DNA of 64,000 bases, from NCBI GenBank assembly GCA_030390025.1, contig CM059432.1, positions 13,952,001-14,016,000 of the forward strand, read 5' to 3'. Positions 1 to 64,000 of this stretch are shown in pieces. Below the pieces are notes generated by a model that worked only from the letters and a program-made list of their open reading frames with translations, made no database searches and had not been told where the DNA came from. This DNA comes from Squalus acanthias (taxonomy: Eukaryota). Position numbers and translations under genes: made by a program. Numbering within the stretch: position 1 is the stretch's first letter; each line of letters begins with the position of its first letter.

Positions 1-316
1 GGTTTTTAAGCAAGTGCAGGGACAGGGAAAGGGAGGAGGGGAGGGAAGAACAAAAGGGAAGGTCTGTGATAGGATGGAAGACAGGAGAGATTAAGGGACA
101 AAAGGGATGATGGTGCGAGGCAAAAGGAGATGGTAATGGGACAAGTTAAGAAACAAAAGATGGCTCTAGATGAAGTGTAAATGGCACTGGCAGAATGAAA
201 GTTCTGACAAAAGGTCATCGTCCTGAAATATTAACTTTGTTTCTCTCTCCACAGATGCTGCCTGACCTGCTGAGTATTTCCAGTTTTTCAGCATCCGCAG
301 TATTTTGCTTTTGTAT
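1..316. mobile_element. Penelope-like element (PLE) terminal fragment with a decayed hammerhead motif at 200-236
   Basis: 200-316 closely matches the reverse complement of 51514-51651; core reads CTGACAA...GAAATATT (mutated). Confidence 0.65.
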
Positions 317-941
317 GAGTATTTTTGTAGACCTTAGTTTAGATCCCAGGGCAACAGAGTAAACGATTATATTTCTTTAGCCCACTTAGACTCAGAATTA
401 TTTTTTTCTATTCACTTTTCTCCACCTCTCTGGAAGTTGTTGACTCTGTTCCTGGGTTATGATTCAGAGGAGATAGTTGCAGTCCGGCACCTCGCTATAG
501 TGGCTGTCATTCACGCGTGTGCCTTGGTTGGTTAAACCAACTGTGCAGGGGCATTATAACCAGGCCTGATTCCTGTCCTCAGCAATACATACTTAGGAGC
601 AAGTTTCACTGTATCGTGAGGAGCAGCAGTACAGACCAAATTTCCCATCTCTAATCCAATTGTAGCACCCTTACTTAACCTGGCACAGACCAGCGAACGA
701 GCTTAAGACCTTCCTGCTAATTCCTTTTCGTAGGTGCATCATTTTTACTGAGGAGAGAACACAGGCATTCTGCTTGTTTGTTCACAAACTTATCATAGGA
801 TCAACCAGCACTCAAGGAGCCCCCGACAGAGTGCGAGTTTGGCCTGTGATTTCCCCACATGGCAAGTTATCACTCTTAGCTGTGTTGTCACACCGAGGTG
901 CCATGTGTTCTCAGCACTAGAGAGGGAATATTGGAGAGCTA

Positions 942-1311
942 TTTTTTTTTTCGTTCATGGGATGTGGATATCACTGGCAAGGCCAGCATTTATTGCCCAT
1001 TCCTAGTTGCGCTTGAGAAGCTGGTGGTGAGCCACCTTCTTGGACCACTGCAGTCAAGGAACCCCCACAGTAGCAGTTTGGTACAACTAATAGTTAAGAG
1101 TCTGGAGGCAGATTTCCTTCCCTAAAGGACATTAGTGAACCAGATAGGTTTTTAATGGTCATCATTACTGATACTAGCTTTTTATTGCAGATTTTTTATT
1201 TAATTAGCTGAATTTAAATTCCCCAGCTGCCGTGGTGGGATTTGAACTCATGATCATTAGTCCAGGCCTCTGGATTACTAGGCCAATAACATAGCCACTA
1301 TGCTACCATAC
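942..1311 (-). mobile_element. tRNA-headed shark SINE with LINE-derived tail (internally deleted copy)
   Basis: Same family as 39091-39542, 56681-57181 and 62378-62859 (B-box-like gttcaaatcccacca; tail gggcaataaatgctggcc). Confidence 0.7.
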
Positions 1312-1646
1312 CTAATGTCTTGAATGACATTCCATTGCCTCCTAGTTTTGAAGCAGCAGTAGCAAAGGCTAAGAGCAATTCAGTGTCTGCCTGTATTACT
1401 GAAATTACTGGAAGGAAAGTCCTGCGGATCTATAAAGGGCGTGTGATCCTCCCTGTCAGATTTTCCTTCTGTGCTTTGCCCAGGCGATGCTTAATGCCCA
1501 GGGGGTAAGGATGAAATTCTACTCTATTGTAGGAATGGGCTTGATAGATAAAATGGCATTTTCTCATTCTGTGCTTTATTATGTGGCGGCTAAATGCTAT
1601 GTTCTGAAAGACGTTATTGTTCCAATTCTTTGTGGTTTTCTCATAG

Positions 1647-1784
1647 TTATTCTGGAACTCCGAGACTGATGTGCGCTGGGATGTACTAATGAAGGATGCC
1701 AGTGAGCAGTGTGAGCCAGAATGGGTTGATGCTGAACATCCACTCTTCATCCTCTACACAAGTGGGTCTACTGGGAAACCCAAG
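1647..1784 (+). CDS. ACSS2: Acetyl-CoA synthetase 2 family coding exon (first in window), LFWNSETDVRW...PLFILYTSGSTGKPK
   Basis: Acceptor ...ttttctcatag|, 138 nt (46 codons), contains the AMP-binding P-loop YTSGSTGKPK; donor is non-canonical AAG|gcaagt; phase 0 into the next exon (GVLHT). Confidence 0.93.
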
Positions 1785-2344
1785 GCAAGTCTTCCGTCTG
1801 CAAGCGATTTTCACCATTGTAGACGACAGGATGCCAATCAAAAATATCTCTCTCTCTCACATTGTCACTGTGCTGAAATCAAGACTGATTATACCGTCTC
1901 CTAGTCTAACCCATTCTTTCTCACAACCTCGCAACTGTAGATCTCTTTACCTCCCTCAGTCTTTTCTTCCTCCTACGAGCTTTTAATACCCAACCTTAAG
2001 TCACCTTATCATTACTTCTCGATTTACCTCCCCTTCTCTGCTGCTCTTTCTAACCTTGGTGGCGCCTCTGCACTGCCCTCCTTAGACCGTCACCGACATT
2101 TGTCAGCAAAAAAAAAGTAAAGCATTTAAGTGCAATTTAATATGTTTTATAAATAAATGTGCTAAGCGATTTATACATTTGCAATTCCTTATTTTCTCTA
2201 CCTCAATGACAGTAAGTACCTTATTCAGATCAACCTAACATTTAAGCCGCTGTTTGAGAATTGCAAGGACGCCGTGTTGTTGCAGTCTGCAGCTCGTCGC
2301 TCTCAGGCCCAAGCTCCTAGAGGCTGCCAACCACATACGCACAG

Positions 2345-3315
2345 TAGGGTGGGGGTTGTGGGTTGGGGCGGAGCGGTGTGTGGGCGAGTGGGCTGGGTGT
2401 GTGGGGATGGGCTGGGTGTGTGGGGATGGGGGAGTAGGCTGGGGGGGATGGGGGGCTGTGGGGGGAGTAGGGTGGGGGGGGCTGTGGGGGAGTAGGCTGG
2501 GGGGGTGGGGGATGGGCTGGGGGTGTTGGGAGGGTTGGGGGAGTAGGCTGGGGGGTGGGGGGCATGTGGGGGGATGGGAGGGTTGGGGGAGTAGGGTGGG
2601 GGGTGGGCTGGGGGGTGGGGTTGGGGGAGCAGGCTGGGGGTGGGCTGGGGGTGGGCTGGGGGGTGGGGTTGGGGGATTGGGGGATGGGAGGGTTGGGGGA
2701 GTAGGCTGGGCGGGTGGGGACGTGTGGGGGGATGGGCTGGGGGTTGGGGATGGGGTGGTTGGGGTCGTGTGGGGGTGGGGTTGGGTGATGGGGGGTTGGG
2801 GGAGTGGGCTGGGGGGTGGGGTTGGGGATGGGGGGGTTGGGGTCGTGTGGGGGTGGTGTTGGGGGATGGGGGGTTGGGGTTGGGTGATGGGGGGTTGGGG
2901 GAGTGGGCTGGGGGCTGGAGTTGGGTGATGGGGGGGTTGGGGTTGGGGATGGGGGGGTTGGGGTCGTGTGGGGGTGGGGTTGGGTGATGGGGATGGGCTG
3001 GGGGTTGGGGTTGGGGATGGGGGGGTTGGGGGAGTGGGCTGGGGGCGTGTGGGGGGATGGGCTGGGGGTTGGGGATGGGGGGATGGGCTGGGGGTTGGGG
3101 TTGGAGGATGGGGGGGTTGGGGGAGTGGGCTGGGGGCATGTGGGGGGATGGGCTGGGGGCTGGAGTTGGGGGAGTGGGCTGGGGGCGTGTGGGGGGATGG
3201 GCTGGGGGTTGGGGTTGGGGATGGGGGGTTGGGGGAGTGGGCTGGGTTCGTGTGGGGGGATGGGCTGGGGGGTGGGGTTGGGGGATGGGGGTTTGGGGTT
3301 GGGGCATGGTGGGCT
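2345..3315 (+). repeat. ~1-kb G-rich low-complexity minisatellite (dense G3-G7 runs, G-quadruplex-prone)
   Basis: Recurrent motifs gggatgggctggggg, ggggttgggg, gggggagtgggct, cgtgtggggg. Confidence 0.9.
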
Positions 3316-3520
3316 GCTCTGGTGTACCTACTGTCATTTTGTCAGTGGTTGCATCAGTTCCTGTAGCTGTTGAGTGATAGTCTCCAGAATGACGAGCGAC
3401 TGACTGCACTTGGAGCCAGTGATAATCCACAGCTGGTCACAGGGCTAGAACACGACCATTACTCAACATGTCGCCACAAAGCGAACCCTACTGACAATGA
3501 CTTTTTTGCTTTTATTCTAG

Positions 3521-3691
3521 GGCGTGCTGCACACTGTTGCGGGCTACCTAATGTACACAGCAATTAGCTTTAAATACGTTTTTGACTACCATGCTGATGA
3601 TGTGTACTGGTGCACGGCTGATATTGGATGGATTACTGGACACTCATACGTTGCCTATGGGCCACTGGCAAACGGTGCGACAAGTGTTCTA
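3521..3691 (+). CDS. ACSS2: ACSS2-family coding exon, [12 protein letters not shown]...[14 protein letters not shown]...GATSVL
   Basis: ttttattctag| acceptor, CTA|gtgagt donor, 171 nt; [11 protein letters not shown] motif of acetyl-CoA synthetases. Confidence 0.95.
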
Positions 3692-4807
3692 GTGAGTAGA
3701 AAAAAAATGAGAAGTCGCACAACACCAGTGAGTAGAGGCAGTATTCTGTGCATCTATCGGAGTAGGGAAGATGTTCTAAACAGGTTTAGTTAATATATAG
3801 AAGGTAAAAGCCCCCGTCTTGTTGAGGTACTTTATTCCCAATGCGGGTCTCGCTGGGCACGGCACCATCCCTGCCTGAGGGATAATCTACTCCCGGGCCG
3901 CTAGTCGATGTCATGCTCACATTATTATTTCATTCATTTTGGGTCATAAACAGCGCTAAAGATCTCAGGGTTCAGAACTGAAGAGTTAGAATCATGGAAT
4001 CATAGAATCATACCGCACAGGAGGAGGCCATTCGGCCCATCGTGCCTGGGCCGGCTCCCTGAGCGAGCTACCAATTAGTCCCACTCCCCCTGCTCTTTCC
4101 CCACAGCCCTGCAAATTTATAGAATCATTACAGCACTGTTGACATCCCATATACTAGAATTGTGAGATAGTTCTCTTTGGCTTCAGCTTACACCAAGCGA
4201 GTGTAACTGATTTTACACAACTTTTTAAACATGGATTTGTCAGAATAGAGAAGAAAGAAAGACTTGAATTTATATAGCGCCTTTCACGACCACCGGATGT
4301 CCCAAAGCACTTTACAGCCAATGAAGTACTACGCTGTAAGGGGCATGAGAGGAGGCCTGGGACAGACTAACAGGAGCATAACAGTACATTGGTGCTATCT
4401 TTACCCAGTGCCACACCTGGCTGATTCAGAATTTATAGTCTGAGATATTTAAGGGGGGGCTTGGCAGTGTCTCATGGGTGCAAAGCGGGGGAGCCTGGGG
4501 CAGCAGAGGCCCAGACTTTGCATTTGGTGTTCGGAGGAGTTCCCCTGCTGTTCCTGGCCCCACAAAGGTTTAAAGGCAGCCCCCTCAGTCATCAATTAAA
4601 ATGCCTTTGGGGTCCTAATGACATCATGGGACCCTGATTTGCATAATCAGGCAGGCGCATCGGCCGCCTAAACAAAGGGTCCAATTAAAGTGGCGGCAGG
4701 CGGGAATGGAGCGGGGCGGTAAGATTTTGGAGGTGATTATAACTGTGGGCCTGTTGGGCGGGGTGGGTTAAATAGCCTCCTTGGGCTCTGGTGATTATTG
4801 CACAGTT

Positions 4808-5260
4808 CATAGAATCAAATGTTACAGCACAGAAGGAGGCCATTTGGCCCATCACGCCGATGGTAGAGCTATCCAATTAGTCCACTTCCCGGCTCTTGCC
4901 CCATAGCCCTGTAAATTTTTCCCCTTCAAGTATTTATCTAATTCTCTTTTGAATGTTATTATTGAATGTGCTTCCACCACCCTTTCAGGCAATGGATTCC
5001 AGATCACAACAACTCGTCGTGTTAAAAAATGTTTCCTCATGTCGCCTCATCTTAAATCTGTGTCCTCTGGTTACCAACCCTCCTACCACTGGAAACAGTT
5101 TCTCCTTATTTACTCCATCAAAACCCTTCGTGATTTTGAACACATCTACAAGATTATGACGGGTTTGGATAGGCTAGATGGGGAAAGGCTGTACCCACTA
5201 GTTGATGGTACAGGGACTAGGGGACACAGATTTAAGGTTTTGGGCAAGAGATACAGGGGA
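4808..5260. mobile_element. Two CR1 3' fragments joined in opposite orientation
   Basis: 4808-5147 minus (catagaat tail, RVV.IWN.LPERVVEA); 5146-5260 plus (YKIMTGLDRLD...TRGHRFK). Confidence 0.75.
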
Positions 5261-7182
5261 GGGGGTGGAATATATAAGGTTGGTGTGCATTACCAGTCAC
5301 CAAACAGTGGAGATAAGATTGATGTGGAGAGGAGATAGAGCTGGAATTCTGCAGAGTTCAGAGAGATAAGTAAGAGCAACGAGACAATAATATTACATGG
5401 TTTTAACTATTCCAAGATAGACTGGAGTAAATGTCATCTTTATGCTCAAAGTGGGGAACATGTTTTAGAATGCACGGGGCTGCTTCTTAGATCAGTATGT
5501 TTCTCTTCTAACAAGAAAAGAAGCATTGCTTGATTCACTTCTGGGAAATGAGGTGGGGCAAATAACTGGTGAGAGTAGGAGAACAATTAGGGAATAGTGA
5601 CCCCATCATTGCTAGCTTCAATGTAAAAATAGAAAAAGGATAACGAAGAATCAAAGAGAAGGTTGCTGGATTGTAAAAAGGCAAAGTTCAGCAAGGTAAG
5701 ATTGGATCTGGCCCAAATGAACTGGGCAGAAAAGCTAGAACATCAGAAACAGGAGCAGGAGTCGGCCATTCGGCCCCTCGAGCCTGCCCCGCCATTCCAT
5801 AAGATCATGGCTGATCTGATCTTGGCCTGAACGCCACTTTCCCGCCTGCTCCCCATAACCCTTGACTCCCCTGTAGCTCAAATATGTGCATAAGAAATAG
5901 GAAAAAGTTAACAAATGGGTCAACAGATTAACAGTGGGAGATCTTCAAATATCGGGTGGGTAGTGTACAGAATAAGTATATTCCTATAAGATGAAAAGAG
6001 CGTCATTGTGGAATAGTTCCATGGATAAAGAGAGATTAAAGCTTCTCTGTTCTATTGTGGCCATCAGCCATCCCTCCTGACATGAGGTACTAATGAAAAT
6101 GGAAGCATGGAGGATGTTATAAAAAAGATTGATAGGTCTCTATTTGACTCAGCGTAAACAAGCGGGAAAGATAAAATTAACGATACATTTGTGACTTCGC
6201 GCCATGCTGCCCGCCCAAAGCCAACGTCGGGAGTCTTGGAACCACTTGCGGTTTGGGCCTTATTTAAATGGCGACAGCTAGAAGCCAGCACCGAGCCAGC
6301 GCCCTGCGGTAGCGCGGCGACTGTGGCAGCACGGGAAATCGGCTGGCTCCCAAGGCTGAGCCGGCTGCTGGGTCTGGCCGGGAAGGCGATCGATCCCAGG
6401 GCTGGCAGTTTTTTGTGGGCCTGGAGGTAGCACTGTGCTCCTACTGACCCCACCAAAATTTTTTTAAAAATGAAACATTTCTTTGGCTGTTTTCTGAGTG
6501 CCCCTCCGGCAGTCCATAAAGAGACGCGCAATGCCTGGTGAAAATGGCCAGAGCGTGCGCGGCCTATTTATAGGCCCGCCTGAAAAGTGCGTCCAGTGGG
6601 CCTTGGGCGTCAGTGGGGCAGCTGAGGTGCCCTCCCTGCCCCGTCCCTGATTTTCAACTACCGGCTGCCTGTGAGAAACGGCGGTGGAAAATGGCCCCCA
6701 TAACTCAGAATTACTATTGGGCAGGTCGGGCACAGCAGTCCCAACGAGTGTTTGTATCCTCTACTTTATTTCTATGTTCTCCAAATATATCCTGGCAAAT
6801 TTAAGTAATAGAAGCAGATTCGCACATTTCTACTTTTTAAAAAAATCATACAAAAAGAAACAGCGGAACATAGCCAAATAAAAGAGTCAGCAACAGTAAT
6901 ATTTATTTTTTCTTTTCCTTGGATCTCCCTATGCCAGGCCTAATTTTTTTGAGCGAGAAGGCAGGCAGACAACCTGCTCCCAGTGCTCTGCAAATGGTCT
7001 TCTATACGAGAAGATCCCCTGGTAGGGGGAGGAGGTGACTCACCCTTCAGTATTCCCTCCCAATCTGCGGGAGTAGTCTGACTGTGGCTACTTGGCACGT
7101 CGCTTCACGGCCCGGCTGAAATTCTCAATGCCCAAAATCGCAGGATCCACCTCTCCCCACCCCCCCCCCCCCCCCCGCCTAG

Positions 7183-7518
7183 TTTTTTTTTTCGTTTATG
7201 GGACATGGGCGTTGCTGGCAAGGCCAGCATTTATTGCCCATCCCTAGTTGCCCTTGAGAAGGTGGTGGTGAGCCGCCTTGTTGAACCGCTGCAGTCCGTG
7301 TGGTGAAGGTACTCCCACAGTGCTGTTAGGGAGGGTGTTCCAGGATTTTGACCCAGTGACGATGAAGGATCGGCCGATATATTTCCAAGTCAGGATGGTG
7401 TGTGACTTGGAGGGGAACTTGGAGGTGGTGGTGTTCCCATGCGCCTGCTGCCCTTGACCTTCTAGGTGGAAGAGGTCGCGGGTTTGGGAGGTGCTGCCGG
7501 AGAAGTCTTGGCGAGTTG
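7183..7518 (-). mobile_element. 3' end of a CR1/L2-superfamily LINE (second family)
   Basis: Near-identical to 47053-47385. Confidence 0.75.
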
Positions 7519-7670
7519 ATTTGTGATTGGGTTGAGAGGATTAACGCCAGAAGCCTAGCAACAAAACCTCAGGACAGTGTTGCCAGATTTGAGAAAGAAA
7601 AAAAAAATATGCACATGAATAGGATGATTTTCCAACAAATACGTTCTCAGTAAATTTCTCTCTGTTTTAG

Positions 7671-7804
7671 TTTGAAGGTCTGCTGCTGTATCCACACGTG
7701 GGGAGGTTGTACGAAATGATTGAAAAGTATAAAGTGACCAAGCTTTACACAGCGCCCACGGTCATTAGAATGCTGATGAAGTTTGGAGAGGAACCCGTGA
7801 GAAA
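7671..7804 (+). CDS. ACSS2: ACSS2-family coding exon, FEGLLLYPHVGRLYEMIEKYKVTKLYTAPTVIRMLMKFGEEPVR(K)
   Basis: ctgttttag| acceptor, AA|gtaagg donor, 134 nt; matches the ACS FEG..YP..R.....KYKVT..YTAPT.IR.LMKFG segment; not in the ORF track, translated manually. Confidence 0.93.
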
Positions 7805-8493
7805 GTAAGGAACTTAGGAATGGGATATCCATTTGTATGTATAATACATAGAGCGGGGGAATGGGACTGACTGGATTGCTCTACAGAGAGCCGGCACGGA
7901 CTCGATGGGTCGAATGGCCTCCTTCTGAGTCGTTATGACTCTGACATTCATAGCACGAACAGTAAAACACAGTGTCCATGGGTTAGAAATGCCATTGAAC
8001 TAAGGTATGCCAAGGACCCATATCCTTAGCTACCGCAATTTTACAGTGTTCTGGAGCACCTTGTGGAATGATCCATCGAAGCAAAGTGCGCCTGTATTCT
8101 CTCCTTACTGCAAATCTTATGTGAATGTGAATCTTATCTTTCCAGTTCAACACTGGCTGAATGACTTGCTGTGCATTCCTGCAATTCTGTTTTTCATGCC
8201 CAATGCTTTCTTTCCTCTCTATTGCAAGTATTTCAAAAAACCCAAATTGCCGATGAAAGGTCACCTAAAACGTAAACCTGTCTTTTCTCTTTCAGGTGCA
8301 GATGGACCTCCTGCACCTGACCAGCGTTTTCATATTTTCATTTCAGTTTCCAGCAGAAAGGGTTTTTTTTTTCTTCTTCTTCTTAATCCAAATTTCTGCT
8401 ACATTGGAACTTATCGTTTTGGGTATTTTACGTGATTTAAAAATCCTCCTTTCCCTTCGTAAGGTGTTCTTTTTCACTTTTTGACTGCATCAG

Positions 8494-8626
8494 GTTCAAT
8501 CTCAAGTCTTTGAGGATCCTGGGCTGTGCTGGAGAACCCATTAACCCTGAGGCTTGGACATGGTATTATAACGTCATCGGTAATGGGCAGTGTCCCATTG
8601 TGGATACCTTTTGGCAGACTGAAACG
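8494..8626 (+). CDS. ACSS2: ACSS2-family coding exon, (K)[44 protein letters not shown]
   Basis: gcatcag| acceptor, ACG|gtaaac donor, 133 nt, phase matches the previous exon; GEPINPEAW and DTFWQTET motifs. Confidence 0.95.
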
Positions 8627-9200
8627 GTAAACATTCCTGTTATAGAGGGATCCTCGCGGTTTTTGTTTAAGAGGGACAGACCCCAAGACAGTGGCATGAC
8701 ATTTTCATCCCAGCGATGTGACATACAAGCAAGGCAGTGATATTTCTTTTAACATGATTGCATCCTCAGAATTTGAAACTATTGTGGATTTGGAGACTTA
8801 GTGGGCTGGATTTCCCACCCATTGATGATGAATTAATGGGGTATATGGATCCCATCAGGTTTCTGGTGCATCACCTATGTTTAAGGCTTTCCATAGGGGT
8901 GATGATGTCCATTCTGAGGATCCCACAGTACAGTACAAGAAATAGAAAGATTGGATACTGTTCATTGTCTGAATATTACCTCCCAAAAGTCTTAGTTGGT
9001 AAAAGCACTTAGTGTGGCACTGAGTTAAGAAGATGAAGAAGATCCAAGTTTGATTCCTTATCTATGCTGAGTTAGCTGGTGTATGTTTGGGTTCCCTAGC
9101 CTTGGCACCTTGGGATGGAAATGGGAAATCACTCAGAATTCCAGGGTTCCAGGCTTGCTATCAATGACCGCTGCTGTAAAGTGAGCATGGATATTGTAAT

Positions 9201-10556
9201 CATAGAATCATAGAATGGTTACAGCACTGAAGGAGGCCATTTGGCCCGTCGAGCCCGTGCCGGCTCTCTGCAAGAACACTTCAGCTAGTCCCATTCCCCT
9301 GCCCTTTCCCCGTAGCCCTGCAATTAATTTTCCTTCAGGTACTTATCCAATTCCCTTTTGAAAGCCACGATTGAATCTGCCTCTACCACCCTTTCAGGCA
9401 GTGCATTCCAGATCCTAACCACTCGCTGCGTAAAAATGTTTTTCCTCATGTCGCCTTTGGATCTTCTGCCAATCACCTTAAATCTGTGTCCTCTGGTTCT
9501 CGACCCTTCCGCCAATGGGAACAGTTTCTCTCTATCTACTCTGTCTAGACCCCTTATGATTTTGAACACCTCTATCAAATCTCCTCTCAACCTTCTCTGC
9601 TCTAAGGACAACAATCCCAGCTTCTCCAGTCTGTCCAGGTAACTGAAGTCCCTCATCCCTGGAACCATTATTGTAAATCTTTTCTGCACCCTCTCCAAGG
9701 TCTTCACATCCCTCCTAAAGTGCGGTGCCCAGAATTGGACACAATATTCCAGTTGAGGCCGAACCAGTGTTTTATAAAGGTTCATCATAACTTCCTTGCT
9801 TTTGTACTCTATGCCTCTATTTATGAAGCCCAGAATTCCGTAAGCTTTTTTAACCGCTTTCTCAACCTGCCCTGCCACCTTCAAAGATTTGTGCACATAT
9901 ACCCCCAGGTCTCTCTGTTCATGCACCCCCTTTAGGATTGTACCCTTTAATTTATATTGCCTCTCCTCATTCTTCTACCAAAATGTATCACCGCACTTTT
10001 TTGCGTTAAATTTCATCTGCCACGTGTCCACCCATTCCACCAGCCTGTCTATGTCCTCTTGAAGTCTAACACTATCCTCCTCACTTTTCACTATACTTCC
10101 AAGTTTTGTGTCATCTGCAAATTTTGAAATTGTGCCCTGTACACCCAAGTCTAAGTTATTAATATATATCAAGAAAAGCAGTGGTCCTAGAACCGACCCC
10201 TGGGGAACACCACTGTGTACCTTCCTCCAGTTCAATAAACAACCGTTCACCACTACTCTCTGTTTCCTGTCACTTAGCCAATTTCGTATCCATGCTGCCA
10301 CTGCCGCCTTTTATTTCATGGGCTTCAACTTTGCTGGCAAACCTACTATGTGGCACTTTATCAAACACCTTTTGGAAGTCCATGTACACCTCATCAACCC
10401 TCTCTGTTACCTCATCAAAAAACTCAATCAAGTTCGTTAAACACGATTTGCCTTTAACAGATCCGTGCTGGCTTTCCTTAATTAATCCACACTTGTCCAA
10501 GTGACTGTTAATTTTGTCCCGGGTTATCGTTTCTAAAAGTTTCCCACTACCGAGGT
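9201..10556 (-). mobile_element. CR1 LINE, 5'-truncated (RT C-terminal half plus 3' tail), inserted in the Gypsy 3' LTR
   Basis: ORFs 9324-9926, 9975-10301, 10270-10578 (GVPQGSVLGP, KFADDTK, LVRPQLEYCVQFW); catagaat tail. Confidence 0.92.
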
Positions 10557-10692
10557 TATATATATGTGGGTAGAACAAATGAAGGACAGAGACACGATGA
10601 GTTGCTGGTCCATGTACTTGATTTATTAGGCCAGAGCGAACTGAGCATGCTCATACTAAATCATGTGACAAACCATGTGATAAGACATTACG
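10557..10692 (-). repeat. Gypsy 3' LTR (main part; its terminal 6 bp lie at 9195-9200)
   Basis: Direct repeat of 15711-15847 with about 10 mismatches in ~132 nt; adjacent polypurine tract agggggaaagtag (minus strand, 10693-10705). Confidence 0.88.
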
Positions 10693-11347
10693 CTACTTTC
10701 CCCCTAAAAAAAATGTACGTAGTCCCCTCTCAAATACAACAGAACTATGGTCCCACCGTTCCCAGCATTACAGGTACCACATAACAAAATCTTGTGGCTT
10801 TTTTTCTTTTAAATGAACTACAAATCCAGTTTAATAACAGGTTTGCGGAGCCTTCCTGGTCTCCTTACAGAAGGTTTTGATGTTGAACCAATTTTCGGGC
10901 TGTGTTGTTTTGGTTCCGAACTCAAAGATGGTGCTGTTTCTATCTCCGACTTGTTTGACCCTGGTACTTCAGTTACTGAAGTCTGAACTGAGTCAAACTC
11001 ATGTATGTGTTCATGATCAAGCGGTTCAAGATCACGTCTTGGTTCATCTCTAGCAGAGATCCTTTGATCTACATGAACACTTCGGATTTTGTCACCAATT
11101 TCAACCAAATATCTCTTGGTTCCACCAACCTCTACTATGGTTCCTATCTCCCACTTGTGTGAACTCGACTTTCCAGCGGGACTGAGAACACAAACACACT
11201 CATTTTGTTTGAAACTGCATTTTTTCTGATTGTTTCTGACTCAACTGTTTCTGTTCAACTCTTGAGGCCGAATTTGGTTGAAGAAGACTCAATCGTGTTC
11301 CCAATCTCCTCTTCGTCAAGAGTTCTGCTGGGGTATATCCAGTTGTA

Positions 11348-12090
11348 GGGCTGAATTTTGCCAGTGCTCAGGCTGCGGGTTTGGAGGCGGCTCCGCTGTC
11401 AAAATCACAAAGATTGACAGCGGGTCGGTATCCCGCTGTAAACCCGCTTTTTTGTCAGTTTCCCAAGTGTTGTGCCTGTCATCCCTGAACAGACCCGACA
11501 CCAAGCGACAGGTGAGCCAATTTAGATAGTTGAAAGCTTATTAAAAGGTAGTTAAGAACCATTTCCCCACGTACTTACCATTTTACCAGGTTTTCAACGA
11601 GGTTCCTGGAGAGCGGCTATCACGTCAGGTAAGTATGTCGGGTTCTCAATGACTGTGGATTGCTGTGAATAGGTGAAAGCTGCAAAAGTGGTATAAAACC
11701 TACCATTTCACAGCTGTTCACTTCCCAATCTTAGAAGCTGGAGCATTAATGATTTGGAACCCACTTTTGACCTTTTTGCACTTTTGAAGTGTTTGGCGTA
11801 ATCTCTCTATCCAGTGTCACCTCCTTGGAACAACCTATCTCAACATTGACAGATCGCTTCTGTCATCTCAACCTCACCTGCCATCTATTCCATCAGCATC
11901 GGTTCCCTTGAAAAAATCTCACCTTGGTCCTCAGAATCCCACCACGATCAGCCCCAACACCAGCATCACCAGGCACACCAGCAGCACCAACATCCACACC
12001 AACCTTCTCCGCAATCAACAGATGCTGCACTGGACACAGGGCACGGACGTCGCCCGCCACAGACCCACCGAGGTTGGAAAAATCCAGCCC
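11348..12090. mobile_element. PIF/Harbinger-derived non-autonomous element inserted in the Gypsy integrase region
   Basis: TIRs gggctgaatttt / aaaatccagccc; 11845-12045 matches 53777-53985 of the Harbinger derivative; flanks rejoin as integrase LANFLLKYGTT..TTGYTPAELL. Confidence 0.75.
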
Positions 12091-14254
12091 ATAGTAGTTC
12101 CGTACTTCAGCAAGAAATTTGCCAAACGTTGCTTCATGCTGAGTTCCGAACAACACTGCAACACTTGCGTTTTGAGAGCTTTTACTATTCTGACTGACCT
12201 TCCGGCTGCACTTTTGGCAAGCACTGGATTTGCTGACAAGTGATTCAAGATCACTGTCCCATCCAGGCCAGTAAACAAAGCTTCTTGCAATTGATTTCAT
12301 ACTGACGATCCCTGGTTGTTCAATATGAAGTTCGGCCAGAATTCTATCTCTCAGCAAAGTAGGTCCCACCACTCTGTTTCCCCACTTGATACAACCTTGC
12401 TCACAAGACAATTCAGTACGACGGTTATGGAATGGTTTCAATTCTGTGTCCATATACTGATCAGTCCATCCATTCAAGGTGTTTACATACACTCTTTTCA
12501 GTACTGAGTCCTTTTGAGTCTCATCTGCAATCTCAGTTGCATTCACGGGAAAGTCTTTGCCAATTGCACCTAACATCAAAATTGCACCTTCACTCCCAAC
12601 ACACGAGTCCTCATATGGCAACCTGGACAAGGCATCTGCGATTGCGTTTTGCTTTGAAGTGCGATATTCAATCGTGTAGTCATATTGTGACAACAACACT
12701 GCCCAATGTTGCATTCTTGATGCGGCCATTGCAGGGATGGCAGATTTGGGCCCCAATATTGCTAGGAGCGGTTTGTGATCGGTTATCAGGGTAAAGTTTC
12801 TGCCGATAAGGAACTGTTGGAATTTCTTGATTCCAAACACAATGGCGAGTGCTTCAATTTGTGCGTAGTTTCTTTTGCTCTTTGTGAGAGTTCACGATGC
12901 AAACGCGATTGGTTTCTCTTGGCCGTCATCCATTACGTAGCTTATGACAGCTCCCACACCGTAACTGGAAGCATCACACGCTAACTTAAGCTCACGCTCT
13001 GTGTCATAGTGCACAAGTAGAGCATCGCTAGAGAAACTTCTCTTACAAGTGTTGTAAGCTTCTTGTTGCACTTTCATCCACTTCCACTGGACATCCTTCT
13101 TGAGGAGCGCGTGCAATGGAGCTAACATGGTCGCTAACTCAGGTAAGAAATGTGTGTAGTACTGGACCATTCCAAGGAAAGATCTTAACTCAGACATGTT
13201 CTTTGGCTTTGGAGCATTGATGACAGCATCAACCTTTTCCTTCACTGGTTGCAAGCCATTTGTATCAACTTTCAGACCAAGGTACACAACCTCAGGCTGC
13301 ACAAAAGTACATTTGCTCCTTTTCAATTTGACATTGTGGGAATTCAACCTTTGAAGCACTAAATCTAACACTTCTAGATTTTCTTCCTCGCTGCTTGTTG
13401 CGATCAGCACATTGTCTTGATTGCATAAGCAATTTGGAACTCATTGCAAAATCTTATCCATATGGCAGCTTGGTGTATGAGTACAGCCCCTTGTGTGTGT
13501 TGATGATGAGATACTGTTGACTCTCTTTGTCAACATTCAGCTGAGCGTAAGCGTGCTACAGGTCAAGCTTGGAGAAAACCTTTGACCCAGAGAGTGCTGC
13601 ATACAAATCTTGTGATGTAGGTAACGGGTACTGCTCATCGTCAACTGCTTGGTTGATAGTAACTTTATAGTCACCACACAAGCATACCGTTTTGTCTGCT
13701 TTGGGCACTACCACGATCGGGGTAGTTCATTCACTTTTGTTAGTTTTTACTAGCACTCCGTTCTCTCTCAGTTTCTCTTGCTCTTCCTCCACCTGACTTT
13801 TCAACGCATAGGAGACCGGCCTTGCCTTACAAGAGACAGGCTTTGCATTGGACTTGATGCGGATATGCGCGTCATACCCAATGATGCCCTCATAACTGTC
13901 TGAGAGCGTGCTTTCGTACTTGTTCAGCATTGTGTCGAGTTGCTTCTTTGAAGCATCTACACTGAAGACGTTTTTCCAGTCTAGTTTTAACTTTCTCAAC
14001 CAGTCTTTGCCCATGACGGTTGGCCTGTTGTAGCTCGCTACAATAATAGGCAATTTTACTGACTGGCCATTGTGTTGAACTGTACATTCCATTTGTCCAC
14101 ATGACTCTAGGATTTCTCCAGAGTAGGTTTTTAACTCTATGGTACTCTTTGTAAGTGGTATTTGATTAAACTTGCTCTTATATGTGTCCTTACTCATGAT
14201 AGAGCAGTCTGCAGCTGTGTCGATACACATATCAATATATTGCTTGTTGATCAA
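12091..14254 (-). pseudogene. Gypsy pol remnant: aspartic protease, RT, RNase H and integrase zinc finger, with frameshifts and stops
   Basis: IDTAADCS (protease), LRSFLGMVQYY, LACDASSYGVGAV, ITDHKPL, NAIADALSRLP, LH..PGI..MKSIARSFVYWPG. Confidence 0.88.
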
Positions 14255-14833
14255 AAGTTTTGTATGGAAGTCTTTCTCACGACTGCTGGTGTTGCTGCTA
14301 GTGGCCTAGATACTGTAGATGTGAAGGAGTAAGCCATATAAACTATTCAGAAAAATACACCATTCTATGAAAGAATTCTGGCCTTATTAGAAACATGACA
14401 AACTGGGAAACCCAGACTATGGAAAAGCTGTGATAGAATTCCGGCTATAGAGATAAGATAGTTGTTGACACTGAATCAATAACCTTATTGAAACAGAAGA
14501 TTAAAGGCTCCTGACAGTCTGAATCTTTCGGAAGAAACAAAGGTTCACCCTGTACAAGGTGTTCTAATTTACACTTCGTAAAGAGGCACAAACAGAAGGC
14601 CTTAGTAAAAATGACATCAAATAAAATGCACCTGCTGTTACACCATTTTTTATGGTAAGCTTGGAACACCTAGAGGAGAGACACGAGTCTGTATTGCTAC
14701 CAGCTGAGGTGACTAAGAATTGCATAGATCACCCTGGTTAAGGTGTTCTAATTTACACTTCGTAAAGAGGCACAAACAGAAGGCCTTAGTAAAAATGACA
14801 TCAAATGAAACGCACCTGCTGTTACAGCGTTTT

Positions 14834-15454
14834 TTAGGCTTTATGACTGTAGACCTCAGCTGCACTAGTCACTTGTGTTGGACGGAGCTCCCTAGCATTC
14901 TTAGATGCTATCTCCATAGATAGGGTAATTTTGCATGCATTGTCAAACGTTAGGTTTGGAGTGTTCAGTAACTTGGACTGTGTGCGCTCATCCACCAGTC
15001 CACACTCAAACTTATCTCGCAACGCACGATCCAAAAGTGTGCCGAAGTTACAATGCAAAGACAGGTTCTTAAGAGCTACAATGTACTCACTGATGGTTTC
15101 ACTTTGTTTTTGGTTTCTGGTACCAAACTTATAGCTCTCTGCTATTTCTAACGGCTTTGGGTCGAAATGGTCCGCGAGTTTCTTGACAATGTCTTCAAAC
15201 AACGCATCCTTCGCTTTCCCTGACGCGAGTAGGTTTGTCAACATTCCAGAGACATCTGACCCGATCTCCGTTAGAAAAATTGCTTTCTTCTGTTCACGAA
15301 TTACTTTATTTTGAGCTTGAACATTCTCATCTGCACCTTCGGTCTCAATAATGGCCCTAAAAAATATCTCCATCCGCTCAATGTAAGAACTGAATGGTTC
15401 ATGAGCTCGGTCATACATGCCGAGGCTTCTGATGAATCCCGCAGGCGCGGCCAT
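14834..15454 (-). pseudogene. Gypsy gag N-terminal/capsid region
   Basis: 206-aa ORF with YIERMEIFF, RNQKQSETISEYIVALKNLSLHCNFG, LRDKFECGL..ERTQSKLL. Confidence 0.85.
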
Positions 15455-15690
15455 TATTGTCCCGATCCCGTCGAACAGTGACTCAGCACGCTACCTGTGT
15501 ACCTGTGAGAATCAACGCCGCTGTTGCTGTGTATACATACACGCGAAGGCGAAGCACAGACGATTGTGCATGAGCATTAATGGTAAAACATCGCAAAAAT
15601 TCAGTTTAGGTGTCACAAATTCACCTTAAACTTGTCCACTTGAAGGTTAAGCACTGTTCCCTTCCATGATCCCTAAAAATGGCTTTGGGA

Positions 15691-15707
15691 TCCCATCCTT
15701 GTTGCCA
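15691..15707 (-). other. Primer-binding site complementary to the tRNA-Ser(GCT) 3' end
   Basis: Plus strand tcccatccttgttgcca versus tRNA-Ser(GCT) 3' end UCCCAUCCUCGUCGCCA (two CpG-type transitions), 3 nt from the LTR. Confidence 0.75.
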
Positions 15708-15710
15708 AAA

Positions 15711-15847
15711 TGTAATATATGTGGGTAGAACAAATGAAGGGCAAAGACACGATGAGTTGCTAGTCCATGTGCTTGCTTTATTAGGCCAGAGCAAACTGAG
15801 CATGCTCATACTAAACCATGTGACAAACCAAGTGATAATACATTACA
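15711..15847 (-). repeat. Gypsy 5' LTR
   Basis: tgtaat...attaca termini, AATAAA on the minus strand, repeat of 10557-10692. Confidence 0.9.
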
Positions 15848-16385
15848 GATAGGAACATCAGTCATGATGGGACCTGGTTTGGCTGTGATAGCGCCAATAT
15901 TCATTATCTAGACTCTCAAATGGTGAGGGATTGGAGAGTGACTAATGCTTGTTCCTCTGAAAGAATAAGGTCCTTCAGGAGTGAAAATTGGAGGGGAGAT
16001 ACATAATATATATAATATAAAATGTGGAAATATAGAAAGATTTTTCAGCTTTTAAAATATATATTTCTCATCTTTCACATAATTATAAAACTTGATTTGT
16101 TTTCAGATTTTCTAAAATAAGACTTGTACAGAAGCAGAGAGTGTTTTTATTTTGTGGTATTTTTAGAGCAAAATAAAAATTCAATTACAATTTGCTTTAG
16201 TTATGAAGAGAGCTAATACAGGTGTTTAAAATTATCAGGGTTTTTTGATAAGGTACATCAGAAAGAAACTATTTCCATTGGTCAGTGAGTCAGTAACTGA
16301 AGGGTATAAATTTAAAATTATAAAGAAAAGAAAGACTTGGATTTCCATAACACCTTTCACGACCACCAAACGTCTCAAAGCGCTT

Positions 16386-18152
16386 TAAGAACATAAGAAC
16401 ATAAGAAATAGGAGCAGGAGTAGACCAATCGGCCCCTCGAGCCTGCTCCGCCATTCAATGAGATCATGGCTGATCTGATCCAACCTCAACTCTAAAGAAC
16501 ACAAGAAGCAGGAGCAGGACCAGGGCACTCGGCCCCTGGGCCCGCTCCGCCACCCACAGGGCCTTGACCGATCCGAACTCAAACTCATCTCGAATTTCCA
16601 GCCCGCTCCCCGTAACCCCTGATTCCCTTTACTTCTAGGAAACGGTCTATTTCTGTTTTAAATTTATTTAATGAAGTAGCTTCCACAGCTTCCTGGGGTA
16701 GCAAATTCCACAGACCCACTACCCTCTGAGTGAAAAAGTTTCTCCTCATCTCAGTTTTGAAAGAGGAGCCCCTTATTCTAAGATTATGTCCCCTAGTTCT
16801 AGTTTCACCCATCATTGGGAACATCCTCACCGCGTCCACCCGATCAAGCCCCTTCACAATCTTATATGTTTCAATAAGATCGCCTCTCATTCTTCTGAAC
16901 TCCAATGAGTAGAGTCCCAATCTACTCAACCTCTCCTCGTATGTCCACCCCCTCATCCCCGGAATTAACCGAGTGAACCTTCTTTATACTGCCTCGAGAG
17001 CAAGTATGTCTTTTCTTAAGTATGGACACCAAAACTGTATGCAGTACTCCAGGTGTGGTCTCACCAATACCCTATACAACTGCAGCAATACCTCCCTGTT
17101 TTTATATTCTATCCCCCTAGCAATAAAAGCCAACATTCCATTGGCTTTCTTGATCACCTGCTGCACCTGCATACTAACTTTTTGATTTTCTTGCACCAAG
17201 ACCCCCAGATCCCTTTGTACTGCAGTACTTTCCAGTTTCTCGCCATTAAGATAATAACTTGCTTTCTGATTTTTCCTGCCAAAGTGCATAACCTCACATT
17301 TTCCAATATTGTATTGCATCTGCCAAATCTCTGCCCACTCACCCAGCCTGTCTATATCCCCTTGTAGGTTTTTTATGTCCTCCTCACTCTCTACTTTCCC
17401 TCCCATCTTTGTATCATCTGCAAACTTTGATATGTTACACTCGGTCCCCTCCTCCAAATCGTTAATATAGATTGTAAAGAGTTGGGGACCCAGCACCGAC
17501 CCCTGCGGAACACCACTGGCTACTGGTTGCCAGTCCGAGAATGAACCATTTATCCCAACTCTCTGCTTCCTGTTAGATAACCAATCCTCCACCCATGCCA
17601 GAATATTACCCCCAATCCAGTGATTTTTTATCTTGAGTAATAATCTTTTATGTGGCACCTTGTCGAATGCCTTCTGGAAGTCTAAATACACTACATCCAC
17701 TGGTTCCCCTTTATCCACCCTGTACGTTATGTCCTCAAAGAACTCGAGCAAATTTGTCAGACATGACTTCCCCTTCATAAAGCCATGCTGACTTTGTCCT
17801 ATTAAATTATGTTTATCTAAATGTTCCGTTACTATCTCCTTAATAATAGACTCCAAAATTTTACCCACCACAGATGTTAGGCTAACTGGTCTATAATTTC
17901 CAGCCTTCTGCCTACAACCCTTTTTAAATAAGGGTGTTACATTAGCAGTTTTCCAATCTGCCGGGACCTTTGCTGAGTTCAGGGAGTTTTGGAAAATTAT
18001 TACCAAAGCAACCACAATTCCTACTGCCACTTCCCTCAAGACCCTAGGATGTAAGCCATCAGGTCCAGGGGATTTATCTGCCTTGAGTCCCATTATTTTA
18101 CTGAGTACCAATTCCTTAGTGATTTTAATAGTATTTAGCTCCTCCCCCACTA
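16386..18152 (-). mobile_element. Young CR1 LINE, 5'-truncated, RT domain nearly intact
   Basis: ORFs 16984-18399 and 16585-16956 lie in one frame separated by a single stop; SPGPDG, NYRPVSLTSVVGKILE, YLDFQKAFDKV, KFADDTK; (taagaaca)n tail. Confidence 0.93.
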
Positions 18153-18254
18153 GAGTCAATGAAGTAGTCACTGTTGTAATGAAGGAAATTTTCACCAAAA
18201 TAAAGATGGGAAAGGAGAGGACATTTTTTTTATGTAGAGGGTTTTTAGGATATT

Positions 18255-18643
18255 GAATGCAATATAAGATTCTGAAGGGGATTGACAGGGTAGATGCTGA
18301 GAGGGTGTTTCTTCTGGTTGGAGTGTCTAGAACTAGGGGGCATAGTCTCAGGATAAGGGGTTGGCCATTTAAGACTGAGATGAGGAGGAATTTCTTCACT
18401 CAGAGGGTTGTGAATCTTTGGAATTCTCTTCCCCAAAGGGCTGTGGATGCTGAATCATTGAGTATATTCAAGACTGAGATAGATAGATCTTTGGACTCCA
18501 GGGGAATCAAGGGATATGGGGATCGGGCGGGAAAGTGGAGTTGAGGTCGAAGATCAGCCATGATCTTATTGAATAGCGGAGCTGGATCGAGGGGCCATAT
18601 GGCCTACTCCTGCTCCTAATTCTTATGTTCTTATGGTCTTATG
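18255..18643 (+). mobile_element. CR1 3' fragment
   Basis: YKILKGIDRVDAER...FFTQRVVNLWNSLP plus 3' UTR. Confidence 0.88.
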
Positions 18644-19409
18644 TACCAAAAACAGTGGTGCAAGGAGAATCCATAATAGCTTTCAAAAGAGAAGTAGATA
18701 AATATTGAAAAATAAAAATTTAAAGGACATAGAGGAAGGGGGTGGAATGGGACTAAATGGATAACACTTTCAGAGGGTAGGCACATGTGTGATGGACTTA
18801 GTGAGCTCTTTCTGTGCTCTGATGTTCAATGTTGCAATCGTTCTAATTTGGTTTTGAAGCAGAATTGCTACTACAGCCTTCAGGGGTGTCATACGTAAGT
18901 TAACAACACAATTTGTGATTGGCTAACCATAATTTCTATTCTGATGGACAGCGGTTGCCTTCTGATTGGCTGTCATCATGGCAGTCAGGCCAATTAGATA
19001 AACTCAGGTGCTGTGGCAGACCTCATGAAAATGTGGTTTTAGTACCTTTCCTGTTGCTCAGCTGCTCTGTCCCTTACTGTGGTTGAACTTAGAGACTTAA
19101 GTTTGCGAATCTTAAAAAATGGCTGTTTCTCGCTCAAACTGGAAAACAAAACCTTACTTGCCTTAGACTTCTCTTCAATTCCCTCACCTTGTCACTGGCA
19201 ATGACTTTCATCTGTATTTCATACAAAACCAATGGAGTAAAATTAGTTTGATAATTTAAAAAAAGCTGTATGTGTACAACATGAGAAATCTAGTGTTGTA
19301 TGCAGTCAATTCAATGTTGTTTTGCTAAATTAATGGCAGAGGAATTTTACCCCCATAGAATTGCAAAGGGTTTAGCCATATGGCACATTTATAACAAGTT
19401 TCTTACATA

Positions 19410-19662
19410 AAAACTTAAGAATTAGGAGCGGGAGTAGGCCATTCGGCCTTTCGAGCCTACTCCGCCATTCAGTAAGATCATAGCTGATCTTCGACCTCAA
19501 CTCCACTTTCCTGCCCTATCCCCATATCCCTTGATTCACCGAGAGTCCAAAAATCTATCGATCTCAGCCTTGAATTTACTCAAAGACTGAGCATCCACAG
19601 CCCTCTGGGGCAGAGAATTCCAGAGATTTGCAACCCTCTGAGTGAAGAAATTTCTCCTCAAC
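19410..19662 (-). mobile_element. CR1 3' fragment
   Basis: RRNFFTQRVANLWNSLP plus 3' UTR. Confidence 0.85.
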
Positions 19663-19711
19663 TTACAGTAAGATTCTCTCTTTTTTAAGGCATTTCCCTC
19701 CTTCCGCCTCA

Positions 19712-22700
19712 TACATAGAAACATAGAAACATAGAAGATAGGAGCAGGAGTAGGCCATTCGGCCCCTCGAGCCTGCTCCGCCATTCAATGAGATCATGGC
19801 TGATCATCCAAACTCAGTACCCTGTACCTGCTTTCTCCCCATATCCCTTGATACCTTTAGCTTTAAGAAATATATCTAACTCATTCTTGAATATATTTAA
19901 TGACTTGGCCTCAACTACCTTCTGTGGTAGAGAATTCCACAGGTTCACCACTCTCTGGGTGAAGAAATTCTTCCTCATTTCTGTCCTAAATGCCTTACCC
20001 CTTATCCTTAGATTATGACCCCTGGTTCTGGACTCTCCGACCATCGGGAACATTCTTCCTGCATCTAGTTTGTCCAGACCTGTCAGAATTTTATATGTTT
20101 CGATGAGATCCCCTCTCATTCTTCTATACTCCAGCGAGTATAAGCCCAATCGACCCAATCTCTCCTCATATGTCATTCCTGCCATCCCAGGTATCAGCCT
20201 TGTGAATCTTCGCTGAACTCCTTCCATGGCAAGAACATCCTTCCTCAGATAAGGCGACCAAAACTGCACACAGTACTCAAGGTGTGGTCTCACCAAGGCC
20301 CTGTACAACTGCAGCAGGACATCCCTGTTCCTATACTCAAACCCTTTCGCTATGAAGGCCAACATACCATTTGCCTTCTTCACCGCCTGCTGCACCTGCA
20401 TGCTTACCTTCAGCGACTGGTGCACAAGGACACCCAGGTCTCGTTGCACTTCCCCTTCTCCCAATCTATTGCCATTCAGATAATAGTCTGCCTTTCTGTT
20501 TTTGACATACAAAGTGGATAACCTCGCATTTATCCACATTATACTGCATCTGCCACGCTTCTGCCCACTCACCCAACCTGTCCAAATCATCCTGGAGTTT
20601 CTCGGTATCCTCCTCGCAGCACACACTCCCACCCAGCTTTGTGTCATCTGCAAACTTGGAGATATTACATTTAGTTCCCTTATCTAGATCATTAATGTAT
20701 ATTGTGAATAGCTGGGGTCCAAGGACTGATCCCTGCGGTACCCCACTAGTCACTGCTTGCCACTCGGAAAAAGACCCATTAATTCCTACTCTCTGTTTTC
20801 TGTCCGCCAACCAGTTCTCTATCCAAGTCAATACCTTGCCCCCAATCCCATGTGCCTTAACTTTACACGCTAATCTCTTATGCGGGACCTTATCGAAAGC
20901 CTTTTGAAAGTCCAAATACACCACATCCACTGGTTCTCCCTTATCTATTTTCCCCGTTACATCCTCAAAAAATTCCAGTAGATTAGTCAAGCACGATTTA
21001 CCTTTTGTAAATCCATGTTGACTTTGTCCGATCCTGTCACTGTTTTTCAAGTGCTCAGCTATTACATCCTTTATAATGGACTCTAGCATTTTCCCCACTA
21101 CCGATGTCAGGCTTACCGGTCTGTAATTCCCCGCTTTCTCTCTACCACCCTTTTTGAATAGTGGGGTAACATTAGCTACCCTCCAATCCATGGGTACAGT
21201 TCCAGATTCCATCGAATGTTGGAAGATGATCAGCAATGCATCTACTATTTCTAGGGCCACTTCCTTAAGTACCCTAGGATGTAGATTATCAGGCCCTGGG
21301 GATTTATCGGCCTTCAATCCCGTCAATTTCCCTAACACCATTTCCCTGCAAATACTGATTTCTTTCAGTTCCTCCCTTTCATCAGACCGTATGTTCTCCA
21401 ACATCTCTGGGAGGTTATTTGTGTCCTCCTTTGTGAAGACAGAACCAAAATATGCATTTAATTGGTTTGCCATTTCTTTGTTCCCCATTATAACTTCCCC
21501 CGCTTCTGACTGCAAGGGACCTACACTTGATTTCACTAATCTTTTCCTCTTCACATATCTATAAACGCTCTTACAGTCAGTTTTTATGTTCCCAGCAAGC
21601 TTACTTTCATATTCAATTTTCCCCTTCTTAATTAATCCCTTTGTCCTCCTTTGTTGAATCCTAAACTGCTCCCAATCCTCAGGGTTACCGCTTTTTCTGG
21701 CCAATTTATATGCCCTCTCCTTGGATCTTATGCTATCCCTAATTTCCCTTGTTAGCCATGGTTGAGTCACCCTTTTTGTTTTATTCTTATGCCACACTGG
21801 GATGAACAAATTCTATAATTCATCCATGCAGTCTTTGAATGTTTGCCATTGCCTATCCACCGTAAACCCTTTGAGTGACTTTCCCCAATCAATCCTACCC
21901 AATTCGCGCCTCATACCATCGTAGTTTCCTTTATTTAAATTCAGGACCCTAGTCTCTGATTCAACTACTTCACTCTCCATCCTAATGAAGAATTCTATCA
22001 TATTATGATCACTCTGACCCAAGGGGCCTCGTACAACAAGATTGCTAATTAATCCTTTCTCGTTACATAATACCCAGTCTAAGATGGCCTGATCTCTGGT
22101 TGGTTCCTCGACATATTGTTCCAGAAAACCATCCCATAAACATTCTAGGAATTCCTCCTCCACAGTATTTTTACTAGTTTGGTTAGCCCAATCTATATGT
22201 AAATTAAAGTCACCCATGATGACTGCTGTGCCCTTACTGCATGCTTCTCTAATTTCCCTTTTAATGTCGTCCCCAACCTCCGTATTACTGTTTGGAGGTC
22301 TATATACCACTCCCACTAACGTTTTCTGCCCCTTGTTATTTCTCAGTTCTACCCATACAGATTCCGCATCATCAGAGCTAATATCCTTCCTTTCAATTGT
22401 GTTAATCCCCTCTTTAACCAGCAATGCTACCCCACCTCCCTTTCTTTTTTGCCTATCTTTCCTAAATATTGAATAACCCTGGATGTTGAGTTCCCAGCCT
22501 TGGCCACCCTGGAGCCATGTTTCTGTAATCCCAATCAAATTGTATTAATTTACCTCTATTTGCACAGCTAATTCATCCATCTTGTTCCGAATGCTCCTTG
22601 CATTAAGACACAAAGCCTTCAGGCTTGTTTTTTTAACGCTCTCAGACCTATATGAATTATTATTTACTGTGACCATGTTGGATTTAAACCGTTGAGTTCT

Positions 22701-22806
22701 TTGCCTTCTACTTTTGTTTTTCTCCTTCCTGTCTTTTGCTTTTATCCTTGTTTCCCTTTCCTCTGTCTCCCTGCTCAGGTTCCCAACCCCCTGCCACTTT
22801 AGTGTC
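19712..22806 (-). mobile_element. CR1 LINE with nearly complete ORF2 (APE endonuclease plus RT), broken by a few frameshifts
   Basis: CLNARSIRNK, GITETW, VYRPPN, GDFN, SDH (endonuclease); RT motifs in ORFs 20466-21809 and 19814-20653; (catagaaa)n tail. Confidence 0.95.
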
Positions 22807-23168
22807 ACAGATGAGGGAGTGAGCCAGGCAATCGGCTGCCTCTGCTTTTGCCGCTCTGAAACTGGAGGCGTATGAGATCGGGGAATAATTCCCCCTCCAA
22901 TATGTACGTCAATTCATCTGCCTGGCTTTTGAACAGTGCCTCCTACAGTAGCTAGGCCAAGATCAGGCAGTCACCGCATGGGTAATAATAGGTACAAACT
23001 CACAATTCACCGTTCCTGCCACTGCATGTTGATGTTGCCGTGTGACATGCCCCATCACTGTTAAAACAGCACTTCCGACGAGGTCACTTAACTGCTACAC
23101 CAGTAAACCTCTATATAGATAATCAAAGTCCACAAATCATCACAATGAGGCGTTTCTTAAGGCTCCTA

Positions 23169-23365
23169 GGGGGAAAAATTCGGTATTGCCCATTTTGGGG
23201 TGCAAATATCGGCGGGGTGCAAAGTTTAGCGCCCAGCGCTAATTATCGCCTCCGACTGCAAAATTCGCCTCTATCGCCCCTGGAGGTGATTTGAGCGATA
23301 AATCAGGCGCTACACACCTCCTGGAGGCGCTAACGGGAGGCGCTAACCAACCGAATTTTTCCCCC
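23169..23365. mobile_element. Harbinger-type MITE (~197 bp)
   Basis: 16-bp perfect TIR gggggaaaaattcggt / accgaatttttccccc; 3-bp flanks cta / ctg. Confidence 0.75.
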
Positions 23366-23529
23366 CTGGTATTCCACAGGTAGATTGAGAGCAGAGTAGC
23401 ACCGTTGAATTGTGTTGACCAGCTGAGAATATCTCTGTTCTAGGCTTTAGCATTGAACAAAAGTCCGATGATCAGAATATTACTGCATGAACTATGATCT
23501 GCACCTTATTGTTTTGTATGTCCGCACAG

Positions 23530-23586
23530 GGTGGACCGATGATGACTCCTTTACCAGCAGCTACACCACTGAAACCGGGATCAGCT
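23530..23586 (+). CDS. ACSS2: ACSS2-family coding exon, GGPMMTPLPAATPLKPGSA
   Basis: ccgcacag| acceptor, GCT|gtaagc donor, 57 nt; TPLP.ATP.KPGSA motif. Confidence 0.93.
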
Positions 23587-23712
23587 GTAAGCTTTAATTC
23601 TAATTCATTGCATCATCATTTTGCTTTTCATGGCGTGAGTTATTTCTTTCCTTCACAAACTGATTCTATAAATTGTTTTGTCCCCCCCCCCCCCACCCCC
23701 ACCCCACTCCAG

Positions 23713-23793
23713 ACATTTCCGTTCTTTGGGGTTCTCCCTGCTATTCTCAATGAACACGGTGAGGAGCTGGAAGGAGAAGCTGAGGGCTACTTG
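23713..23793 (+). CDS. ACSS2: ACSS2-family coding exon, TFPFFGVLPAILNEHGEELEGEAEGYL
   Basis: C-rich tract then ccag| acceptor, TTG|gtaggt donor, 81 nt. Confidence 0.94.
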
Positions 23794-23924
23794 GTAGGTG
23801 CCCAGTTCAGCTCAGACAGGGCCTTCTTAAACTTGTGAATTGGTTACCAACTATCTCGCACAACAGTGAGATTCAAGCTAGTTCCTGTAAACAAGAGAGA
23901 TCGTAATTTTTATCTCAGCTGGAA

Positions 23925-24395
23925 AATTAGGAAGGACGTGAAGGCTTTGGAGAGGGTACATAAGAGATTTACTGGAATGGTTCCAGGGATGAGGGATTAC
24001 AGTTACGTAGATAGACTGGAGAAACTGGGGTTGTTCTCCTTGGAGCAGAGAAGGCCGAGAGGTGATTTGATAGAGGTGGTTAAAATCGTGAAGGATTTAG
24101 ATAGAGTAAATAAAGAGAAACTGTTTCCAATGGCTGAAGGGTCGATAACCAGAGGGCACCGATTTAAGGTGAAGGCAAAAGAACCAGAGATGACATGAAG
24201 AAAAACTTTTTACACAGTGAGTGGTTAGGATTCAATAGTCGCCTTCAAAAGGGAATTGGATAAATACTTGAAGGAGGAACAATTACAGGGATATGGGGAA
24301 AGAGCCGGGGAGTGGGACTAACTGGATTGCTCTTCGAAAGAGCCGGCGCGGACTCGATGGGCCAAATGGCCTCCTGCTGTGCTGTACTATTCTAT
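23925..24395 (+). mobile_element. CR1 3' fragment
   Basis: RKDVKALERVHKRFT...LGLFSLEQRR plus 3' UTR. Confidence 0.88.
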
Positions 24396-24480
24396 AAGTT
24401 GCATTGAATCCTTTGATGCTGATACTGTGCTGTCTAGGGTTATATCACTTTGATGCTGATTCTTTTCTACAAGGCTATAA

Positions 24481-25111
24481 GAGGGAAAGATTGGGGCGCT
24501 AACTTCGCTGGGGTGCTACCATAGCGCCCCGAAAAAGTTAGTGCCCCCGCGCTGGAAATTGAATGGCAGCGCCCCAAGCAGGAGGCGGCACGCTACTGGA
24601 AGCGTTGCCCCTCCCTCTTGGGGTGCTCCCATTGAATATCGCGGTGCGTCGGCACGTCACGCCGCAGTACTGCAGGCCTCTCTCCGCTGATTAAAGGGGT
24701 GGGGCCTAGTGCAGCGCGCACCGGGGCCCTGCTGGATCACCGGGGAGCGGGGTGCCGGCAAAAGAGCCTGCTACTCAAGCAGAGTGCCCGCAGGAGGAGG
24801 TGAAAGGGGGCAGGTGCTGGCAGGTTTTCAAAAACAAATGGCCGCCCGGCGCCTGCCCTTTAATTTGTGCCGCCGCGGCCGCATAACACAGCACCCTGAC
24901 CCTGTCGGACATAGCGTTCGGCGGTAGGTCAGGGGGCGCGAGCGGGGCGCTGCGCACGGCGATGACGTCATCGCCGGAGGCGCAGCGCTGCAGGGCGCTA
25001 CCGGCTACCGCCGCCGCTAACCTCCCGCTGAATTTCGTGAGAGGTGTTAGCGGCGCCGCGCCCAGGCGCGAGGGGGCTAACGGGAGGCGCAAAGCAACCC
25101 AATTTTGCCTC
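24481..25111. mobile_element. GC/CpG-rich MITE-like element
   Basis: Imperfect TIRs gagggaaagattggggcgct / agcaacccaattttgcctc; repeated gcgct/agcgc submotifs as in 23169-23365. Confidence 0.55.
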
Positions 25112-26171
25112 CTGTCATTGCAGGAAATGTTTCAATGTAACAAACTGAACTACAAATCACTACGCAAAGTGCTTTGAGATGTTTCTGAGAGGGGTGATAA
25201 GGCACAATATGAATGCAAGCATCTTTCCTTTATACTTTCCTTTCCATTGCTGTATGTATATGTTAGATGTAAACATTTACTATGAATAGCCCCTAATCGG
25301 CTGATTTTAAAATTGCAATACAGCAGATTATATATTACATGTTGTGTTACATACAGCTTGTATAACACATCTGTAGTGAGTTCAAAGTGACAGAAAGTGA
25401 AAAATATTAAATATTTTGCAATGAATATGCTCAGTAAAATAAAAGAACTACAGAATTGACTTCAGCTCTGGTTACGATGAGTAATCCTGTGACTTGCTCC
25501 CATAGAGGATGATCTATTGTGCAGTATTTCGAAACCATATAATGAACGTGTCCAGTCACCATGTCCATCAAGATATGATGATAGTCGGGAGATGAGCATT
25601 CATTCATTCATTCATTCATTCATGAACAAAGTGGAAAGTGAGAGTCTATTAGATCTGGTGACAATTCAGCTGTTTGAAGTGGTGGCAAACTATGAATGGA
25701 AATTTTTCACAGCTCATTTAAATTAATGGAAGGAAAATCAGGGCCCGGCCGGGGGGGGGTCCTTTTACAGAAGTGTGCTTTTTTGATATTCACAGACCCA
25801 GAAAATCTCCTCTTCAAGCTGAGCCACTGGAACAGATAGTCTTGGGTGAGGTACTGGTGCCTTTGGAACTGTGCCGCAACAAGGAGTCAGCTGCAGCAGG
25901 AGAGGAAGACTAGACGGGATGGGAGAACATGGGTCGAGGGGGAAGGTGGAAGAAGAAAGGGCTAACTAATAAAGGGGCTTTCCTACCGTACTGCTACTGA
26001 TAATAGTTTGCACCTGAACTATTAACCTTTCTTTCTCTTCGAGCTGCTGACTGGCCTGCTATGCATTACCAGCATTATCTGTTTTGTCTTTTTAATCTAA
26101 TACATTTAACTTTGAAAAGTGGAGCTTATGGTAGTTCTGACAGGAATGATGACTGTTGTGTCTGCAGAATA

Positions 26172-26620
26172 AAGAAAGACTTGCATTTATATAGTGCCTT
26201 CCACGGCATCCCAAAGCACTTTACAGCCAATGAAGTACTTTTGAAGTGTAGTCACTGTTATAATGTAGGAAACGCAGCAGCCAATTTGCGCACAGCAAGC
26301 TCCCACAAACAGCAACGTGATAATGACCAGATAATCTGTTTTTTTAGTGATGTTGATTGAGGGATACATATTGTCCAGGACACTGGGGATAACTCCCCTG
26401 TTCATCTTCGAAATAGTGCCATGGGATCTTTTACGTCCATCTGAGAGGGCAGACGGGGCCTTGGTTTAACGTCTCATCTGAAGGACGGCACCTCCGACAG
26501 TGCAGCACTCCCTCGGAGTGTCAGCCTAGATTTTTGTGCTCAGGTCTCTGGAGTGGGACGTGAATCCATGACCTTCTGACTCAGAGGCGAGGGTGCTAGC
26601 CACTGAGCCACGGCTGACAC
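26172..26620 (-). mobile_element. Deu-domain SINE (SacSINE1-like)
   Basis: tRNA-like head (tggctcagtgg..gttc), Deu core (gatgagacgttaaacc..taaaagatcccatggcact), L2-like tail. Confidence 0.85.
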
Positions 26621-26760
26621 TATACTGGTGCTGTGATGTAACGCAGTTATAAGAATAATGATGTAAACAAGTAACACAATACAGACTGTGTAACTGCTCC
26701 TAGAGTGTTATGAGGACAGTTTTTTTCCGGTGGGATCATCCTGTTTTGTCTTTATTTCAG

Positions 26761-26869
26761 GTATTCAAGCAACCTTGGCCGTCCATACTGCGCACTGTGT
26801 ATGGAGACAATGAACGTTTTGAGGCAACTTACTTCAAACAGTTTCCAGGGTTTTACCTGACTGGAGATA
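26761..26869 (+). CDS. ACSS2: ACSS2-family coding exon, [36 protein letters not shown](S)
   Basis: tttatttcag| acceptor, GATA|gtaaat donor, 109 nt; TGD (A7) motif. Confidence 0.94.
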
Positions 26870-27454
26870 GTAAATTACTATTTTGCATTCAATGATTTTT
26901 TAGCGTTAGATGTAGGTTTACACCTGTCTGTGTGAAGCTGATTGGATTAACTTTGTGCTGGACCCATGTTTGCTGGGTGGTTGCTGGTGATCAGTTTAAA
27001 GCTGTGTGACCGAAAATGTTTACATTCCGCTTTCTTAATACAACAAAAATTGCAATCCTGAAGAAATGTAGGTGCCAGATCCTGGGACATAATCTGCCGG
27101 TACAACATATTCATGCACCAATACATCACGTCACAGAGTGGAATGGCGCATGTTTGGACTGATTCTGATTTGAATGACCTATTTACCAGGAGGGATTTTT
27201 TTAAATTATAATTTTTAATTTTATTTTCCCCCCGTAATGCTTTATTGGTGCAAGCAAGTATTAAAATAATAATTTTATTCAAATATTTTCTAATGGCAGA
27301 CGGAGATTCAGAACCCGGTCTCAGAGCCTCACTCAGTCGCCTCTTCACAATTACAAGCCTTAAAAAAAAAATCTTCAAATGTGTTAATGCGAGGCGAAGA
27401 TAAGCAGAGGGAGAGATATAGGCCTGGAAACTCGATCGTGCCCGAGAACGATAA

Positions 27455-27735
27455 CTGTTAAACCACTTACCTTCTATATGATGTGATCTCTGCCCCAGCC
27501 AGGAACCGGTCCAGCTCCCTCTTGAAGGCACGCAGAGAGTCAGCACCCTCCGCACCAGCCAGCAGTGCATTCCAAAGGCTCGCTACTCTCTGGGAAAAGA
27601 AATGCCGCCTGACATCAAGCTTATTCCTACTCTTATGTAGTTTAAATTCATGTCCCCTGCTCCGCCCCAATCTGTCAAACCGAAATAATCTATCAATCGG
27701 TATGCAATCCAGCCCTTTCATTATGTTGTATACCT
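27455..27735 (-). mobile_element. CR1 3' fragment (same family as 28020-29570)
   Basis: YNIMKGLD..RGHEFKL..FFSQRVASLWNAL. Confidence 0.8.
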
Positions 27736-28019
27736 GTCGCATGGGCCTGTTCATGTGGTCGCAGGGACCACGCGCAAGTGGTGCTGCCAGCTCATTACAG
27801 TGAGTCAGGCGTGCAGCAAGCGCTACCCGTGCTGCTTATTGGCTGCGCGCCTGTTTGTGACGGTAGGAAATCGGGCTTGACGGACGCCACTTAAAGGCAG
27901 CCAACACCTCTTAAAGGGGAGGTGCACTCTGGCTGCAGAGAGCAGGGAAACCTTCTCAAAGGGATAAAGTGGTTGGAAGAGCTACTACACGGGTACCCAG
28001 GTTCTCAGATGCAGTTTCA

Positions 28020-29570
28020 GAATTAATTTTGAACCATTCAATACAAGTCAAAGGACAGTATTCTATACTTAAACCTGTCATTGGTTAGACCACATCTAGA
28101 GTACTGTGCCTAGTTTTAATTCTCTGATATGGTGGGTGATGTAGTGGTCTTGGAAAAGGTTTAGAGGAGATCTACAAGAATGGTTCCTCATTTAAAGAAT
28201 CTTAATTTACTCAGATAGGCTTAAAGAGCTGGGTATATTTACTTTACAGCAGCGTAGAGACCTGATAGAGGTATACAAAATAACGAAAGGGCTGGATTGC
28301 GTACCTATTAATAGATTATTTCAGTTTGACAGATTGGGGAGGAGCAGAGGAGTCATAGAGTCATAACGGCACAGAAGGAGGCCATTTGGCCTATCGAGTC
28401 CGTGCCGGCTCTCTGTAGAGCAATCCAGTCAGTCCCATTGCCCCGCTCTATCCCCGTAGCCCAGCAAGTTTATTTCCCTCAAGTGCCTATCCAGTCTCCC
28501 CTTGAAAACATTGAGTGTCTCCGCTTCCACCACTTCTGTCGGCAGCGAGTTCCAGGTCCTCACCACTCGCTGCGTAAAAAGGTTTTTCCTCACGTCCCCC
28601 CCTGTATCACTTGCCCAAAACCTTAAATCTGTGTCCCCTTGTCCTTGTACCATCAACTAGTGGGAACAGCCATTCCCCGTCTAGCCTATCCAAACCCGTC
28701 ATAATCTTGTACACCTCTATCAAATCACCCCTCAACCTCCTTTGCTCTAATGAAAACAAATCCAGCTTGTCCAACCTGTCCTTGTAGCTAAGATCCCCCA
28801 TCCCCGGAACCATTCTGGTAAATCTCCTCTGCACCCTGTCAAGGGCCTTCACACCCTTCCTAAAGTGTGGTGACCAGAACTGGACGCAATACTCCAGTTG
28901 TGGCCTAACCAGCGCTTTATAAAGGTTCAGCATAACTTCTCTACTTTTGTACTCAATACCTCTATTTTTAAAGCCCAAGATCCCATATGCTTTGTTAACT
29001 ACTCTCTCAATATGTCCTGCCACCTTCAGGGACCTATGCACATTAACTCCCAGGTCCCTCTGTCCCTGCACACTCTTTAAAACTGTGCCATTAAGTGTAT
29101 ATTGCCTCTCCCTGTTCCTTCTGCCAAAATGAATTTAAACTACGTAAGAGTAGGAATAAGCTTGATGTCAGGCGATATTTCTTTTCCCAGAGAGTAGCGA
29201 GCCTTTGGAATGCACTGCCAGCTGGTGCGCTGTGTGCTGACTCTCTGCGTGCCTTCACGAGGAAGCTGGACCGGTTCCTGGCTGGGGCAGAGATCACATC
29301 ATACAGAAGGTAAGTGGTTTAACAGTTATTATACGCATGGTCAATGTGATCTCCTGGACTGGATTCGATCGCCTGAGGGGGTTGGAGTGGAATTTTCCAG
29401 ATTTTGCCCTTGCTATTGGCCCTTGGTTTTTATCTGTTTTTTTGCCTCTACCAGGCGATGACATGACTGCTGGGGAGGGTCGGAAGTGCCTAGTCTGGAT
29501 ACTCTAGGAGTTTGTAGCAGGCTTGATGGACCAGATGGTCTTTTCCTGTCTGTCATTTTTATATGTTCGT
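28020..29570. mobile_element. CR1 3' region (+) interrupted by a second CR1 (-, 28352-29128)
   Basis: Plus copy LVRPHLEYC..GRSRG resumes as EFKLRKSRNKLDVRR at 29129; the inserted minus copy carries ORF 28607-29071. Confidence 0.82.
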
Positions 29571-29846
29571 AACTGTCAGATTGTTGTAAAAATCCAACTG
29601 GCTCACTAATGTCCTTTAGGGAAGGAAATCTGCCATTCTTACCTGGTCTGGCCTAGATGTGACTCCAGACCCAGAGCAATGTGGTTGACTCTTAGCTGAG
29701 TGGCGTAGCAATCCTCTCAGTTGTATCAAACCACAACAAAGAAAAAACACCACATAGACTGCAGCAGTTCAAAGGCAACGAGGAATGGGCAATAAATGCT
29801 GCCCTTGCCAGTGATGCCCACATCCCAAGAATGAATTTTAAAAGTA

Positions 29847-30641
29847 CACTGTTCACCTTTACACATCGCAGTGTGCACCGTTCACCTTTACACATCGCAG
29901 TGTGCACTGTTCACCTTTACACATCACAGTGTGCACCGTTCACCTTTACACATCTCAGTGTGCACTGTTCACCTTTACACATCGCAGTGTGCACTGTTCA
30001 CCTTTACACATCGCAGTGTGCACTGTTCACCTTTATGTACCACAGTGTGCACCGTTCACCTTTACACATCGCAGTGTGCACTGTTCACTTTTACACATCA
30101 CAGTGTGCACTGTTCACCTTTACACATCACAGTGTGCACCGTTCACCTTTACACATCACAGTGTGCACTGTTCACCTTTACACATCGCAGTGTGCACTGT
30201 TCACCTTTATGTACCACAGTGTGCACCGTTCACCTTTACACATCTCAGTGTGCACCGTTCACCTTTACACATCGCAGTGTGCACTGTTCACTTTTACACA
30301 TCACAGTGTGCACCGTTCACCTTTACACATCGCAGTGTGCACTGTTCACCTTTACACATCACAGTGTGCACCGTTCACTTTTACACATCGCAGTGTGCAC
30401 TGTTCACCTTTACACATCACAGTGTGCACTGTTCACCTTTACACATCGCAGTGTGCACTGTTCACCTTTACACATCGCAGTGTGCACTGTTCACCTTTAC
30501 ACATCGCAGTGTGCACTGTTCACCTTTACACATCACAGTGTGCACTGTTCACCTTTACACATCACAGTGTGCACTGTTCACCTTTACACATCGCAGTGTG
30601 CACTGTTCACCTTTACACATCGCAGTGTGCACTGTTCACCT
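29847..30641 (+). repeat. Minisatellite, 29-bp unit CACTGTTCACCTTTACACATCGCAGTGTG, ~27.4 copies
   Basis: Exact 29-nt period (unit starts at 29847, 29876 ... 30601) with few variant positions. Confidence 0.97.
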
Positions 30642-30940
30642 GTAATTGAGTAATGGTGTGGGGGTCGGAGCGGGTGGGGGTGTAAGGCGGAGTTCATGGC
30701 TTTTTTTTAAGCGCTGTCAATGATTTAGCTTCAACTGGAATAATGCTGGACTGATTTGAACAGAAGCAACAGCATCCTGTGTGATTAATTTGTGAACCAT
30801 GAATGTGACTTAACGTGACATTTAAACGTGATCATTGTTTTTGTTTTACAATTTATCAGCTTACACGGATATGTAATCAAGCAGCTTCTTTTGCAGCTGA
30901 CTGACTGTCACTGTTGCTCACAGAAAGATTTGTTGTGCAG

Positions 30941-31009
30941 GTTGCAGGAGAGATGGAGATGGCTATTACTGGGTCACTGGAAGGATAGATGATATGCTGA
31001 ATGTCTCAG
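30941..31009 (+). CDS. ACSS2: ACSS2-family coding exon, (S)[22 protein letters not shown](G)
   Basis: tgttgtgcag| acceptor, TCAG|gtagag donor, 69 nt; A8 hinge motif GRIDD.LNVSG. Confidence 0.94.
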
Positions 31010-31185
31010 GTAGAGATTTTTAACAGCCTTTCACAACTGGGTTCTCAGTTTGTTCAGGCCTGGTTGTAATTAAAACAAAAAAAGAGCTAAATGTCATTTC
31101 TAACAGCATGAGGAGTGTCCATGTGTGAGAGTGTGAGTCTGGGGTTGGGGTGTATTTTTGTGTAGGGTGTTGCCCATATTAAAAA

Positions 31186-31649
31186 AAAAGACTTGCATTT
31201 ATATAGCACTTTTCACAGCCTCAGGACGTCCCTGAAATCTTTACAGCCAATGAAGTACTTTATTGAAGTGGAGTCACTGTTGTAATGTAGGAAAGGTGGC
31301 AGCCAGTTTGTGCACAGCAAGCTCCCACAAACAACAATGTGATAATGACCAGATAATCGTTTTTTGTTACGTTGATTGAGGGATGAATATTGGCCAGGAC
31401 ACCGGGGAGAACTCCCCCTGCTCTCCTTCGAAATAGTGCCTTGGGATCTTTTACGTCCACCTGAGAGAGCAGTCGGGGCCTCGGTTTAATGTCTTATCCA
31501 AAAGACGGCCCCTCCGACAGTGCAGCACTCCCTCAGCACTGCACTGGAGTGTCAGCCTGGATTACGTACTCAAGTCTTTTGGGTGGGACTCGAACCCGCA
31601 ACATTTTGACTCAGAGGCGAGTGTGCTACCCACTGAGCCCCGCCTGACA
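31186..31649 (-). mobile_element. Deu-domain SINE (SacSINE1-like)
   Basis: Full-length family copy. Confidence 0.85.
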
Positions 31650-32012
31650 GCTGCTTCCATGAATGATTTCATACATTGCAGAAAAGCATCACACCTGCAC
31701 TGCGCGTATCCGAGAGAGCGCAGTTGAGATTCATTACTTTTTGCATGTGGATTGCTTGGTGTGTGCTTGTGCCCTGCCCCTTTAGGAGGCCTCTTCTCAG
31801 CATATTCCAGTGGGTTGCCACGAATATTTCTAGGATTTAGATCATTGAATTAAAGATAACTGACAATTCTAGGCTGCAGTTTGGGACGCCACAACGGCCA
31901 CATGAAAGTGCATTTTATTGCTATGGCAGTTTCTTCCCCTCCTCCCTGCAACATGCATGTGGTTTAAGCACATGTGGAACATATGCTAGTCATAGTTGGT
32001 GATGTGTGGCCT

Positions 32013-32480
32013 TCAGCTGTGCCAGCTCAGTGGGTAGCACACTCGCCTCTGAGTCAGAAGGTTGTGGGTTCAAGTCCCACTCCAGGGACTTGAGCACATA
32101 AAGCTAGGCTGACACTCCAGTACAGTGCTGAGGGAGTGCTGCACTGTCGGAGGTGCCGTCTTTCAGATGAGACATTAAACCGAGGCTCCGTCTGCTCTCT
32201 CAGGTGGACGTAAAAGATCCCATGGCACTATTTCGAAGAAGAGCAGGGGAGTTATCCCCGGTGTCCTGGCCAATATTTATCCCTCAATCAACATCACTAA
32301 AAAAACGATTATCTGGTTATTATCACATTGCTGTTTGTGGGAGCTTGCTGTTGGCAAAATTGGCTGCCGTGTTTCCCACATTACAACAGTGACACCACTT
32401 CAAAAGTACTTCATTGGCTGTAAAGCGCTTTGAGACGTCCGGTGGTCGTGAAAGGTGCTATATAAATGCAAGTCTTTCTT
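32013..32480 (+). mobile_element. Deu-domain SINE (SacSINE1-like)
   Basis: gctcagtgggtagc A-box, ggttcaagtccc B-box, Deu core, tatataaatgcaagtctttc tail. Confidence 0.88.
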
Positions 32481-32557
32481 CACCAAGGCTTGTAAAATAC
32501 TAATAGTCTGAACATCTCTCCCTTGAGACCAATGAAGCAAGAACCCCTTCAAAGAGG

Positions 32558-32823
32558 GAAGACTGAGATGAGGAGTAATTTCTTCACTCAGAGGGTTGTG
32601 AATCTTTGGAATTCTCTGCCCCAGAGGGCTGCGGATGCTGAGTTGTTGAGTAGATTCACGGCTAAGATCGATGGATTTTTGGACTCGAGGGGAATCAAGG
32701 GATATGGAGATCGGGCGGGAAGGTGGAGTTGAGGTCGATGATCAGCCATGATCTTATTGAATGACGGAGCAGGCTCGAGGGGCCGTATAGCCTACTTCTG
32801 CTCCTATTTCTTATGTTCTTATG
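32558..32823 (+). mobile_element. CR1 3' fragment
   Basis: KTEMRSNFFTQRVVNLWNSLP plus UTR. Confidence 0.85.
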
Positions 32824-32912
32824 TGATTAATGTAATAACCAAAACAATAGTGACACAGACAAGGATAAATTCTGTGTGCCCCTGGCTGACTAACTCCCAG
32901 TTCTCCCATCAC

Positions 32913-33865
32913 CTGGCTGCAAGTGTCCTAGGCCCAACTATCCTCTGCTGCTTCATTAATGATCTTCCCTCCATCATAAAGTCAAAAGTGTATGATTGCA
33001 CCATGTTCAGTTCCATTCTCATTTTCTCAGATAATGAAGCAGTCCTTACCCGCACGCAGCAAGACCTGGACAACATCCAGGCTTGGGCTGCTAAGTGGCA
33101 GGTAACATTTGTGTCAGGCAATGACGATCTCCAACGAGAGTGAACCTAACAACCTCCTCCTGACATTCAATGGCATTTCCATTACCAAATCCCCCACCAA
33201 CAACATCACCATTTACCAGAAACTCAACTGGACCAGCCACATAAATACCATGGCTACTGGAGCAGGCCAGAGGCTAGGTATTCTGTGGCTCACCCCCTGA
33301 CGGCCCAAAGCCTTTCCACCATCTACAAGACACAAGTCAGGTGTGTGATGGAATACTCTCCACTTGCCTGGATGAGTTCAGATCCAACAACACTCAAGAA
33401 GCTCGACACCATCCAGGACAAAGCAGTTTGCTTGATCAACACCCCATCCACCAACTTAAACATCCACTCACTCCACTAACAGCATACCATAGCTGCAGTG
33501 TGTACCATCTACAGGATGCACTGCAGCAAGTTGCCAAGGCTTCTTTGGCAGCACCTCCCAAACCCCCAACCTTCTCAACCTAGAAGGACAAGGGCAGCAG
33601 GCGCATGGGAATACCATAACTTCCAAGTTCCCCTCCAAGTCACACACCACCCTGACTTGGAAATATATCACTGATCCTTCATCGTCGCTGGGTCACAATC
33701 CTGGAACTCGCTCCCTAATGGCATTGTGGGAGTAACTTAACCCAATGGTCTGCAGTGGTTCAAGATGAAGGCTCACCTCCCATCTCCTCAAGGGCAACTA
33801 GGGATGGGAAATAAATGCTGGCCATGCCCGTGATGCTCACATCCTGAAGAATGCTAAAATAAAAA
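32913..33865 (+). mobile_element. CR1/L2-superfamily LINE 3' part (second family), degenerate
   Basis: SVLGPTILCCFINDLP, YKTQVRCVMEYSPLAW; homologous to 47053-48488. Confidence 0.82.
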
Positions 33866-34399
33866 TTATATTGAAGCATATTGGCAGACTCATTGGGGTA
33901 ATTTTAACAGCCAGGGTTTTTTCAGTGGAGACCCGCAGGCTTTGGTTAGCTTCCCGCTTGTCCGCCCAAGTCAGAATGGACCCATGGCAATTTTAACCCC
34001 ATGGCCTCATTAACATGCTACAGCCTATGGATATTTGGGTGGCCTCTGGCTTCCTGCCGGCACTCAGGTAAGTGTGAGGACTGTGGTTCCGGGAGGGTGT
34101 CTCGTGGTAGGGTAGTGGGTGGGGGGGGGAGCAGGTGCTCGGGGGAAGGGGAGACCTAAAACTTCCTTGAGGGGCCCTAAAGAGTTCTCCTACTCCTCCG
34201 GGTCCCACAAAGGAAAGTAAAAAAAAAACTTAATTTGAATGACCTCTTCTGCTTCAGATCCTGGAGTTCACCTGGCGGGAAGGCTTCCCTGCTCAGGTCG
34301 CAGTTAAAAATAGCAGTCGGGGTCCGATGCTGCGACAGATCACTTGCCCTACTGATCACATCGATGTGTGCTTTGACATCTCGGCTTTTGAACCAACAG

Positions 34400-34576
34400 G
34401 TCATCTGCTGAGCAGCGCTGAGGTGGAATCAGCCCTGGCGGAGCACAATGCAGTCGCGGAGGTTGCCGTGGTGAGCCACCCACACCCTGTGAAGGGTGAA
34501 TGCATCTACTGTTTTGTCACTTTGAAGGATGGAAGAGAATTGACTCAGGCCATTACAGATGAACTGAAAAACAAAG
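34400..34576 (+). CDS. ACSS2: ACSS2-family coding exon, (G)HLLSSAEVESALAEH...HPVKGECIYCFVTL...TDELKNK(V)
   Basis: aaccaacag| acceptor, AAAG|gtacct donor, 177 nt, phase 1-1. Confidence 0.95.
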
Positions 34577-35691
34577 GTACCTTTACCTAGATGGATGGGT
34601 CTTCGATTGCACTGGAAAGGCAAGAATGAGGGAAACCAGTAGCAGAAACATTCCAACATAAGGCTAGAAACTTTAGCTTTATCCCCCGTGTTCTTTACTA
34701 CAAGGGAGGCTTTGATAGGGGTGGGCCTGCTGGTGTCTCAGGGGAGGCAAGCTCATGATCTGGGTATAGTTTCTTTGTCAGAACACAGTACTGGTGGGGC
34801 GTAAGGGCGTAAGATCTGCACCCATATTGTTGATTCATTTACTCTAATGCAGGACTTATGCACCCATGGTGTCTTTCCAGAATTTCTGTTTTCATTTTAG
34901 ACCCACATGTCTAGGCTTTCCCTGCGTTTTTCCTAATGTCCCCATTTTTTTTGCCTATTCCCCTGGATTGCCACGTAATCTCCTGGGAGAGACGAAAAAC
35001 CAGATAAAAACCCTGGCCAATTAGGGGGGGGGAAAAAAATCTGGAAAATTCCTCTCCGATCCCATTAGGCAATCAAAACTAGTCCAGGAGATCACATGTA
35101 TATCATTTATATTATAGGATACCTACCTCTTGTACAATGTGGTCGCCGCTTCAGCCAGAAACAGGTCTAGCTCCTTCTTGAAGGAACCCAGCGAACCAGC
35201 ATTCACCGCATGAGCCGCCAACCTATTTCACAGGTCACTATTCTCTTGGAAAAGAAGAATGGTCGAACATCCAACCTAGTTCTGCCCTTGCATTTCTTGT
35301 AAGCGTGACCCCTGATCCTCCCTGACTTTTTTGATCTGCCTACATGCATAACACTACAGTTTTCCAAGCTAAACATCATTTGCCAAACACGGGCCCCTTC
35401 TTCTAACGCATGAAGATCTGCTTAAAGTAGTTGAGCACCGTCTACATTCCTAACATGCGCACTTATCTTGGCATTGTCCGCAAACTTGCGGATCATTCCC
35501 CCAACACCTACGTCTAAATTATTAATAAAAATAGTAAATGGTAGAGGCCCTACCACCAATCCCTGGGGGACACCACTGGTAACCGGTCTCCAAGCAGATC
35601 CAAATCTGTTGACTACAGTTTTCTGCCTATGGGGATTCAGCCAATTCTCAATCCCCTGCAGCAGATTACCATTACTTCCACAAGATTCTAT

Positions 35692-36080
35692 CGCTCTACT
35701 CGGAGCTCCGGCACGGCAAGAGAGCCCCAGGTGGGCAGAGGAAACGCTTCAAGGACACCCTCAAAGCCTCCTTGAAAAAGTGCAACATCCCCACCGACAC
35801 CTGGGAATCCCTGGCCCAAGACCACACAAAGTGGAGGAGAAGCATCCGGGAAGGCGCCGAACACCTCGAGTCTCTTCGCTGGGAGCAAGCGGAAGCCAAG
35901 CGCAGGCAGCGCAAGGAGCGCACGTCAACCCAAGCACCCCACCCAGCCGCCCCTTCAACCACCGTCTGCCCCACCTGTGACAGAGACTGTAGGTCCCGCA
36001 TTGGACTCATCAGTCACCTGAGAACTCATTTTTAATGTGGAAGCAAGTCATCCTTGGTTCCGAGGGACTGCCTAAGAAGA
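35692..36080 (+). mobile_element. RTE-clade LINE 3' end
   Basis: LYSELRHGKRAPGGQRKRFKDTLKASLKKCNI..WESLAQD..KWRRSI, then C2H2-like CPTCDRDCRSRIGLISHLRTH. Confidence 0.85.
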
Positions 36081-36111
36081 GGATTTATATAGTGGCTTAT
36101 CATGTTGAAAA

Positions 36112-36520
36112 GTGTCGGCCGTGGCTCAGTGGGCAGCACCCTCGCCTCTGAGTCAGAAGATTGTGGGTTCAAGTTCCACTCCAGAGACTTGAGCCCACAA
36201 TCTAGGCTGACACTCCAGTGCAGTGCTGAGGGAGTGCTGCACTGTCAGAGGTGCCGTCTTTCAGATGAGAAGTTAAACCGAGGCCCCGTCTGTCCTCACA
36301 GGTGGATGTAAACCATCCCATGGCACTATTTCGAAGAAGAGCAGGGGAGTTATCCCCAGTGTCCTGGCCAATATTTATCCCTCAATCAACATCACTGAAA
36401 CAGATTATCTGGTCATTGTCACATTGCTGTTTGTGGGAGCTTGCTGTGTGCAAATTGGCTGCCCTGTTTCCTACAGTAACTACACATCAAAAGTCCGGTC
36501 ATCGTGAAAGGCGCTATATA
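36112..36520 (+). mobile_element. Deu-domain SINE (SacSINE1-like)
   Basis: Family copy with a small 3' deletion. Confidence 0.85.
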
Positions 36521-37531
36521 TTTCTGAAACAGATTGAAGCATTTCACACAATGAATTACTTTTAGTGCAGTGCCCGTGGTAGCTTTTCTTCTTACTCTTT
36601 TCCCCTTACCTTTCCCCTCCTGTCCTGCAGGTTCTGGCTCATGTTGAAGTACAATAGCCTTTCTTCATACCCGAGCCTGGACATTGAGTGCTGGTGGCCT
36701 ATTTGACCATGGTGGCATCACAGCCGAGCCCAATTCTGCCCGTACCTGACAGCCGCACGCATACACTGTCCACCAAGAGCCACTGGATAGCGAACAGGAA
36801 CGGGAGCTGTGGCTGATATGTTTCTCTTCCATAGTCCAGGGGAGCTGGAGGCCTCTCCAGCTGTAACATTCAGCACATACTAGGGAGGGGGTGGGGGGGG
36901 GGGGAGATACTAAACCATTGAGGGGCTTTCATTTTTAATTTCACTCCCTTTCCTTACTATTTTTTTTTTCTTGCCCAAAACCCACATGTTCTCAGATGTT
37001 TCCCTGCTGGATCCTGAATCGCAGTGCCAGCACTCGTACCTTGTGCTTTTACTGGGAGTGCTGAGCGCAGCACATTTGTGCACTGACACTACCATTTACT
37101 GATGTTTAATGTCATCAACAAATCAAGGAGCTGCTGTCATTGCCAGGAGCAGCGGGATAGAAGCGAGGCAGGAGTGGGGATAAATTGCAGCAGGCTCACA
37201 ATGCAGTGCATTACCTGCCAGAGAGATAGCAGTGACAGATGGGCAGGAAAAACAGAATAGCTTGGGGAATTTTATGTGAGCGGGAATTAAAATTCATAAA
37301 ACAAAGACAGAAGAATCCAGAAATATACAGCAGTTGAAGAAGACATTTCGGGATGTTCGGATGAACTTTAGTCTTCCAAATGCTAACTGAAATATTTCCA
37401 ACATTTTCTGTTATTATTTTAGATTTCTATTTTACTAATTAGGTGATTATTGATAACTTTCAGGGCAGCAATGGATCTGTTACATGCTCTAACACTTAGG
37501 TAGCTCCTAAAGTCTTGAGATGGAGATAGTT

Positions 37532-40500
37532 CATAGAATCATAGAATGGTTACAGCACAGAAGGAGGCCATTCGGCCCGTCGAGCCCGTGCTGGCTCTGT
37601 GCAAGAAGCACTTCAGCTAGTCCCACTCCCCCGCCCTTTCCTTTTTTTCCTTCAGGTACTTATCCAATTCCCTTTTGAAAGCCATGATTAAATCTGCCTC
37701 CACCACCCTTTCAGGCAGTGCATTCCAGATCCTAAACACTCGCTGCGTAAAAAAGTATTTCCTCATGTCGCCTTTGGTTCTTCTGCCAGTCACCTTAAAT
37801 CTGTGTCCTCTGGTTCTCGACCCTTCCGCCAATGGCAACAGTTTCTCTCTATCTACTCTGTCTAGACCCCTCATGATTTTGAACACCTCTAGCAAATCTC
37901 TTCTCAACCTTCTCTGCTCTAAGGACAACAACCCCAGCTTCTCCAGTCTATCCACGTAACTGAAGTCCCTCATCCCTGGAATCATTCTTGTAAATCTTTT
38001 CTGCACCCTCTCTAAGGCCTTCACATCCTTCCTAAAGTGCGGTGCCCAGAATTGGACACAATACTCCAGTTGAGGCTGAGCCAGCGTTTTATAAAGGTTC
38101 ATCATAACTTCCTTGCTTTTGTACTCTATGCCTCTATTTATGAAGCCCAGGATCCCGTATGCTTTCTTAACCGCTTTCTCAACCTGCCCTGCCACCTTCA
38201 ACGATTTGTGCACATATACCCCCAGGTCTCTCATTTCATGCATCCCCTTTAGAATTGTACCCTTCAGTTTATATTGCCTCTCCTCGTTCTTCTTACCAAA
38301 ATGTATCACTTTGCATTTTTCTGCATTAAATTTCATCTGCCACATGTCCACCCATTCCACCAGCCTGTCTATGTCCTCTTGAAGTCTATCACTATCCTCC
38401 TCACTGTTCACTATACTTAGAAGTTTTTAGTCATCTGCAGATTTTGAAATTGTGCCTTGTACTCCCAAGTCCAAGTCATTAATATATATCAGAAAAGCAG
38501 TGGTCCTAGAACCAACCCCTGGGGAACACCACTGTGTACCTTCCTCCAGTTCAATAAACAACCGCTCACCACTACTCTCTGTTTCCTGTCACTTAGCCAA
38601 TTTTGTATCCATGCTGCCACTGTCCCCTTTATTCCATGGGCTTCAACTTTGCTGGCAAGCCTATTATGTGGCACTTTATCAAATGCCTTTTGGAACTCCA
38701 TGAACTACATCAACTGCATTGCCCTCATCAATCCTCTCTGTTACCTTATCAAAAAACTCAATCAAGTTAGTTAATCAAACACTATTTGCCTTTAACAAAT
38801 CCATGCTGGCTGTCTTTAATTAATTCACACTTGTCCAAGTGACTGTTAATTTTGTCCCGGTTTATCGTTTCTAAAAGCTTCCCCACTACCGAGGTTAAAC
38901 TGACTGGCCTGTAGAACCTGTGTTTATCCTTACACCCTTTTTGAACAAGGGTGTAACATTTGCAATTCGCCAGTCCTCTGGCACCACTCGCATATCTAAG
39001 GAGGATTGGAAGATTATGGCCAGTACCTCTGCAATTTCCACCTTTACTTCCCTCAGCATCCTAGGATGCATCCCATCCAGTCCTGGTGACTTTTTTTTTT
39101 TTGTTCATGGGATGTGGGCGTCGCCAGCAAGGCCAGCATTTATTGCCCATCCATAAGAAGGTGGTGGTAAGCCACCTTCTTGAGCTGCTGCAGTCCCTGT
39201 GGTGATACTTCTTTAAGCGGTTTGGTGCAACTGGCCATTTCAGAGGGCAGTTAAGATTCAACCACATTGCTGTGGGTCTGGAGTCACATATAGGCCAGAC
39301 TGGGTAAGGACAGCAGATTTCCCTCCCTAAAGGTCATTAGTGAACCAGATGGGTTTTTACAACAATCCAGTAGTTTTATGGTCACCATTACTGATACTAG
39401 CTTTTTATTCCAAATGTATTCAATTAACTGAATTTAAATTCCCCAGCTGCCATGGTGGGATTTGAACCCATGTCTCCAGATCATTAATCCAGGCCTACCG
39501 GATTACTAGTGCCAGTAACATAACCACTATGCTGCCGTTCCCATAACTTATCTACTTTAAGTACAGCCAGCCTTTCTAGTACCTCCTCTTTATCAATTTT
39601 TAGCCCATCCAGTATCTCAACTACCTCCTCTTTCACTATGACTTTGGCAGCATCTTCTTCCTTGGTAAAGACAGATGCAAAGTATTCATTTAGTACCTCA
39701 GCCATGCCCTCTGCCTCCATGCGCAGGTCTCCTTTTTTGTCCCTAATCGGCCCCACCCCTCCTCTTACTACCCGTTTACTATTTATATGCCTATAGAAGA
39801 CTTTTGAATTCCCTTTTATGTTAGAACATAACATAAGAACATAAGAAATAGGAGCAGGAGTAGGCTATTCGGCCCTTCGAGCCTGCTCCGCCATTCAATA
39901 AGATCATGGCTGATCTTCTACCTCATCTCCACTTTCCTGCACTATCCCCATATCCCTTGATTCCCTTAATATTCAAAAATCTATTGATCTCTGTCTTGAA
40001 TATACTCAACGACTGAGCCTTCGCAGCCCTCTGGGGCAGAGAATTCCAAAGATTCACCACCCTCTGAGTGAAGACATTTCTCCTCATCTCAGTCCTAAAT
40101 GGCTGACCCCTTATTCTGAGACTGTGACCCCTGGTTCTAGACTCCTCAGCCAGGGGAAACATCCTCCCTGCATCTACCCTGTCAAGCCCTGTAAGAATTT
40201 TGTATGTTTCAATGAGATCACCTCTCACTCTTCTAAACTCTAGAGAATATAAGCCTAGTCTACTCAATCTCTCCTCATAGGACAATCCCCCCATCCCAGG
40301 AACCAGTCTGGTGAACCTTCATTGCACTCCCTCTATGGCAAGTATATCCTTCCTTAGGTAAGGAGACCAAAACTGTACACAATACTCCAGGTGTGGTCTC
40401 ACCAGGACCCTATATAATTGCAGTAAGACATCTTTACTCCTATACTCTAATCCTCTTGTAATAAAGGCCAACGTACCATTTGCTTTCCTAATTGCTTGCT

Positions 40501-41620
40501 GTACCTGCATGTTAACTTTCAGTTATTCGTGTACACGGACACCCAGGTCCCTCTGAAGACCAACATTTCCCAATCTCTCACCATTTAAAAAATACTCTGC
40601 TTTTCTATTTTTCCTACCAAAGTGGATAATTTCACATTTCTCCACATTATATTCCATTTGCCATGTTCTTGCCCACTCACTTAGCCTGTCTATATCCCCT
40701 TGAAGCCTCCTTGCATCCTCCTCACAACTTGCATTCCCACCCAGCTTTGTATCATCAGCAAACTTGGATATATTACATTTGGTCATCTCATTCAAATCAT
40801 TGATGTAGATCGTGAATAGCTGAGTCCCAAGCACTGATCCTTGCGGTACCCCACTAGTTACAGCCTGCCAACCCGAAAATGACCCGTTAGCTGCCAATCT
40901 ATTCTCATACTCTCTCTTTGCCCCTCTTATTCTCTTTTCACTTCCCCTCTGAACTTTCTATATTCAGCCTGGTTCTCACTTGTATTCTCAACCTGACATC
41001 TGTCATACGCCCCCTTTTTCTGCTTCATCTTACTCTCTATCTCATTCGTCATCCAGGGAGCTCTGACTTTGGTTGCCCTACCTTTCCCCCTCGTGGGAAT
41101 GTACCTCGACTGTACCTGAACCATCTCCTCTTTAAAGGTAGCCCATTGTTCGATTAGAGTTTTGCCTGCCAATCTTTGATTCCAATTTACTCGAGCCAGA
41201 TCCATTATCCACTGAAATTGGCCTTCCTCCAATTAAGTATTTTTACTCTAGATTGCTCCCTGTCCTTTTCCATAGCTAATCTGAACTTTATGATACTATG
41301 ATCACTGTTCCTTAAATGATCCCCTACTGACACTTGCTCCACTTGATCCACCTCATTCCCCAGAACCAGATCCAGCAATGCCTCCTTCCTCATTGGGCCT
41401 GAAACATACTGATCAAGAAAGTTATCCTGAAAACACTTCAGAATTTCTTCCCCTGCTCTGCCCTTTACACTATTACTAGCCCAGTCCATATTAGGATAGT
41501 TGAAGTCTCCCATTATTACTACTCTATAGTTCTTGCACCTCTCTGTAATTTCCCTGCAAATTTGCTCCTCTATATCCTTCCCACTAGTTGGTGGCCTATA
41601 GAATATACTTAGCAGTGTAA
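37532..41620 (-). mobile_element. Long CR1 (endonuclease to 3' tail) split by a SINE (39091-39542) and another CR1 (39825-40885)
   Basis: Endonuclease ORF 41205-41648, linker ORFs 40927-41232 and 39484-39834, RT ORF 37617-38411; inner CR1 flanked by gttag repeats. Confidence 0.85.
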
Positions 41621-42049
41621 TAGCACAGTTGTCTGCTTCGTGTGACAAACTGGTGATATGTGAAAGATCTGCTGCTTAAACTCAACTGCATACTGAAGGA
41701 AACAAAGAAAGACTTGCATTTATATAGCGCCTTTCATGACATCAGGACATCCCAAAGCACTTTACAGCCAATTAAGTACTTTTGAAGTGTAGTCACTGTT
41801 GTAATGTAGGAAACATGGCAGCCAATTTGCGCACAGCAAGCTCCCACAAACAGCAATGTGATAATGACCAGATAATCTGCTTTTAGCGATGTTGGTTGAA
41901 GGATAAATATTGACCAGGTCACCGGGGAGAACTCTCTTGCTCTTCTTTGAATAGTGGTCATGATGCGGAGATGCCGGTGTTGGACTGGGGTAGACAAAAA
42001 TGAGAAGTCGCACAACACCAGGTTATAGTCCAACAGTTTTATTTGAAAT

Positions 42050-42084
42050 CACGAGCTTTCGGAGCTCTGCTCCTTCGTCAGGTA
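42050..42084 (-). ncRNA. Minimal type I hammerhead ribozyme motif (mirror copy)
   Basis: Reverse complement reads tac-CTGACGA-a-GGAGC-aga-GCTCC-GAAA-gctc-gtg. Confidence 0.68.
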
Positions 42085-42607
42085 CAGTGAGGGAATACAA
42101 ATCGATTACAAAGTATATATAGACAGAGAACAATGTGTCTGCAGAGATACAATCCGTCAGGGAGGCATTACATCAAAGACACAGCAGAGTACAGCTAAGA
42201 CAATGAGGTGGGTCACAGGGGGTCCAACGTGTCAAATGCTGCAGTCTGCAGTTAAGCTTTTAACTTTTTTTTAAAACTGGAAATCATACCTGTGAACCAG
42301 ACAACGATGTCGAGTCACGTCCTGTAGCGTGACATGAAACCGGGATCTCGGTTTCATGTCACGCTACAGAACGTGACTCGACATCGTTGTCTGGTTTACA
42401 GGTGTGATTTCCAGTTTTTAAAAAAAAGTTAAAAGCTTAACTGCAGACTGCAGCATTTGACACGTTGGACCCCCTGTGACCCACCTCATTGTCTTAGCTG
42501 TACTCTGCTGTGTCTTTGATGTAATGCCTCCCTGACGGATTGTATCTCTGCAGACACATTGTTCTCTGTCTATATATACTTTGTAATCGATTTGTATTCC
42601 CTCACTG

Positions 42608-42642
42608 TACCTGACGAAGGAGCAGAGCTCCGAAAGCTCGTA
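42608..42642 (+). ncRNA. Minimal type I hammerhead ribozyme motif
   Basis: tac-CTGACGA-a-GGAGC-aga-GCTCC-GAAA-gctc-gta: both core boxes, stem II, 3-bp stem I. Confidence 0.7.
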
Positions 42643-42938
42643 ATTTCAAATAAAACTGTTGGACTATAACCTGGTGTTGTGCGACTTCTCTTCTTTGAAT
42701 AGGGCCATGGGATCCTTTATGTCCACCTGAGAGAGCAGACAGGGCCTTGTTTTAATGTATCATCCAAAAGATGGCACCTCCAACATTGCAGCACTCCCTC
42801 AGTACTGCACTGGAGGGTCAGCCTAGATGTTGTGGCTCCAGCCTCTGGAGGGAGGGGTTGAACCATCAACCTTCTGATTCAGAGGCGAGAGTGCTACCAA
42901 CTAAGCCACGGTTATCCACTTTGTGGCAAATATTAGTA

Positions 42939-43602
42939 ATAGAAACATAGAAACATAGAAGATAGGTGCAGGAGTAGGCCATTCGGCCCCTCGAGCCTGC
43001 TCCACCATTCGATGAGATCATGGCTGATCATCTAAACTCAGTACCCTGTACCTGCCTTCTCCCCATATCCCTTGATACCTTTAGCTTTAAGAAATATATC
43101 TAACTCATCCTTGAATATATTTAATGACTTCGCCTCAACTCACTGCTTGCCACTCGGAAAAAGACCCATTAATTCCTACTCTCTGCTTTCTGTCCGCCAA
43201 CCAGTTCTCTATCCAAGTCAATACCTTGCCCCCAATCCCATGTGCCTTAACTTTACACACTAATCTCTTATGCGGGACCTTATCGAAAGCCTTTTGAAAG
43301 TCCAAATCCACCACATCTACTGGTTCTCCCTTATCTATTTTCCCAGTTACATCCTCAAAAAATTTCAGTAGATTAGTCAAGCACGATTTACCTTTTGTAA
43401 ATCCATGTTGACTTTGTCCGATCCTGTCACTGTTTTTCAAATGCTCAGCTATTACATCCTTTATAATGGACTCTAGCATTTTCCCCACTACCGATGACAG
43501 GTCTGTAATTCCCCGCTTTCTCTCTACCACCCTTTTTGAATAGTGGGGTAAAACATTAGCTACTCTCCAATCCATGGGTACAGTTCCAGATTCCATCGAA
43601 TG
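42939..43602 (-). mobile_element. Internally deleted CR1 of the same young subfamily as 19712-22806
   Basis: 3' tail joined directly to the RT segment (ORF 43135-43635); near-identical to parts of 19712-21220. Confidence 0.88.
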
Positions 43603-43868
43603 CGACAAGGATGGCTGTTGTGAGGAATGAAACATCAGACCGATGCAATGGTGGCACTTTTATGACCTTGGCAATTTTCTCATTGTAAGAAAATTGTATT
43701 GCATCTGATGTGGGAGTGCTTGATGCTAGAACTCGTAAAAAAAAATGGAAAAGTGTTCACTCTTTAACACAGATGCCCTTCACCTTGACAAAGAACACAA
43801 CAAAATCACAGGAAAATAATGCAGCTACACTTACTAAAATACTTTATTATCTCCTTTTAAATTTGTAG

Positions 43869-43943
43869 TACGACAAAAGATTGGACCGATAGCCACGCCT
43901 GACTTCATACAAAATGCACCCGGGCTCCCAAAAACCCGTTCAG
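43869..43943 (+). CDS. ACSS2: ACSS2-family coding exon, (V)[24 protein letters not shown](G)
   Basis: atttgtag| acceptor, TCAG|gtaaat donor, 75 nt; first half of the A10 motif PKTRSGK. Confidence 0.95.
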
Positions 43944-44063
43944 GTAAATCACGCGTTACTATGAAGTATCGAGACCGCAGTAAGGGAAACTTATATCAGT
44001 TGTAAAAAGCGACCGACTAACAATGGAACCAATTTTAACCAAGTATTTCTTCCTTCCTCAAAG

Positions 44064-44191
44064 GTAAAATAATGAGGCGCATCCTGAGGCACATTGCTTG
44101 CAATGAGAAAGATTTGGGGGATATTTCCACCCTCATAGACCCAACCGTGGTGGAAGTCCTGTTCAGCCAGCGATGTCAAGCAGCTGCTTGA
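44064..44191 (+). CDS. ACSS2: ACSS2-family terminal coding exon, (G)[41 protein letters not shown]
   Basis: cttcctcaaag| acceptor; catalytic/acetylated Lys of RSGKIMRR; DLGD.ST..DP.V motif; TGA at 44189-44191. Confidence 0.95.
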
Positions 44192-44232
44192 AACAATGCA
44201 GTGAACAGCCTGCAGATCCAATACTCAGTTAC

Positions 44233-44238
44233 AATAAA
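44233..44238 (+). promoter_or_regulatory. Candidate polyadenylation signal AATAAA (second candidate at 44322-44327)
   Basis: AATAAA 42 nt after the stop codon, just before repeat-derived sequence resumes. Confidence 0.45.
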
Positions 44239-44329
44239 AAGCAGAGAGCCTTGAGCAGACTGGTCCAAATAGGGGCCAGTAATTGCACTGCACAGATATT
44301 CTAGCTAGCAACGTATTGCTAAATAAAAA

Positions 44330-46460
44330 ATCATTCCAAATCCTTAATAACCTGTCTCGTTAAGAAAGTTCTTTGTATAAACCCCTTTACAACATCTAAT
44401 TGTTTCTTAAATGATTCCAGGGTTTTATGCCTTCACTACTTTTAATCCACATGTTGATCTTTGTGTGAAGAATAATTTCCTGCTATCAGTCTCAACATTA
44501 CCTTTGACCAGTTTGAATTTATGTCCCCTCTTGCTATTCGCAGAATTTAAAGTAGTATTCTGCGTTAACTTTTTCTATACCATTAATAATCTTCACAACC
44601 TTTCGAAGTTAATCTCTCAGATGCCTCCTTGCCAGGCTGAAAGTTTCTGCAGCCTTTCCTCAGAACCTCAGACCTGTGACACTGGGGATCAGCCTTTATG
44701 CTCTTCTGCAAAGAGAACAAAGTATTGCAAAGAATTTACAGCACAGAAACAGGCCATTCGGCCCAACAGGTCCATGCCAGCGTTTATGCTCCACACGAGC
44801 CTCCTCCCACCCTTCTTCATATCCTTCTATTCCTTTCTCCCTCATGTGTTTATCTACCTTCCCCCTAAATGCATCTGTGCTATTCGCCTCAACTACTCCT
44901 TGTGGTAGTGAGTTTCACATTCTCATCACTCTCTGGGTAAAGAAGTTTCTCCTGAATTCCCTATTGGATTAATTAGTGATTGTCTTATATTTATGGTCCC
45001 TGGTTCTGGATTCGCCTGCAAGTGGAAACACCTTCTCTACGTCAACCCTATTAAACCCTTTCATAATCTTAAAGACCTCTATTAGGTCACCCCCTCAGAC
45101 TTCTCTTTTCTAGAGAAAAAAGTCCAAGCCTGTTCAATCTTTCCTGATAGGTATAACCTCTCAGTTCTAGTATCATTCTAGTAAATCATATTTGAACCTT
45201 CTCCAGTGCCACTATATCCTTTTTATAATATGGAGACCAGAACTGTTCACAGTACTCCAAGTGTGGTCCAACCAAGGTTTTATTCAAGTTTAACACAACT
45301 TCTCTCCTTTTTAATTCTATCCCTCTAGGATTGACCCAGTGCTTTGTTTGCTTTTTTCATGGTCTTATTAACCTGCGTCGCTACTTTCAGTGATATGTGT
45401 ACCTGTACCCCCAGATCCCTCTGTTCCTCTTATTTAGACTCTTATTTTCCAAGGAGTATGTGACCACCTTCTCTGTACTTCCTCCAGTGCTTGAATGTCT
45501 CCTCGAGCCAAATGGCCTCCTTCTGTGCTGTAAGTTTCTATGATTCTATGATTTGTGTAGTCTGAGCTTGTAGGTTTTGGGAATATATTTATCCTGGATG
45601 CTCAGCATTACAACTTTTTATATAGAATTACATATAAGTTTAAAAAGCTGAAACATGTCATTCGGCCCAACCAGTCTAACTGTGTTGGTGTTTAGCCTCT
45701 GCGTGAGCAGTAGCCTTATTCCCAGTTGCTCACCCTATTCCTATATCCCTTTATTTCCTTTCCTTTAACGGCCTATCTAACCTATTCTTAAATGTTGACA
45801 TGGCCTCTGTTTCAATCACTAGCTCTGGTAATGCATTCCGCAGCCTCACAGCCCTCTGTGTAAAAAGGTTTCTCATTCGCTCTGTCATCAACCTCTTACA
45901 CTTCATCTTATATCTAGGTCCCCTCATTCGAGACCCCTCAATCACTGGAAACAGTCTGTTTCTATCTACTCTGTCCCATCTCTTCAAATATTAAATACCT
46001 GTTTCAAATCACCCCATAATCTCTTTTTTTTTAACAAAAGCAGCTCCAATTTCTCAAGCCTTTCTTCATATTTGTATTTCCTCATACCAGGCAGCATCCT
46101 AGTGAATCTGCACCATATCCTCCCTATTACTTTAATATTCTTCCGATAGTGTGGAGCTCAAAACTGCAACCAGTACTCAATCTGTGGTCGTGTGAACATT
46201 TTGTATAGATTCACCATGACATCTCAACGTTTATATTCTATACTGTTTGCCATAAAACCCAATATCCCATTAGCTTTTTTTTTAAATGGCCTTATCCATT
46301 TGAGGAGCTACTTATAAGGTTTTGTGAACCTGAACCCCCCAAATCCCTCTGCTCCTTCACATTAGCCAGCTTTCCCCCATTCAAAGTATAATTACTACTT
46401 TTATTTTTCTTACCTAAATGGACTGCCTCACATTTACTGACACTGAATTCCATCTGCCAC
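44330..46460 (-). mobile_element. Cluster of older, degenerate CR1 3' fragments
   Basis: Repeated FTQR.V..WN.LP and TRGH-type segments on the minus strand. Confidence 0.7.
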
Positions 46461-46487
46461 TTTTTTTGCCCATTCTAAAAGAAAAAA

Positions 46488-46953
46488 AGAAAGACTTGCA
46501 TTTATATAGCGCCTTTCACAACCACCGAAAATCCCAAAGCGCTTTACAGCCAATGAAGTACTTTTTGGAGTGTAGCCACTGTTGTAATGTAGGAAACGTG
46601 GCAGCCAAATTACACACAGCAAGCTCCCACAAACAGCAATGTGATAATGACCAGATAATCTGTTTTTTAGTGATGTTGATAGAGGGATAAATATTGGCCA
46701 GTACTTCGGGGATAACTCCCCTGCTCTTCTTCAAAATAGTGTCATGGGATCTTTTACGTCCACCTGAGAAAGCAAACAGGGGCCTTGGTTTAACGTCTCA
46801 TCTGAAAGACGGCACCTCCGACAGTGCAGCACTCCCTCAGTACTGCACTGGCGTCAGCCTAGTCTTTTGTGCTCAAATCTCTCGAGCGGGACTTGAACCC
46901 AAAACCTTCTGACTCAGAGGTGAAGGTGCTACCAACTGAGCCACAGCTGACAC
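46488..46953 (-). mobile_element. Deu-domain SINE (SacSINE1-like)
   Basis: Full-length family copy. Confidence 0.85.
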
Positions 46954-47052
46954 TTTTCTTGTCCATTCTAAAAGAAAAAAAGAAAAACTTGCATTTACAT
47001 AGTGCCTCTCATGACCATCGGACGTCCCAAAGCATCAATATCTCCTTTTTAA

Positions 47053-48488
47053 AAATTCGTTCATGGGATGTGGGCGTCGCTGGCAAAGCCAGCATTTATT
47101 GCCCATCCCTAATTGCTCTTGAGAAGGTGGTGGTGAGCCGCCTTCTTGAACCGCTGCAGTCCGTGTGGTGAAGGTACTCCCACAGTGCTGTTAGGTAGGG
47201 AGTTCCAGGATTTTCACCCAGTGACGATGAAGGAACGGTGATATACTTCCAAGTCAGGATGGTGTGTGACTTGGAGGGGAACTTGGAGGTGGTGGTGTTC
47301 CCATGCGCCTGCTGCCCTTGTCCTTCTAGGTGGAAGAGATCGCGGGTTTGGGAGGTACTGCCAAAGAAGCCTTGGCGAGTTGCTGCAGTGCATCTTGTAG
47401 ATGGTACACATTACAGCCACGGCGCACTGGTGATGGAGGGAGTGAATGTTTAAGGTGGTGGATGGGGTGCCAATCAAGTGGGCTGCTTTGTCCTGGATGG
47501 TGTCGATTATCTTGAGTGTTGTTGGAGCTGCACTCATCCAGGCAACTGGAGAGTATTCCATCGCACTCCTTACTTGTACCTTGTAGATGGTGGAAAGGCT
47601 TTGGGGAGTCAGGAGGTGAGACACTCGCCGCAGAATACCTAGCCTCTGACCTGCTCTTGTTGCCACAGTATTTATGTGGCTGGTCCAGTTAAGTGTTTGG
47701 TCAATGGTGACCCCCCAGGATGTTGATGATGGGGGATTCAGCGATGGTAATGCCGTTTAATGTCAAGGGGCGGTGGTTAGACTCTCGCTTGTTGGAGATA
47801 GTCATTGCCTGGCACTTGTGTGGCGCGAATGTTACCTGCCACTTATCAGCCCAAGCCTGAATGTCGTTCAGGTCTTGTTGCATGCGGGCATGGACTGCTT
47901 CATTATCTGAGGAGTTGCGAATGGCACTGAATACTGTGCAGTCATCAGCGAACATCCCCATTTCTGACCTTATGTTGGAGGGAAGGTCATTGATGAAGCA
48001 GCTGAAGATGGTTGGTCCTAGGACACTGCCCTGAGGAACTCCTGCAGCGATGTCCTGGGGCTGTGATGATTGACCTTCAATCACCACAACCATCTTCCTT
48101 CGTGCTAGGTATGACTCCAGCCAGTGGAGACTTTTCCCCCTGATTCCCATTGACTTCAGTTTTACGAAGGCTCCTTGATGCCACACTCAGTCAAATTCTG
48201 CCTTGATGTCAAAGGCAGTCACTCTCACCTCACCTCTGGAATTCAGCTCCTTTGTCCATGTTTGGACCAAGGCTGTAATGAGGTCTGGAGCCGAGTGGTC
48301 TTGGCGGAACCCAAACTGGGCCTCAGTGAGCAGGTTATTGGTGAGTAAGTGCCTCTTGATAGCACTGTTGACGACACCTTCCATTACTTTGCTGATGATT
48401 GAGAGTAGACTGATGGGGCGGTAATTGGCCGGATTGGATTTGACCTGCTTTTTGTGAACAGGACATACCTGGGCAGTTTTCCACATTG
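47053..48488 (-). mobile_element. CR1/L2-superfamily LINE RT region plus 3' tail (second family)
   Basis: NYRPISLLSIISKVME, QFGFR, AFDIKAEFD, GVPQGSVLGP, MFADD; tail shared with the tRNA-headed SINE family. Confidence 0.9.
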
Positions 48489-48909
48489 TCGGATAGATGC
48501 CAGCTTCCTTTGGTCCTCAGTATTATTTACAATGCCTCCTATTTTAGGATCTTCTGCAAATTTTGACACCACTCGCTCTAGTTCAATATACAAATCATTG
48601 ATGTACACAGTGAATAGAAACAATCCCAGAACAGAACCTGTGGGACAACCACTAACTACTTCCAACCACTCTGAGAAACTGCCTTCAATTCTTCCTCTGT
48701 TTAATCCTTTATAACCTCTTTTTAATCCAATTTGCTACCCTTCCCATGATTCCATAGCCCTTAATCTTCTCCGGTAGTCTCTTGTGTGGCACCTTTAAAG
48801 GTGTTTCACTTGTCTTCTACTGAAGTGTTGTTAACAACCTCCTCAATCTACTTGTTTCCTCATTTCATCAAATTAAGCCCTTTTATAGTTACGTACCTGA
48901 CCACTGTTC

Positions 48910-49935
48910 TTAAGAACATAAGAACATAAGAATTAGGAGCAGGAGTAGGCCATATGGCCGCTCGAGCCTGCTCCGCCATTCAATAAGATCATGGCTGATC
49001 TTCGATCTCGACTCCACTTTCCCACCCGATCTCCATATCCCTTGATTCCCCTAGAGTCCAAAAATCTATCTATCTCAGCCTTGAATATACTCAAAGACTC
49101 AGCATTCACAGCCCTCTGGGGCAGAGAATTCCAAAGATTCACAACCTCTGAGTGAAGAAATTCCTCCTCATCTCAGTCTTAAATGGACGACTCCTTATCC
49201 TTTGACTATGGCCCCCAGTTCCAACCAAGGGAAACAACCTCTCAGCATCTACTCTGTCACTCCCCCTTAGAATCTTATATGTTTCAATGAGATCACCTCT
49301 CATTCTTCTAAACTCCAGAAAGTATAGGCCCAAACTGCGAAGTATTTCTGACACCCAGAGTGTGCTAAACTTCATCTCTGTGTTTGCTGCCCGGGGTGTT
49401 ATGACTTCTATAACACAAAGCCTTATCTGAGAAAGGATGTTCTTGCCATGGAGGGAGTGCAGCAAAGATTTACCAGACTGATACCTGGGATGGCAGGAAT
49501 GACGTATGAAGAGAGATTGGGTCGATTAGGCTTATATTCGCTAGAGTTTAGAAGAATGAGAGGGGATCTCATTGAAACTTATAAAATTCTAACAGGACTA
49601 GACAGACTAGATGCAGGAAGGATGTTCCTGATGGCGGGGGAGTCCAGAACCAGGGGTCACAGTCTAAGGATAAAGGGTATGCCATTTAGGACTGAGATGA
49701 GGAGGAATTTCTTCACCCAGAGAGTGGTGAACCTGTGGAATTCTCTACCACAGAAGGCAGTTGAGGCCAATTCATTAAATATATTCAAGAAGGAGTTAGA
49801 TATATTTCTTAAGGCTAAAGGGATCAAGGGATATGGGGAGAAAGCAGGGACAGGGTACTGAATTTGGATGATCAGCCATGATCTCATTAAATGGTGGAGC
49901 AGGCTCGAGGGGCCAAATGGCCTACTGCTGCTCCT
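48910..49935. mobile_element. Inverted pair of CR1 3' ends (48910-49335 minus; 49420-49935 plus)
   Basis: ORFs 49139-49465 (-) and 49448-49861 (+) encode the same CR1 C-terminus. Confidence 0.88.
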
Positions 49936-50034
49936 ATCTTCTATGCTTCTATGCTATTTGCTGTACTTTTACAAACACCAGATCAAAGTGAACATTGCCT
50001 TTCGTGGCTTCTTTTGTGCACTGGCTCATGTTTC

Positions 50035-50322
50035 ACAGAATCACAGAATCCCCACAGTGCAGATAGAGGCCATATCCCACCCTATCCCCGTAACCCCACG
50101 TATTTAATCCCCCTAACACTAAGGGTCAATTTATCATAGCCAAATCAACCTAACCCGCACATCTTTGGACTGTGGGAGGAAACCGGAGCACCCGGAGGAA
50201 ACCCACGCAGACACGGGGAGAATGTGCAAACTCCACACAGACAGTCACCCGAGGCCGGATTCGAACCCGGGTCCCTGACGCTGTGAGGTAACAGTGCTCA
50301 CCACTATGCCACCGTGCTGCCC
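50035..50322 (-). mobile_element. V-SINE (HE1-like)
   Basis: Minus strand gggcagcacggtggcatagtgg..gggttcgaatcc head; V-domain gtggagtttgcacattctccccgtgtctgcgtgggtttcctccgggtgctccggtttcctcccacagtccaaaga. Confidence 0.88.
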
Positions 50323-51513
50323 AGTTTCAATCATGCATTTCCTTCACCAATTCGCACTCAAAACCAGTGTATATTTGCAGCTGTAAAGCAGGTGCTTCTC
50401 TGCCTGCAGCAGATCTCACGGACATTTATAGATGAAGAAATACCTCGGATGCAGCAAAAACGGCTGTGATCATACCTGCCACTTTAAACTGATACCGCAG
50501 CGTACTATAGTCTGCCGGTCAATGGGAAAACTCCAAATCAAAAGCAGCTCTAATGCTTGGAGCTTCATTTAAATTAAGCCGACACTAGAAACTGCAGTGG
50601 GGTCAGCCTGTTTAAACTCAGGTGCGTGAATTATGTTCCCCCCTAGATGTGCTTCGGATTTTGCCCGAGTGGAAAATGCAATTCACCATCGTTAGCATGA
50701 TATAAAATACACAGAAAAAAAGAAGTCGAGCAAATCCACAGTGGCGTGATCCCAGCAGTTACACCGGGATCACTCTTGCTGTTGAACTCTGTCGCTGATC
50801 CTGTTGGGGTCAGAGGGAGGGCCTTCCAGGTTTGGAGGTACATCTGTGGCGACACCCCCTCCCTATCGCCCCCCCCCCACCGAACACTGTAATGGGCACT
50901 GAGGCACAGGCAGGCGCCCTTTGAATTATACCCAAGCAAGTGCCAGTGCCATTAGGAAGAGAAGAGTAGAGAATTGGAAAAACATAAAATGAATCAGAAT
51001 TGTAGTGATTGATGCTGAATATTACCTCTCAATTGGTATTTTAGAGATTGAGTACAGGAGGGAAATGAATTGATCCACACAATCCTTTTAGGGGCTACAG
51101 ACAGGTGGGAGAATTTGGGGAAAAAGTTAATACATAAACTTGAGCTCATCCAAAACTCTGCTGCCTGAACCCTAACTCGCACTCGAGGATTGGTCACATA
51201 TAATAAACTACATCAGCAAACAAATAAGTTAATAGGATTTAAATATACACTTCGAGAAAAGTCTTACCCTTATGTTCAAATCCCTTTGTGGCCTCGTCCC
51301 TCCCCATCTCTGTGACCTCCTCCAGCCCTACAACCCTCCGAGATCTCTGCGCTCCTCCAATTCTGGCTTCTTGCATATCCCCGATTTTTAATTGCTCCAT
51401 CGTTGCCGGCCGCGCCTTCTGTTGCCGAGGCCCTAAGCTCTGGAATTCCCTCCCTAAACCTCTCCGCCTCTCTATAACTCTCTTTCCTCCTTTAAGATGC
51501 CCCTTAAAACCTA

Positions 51514-51651
51514 ATACAAAAAGAAAATACTGCAGATGCTAGAAATCTGAAATAAAAACAGAAAATGCTGGAGATACTCAGCAGGTCAGGCAGCATCTGT
51601 GAAGAGAGAAACAGAGTTAACGTTTCAGGTCGATGACCTTTCGTCAGAACT
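51514..51651 (-). mobile_element. ~136-bp PLE-derived unit with an 11-bp TSD
   Basis: Flanked by cttaaaaccta at 51503-51513 and 51650-51660. Confidence 0.78.
51615..51651 (-). ncRNA. Minimal type I hammerhead ribozyme motif, intact core
   Basis: Reverse complement: AGTT-CTGACGA-a-AGGTC-atc-GACCT-GAAA-CG-TT-AACT (stem I AGTT/AACT, stem II AGGTC/GACCT, palindromic AACGTT). Confidence 0.75.
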
Positions 51652-51819
51652 TAAAACCTACCTCTTTGACCAAGATTTTGTTCATCTGTCCTAATATCTC
51701 CCGTGAAGCACCTTGGGACGTTTTACTATGCCAAGGGCGCTATATAAATGCAAGTTGTTGTTGTTGTTGTATGTGTTTGGTCGGCCCCACTGTAGTTTAT
51801 ATGTTACTGCTGGCATTAA

Positions 51820-52410
51820 CACATGCATAATCTACATAAAACACTAGTTAGGCCTCAGCTAGAGTACTGTGTGCAGTTCTGGTCACCACATTACAGGAAA
51901 GATGTGATTGCACTAGAGAGGGTACAGAGGAGATTTACAAGGATGTTGCCGGGACTAGAGAATCTTAGCTATGAGGAAAGACTGGATAGGCTGGGTCTGT
52001 TTTCCTTGGAACAGAGGAGGCTGAGGGGAGACCTTATTGAGGTGTATAAAATTATGAGGGGCATAGATAAAGTGGATAGAAAGGACCTATTTCCCATAGC
52101 AGAGGGGTCAAAAACCAGGGGGCACAGATTTAAAGTAATTGGGGGAAGGTTTAGAGGGGATTTGAGGGGAATTTTCTTCACCCAGAGGGTTGTGGGGGTC
52201 TGGAACTCACTGCCTGAAAGGGTGGTAGAGGCGGGAACCCTAACCACATTTAAAAAGTACTTGGATGTGCACTTGGGATGCTCTAACCTGCAGGGCTACG
52301 GACCAAGAGCTGGGAAGTGGGATTAGGCTGGATAGCTCTTTGTTGGCCGGCGCGGACACGATGGGCCAAAATGGCCTCCTTCCGTGCTGTAACTTTCTAT
52401 GATTCTATGA
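51820..52410 (+). mobile_element. CR1 3' fragment
   Basis: ORF 51823-52326 LVRPQLEYCVQFWSP...; (ttctatga)n tail. Confidence 0.9.
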
Positions 52411-53301
52411 AATAAAAACCAGTTACAATTTTATTTAATTCACTCTTCATGTTCTTTGAGGAACTGGGGGTGGGGAGAATACATAAAACAGTAGTCTTTA
52501 TTTCCCCGCATCACAGTACTGTGACTGAATTACCATTTCATTAATAAAATAACTAATTGTCATAATTAATGGGAGCTGTGTGCGAGGGAGCAATTTTATC
52601 AAGTGCAAGAACGTAAGAAAAGGACATTTGATTGATCAAACTCAAGCCTTTAATATTTCAGCTCACTGTATTTTGAACATTCCCATCATCTTTGATTCTG
52701 CTACCTCAACTTGGTAGATTATTCCAAATGTTTATCAACCTTTGAGTAAATACATTTTCCTCTGGTCTGTTTTAAATTTACCTTTAAATAGTATAATGTT
52801 GTCTGGTTCTACCAGCCTGCTTACCTTGAAGTGACTGTCTGGGTTTCATACCTCAGTGAGGCCTTGCTTAATCCCCTCTATAATGTGGAGTTTAAACTTC
52901 TCTAACCTTTGCTCATAGCTCGTCCCTGTTACACTTGAAAACACTCGTATTTCTTCTCTCTGCACCCTCTCCAGTGCATTTGCATCCAGTTTTGCCAATA
53001 AAATATTTCTTGTGGAATTAAAGGATGGTCTGGTGTTGTAGTAGTAAGCCTGCCATCGCTAGGCCCAAACCAGAATATTGATTTTGCAAACAGTATTTTG
53101 TATATGTAATAACTGCTCTTTAAAGTGATAACTGCTTTACTTTACAAACTAGTCTTTTAATATGCATAATCTCTTCTGATAAATGGAAATTCATATCTTA
53201 TTAGGCATTGTCTTAAAAAATATTAATTGTGAATAAAATTTGCTTGTGAATATTTATGTTTTCCCACTTAATTTCCTCTACTTCTCTCCTTAAGGAGACA
53301 A

Positions 53302-55057
53302 AGTCTGACATTTTCTGGGGGGTCAGCGGGCGGGATCTGGTGGCGGGTTGGGTGGGAAAGTGGTTTTTTTTGACAGCGGGTCGGGACCCCACTGTCAACC
53401 CGCCGCAACGCGCCTTTCCCAATGTCGGGTCTGTCAGCGCTGAGCAGACTCAACAGGCAGCAGGCGGGCGACCCAATTAAACTCATTATAATGTACTTAC
53501 CAGACCTGTAACAGGCTTTTTTACCTTACTTTTTAACTTTAACTTCATGGCCACGGGAACCACGCTGTTCGGTGACCACGACTGTCAACCTGAGGCAGGA
53601 GTTCAGTGGCCATTGCTCCAGCTGATTACTTGACAGCTTCAAATGTACAGTAAAAGTTCCCACCTGACAGATCATCACTTTCCTCAGCCACAAGCTGTTC
53701 CTCACTGCATTTCCACAATAGATTCACCATGCTGCAAGTCTTTCCACAAGTCTCCATCCAGTCTCACCTCTCTCACCATTGACAGATCGCTTCTGTCATC
53801 TGTACTTCACCTGCCATCTATTACATCAGCATGGGTGCCCTTTATACTGTCTCACCCTGGTCCTCAGAATCTGACCACGATGAGCCCCAACACCAGCAGC
53901 ACCAGGCACACCAGCAGCACCAACAACAACACCAACCTTCTCCGACATCACCTGATACTGCACAGGACACAGGGCATCAGCACCCGACCACATTGCTGCC
54001 CGGGAGGCCAGGGATGGCCTCACCATGGCCAGATTTACTTCACTTGATGCTGTACACCCTGGCTGCCACATGATGCGCCAGGTTGGCACCACCCCACACC
54101 AACACCATAAAGCATCCCTACAATGCCCAAGCCATTCCTTTCACACTCACCATCATTGTGGGGGGTACCGTTATGTCTCACCATTCACTGCAACTCACTA
54201 AGCCACTTCCAAAGGTGCACACAAATCTGTCCAAGTGTTGAAATAAAGATTTTAATATTTGACAGCACATTAATGGAAACTTTACATAAACATTGGATAA
54301 AACACCCAAGTACCTACCCTTTTGTGTTGTTAGTTGGTATGATTGCACTAGGATGAGGGTGAGTGTGAGGGGTGGCTATTGAGATGGGGATGTGATAATG
54401 TAGATAGAGAGGGATGGGTGGAGGTACAAGGTAAGTTGGTGTGAGTAAGGATGTGCAGGAGTAGGGTAGGGAAGGCAGAGTGATGGAGATGTGATGAGAG
54501 GCACAGCAGGATGAGGTTGAGTGTGGCTTTGTACTAACGTTTCGTGATCTACTGAGATCATTGAAATGTTTGCAGCACTGCACCCAGGTCCTCCTGACCA
54601 CATCCCTGCTTGTGCCCTCCTGTGCAATCTGCAACCAGACTGCGTTGGTCTCCTGGGGAGGTCTCTTCCGCCCATGGGAAGAGAAGAGAACCTCCCTCCG
54701 TGCTGTGACTCCTTCCATAAGCATATGGAGGGAGTAATGGGAGAACCTGGGTGCAGCCCTGCTCCTCTGTGCAGTGCTTGTCAGTGTTTGCAGCACCTCA
54801 ATGCTGTAGAACACTGACAGCACAAATGTCAAAAGAAAGTTGGCCATGGTCCCTTTAAGGAAACTGGCTGATGACACATCATAAATGACGTCACCAGACC
54901 CGCTTCCTCTAATTGGCCGGGAAACGCGCTGGGCGGGCTTAACAAGCCCCAATAACGTAAATTCATTTTAGGCAGCGGGATGGAGCCAGCAGCAGGGTCG
55001 CGACCCGCCACCGACATCGTCCGCACCGGACCCGCCGAGGTAAGGAAAATCCCGACC
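53302..55057. mobile_element. PIF/Harbinger internal-deletion derivative retaining the Myb/SANT-like gene fragment
   Basis: Degenerate TIRs (agtctgacattttc / gaaaatcccgacc); minus-strand Myb-like ORF; shares sequence with the element at 11348-12090. Confidence 0.72.
54535..54765 (-). pseudogene. Harbinger Myb/SANT-like (trihelix) DNA-binding domain fragment
   Basis: RAAPRFS..L.ML.EGV.ARREVLF...W.QIA.......RRTWVQC.K.FNDL pattern within ORF 54314-54952. Confidence 0.75.
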
Positions 55058-55129
55058 ACAGTCATCTTGGGAGCTGGGGGGAGGGTCACAAGACCCAGCC
55101 TAAGATTGTCCCCACCCAATGGTCACATT

Positions 55130-55396
55130 GGCCCCGATTTTAACTCCCGGTGGATTCCCCTGCTCAGTCCTGAGTTAAAATTACAGTTGGGTCTCAATGA
55201 TGTCATTGGGCCGCAACATGCATATGTATAGAAGGATCCTGTTGGCTCCGGGCGCGTGTCCTTACTGCCTGCTCAGGAGAGCGGGTTAAAATTGCAGATG
55301 TTGCGAACATGGCGGATTTCGGACAGGTGAGAGTCAGGCCGATTTTAACCGCCCACCCGCCAGGTTTCTGCTGAGCGAGTAGGGTTAAAATCACCC
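55130..55396. mobile_element. Short MITE-like element
   Basis: Terminal gattttaac / gttaaaatc inverted motifs, repeated internally. Confidence 0.5.
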
Positions 55397-56680
55397 TCTC
55401 CACCACTGGATAGCAAGTTGTGCAGAACCTGCTCCCACCCCATTGGATCACTGAAACCATTGTTCCTGGCTGAGATCAGCTGACTCAATATAGACCAAGC
55501 ACGATGGGCCGAATGGCCTCCTTCTGCACTGTATGATTCTAGGAAACCAAGAATCAAAAAGGGACTGCCAGTACCACGCGATGTCGTGAATTTATCAACT
55601 GAGCAACCAGGGAGTTACCTTAATATTTGTGGTGAAATAAACCATTAGCACCGATTAACCATTAATCGTTTTCATTTTTATGCATGAAGCTTTGCAGCTA
55701 CTGATACTTAAAAAGCGGCACTGTTTAACTCATTTCAATGAAATATATGTTAGAAAGTCAGCTTGATGTCAAGATGAAGACTATTATTGACACCAGTGGT
55801 GTTAGTTCCTGTTCCTCCTTAAATTCTTACTGATTGACGTATTTCTCTGAAAGAAAGAATTGATGGATATGGTGAGAAGATGGGTCGGTGGAGTTAATAC
55901 ATCAAGGGACAGCTTGTTGGGCATAATGACATTTTCCTCTTTCTAAATAATTTCAATGCATCAATGTATCATTTCCACTATCCCTGTAATAGCAAGCAAC
56001 AGAACTAAGACAAGAAGAGATTTCTCTTCCCGGGTCTCGTGACTGATAACGTTGTGTATTAAATCCTTGAGACAAAAATTATCAGTAACAGTCTGTCATC
56101 CTACTCATATTCCCACACTTTGAAAGCCCTCGGGCGGGGAGTTTCATATCGAAGAAGTTAATTCGGTTTAAATAAACAAGCTGGTGCTCTCGGTGAAGTA
56201 GTGGAACAAGGCATTTTCACGAGTGCGTTAATGCACTTGTTATTAATATCACACAGAGTGACTTCAGCCCCATTGAGACCAATTCTAGTGCTGCCTCAGC
56301 TCACTCAGCACAAATGTTCCTTGTCTATGTGGCTCAGAACCAACCACACGGTGCCTTTGACCCACCAAACCCTCTGGGCAGGGCTCCGAGTTAGAGATTT
56401 AAGTAAATAAAGGTGCTTCAAAAAGTAATCCTATATTGTGGTTGTGTTTAGTTAGCGGCTTATAATTAATACTACTAAAAAAATAATCAGTTTCGATATT
56501 TTGGAAATCGGGAATTTGTAAACTAAATGACATTTCCTCCAGTGTGATTTTATATTTTTTTCCTTCCTGTTCTTGGCTACTGTTTCCCCTCCAACCGTGA
56601 GCGCTGGTGAACCTTTCGACATCAATGCGCAGACATAGTAAGTTATTAGCTCTAAAATCTCCTGCTCCAGCATTTGTTTA

Positions 56681-57181
56681 GGGGTACGGTAGCAAGGTGG
56701 TTATGTTACTAGACTAGTAATCCAGTAGGCCTTGGGCTAATGATCTGGAGACAGTGAGTTCAAATCCCACCATGGCAGCTGGGGAATTTAAATTCAGTTA
56801 ATTAAATAAATCTGGAATTTAAAAGCTAGTATCAGTAATGATGACCATGAAACTACTGGATTGTCAGGAAAAACCCATCTGGTTCACTAATGTCCTTTAG
56901 GGAAGGAGATCTGCTGTCCTTACCCGGTCTGGCCTATATCTGACTCCAGACCCACAGCAATGTGGTTGACTCTTAGTTGCCCTCTGAACTGGCCCAGCAA
57001 GCCACTCCGTTGTACTTAAACCACTACAACAAAGTCAGCACTGTGGGAGCACCTTCACCACACGGACTGCAGCAGGTCAAGTAGATGGCTCACCACCACC
57101 TTCTCAAGGGCAATTTGGGATGGACAATAAATGCCGGCCTTGCCAGCGACACCCACAATCCCGTGAACAAATAAAAAAAAA
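56681..57181 (+). mobile_element. tRNA-headed shark SINE with LINE-derived tail
   Basis: gagttcaaatcccacca B-box-like motif; same family as 62378-62859 and 39091-39542. Confidence 0.78.
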
Positions 57182-58679
57182 TTGCCATGCCAGACTCCTG
57201 CTATTTGACAGGGTGATGTTTATCTCCCAGAACAATGGGTCCACTTCACTATAAGTTGGTCCTGAACAAGTACAAGTACAAATAGACTCGGGGTGAGTGA
57301 ACCATCAGTTAATAACTGGATTTGCTTCCACAGTAAATGTAATCTCATCTGCTATTAAAACTAATTGGACCGCAACAAGACAATTTTACTGAGAAGCAGA
57401 CTTACAAGGTATTAATAGGAGCTTTATTTCCTGGTTTTCTGTTATGAAATAATGGGCCATCAATCACGTCGAATGATGTATTAAAACCATTCAAGTAAAT
57501 GATGTGCATGTCTCATATTAATTATCATTCCTACTTTATCATTTCTTGTTCTGCTTTGTATTCTCGCCTTATTAGGGAGTTTCAAGGCAGACTGCACTGA
57601 GTGATATGATTCTATAATCGCAGCATATGAACCTACGATAAAGGACAGGTAAAGAACAGCTGGTCCATCAAGCCTGTCCTGGACTGTCATGGTGTAACCT
57701 TTGCACTCCATCACTCCCCATTCAACCCCCTTCTCCCCGCGCACCCCCCCGCCACCCCCCATCAAACCCCCCACCCACCAGCCACGCAAACACCTGGGGA
57801 GGTGGAAAAACCTCAGGCAAATTTAGGAACAAACTCAGAAACTCCTTTCCAACCCCCAAAGGCAGTCATATAGCTCCAGGAGACCACGGTGACAGGGTGA
57901 CACATCCCCCAGTGACTCACCTACCTTCTCTTTGCAGTTATGTTGGGCACGCTCAGGAATTCGTCTGGCTCAATGCTCAATGCACGAGCCGTCAACCTGA
58001 TCCAGAGGTCAATGACTCTGTGAAAGGAACTACCTCCTAACATCTAACATTTGTACTTAAGCCCCCAGTTCTCTCTAACCTATCCGGCTCGAATAGCCTA
58101 TCCACATGGACTGAATCAAATCTAATCATTATTTTCTAATACCTCGTAGAAATCTCCTTAAAGAGTCAAAAGCCTCGGCCCTCTAAACCTATTGTGATAA
58201 CTTATGGCCTTTAAACTGGGCACCAGTCTAGTGAGCCTCTGAGCCTTTTCCAGGGCCTCTTTAACATCCACCTTGAGAGGAGACGAAAACTGGATACAAT
58301 AAGGTTGATGAGCCCTGGCCAAGGTTTATACAGAGACAGCATTTCTTGTTTTATATTTAATTGTCCTGGCAATACACACTGTTTTACTAATTACTATTAA
58401 AACAGGCTAAAGAGTTACAACTGCTCTATGCAATATTAGTAACAAAAGCATTGATGCATTCATATGAAAGTTTTGTATTGCTCGGATGAAGGCATTAACC
58501 CATTTTATTTTAAACAGATTGATTTATTTGTGAAAATAGTGTGCAGAGGAATTTCATATGAATGCGCTAACTCGCTCATTACCAACATTTTACTGCACAA
58601 ACTCAGTCTCTCCAAGATGCTGTAAATCAGTGATGTCCCAGTGTGTGATGTGTGCGCCTGAGCTTCGGCAATTACATAA

Positions 58680-59110
58680 AATTACATCGAATAAACAGCA
58701 CAGAAACAGCCCAACTGGTCCATGCCGGTGTTTATGCTCCACACAAGCCTCCTCCCACCTCTCTTCATCTCACCCTATCAGCATAACCTTCTATTCCTTT
58801 CTCCATCATGTGCTTATCTAGCTTCCCCTTAACTGCATCTATGCTATTCGCCTCAACTACTCCTTGTGGTAGCGAGTTCCACATTCTCACCACTCTCTGG
58901 GTAAAAACGTTACTCCTGAATTCCCTATTGGATTTATTAGTGACTATCTTATACTTATGGCCCCTAGTTTTGGTTTCCCCCACAAATGGAAACATTTTCT
59001 CTATGTCTACCCTAACAAACCTCTTAAAGACCTCTATCAGGTCACCCCTCAGTCTTCTCTTTTCTAGAGAAAAGAACCCCAGGCTGTTCAACCAATCTTG
59101 ATATGTATAC
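58680..59110 (-). mobile_element. CR1 3' fragment
   Basis: ORF 58765-59091. Confidence 0.85.
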
Positions 59111-59237
59111 CCTTATGGAGAAGATGAATTTTAAGGCCGAAGACATTGTACTGTAAGGATAGGCACATATAGATTATTAACTGAACAAGCTAGTTGGATA
59201 ATATTGGGCTAAAAGGGTTGTTAGGTTAAAACACATA

Positions 59238-59897
59238 GTGGTGAATTTTAGCACAAAAACAGGTACGTTGGGGTCGGATCAGATGTTAAAATTTTTAAAA
59301 TCTGAAATCTGACCCGAATCCGCCTCCAGCCCGCCCACTTCCGGGTTTTACGGAGGCGAGACAAGGGGTGGGCAGCCAACCCGCTCCCAGGAGGCAGCTG
59401 GCAATTTAAATATTTGAATGAAGCTGGCATCCTCTGAGTGAACCTGCTGTGCAGGTTTTACAGTGGGCGGCCGGGTTTCCCAGGCCTCGGGAAATCCGAC
59501 AGCTGAAGTGAGGCGAGGACAGCTTTGGGGAGAAGGTAAGGGCCTTCACAGCACAGCTTGTGGGCCAGGAGGAGCAGGAGTGCTCCCCCTCCCCCAGCCC
59601 AGCCGACCCCCCAAGCTCCCCCCCATCAAATCCAGCGACAATACATAGGCTCCCGGGGTCAGGGATCGGACCCCTAGCGGAATCGGACACACCCCCACCC
59701 CGGGTCGTGGATCGGACCTACCTGGTCCTCCGGCCTGCTCTGGAGCGCTCCCCACCCGACTGGAAGCCGAGCCTGTCGTTCAGGCTGACTTCTGGACAGA
59801 GAACCCATCAAGTACAATAGACGCACGCTGCGGGGGTTTCCCATCCAAAACTCCGGGCCCCCGCCTACATTACCCCCCTCTGTTAATATTCAGGCCA
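59238..59897. mobile_element. GC-rich MITE-like element
   Basis: Imperfect inverted ends (tgaattttagca / tgttaatattca); internal similarity to other GC-rich MITE-like pieces (4450-4760, 33895-34340). Confidence 0.5.
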
Positions 59898-60638
59898 TAG
59901 CTTTTAAAACATAGGCTTTTGATCACAGCAGCAGTAAGAACCCCTGAGCCTTCTCTTTCTAGAGAAAAGAGCCCCAGCCTGTTCAATCTTTCCTGATAGC
60001 GATACTCTCTCAGTTCTGGTATTAATCTTGTAAATCTTTTTTGCACCTTCTCCAGCCCTCAAAGCCCAGGCGACTCAGTCCCTTTCTGTGCTTATATGTC
60101 GTATATCTTGGTTTGTCCTGTTTAAATTTTTCAGGCCTGAAAGTTTTGGGAAGGGCTGTTTCTTTTTGGCTCTGTTGCCTCAGAACAGCGAGTATCAGCA
60201 ACTTAAGATACATGCAAATCAATGCATCATCAATTATCATTTGTGGGGCTGAGATTCTGTGGCGATTCCGGTGAGGAGATTGGTGGAAGCCCCAGGGAAA
60301 TGGACCAGAGTCCATGGAACCCCCCCCCCCCCCGCAGATTTTCAGCCCCTATATATGGACACGAGGCTTCTTGGCATTCACCCATGCAGCACACAAAGGT
60401 TATGAGAGGCACTAAATATGTGGAAGTGCACCCTTCCTTCCATTAATTCCACTGCCCCTCTTGGTTTAGCATCATCTGCAAAATTGACCATTTTGCATTG
60501 AGTTTTTTAATCCAAGTTATTGATGTAAATTAGAACCAGTAGTGGGGTCCAATCTGAGCCCTGGGGCACCCTACACAGTATTTCTTCCCACCCTGACATT
60601 ACCCCTCCATCCATTACCTGTTGTTTGCTACTCTTTCA

Positions 60639-61102
60639 GTGTCAGCTGTGACTCAGTGGTAGCACACTTGCCCTCTGAGTCAGAAGGTTGTGGGTCCAAG
60701 TCCCACTCCAGAGACTTGAGCACACAAATCTGGGCTGACACTCCAGTGCAGTGCTGAGGGAGTGCTGCACTGTCGGAGGTGCCACCTTTCGGGTGAGATG
60801 TTAAACCGAGGCCCCGTCTGCTCTCTCAGGTGGATGTAAAAGATCCCACGGCACTATTTCGAAGAAGAGCAGGGAGTTATCCCTGGTGTCGTGGCCAATA
60901 TTTCTCCCTCAATCAACATAACAAAGACAGATTATCTGGTCGTTATCACATTGCTGTTTGTGGGAGCTTGCTGTGTGCAAATTGGCTGCTGCATTTCCCA
61001 CATTACAACAGTGACTACACTTCAAAAGTACTTCATTGGCTGTAAAGCGCTTTGAGACGTCCGGTGGTCGTGAAAGGCGCTATAGAAATGCAAGTCTTTC
61101 TT
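60639..61102 (+). mobile_element. Deu-domain SINE inserted in a degenerate minus-strand CR1 (about 60420-61680)
   Basis: Full family copy; flanks carry FADD, SQ and DKTD.GN.RPISL remnants. Confidence 0.85.
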
Positions 61103-62377
61103 TTCAGCCAATTCCTTATCCATACCTAAATTTTGCCCTGAATGTCCACAGCTTTGCGTTTAATTAGTAACCTTTCTTGTGAATCTTCAGCAAATGCCTT
61201 TTGGAACTCTAAGTACACAATGTTGTAAGGTTTAGCACAGTCAACATGGGTTGTCACTTCCTCAAAGAAATCGAGGAGGTTGGTCAGGCAGGTTCATCCT
61301 TATTTAAAGCCATGTTGCCTGCTGTTTACATGGTATTGTTGTATAGATCATCCTTATGTTTACTCCTGATAATCAAATCCATTACTTTACGTGGAATATA
61401 AGACTAATGGGTCTGTCGTTGCCTGTGTCTGTTTTGTCACCTTTATTGAATATGGGTACCACATTATCCTGTTTCCAATCTATTGATACCGCCCCAGTGT
61501 CTATTGCCTCCCTCATAATGATTGTCAATGCCCCACAAATCTCCTTGCTAGTCTCTCTCAACACTCTGAGATAAATACCATCTAACTCTGGGATTTATTT
61601 AAGATTAAGTCCTTTCAGTATGTCTCGGACTTATAACCTTATTTAAATCAAATTCCTGAATTTTGCGTTGGCACTCTTTTTTATGTTGTTCATGTCTCCT
61701 ATGAATACTTGGAAAAAGTAATTGGTCAGAATCTTTACTATTTTGTGCTCATTCTCAGTTTCAAGCCCATTTGCATCTTCAATGTTGTCAATCATAGAAT
61801 GTTACATTACAGAAGGAGTCCATTCAGCCCATCGTGCCTGTGCCGGCTCTTTGGCAGAGCTATTCAATTAATTCCATTTCCCTGCTCTTTCCCCATAGCC
61901 CTGTAAATTGTTTCCCTTCGAGTATTTAAGCAATTCTCTTTTACTTATATTACTATTGAAACTGCTTCCGCCACCCTTTCAGGCAGTGAATTCCAGATCA
62001 CAACAACTCGCTGTGTAAAAAAATGTTTCCTCATGTCGCCTCTGGTTCTTTTGCCAATCACCTTGTCATCTCTTCTCTGACAGCCTGCTTGCTATTATAG
62101 CTCCGAAAGGATGTTTTATTGTTATGTTTTGCCTCTGCTATGTTTTATATAGGTCTCTCTTTGCCTCTCTGGTCACCTTTTTAATTTGTATTTGCGTGAT
62201 CTTATAGTCATTCCAGTAAGCCCCTTCTCCTTTCTCTCTACAGGATTTGTGGATGTCTTTTTTTACTCTTTATTTCACTTTTAATTTGTTTCTTAATCCA
62301 CATAAGGTTGCCCTTGTTTAGTCTGAGCTTGCTGATCTTCGGTATGTTCTCGTCTTGCATATCTAACCTTATTCCAG

Positions 62378-62859
62378 TTATGTCACTGGACTGGTAATCC
62401 AGAGACCTGGATTAATAATCCAGAGACGTGAATTCAAATCCCACCATGGTAGCTGGGGGATTTAAATTCAATTAAATAAATCTGGAATTAAAAAGCTGGT
62501 ATCAGGAATGGTGACCATGAAACCACTGGATTGTCGTTAAAAACCCATCTGGTTCACTAATGTCCTTTAGGGAAGGAAATCTGCTGTCCTTACCCGGTCT
62601 GGCCTATGTGTGACTATATGTGACTCCAGACCCACAGCAATGTGGTTGACTCTGAACTGTCCTCTGAAATGGCCCAGCAAGTCACTCAGTTATACCAAAT
62701 CGCTACAACAAAGTCAGCACTGTGGGAGTAACTTCACCACACGGACTGCAGCGGTTCAAGAAGGCGGCTCACCACCACCTTCTCAAGGGCAATTAGGGAT
62801 GGGCAATAAATGCCGGCCTTACCAGCGACGCCCGAATCCCGTGAATGAATTAAAAAAAA
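62378..62859 (+). mobile_element. tRNA-headed shark SINE with LINE-derived tail
   Basis: Near match to 56681-57181. Confidence 0.78.
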
Positions 62860-64000
62860 TTATTCCTTTAAAGGGGTTCCATTTGTTTTCCACTGAAGTC
62901 TTGTTAAACATCACCCTCCAACCATTTGTTTTAAATCTTCCCTCATCTTTAGAATTCTGCCCTTTTAAAATGATAAACCTTGCTGATGGTCTTAAGTTTC
63001 ATTGGGTTCCAGTCCATGTTAAACTTGATCATTCTGTTGTCACTATCTCCCTGGAGTGCTAGGCTTTCATTTCCTGTACATTGCCTGGGTCATTTGCGAA
63101 TACCAGGTCAAGTTGAACGCTTTTCTTGCACACTGCCAGTCTTTAAATCTGAATCGATGTTGAAAACATTAAATGAAAAGCAGCATATTTGCCAGAACAC
63201 TTACTGTATAACTGTGTGTGATTATCTTACATGTGATTTAATAATGCCAAAAATTATCTTTAAAATGTATTACCAATGTCTGCTGCAAAGGGCATAACTT
63301 AATCTGTGCCATTTTTAAAATGCTTAGCTGGAGTATTTTTTAATTGAATGTTATAACTCCTTTCCTGATATATACCGTAGCACGGGCAGGGGCTTTTCAG
63401 AAGTATTTGTTAAACCTAAGTGAAATGCCAAGGCCCATTGTACGGTATGCTGCCAAAGCTGAACAGTTTCATTTATAAAATGTCGTATCATGTCTCAGAA
63501 ATATGCAAAAGTACTTCATATAAATTCCGCTGTTGCACAGTTACTGTTGTGTAGGTGAATTCAACTAAGGCCAGAAAGATCGCAATGTACATTCCTATGT
63601 TCCTGTGTTAAATAACAAAATGTTGATAAGATAAGAATGGGCTAGTTTAGTTGTGGAAACAACTCTAGGGGCTGGATTTTGATACTGGGGCGGGTTGGGG
63701 TCGTGTCATCCGCATTTCGTGTTATCCACCCACCTGCAATTGGATGTGGGAGATTGGTGTAATTTTCACTTAATTGGGCAATTGAGTTCCAGCATGTGGG
63801 AACCCATGAACCAATTAGTGCTTTCAGTCTGAAAGTCGCCTCTGATGATGTCATCATTGCAGGTCAGAGACTGCCTGGTCTCAGAGACTGCCTGGCCTTT
63901 GCTGTGAGAGGACCTGGATGCAAAATGAGCAGCATCTCAGAGAGAGAGAGAGAGAGAATTTTTTTTGCAACCAAGTCCTCCCAGGCAGTCTCTGAAGACA

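Follow-up and report, generated by a model that had tools for sequence, protein, structure and literature searches.

A short Penelope-like insertion, probably young and polymorphic, offers acss2l a second in-frame splice donor in Squalus acanthias

Splice signals produced by target-site duplication are a known kind, represented by transposon footprints, maize Ds at shrunken-2 and introner elements. A literature search of partial coverage found no precedent for a retroelement whose target-site duplication (TSD) doubles a splice donor in frame. Penelope-like elements (PLEs) generate TSDs of 8–10 bp with microhomology at their 5′ junctions, according to the available text of PMC3846280, and the accessible part of PMC8557442 describes an optional tail and inverted copies. 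In an anole PLE, reverse transcription starts at either of two neighbouring sites, which accounts for the optional tail (PMC11167929, available sections). Competition between two globin donors in HeLa cells is the subject of PMC3413131, the accessible portion of which reports that use of the downstream site climbs rapidly beyond about 30 nt of separation and reaches about 100% from 45 nt. The papers listed for acss2l and zebrafish are expression surveys, as judged from titles and the first lines of abstracts.

The window analysed here is a stretch of 64,000 nt, and all positions without a locus label refer to it. It contains an acss2l exon that is followed by two donors with the same intronic sequence. 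In the best reading, to which a probability of about 0.68 is given, a recent and likely segregating PLE stump has doubled the acss2l donor, and the filled allele would yield both normal transcripts and transcripts with 12 additional codons (the +12 form), the product of which is predicted to be impaired and not retargeted to the nucleus. The allele is probably neutral to mildly harmful.

The coding exon (GVLHT...GATSVL, 171 nt, 3521–3691, plus strand) contains the AMP-binding domain, is 93% identical to residues 302–358 of Carcharodon acss2l and ends at the ancestral donor, CTA/GTGAGTAG (3689–3699, plus strand, GT at 3692). The 10-mer AGTGAGTAGA is found on the plus strand at 3691–3700 and again at 3727–3736, and nowhere else on either strand of the window. 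These are the two copies of the putative TSD, of which the empty site presented below has a single one. They are separated by 26 nt (3701–3726), the letters of which agree with those given in an earlier reading of the sequence alone (the sequence-only reading), and which form the candidate PLE stump, a tail-less 3′ end in minus orientation, antisense to acss2l, whose A-run exceeds the usual five. The second repeat brings with it the new donor, CCA/GTGAGTAG (3725–3735, plus strand, GT at 3728), located 36 nt downstream of the first and in the same frame. The frame is kept because 26 and 10 nt add up to 36 and the stump is open in that frame. The potential exon extension (3692–3727, plus strand) is free of stops and encodes 12 residues, of which 5 are basic, rather than the 12 basic residues announced in the sequence-only reading. 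The next exon (FEGLLL..., 7671–7804, plus strand) starts at the common acceptor, with its AG at 7669–7670, and is 100% identical to residues 359–403 of Carcharodon acss2l. In other respects the sequence-only description of the site was verified: a 10-mer flanking a 26-nt insert, and matching donors 36 nt apart, the second in frame and without a stop.

The longest string common to the stump and a longer copy elsewhere in the window is 26 nt (3703–3728, identical to 41996–42021), and its last two letters, AG, double as the first two of the second 10-bp repeat. A 24-mer of the stump has three matches in the window (3703, 41996, and 42673–42696 on the minus strand with two mismatches) and none in 100 shuffled sequences. 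The longer copy is a head-to-head pair (41960–42697, orientation not assigned) with palindrome arms at 41995–42276 and 42416–42697, and only its left arm bears a further tail of about 35 nt (about 41960–41994). This tail means that the stump begins at the tail-less end of the family. The sequence-only reading had placed the match, 41996–42020, at the terminus of the palindrome; the recurrence holds, and extends to 42021, but the outermost terminus lies beyond it. The head-to-head copy serves as the reference for the stump and is a member of the same family, though not necessarily its source copy. It is nested in another repeat, with an apparent flanking duplication of about 15 bp, CTCTTCTTTGAATAG (41945–41960 and 42692–42706, approximate and read by eye).

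The family is abundant and homogeneous. A search with the 136-nt end of the long copy returned 614 candidates genome-wide, and the 41 matches listed are 99–100% identical. A 22-mer of the family end has 28,356 exact occurrences in the genome, compared with none for the reversed control, and the stump agrees with this end without a change, which was one of the checks of origin proposed in the sequence-only reading. Six or more A are carried by 893 family ends, as by the stump. Tailed ends, with a further 35–40 nt or so, coexist with tail-less ends that stop at the A-run (loci L001–L030); the loci examined comprise 20 distinct tailed and 90 distinct tail-less ends. A long copy (L092:2003–4093, minus strand) has a stop-free frame of 697 residues with a match to the reverse transcriptase family RVT_1 at 35 bits (Pfam cut-off 29.6), and the stop of this frame and the family end are about 340 nt apart. 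Four shorter frames of the family gave two weak matches and two blanks in Pfam. The C-terminal part of the 697-residue frame contains VVYLIRC...WYIGET, which resembles GIY-YIG when read by eye, while Pfam called no GIY-YIG family (E 0.1). A hammerhead-like core, CTGACGA...GAAA with a hairpin between, is likewise read by eye at 42611–42635 of the head-to-head copy; in Rfam, no hammerhead was returned, and the 8 hairpin matches were all below threshold. Inverted copies and the optional tail of 30–40 nt are both present in the stump's family, as seen in the palindrome (41995–42697). By its reverse transcriptase, inverted copies, optional tail and short TSD, the parent family would be of the endonuclease-bearing Penelope-like type.

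The gene had been named ACSS2 in the sequence-only reading; the tree and the identities make it acss2l. The best named matches of the exon are proteins called ACSS2-like. The genome contains two ACSS2-type loci, the window gene on C8 and a less similar paralogue on C11, as well as two loci on C1 and C12 that are more remote still. In a tree of three exons (29 rows and 146 columns, mammalian sequences not being among the rows, and deeper forks unsettled), the window gene groups with acss2l of sharks and rays with support of 100/100, and the C11 paralogue groups with cytoplasmic proteins of 699 residues from the teleosts Megalops and Triplophysa (98/91). Over these exons, identity to shark and ray acss2l is 93–97% for the window gene versus 75–79% for the C11 gene, which is the ACSS2-type paralogue. 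Eleven exons in the window encode 423 codons without a stop, and 409 of the 423 residues agree with Carcharodon acss2l; use of the downstream donor would raise the count to 435 codons and leave the frame open. Retention of the intron would lead to a stop after 33 codons. The C11 gene has an intron at the same codon, which identifies 3692 as the ancestral donor position.

Two further features of the gene were noted. The exon preceding the one studied (1647–1784) ends in a GC donor, AAG/GCAAGT, which makes the intervening intron of the GC-AG type, and the frame stays open with the edge at 1784/1785. A tandem array of about 1 kb with a period of 29 nt (29728–30781) stops just ahead of the acss2l exon at 30941.

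The match to U1 was scored by a plain tally of agreement with the textbook consensus, with a maximum of 11. Both donors score 7.5 with an identical pattern, within the span of 5 to 8.5 of the other GT donors of acss2l, and they are the top two of the five GT sites scoring at least 6 within 3620–3800. Both are expected to be used because the U1 match is equal and the spacing is 36 nt, which lies between about 30 and 45 nt and falls in the transition zone of the rule drawn from the available text of PMC3413131. With only modest assurance, the downstream donor is expected to carry at least 10% of the transcripts of the filled allele.

The strongest alternative, a serious one rated somewhat below even odds, accepts the same origin but supposes that nearly all transcripts use the upstream donor, so that the stump leaves with the intron. 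It draws on a predicted hairpin in which exon positions 3676–3682 pair with 3713–3719 of the insert, the outer stem covering positions −3 to +3 of the new donor (z = −2.0, with 7 of 200 shuffles as good). In all five folding windows at 37 °C, the predicted unpaired probability is 0.49–0.53 for the upstream donor, against 0.26–0.33 for the downstream one. The upstream donor is thereby predicted to be more open than the new donor, and also more open than the single donor of the empty site, and a spacing of 36 nt does not reach the 45 nt needed for complete use of the downstream site (PMC3413131, available text). The equality of the U1 match argues in the other direction, as does the openness of the empty-site donor (0.26–0.36), which is about that of the new one, so that the new donor is predicted to be no less accessible than the donor that served before the insertion. 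The extension is also free of stops, so that the longer message is not predicted to undergo decay.

Two runs guessed to be RNA were inspected for splicing. One of them, X6, has a contig over 3519–3677 that continues upstream as a spliced contig would. In both X6 and X21, the depth was 0 across 7539–7695, and among the contigs listed none spans the donor or 7671–7695. A record of X21 (record 15, depth 2.6) covers 7702–7806 with 29 leading letters that misfit 7673–7701; either a minor acceptor close to 7705 or a chimeric contig could explain it.

The preferred reading, in which both donors are used on a recent allele, leads to the question of age. Words sampled from 3400–4000 were complete in none of the 22 runs listed, the best runs reaching 0.82, and none of those listed is recorded as RNA. 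The first record of the DNA run X1 (743 nt, depth 7.6) aligns to 3306–3690 and to 3727–4032 at contiguous record positions, with three differing letters. It is without exactly the 36 nt, and has a single donor. The two sequences differ at 3 of 691 letters at the site (99.6% identity) and at 19 of 1313 further along the intron. An empty site with a single repeat, which the sequence-only reading had proposed to look for in a related shark, was found instead in this near-identical run. Assembled contigs drop variants and are evidence of presence, not of absence, and the X1 record is compatible with a filled allele in the same animal. Among the pieces listed, the runs compared so far gave the empty site in X1 and no record of the filled allele; those listed from X5, out of 55/100 of the run, included none on the exon. 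A strict first search of the genome returned no second copy of the exon from another haplotype. In a neighbouring part of the intron (5917–7227), each of two DNA runs shows 17–19 differences from the window in about 1.3 kb, many of them common to both, which indicates that the assembled haplotype is rather divergent near the insertion.

Because an empty site exists, the repeats are unchanged and the family is homogeneous, the insertion is probably young and polymorphic, as far as can be told from the sequences compared. The exact before-state of the insertion is seen, and this is new with respect to the sequence-only reading, which had not considered a young, segregating allele. An old and fixed insertion, with the empty site of X1 produced by deletion between the 10-bp repeats or with X1 representing a sister species, is unlikely. 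Direct repeats do permit a precise loss of this sort, but the two repeats are identical, the stump has no change relative to the family end, and the family itself is very homogeneous, none of which speaks for age.

The case for a young PLE insertion also depends on whether the 10-bp repeat is a genuine TSD. Thirty loci selected because they depart from the family sequence beyond ...CACCAG had given 0/30, but most of them were long or tailed copies bearing a substitution and do not represent the class in question. The test was then run on the first 30 of the 893 A-extended ends, with 870 mismatched pairs of flanks as the control. A repeat of at least 7 bp at both ends of the element was found for 13 of the 30 copies versus 18 of the 870 mismatched pairs, and 11 of the 13 duplications span 10–15 bp. 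As at the acss2l site, the first copy of the repeat mostly ends within the A-run. Stumps as short as that of acss2l are scarce. A search pattern matching tail-less ends truncated just behind ...CACC, estimated to catch about half of such stumps, returned 15 sites including acss2l, compared with 28,356 family ends. A repeat within 60 nt was present at 2 of the 14 other sites and at 11 of 210 controls, a frequency not clearly above the control. Locus L093 is an independent micro-insertion with a stop base identical to that of the acss2l stump and a 10-bp repeat. Several loci (L093 with L100; L109 with L110; and L111, L123, L124 and L125) form groups in which separate insertions of different lengths entered a shared repeated target at an identical position; they represent hot spots inside other repeats.

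The letters at the junction were also compared. AG or AGT precedes the A-run at 26 of the 90 tail-less ends, compared with a background of 12% (p ~1e-5, for a sample chosen by patterns and a background drawn from the same loci), and the same holds for acss2l. Thirty-one family ends sit 0–6 nt behind GTRAGT, and the hexamer lies within the best repeat at 22 of the 30 ends fetched, acss2l included, a count without a control. For 16 of the 29 other GTRAGT loci, 19 upstream frames yielded no host-gene domain above the cut-off, a weak test given that the frames are short; their matches were to reverse transcriptase and, weakly, to GDSL/OSK. Since the junction bias overlaps the donor hexamer, doublings of donors are to be expected as a by-product in shark genomes. 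Altogether, the start at the tail-less end, the junction and repeat length of the family type, and the existence of the empty site support the truncated PLE insertion with TSD that the sequence-only reading had proposed.

The anatomy of the site suggests the following course of events. The endonuclease of the element would nick the plus strand after ...GTGAGTAGA, and the nicked 3′ end would prime reverse transcription on the RNA at its tail-less start site, marked by a U-run, with a slippage of two or three A. Synthesis would halt after about 26 nt, and the product would be joined to the opposite staggered end by means of the 2-nt overlap (AG). Filling in the stagger would then duplicate the 10 bp, which comprise donor positions −1 to +9. 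It is improbable that the site arose without endonuclease-led insertion, through repair of a staggered break with a fragment of element cDNA or RNA, or that it is an artefact of assembly. The rarity of such short stumps (15 pattern sites) and the lack of the filled allele among the listed pieces of the compared runs would suit these alternatives. The tail-less start, the overlap at the A-run, the repeat length and the AG before the A-run are those of ordinary insertions of the family, and an artefact is not expected to copy this anatomy.

With a young PLE insertion retained as the origin, the consequence of using the second donor was considered on a structure model of the Carcharodon protein, which is 97% identical. 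A first fold from 48 aligned rows had low confidence around the junction (pLDDT about 41) and gave way to a model from 120 rows, with a mean pLDDT of 92.9. The modelled fold agrees with solved acetyl-CoA synthetases. Residues 355–359 form a predicted β-strand, and the junction between residues 358 and 359 lies one residue before its end; the 12 residues would enter between L and F of T-S-V-L-F-E-G. The insertion therefore falls at the end of a predicted strand and in no known loop, at odds with the NLS-like loop of the sequence-only reading. The alignment with Salmonella Acs is free of gaps at the junction (M329/F330). Among the 120 rows, F or Y is found at position 359 in 96, followed by E in 98 and G in 94. 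The spacing is constant in all 103 motif matches of near homologues (102 of 120 proteins, the other 18 being without a match) and exact in 140 of 150 distant homologues, of which eight were not aligned, one has +5 and one −1. From alignment and model, the insertion point appears to be one that hardly tolerates insertions or deletions, and the +12 form is predicted to be impaired. A strand end beside a turn can sometimes accept an insert. The residues just after FEG (the P334 region) presumably contact CoA; a literature search of partial coverage returned no report of this contact.

The sequence-only reading had drawn a parallel with the shuttling of ACSS2 to the nucleus, and in mammals nuclear import of ACSS2 follows phosphorylation of S659 (PMC9221533, accessible text). 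The parallel is weak, as the gene is acss2l and the basic motif of the extension is a reading of the A-run. This motif, KKMR, fits by eye the classical monopartite consensus of nuclear localization signals, K(K/R)X(K/R), and is there because the A-run of the element reads so in this frame. A basic C-terminal stretch, PKTRSGKIMRR, which we take to be the carrier of the nuclear signal of mammalian ACSS2, occurs in the window gene and in one distant homologue; as it is already in the window gene, the parallel needs no new signal. The ACSS2/NLS reading is mostly not supported. That the downstream donor yields a working enzyme whose new basic loop acts as a nuclear import signal is very improbable: the extension is in frame and stop-free, KKMR fits the consensus, the insert starts with a V able to complete the strand and mammalian ACSS2 does enter the nucleus after S659 phosphorylation, but the gene is acss2l, an empty site in a near-identical genome speaks against an established isoform, and the strand is intolerant of insertions and deletions. 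Just as remote is the variant in which the still-segregating stump gives acss2l a new exon end and, in carriers only, an active +12 form that is directed to the nucleus by the signal encoded in the A-run; it would be an alternative exon end caught at birth, with a nuclear acetyl-CoA synthetase in carriers and none in non-carriers.

With the preferred reading of a doubled donor and an impaired +12 form, the site is what a very active element would ordinarily produce, the frame being kept by luck. It provides one clean and datable case of a TSD that doubles a donor in frame, with the before-state in hand, and a natural setting for testing how donors compete when they are 36 nt apart, the switch spacing of the reporters, in a living non-mammalian gene. 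It has little bearing on the biology of ACSS2 unless the +12 form exists and works.

The features that the family of the stump shares with PLEs of the Penelope/Poseidon type, as these are described in the available texts of PMC11167929, PMC8557442 and PMC3846280, are the reverse transcriptase, heavy 5′ truncation, inverted copies, an optional tail of 30–40 nt, a short TSD and 5′ microhomology; the C-terminal GIY-YIG-like motif and the hammerhead-like core, both read by eye, are candidates for two more. The acss2l copy differs in being just 26 nt long and single-armed, with a TSD that happens to hold a splice donor. As in the reporter RNAs with duplicated 5′ splice sites (PMC3413131, available text), donors of equal U1 match precede one acceptor; those reporters were globin constructs in HeLa cells, whereas the acss2l pair is natural, 36 nt apart, in a cold-blooded vertebrate, and known from sequence alone. 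With mammalian ACSS2, for which nuclear shuttling has been described, the window gene shares the enzyme family and the fold, and with the ACSS2-type paralogue on C11 it shares the intron position while standing in a separate group of the tree. It is acss2l, a gene that occurs in sharks, rays, fishes and amphibians, and not of the ACSS2 type. The closest parallel in the same genome is a second doubled donor (L138:694–773; G000:C8, about 52,559,490–52,559,570), where a 14-bp repeat, AAGGAAAG/GTAAAT, occurs twice, with a 52-nt insert between. Both sites have a short insert and a direct repeat that contains an exon-end donor; at L138, the donors are 66 nt apart and the insert is of another sequence.

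In maize Ds and introners, likewise, a target duplication gives rise to a new or second splice signal or contributes extra codons in frame. At acss2l, by comparison, the stump remains in place and the donor alone is doubled, with no new intron.

Follow-up and report, generated by a model that had tools for sequence, protein, structure and literature searches.

The closest described systems are Penelope-like elements (PLEs) of animals. In the rotifer Adineta vaga (PMC3846280), Pen2/Pen2a form units with inverted pseudo-LTRs (pLTRs), for which self-priming was proposed. For endonuclease-positive PLEs the typical scheme, as given in PMC8557442, combines a 30–40-bp tail with an inverted 5'-truncated copy. 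Minimal hammerhead ribozymes (min-HHRs) of metazoan PLEs occur as opposite-strand pairs 100–700 bp apart (PMC4209133). Work on the Poseidon element PAc of Anolis carolinensis (PMC11167929) describes a Penelope protein that cuts and extends both strands and is predicted to be dimeric, and defines the PLE tail as the stretch between two start sites of reverse transcription.

The window analysed here, a 64,000-nt stretch of DNA from the shark Squalus acanthias, contains a near-perfect palindrome of 689 bases (42002–42690), detected by self-comparison, with arms of 344 nt (left) and 345 nt (right). Its centre is the GATC at 42344–42347, bordered by a G/T mismatch at 42343/42348. The arms match each other with an E-value of 7e-173 in self-BLAST and differ by five substitutions, all of them transitions, and one 1-nt indel in an A/T run. 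An earlier note had described just such an inverted repeat centred on GATC, with a handful of mismatches and one homopolymer indel, and both points are borne out by the self-BLAST and the arm alignment. According to self-comparison and public contigs, the left arm (42002–42345, minus strand) is a 5'-truncated pLTR, antisense to the host gene, and the right arm (42346–42690, plus strand) is the same pLTR in sense orientation; both point outward. The junction between them (42336–42355) is formed by a 7-bp inverted repeat with a 6-nt core and one G/T mismatch and is a candidate snap-back site. Five of the six arm differences lie at most 69 nt from the centre (42247–42445) and the outer 275 nt hold a single one; in a simulation done post hoc, this clustering had a P-value of 0.013 on mean distance. 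The innermost difference could be a relic loop, and the remaining inner ones may stem from repair events near the centre or from gene conversion that homogenised the outer arms.

The palindrome is very probably an insertion unit of the known Penelope-like kind, although the assignment to Penelope and to a clade rests on anatomy and not on protein, since no linked reverse transcriptase/GIY-YIG gene was seen. Two inverted pLTR copies that face each other head to head across a palindromic junction, a tail at one end, a target duplication, a hammerhead in the pLTR and a multicopy family are all present, and the Penelope origin claimed earlier is supported by the pLTR anatomy, the tail, the duplication, the hammerhead and the family ends. 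By analogy with published cases, we regard it as likely to be an ordinary mirror-image stump of a Penelope-like insertion, an architecture already in print. The description of Pen2/Pen2a (PMC3846280) likewise includes head-to-head inverted pLTRs, a palindromic junction, a one-end tail and a target duplication, and there too TATATATA is followed by TCACT, as in the shark arm. The dimensions differ: arms of 344 nt here versus 181–218 bp in Adineta, a tail of 42–46 nt versus 31, and a duplication of 15 bp versus 8–10; unlike Pen2/Pen2a as described there, the shark insert has neither an ORF remnant nor a direct pLTR. As a class it adds little, as opposite-strand hammerhead pairs and inverted pLTRs have already been published. 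It is a clean and apparently young example, in which both family end points and the symmetric centre are visible in one copy.

Other classes were considered and set aside. An autonomous Penelope-like element would carry an ORF for reverse transcriptase and GIY-YIG, and no long frame appears in the six-frame translation of the arm. Its longest stop-free stretch is about 60 codons, which supports the non-coding nature proposed in the earlier note. Animal non-LTR retrozymes, as described in a preprint (bioRxiv 10.64898/2026.07.22.740005), are also non-coding and PLE-derived and also carry a type I hammerhead, but they are head-to-tail tandems with at least two hammerheads on one strand, whereas the shark insert has one per strand and no tandem units. 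In a Foldback/MITE DNA transposon symmetric terminal inverted repeats would abut the duplication at both ends; here the left end has an unpaired extension of 42–46 nt and the right end overlaps the duplication. The fold-back shape itself, claimed before, is supported by the self-comparison of the arms.

The insert is flanked by a 15-bp target-site duplication, a direct repeat with copies at 41940–41954 and 42688–42702 that are 100% identical, as reported earlier; the first 3 nt of the right copy overlap the end of the arm, and the duplication could reach about 22 bp if the next, CATG-bearing bases belong to the target and not to the element. Between the left copy and the left arm lies an unpaired 3' extension of the pLTR (41956–42001, minus strand), 42–46 nt long, recognized as a PLE tail by self-comparison and from PMC3846280 and PMC11167929. 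It stands at the left end only, with no partner on the right in the self-comparison, so the anatomy given in the earlier note was right in its inverted repeat and had overlooked this extension. The start of the tail is ambiguous between 41956 and 41960; other family copies start at 41959/41960. The right arm finishes at the tail-less family end, with a 3-nt microhomology to the target.

The target was a SINE (41689–42915, minus strand; about 470 nt without the insert), delimited by alignment of copies in the window. Excision of the insert in silico restores a single SINE that aligns across the junction with six other window copies. Its tRNA-like head, near 42880–42910, was identified by eye from box A/B-like motifs, which we take to be the mark of such a head; it is a feature of Deu-SINE (SacSINE1). 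With this head and with the SINE in register on both sides, the proposed insertion inside a SINE is confirmed. The ratio of observed to expected CpG is 0.72 in the insert and 0.24 in the host SINE; the insert therefore looks young, its arm having kept its CpGs. Outside the insert the SINE has three CATG sites (41735, 41814 and 42706), all of them at tail-end junctions: 42706 is the junction of this copy, and the other two are junctions in other copies, seen in contig joints.

Each strand of the palindrome carries one minimal hammerhead, with cores at 42611 (plus) and 42081 (minus), 530 bp apart. A strict descriptor gave three matches over the whole 64 kb, namely this pair and one in a different repeat family, and none in 40 order-1 Markov sequences, so a hammerhead in each arm, as claimed in the earlier note, holds. 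The plus-strand motif (42608–42642, type I, predicted cut after C42639) consists of a helix I of 3 bp, one additional A, a helix II of 5 bp with G-C as its first pair and a 3-nt loop, GAAA, and a palindromic AGCU that stands in for helix III. On the minus strand, 42045–42091 holds an Inr-like motif and a minimal type I hammerhead whose core starts at 42081, with a predicted cut after 42053. The core boxes, the extra base, G10.1-C11.1, the palindromic 15.1-16.1 and the NUH triplet are all in place. The only arm difference within the hammerhead region changes U-G to U-A in helix I. This copy has C at position 17 where many members of the family have U (site 42053), which CpG decay could also explain; the NUH rule permits either letter. 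A search of Rfam at E ≤ 1 over 39000–46000 found no hammerhead among four sub-threshold matches, which is expected because the motif lacks helix III; those matches (two with a Bacteroides sRNA, one with a miRNA precursor and one with a tmRNA fragment) were rejected as hairpin or chance hits.

In PMC4209133 the min-HHRs of metazoan PLEs have the same core, with the extra base before stem II and G10.1-C11.1, and the same palindromic 15.2-16.2, also without helix III. The helices are shorter here: 5 bp in helix II versus 7–8 bp in the Schistosoma consensus, and in helix I only three contiguous pairs versus the 4–5 bp expected for the PLE type. Some PLE variants have a helix I of 2 bp, according to the same source. 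In PAc, too, the hammerhead lies a short way upstream of a tail that has an end point on either side; the PAc ORF begins at stem II, where the shark copy has ACG and a frame that closes after 9 codons (PMC11167929).

From the centre outward the arm reads as about 225 nt of non-coding sequence, the TATATATA octamer, TCACT after another 23 nt, the immediately adjoining hammerhead, AATAAA and the end. The octamer is palindromic and TATA-like; it lies at 42114–42121 in the left arm and at 42571–42578 in the right, where with the Inr-like TCACT (42602–42606), 23 nt away, it makes up a plus-strand element at 42571–42606. The AATAAA at 42649–42654 (plus) is followed by a G/T-rich stretch, has the sense orientation in the host intron and is a putative poly(A) signal. 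Motifs resembling a splice donor (42400–42406) and an acceptor (42543–42553) also occur on the plus strand within the arm; Penelope elements can keep introns.

To place this copy in its family, the left half (41300–42345) was compared with contigs from 4 of 20 public runs. In organism A 0.60–0.63 of the words sampled were present, and it is possibly a species other than that of the window. The arm family is clearly high-copy and interspersed: summed contig depth, which is not copy number, was 200,050–1,029,943 over the inner arm in run X1 versus 6.7 in a unique flank bin, and a second stump at 3701–3726 of the window also counts toward an interspersed multicopy family. The tail boundaries at 41959/41960 and 42003 recur in other copies, and both are ends of the present one. 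Entry into the element at 41959/41960 was seen in 6 of the 15 joints listed (15 of 776), and run X9 had 275 loose ends before 42003. Four of those six joints fall within 3 nt of CATG, although the joint sides are 23–32 nt at 90% likeness and were flagged unreliable. The coincidence with CATG hints at microhomology at the priming site, a suggestion drawn from sequence to which a reported initiation of reverse transcription at a site without homology to the target (PMC11167929) is an ill fit. In organism E the hammerhead and tail are also present and the inner arm is absent (depth 0–24 at 90% likeness). Exact-pattern scans of viral, metagenome and genome contigs gave no match. None of the papers retrieved describes the shark family, as judged by title or abstract; supplementary alignments of fish min-HHRs may include it.

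We considered whether the palindrome might be a fold-back artefact of sequencing or assembly, given that the locus was not seen spanned by any independent record; among the listed contig pieces none spans the left-half stretch and none shows the empty allele or the junction at the centre. Five substitutions and an indel separate the arms, a 15-bp duplication flanks them, the one-sided tail sits at family end points and the SINE is in register on both sides, all of which makes an artefact exceedingly improbable.

How such a structure arose is less certain, and we consider it fairly probable that a truncated pLTR was inserted by target-primed reverse transcription and then copied by snap-back. 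An autonomous Penelope protein, acting in trans, would have made staggered cuts in the SINE, about 15 nt apart. The plus-strand end would have served as primer for cDNA that began at the tail-end start site, probably aided by the shared CATG. Synthesis would have halted after about 390 nt, and the cDNA end would have folded back at the 7-bp inverted repeat to serve as its own template. The copy might then have been resolved at the tail-less site, with the 3-nt microhomology used for joining. Snap-back predicts a very short spacer at the centre, and the spacer is at most 6 nt. Of the 12 listed arm sites that vary in the family (from the best 40 of 76 variant rows), 11 have the same letter in both arms, which implies one template or identical donors. 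The exception, site 42287, has a private letter in the left arm, 75,162 of 75,208 units of family depth having the other letter. The insertion is likely a dead end.

Some observations speak against snap-back. The right arm ends exactly at the second start site of the family, which priming from both ends would explain more directly. In that scheme both cut strands would prime cDNA on two identical pLTR templates, one starting at the tail end and the other at the tail-less site. The resulting pair of cDNAs would anneal at the short central palindrome. The anole protein suits such a course with its cutting and extension on both strands, its predicted dimer and its two starts bounding the tail (PMC11167929); both ends of the insert are the two family end points, and the 26-nt stump at 3701 starts near the tail-less site. 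However, cDNAs made independently would in most cases be expected to end at unequal lengths, with an asymmetric spacer between them, unlike the 6 nt or less seen here, the arms share their letters at 11 of 12 listed variable sites, and no Penelope literature on twin priming was found, as judged by title or abstract. The near-symmetric centre and shared haplotype thus favour fold-back, and two-ended priming seems to us unlikely. A genome-wide set of such copies could separate these two routes, which are left open in the cited work.

Depth also fails to fall toward the centre, reaching 360,290 in the last bin. This too speaks against fold-back, and a unit of fixed length would give such depth as well. 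The whole hairpin might accordingly belong to a non-autonomous palindromic family with a fixed centre, copied from an earlier palindromic donor and spreading as a unit. Contigs running over the ends, counted without splitting by end, number 58 in X1 and 55 in X9, even though X9 is uncovered at the centre end. From this comes a weak hint, in favour of such a family, that few contigs extend beyond the centre. The clustering of arm differences at the centre is in line with it too, and one-step fold-back accounts only for the innermost of them. The left-arm letter at 42287, on the other hand, is nearly absent from the family, so a widespread master was not the source of that mismatch; the tail on one side and the end microhomologies look made at insertion; and no strand-change joint at the centre occurs among the 15 joints listed (of 776; left half, 4 of 20 runs). 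We therefore consider a fixed-centre family improbable. More doubtful still is an extended version, in which the hairpin would spread as a fixed-point unit and its two outward TATA/Inr promoters would yield identical short hammerhead RNAs free of the hairpin, one antisense to the host gene, that form an active dimer in trans.

Under the snap-back origin that we prefer, as for the insert in general, the hammerheads appear to be passengers. The predicted RNA fold of the palindrome has −661.8 kcal/mol (z −69.8; shuffle mean −184.6, with none of 20 shuffles as stable) and contains two C-A mismatches. Stem II has a pairing probability of 0.0 in the predicted fold of the full transcript and of 0.07–0.20 in single-arm contexts, so that sequestration of the ribozyme by the hairpin, proposed in the earlier note, is supported. 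In the host pre-mRNA the left arm would be made first and the right arm would then pair with it, burying the sense hammerhead and the AATAAA in a hairpin of about 340 bp, without a dimer partner. With one hammerhead per strand there is no partner in cis, and a modelled partial dimer, at −18.3 kcal/mol versus a cofold minimum of −24.7, is thermodynamically unconvincing. A single min-HHR motif of this kind showed no cleavage according to PMC4209133, and the PAc hammerhead depends on protein, while insertion in vitro can proceed without it (PMC11167929). Both motifs are predicted from these models to be inactive in host gene RNA. The idea that the unit presents a ribozyme whichever strand is transcribed consequently finds no support: there is one min-HHR per strand, without helix III, the single motif did not cleave in the cited work, and stem II is predicted to be unpaired in the full transcript.

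Processing of the hairpin by ADAR or Dicer is plausible. Extrusion of a cruciform in the DNA is plausible as well, although the centre of 70% G+C and the mismatch three bases out should disfavour it. Should long intronic hairpins of this kind turn out to be frequent in sharks, they would supply much dsRNA, like inverted Alu pairs in primates. It is nonetheless very improbable that the host has exapted this hairpin as a regulator of the ACSS2-like gene that works by editing, by small RNAs or by hiding an intronic poly(A) signal. The fold is very stable and has its two C-A mismatches, it lies 1.2 kb from the acceptor, and a sense AATAAA falls within the paired arm; the insert, however, looks young by its CpG content against that of the SINE, and at 90% likeness organism E lacks its inner arm.

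The insert lies in an intron (34577–43868, plus strand; 9,292 nt) of an acetyl-CoA synthetase gene, located by protein matches and best matched by ACSS2-like proteins, 1,166 nt upstream of the acceptor. The intron position proposed earlier stands; the paralogue, given there as ACSS2, is probably a different one, as the exons are closer to shark ACSS2-like proteins. Exon 7671–7805 is 98–100% identical to these and 64% to two teleost cytoplasmic acetyl-CoA synthetases, and by sequence the host gene is more likely an ACSS2-like paralogue.

The second stump of the same element (3691–3736 with its duplication, minus strand) is 26 nt long (3701–3726), and its 10-bp duplication includes the splice donor of an exon. 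As a result the ACSS2-like exon has two donors that share the intronic GTGAGTAG and lie in frame at a distance of 36 nt. Use of the downstream donor is predicted to add 12 stop-free residues; none of 98 homologues with both flanking motifs, all from other species, has extra residues at this point.

Elsewhere in the window, a different hammerhead-bearing repeat is present in short copies at 51568–51652 (minus) and 199–283 (plus), which are 92% alike. The core at 51647 passes the min-HHR descriptor, and this copy seems to have inserted into a SINE, where an 11-bp duplication accompanies it; in the copy at 199 the hammerhead core is changed. Long stop-free frames of up to about 330 codons at 11896–15490 and 21816–22913, both intronic and on the minus strand, are probably remnants of retroelements.
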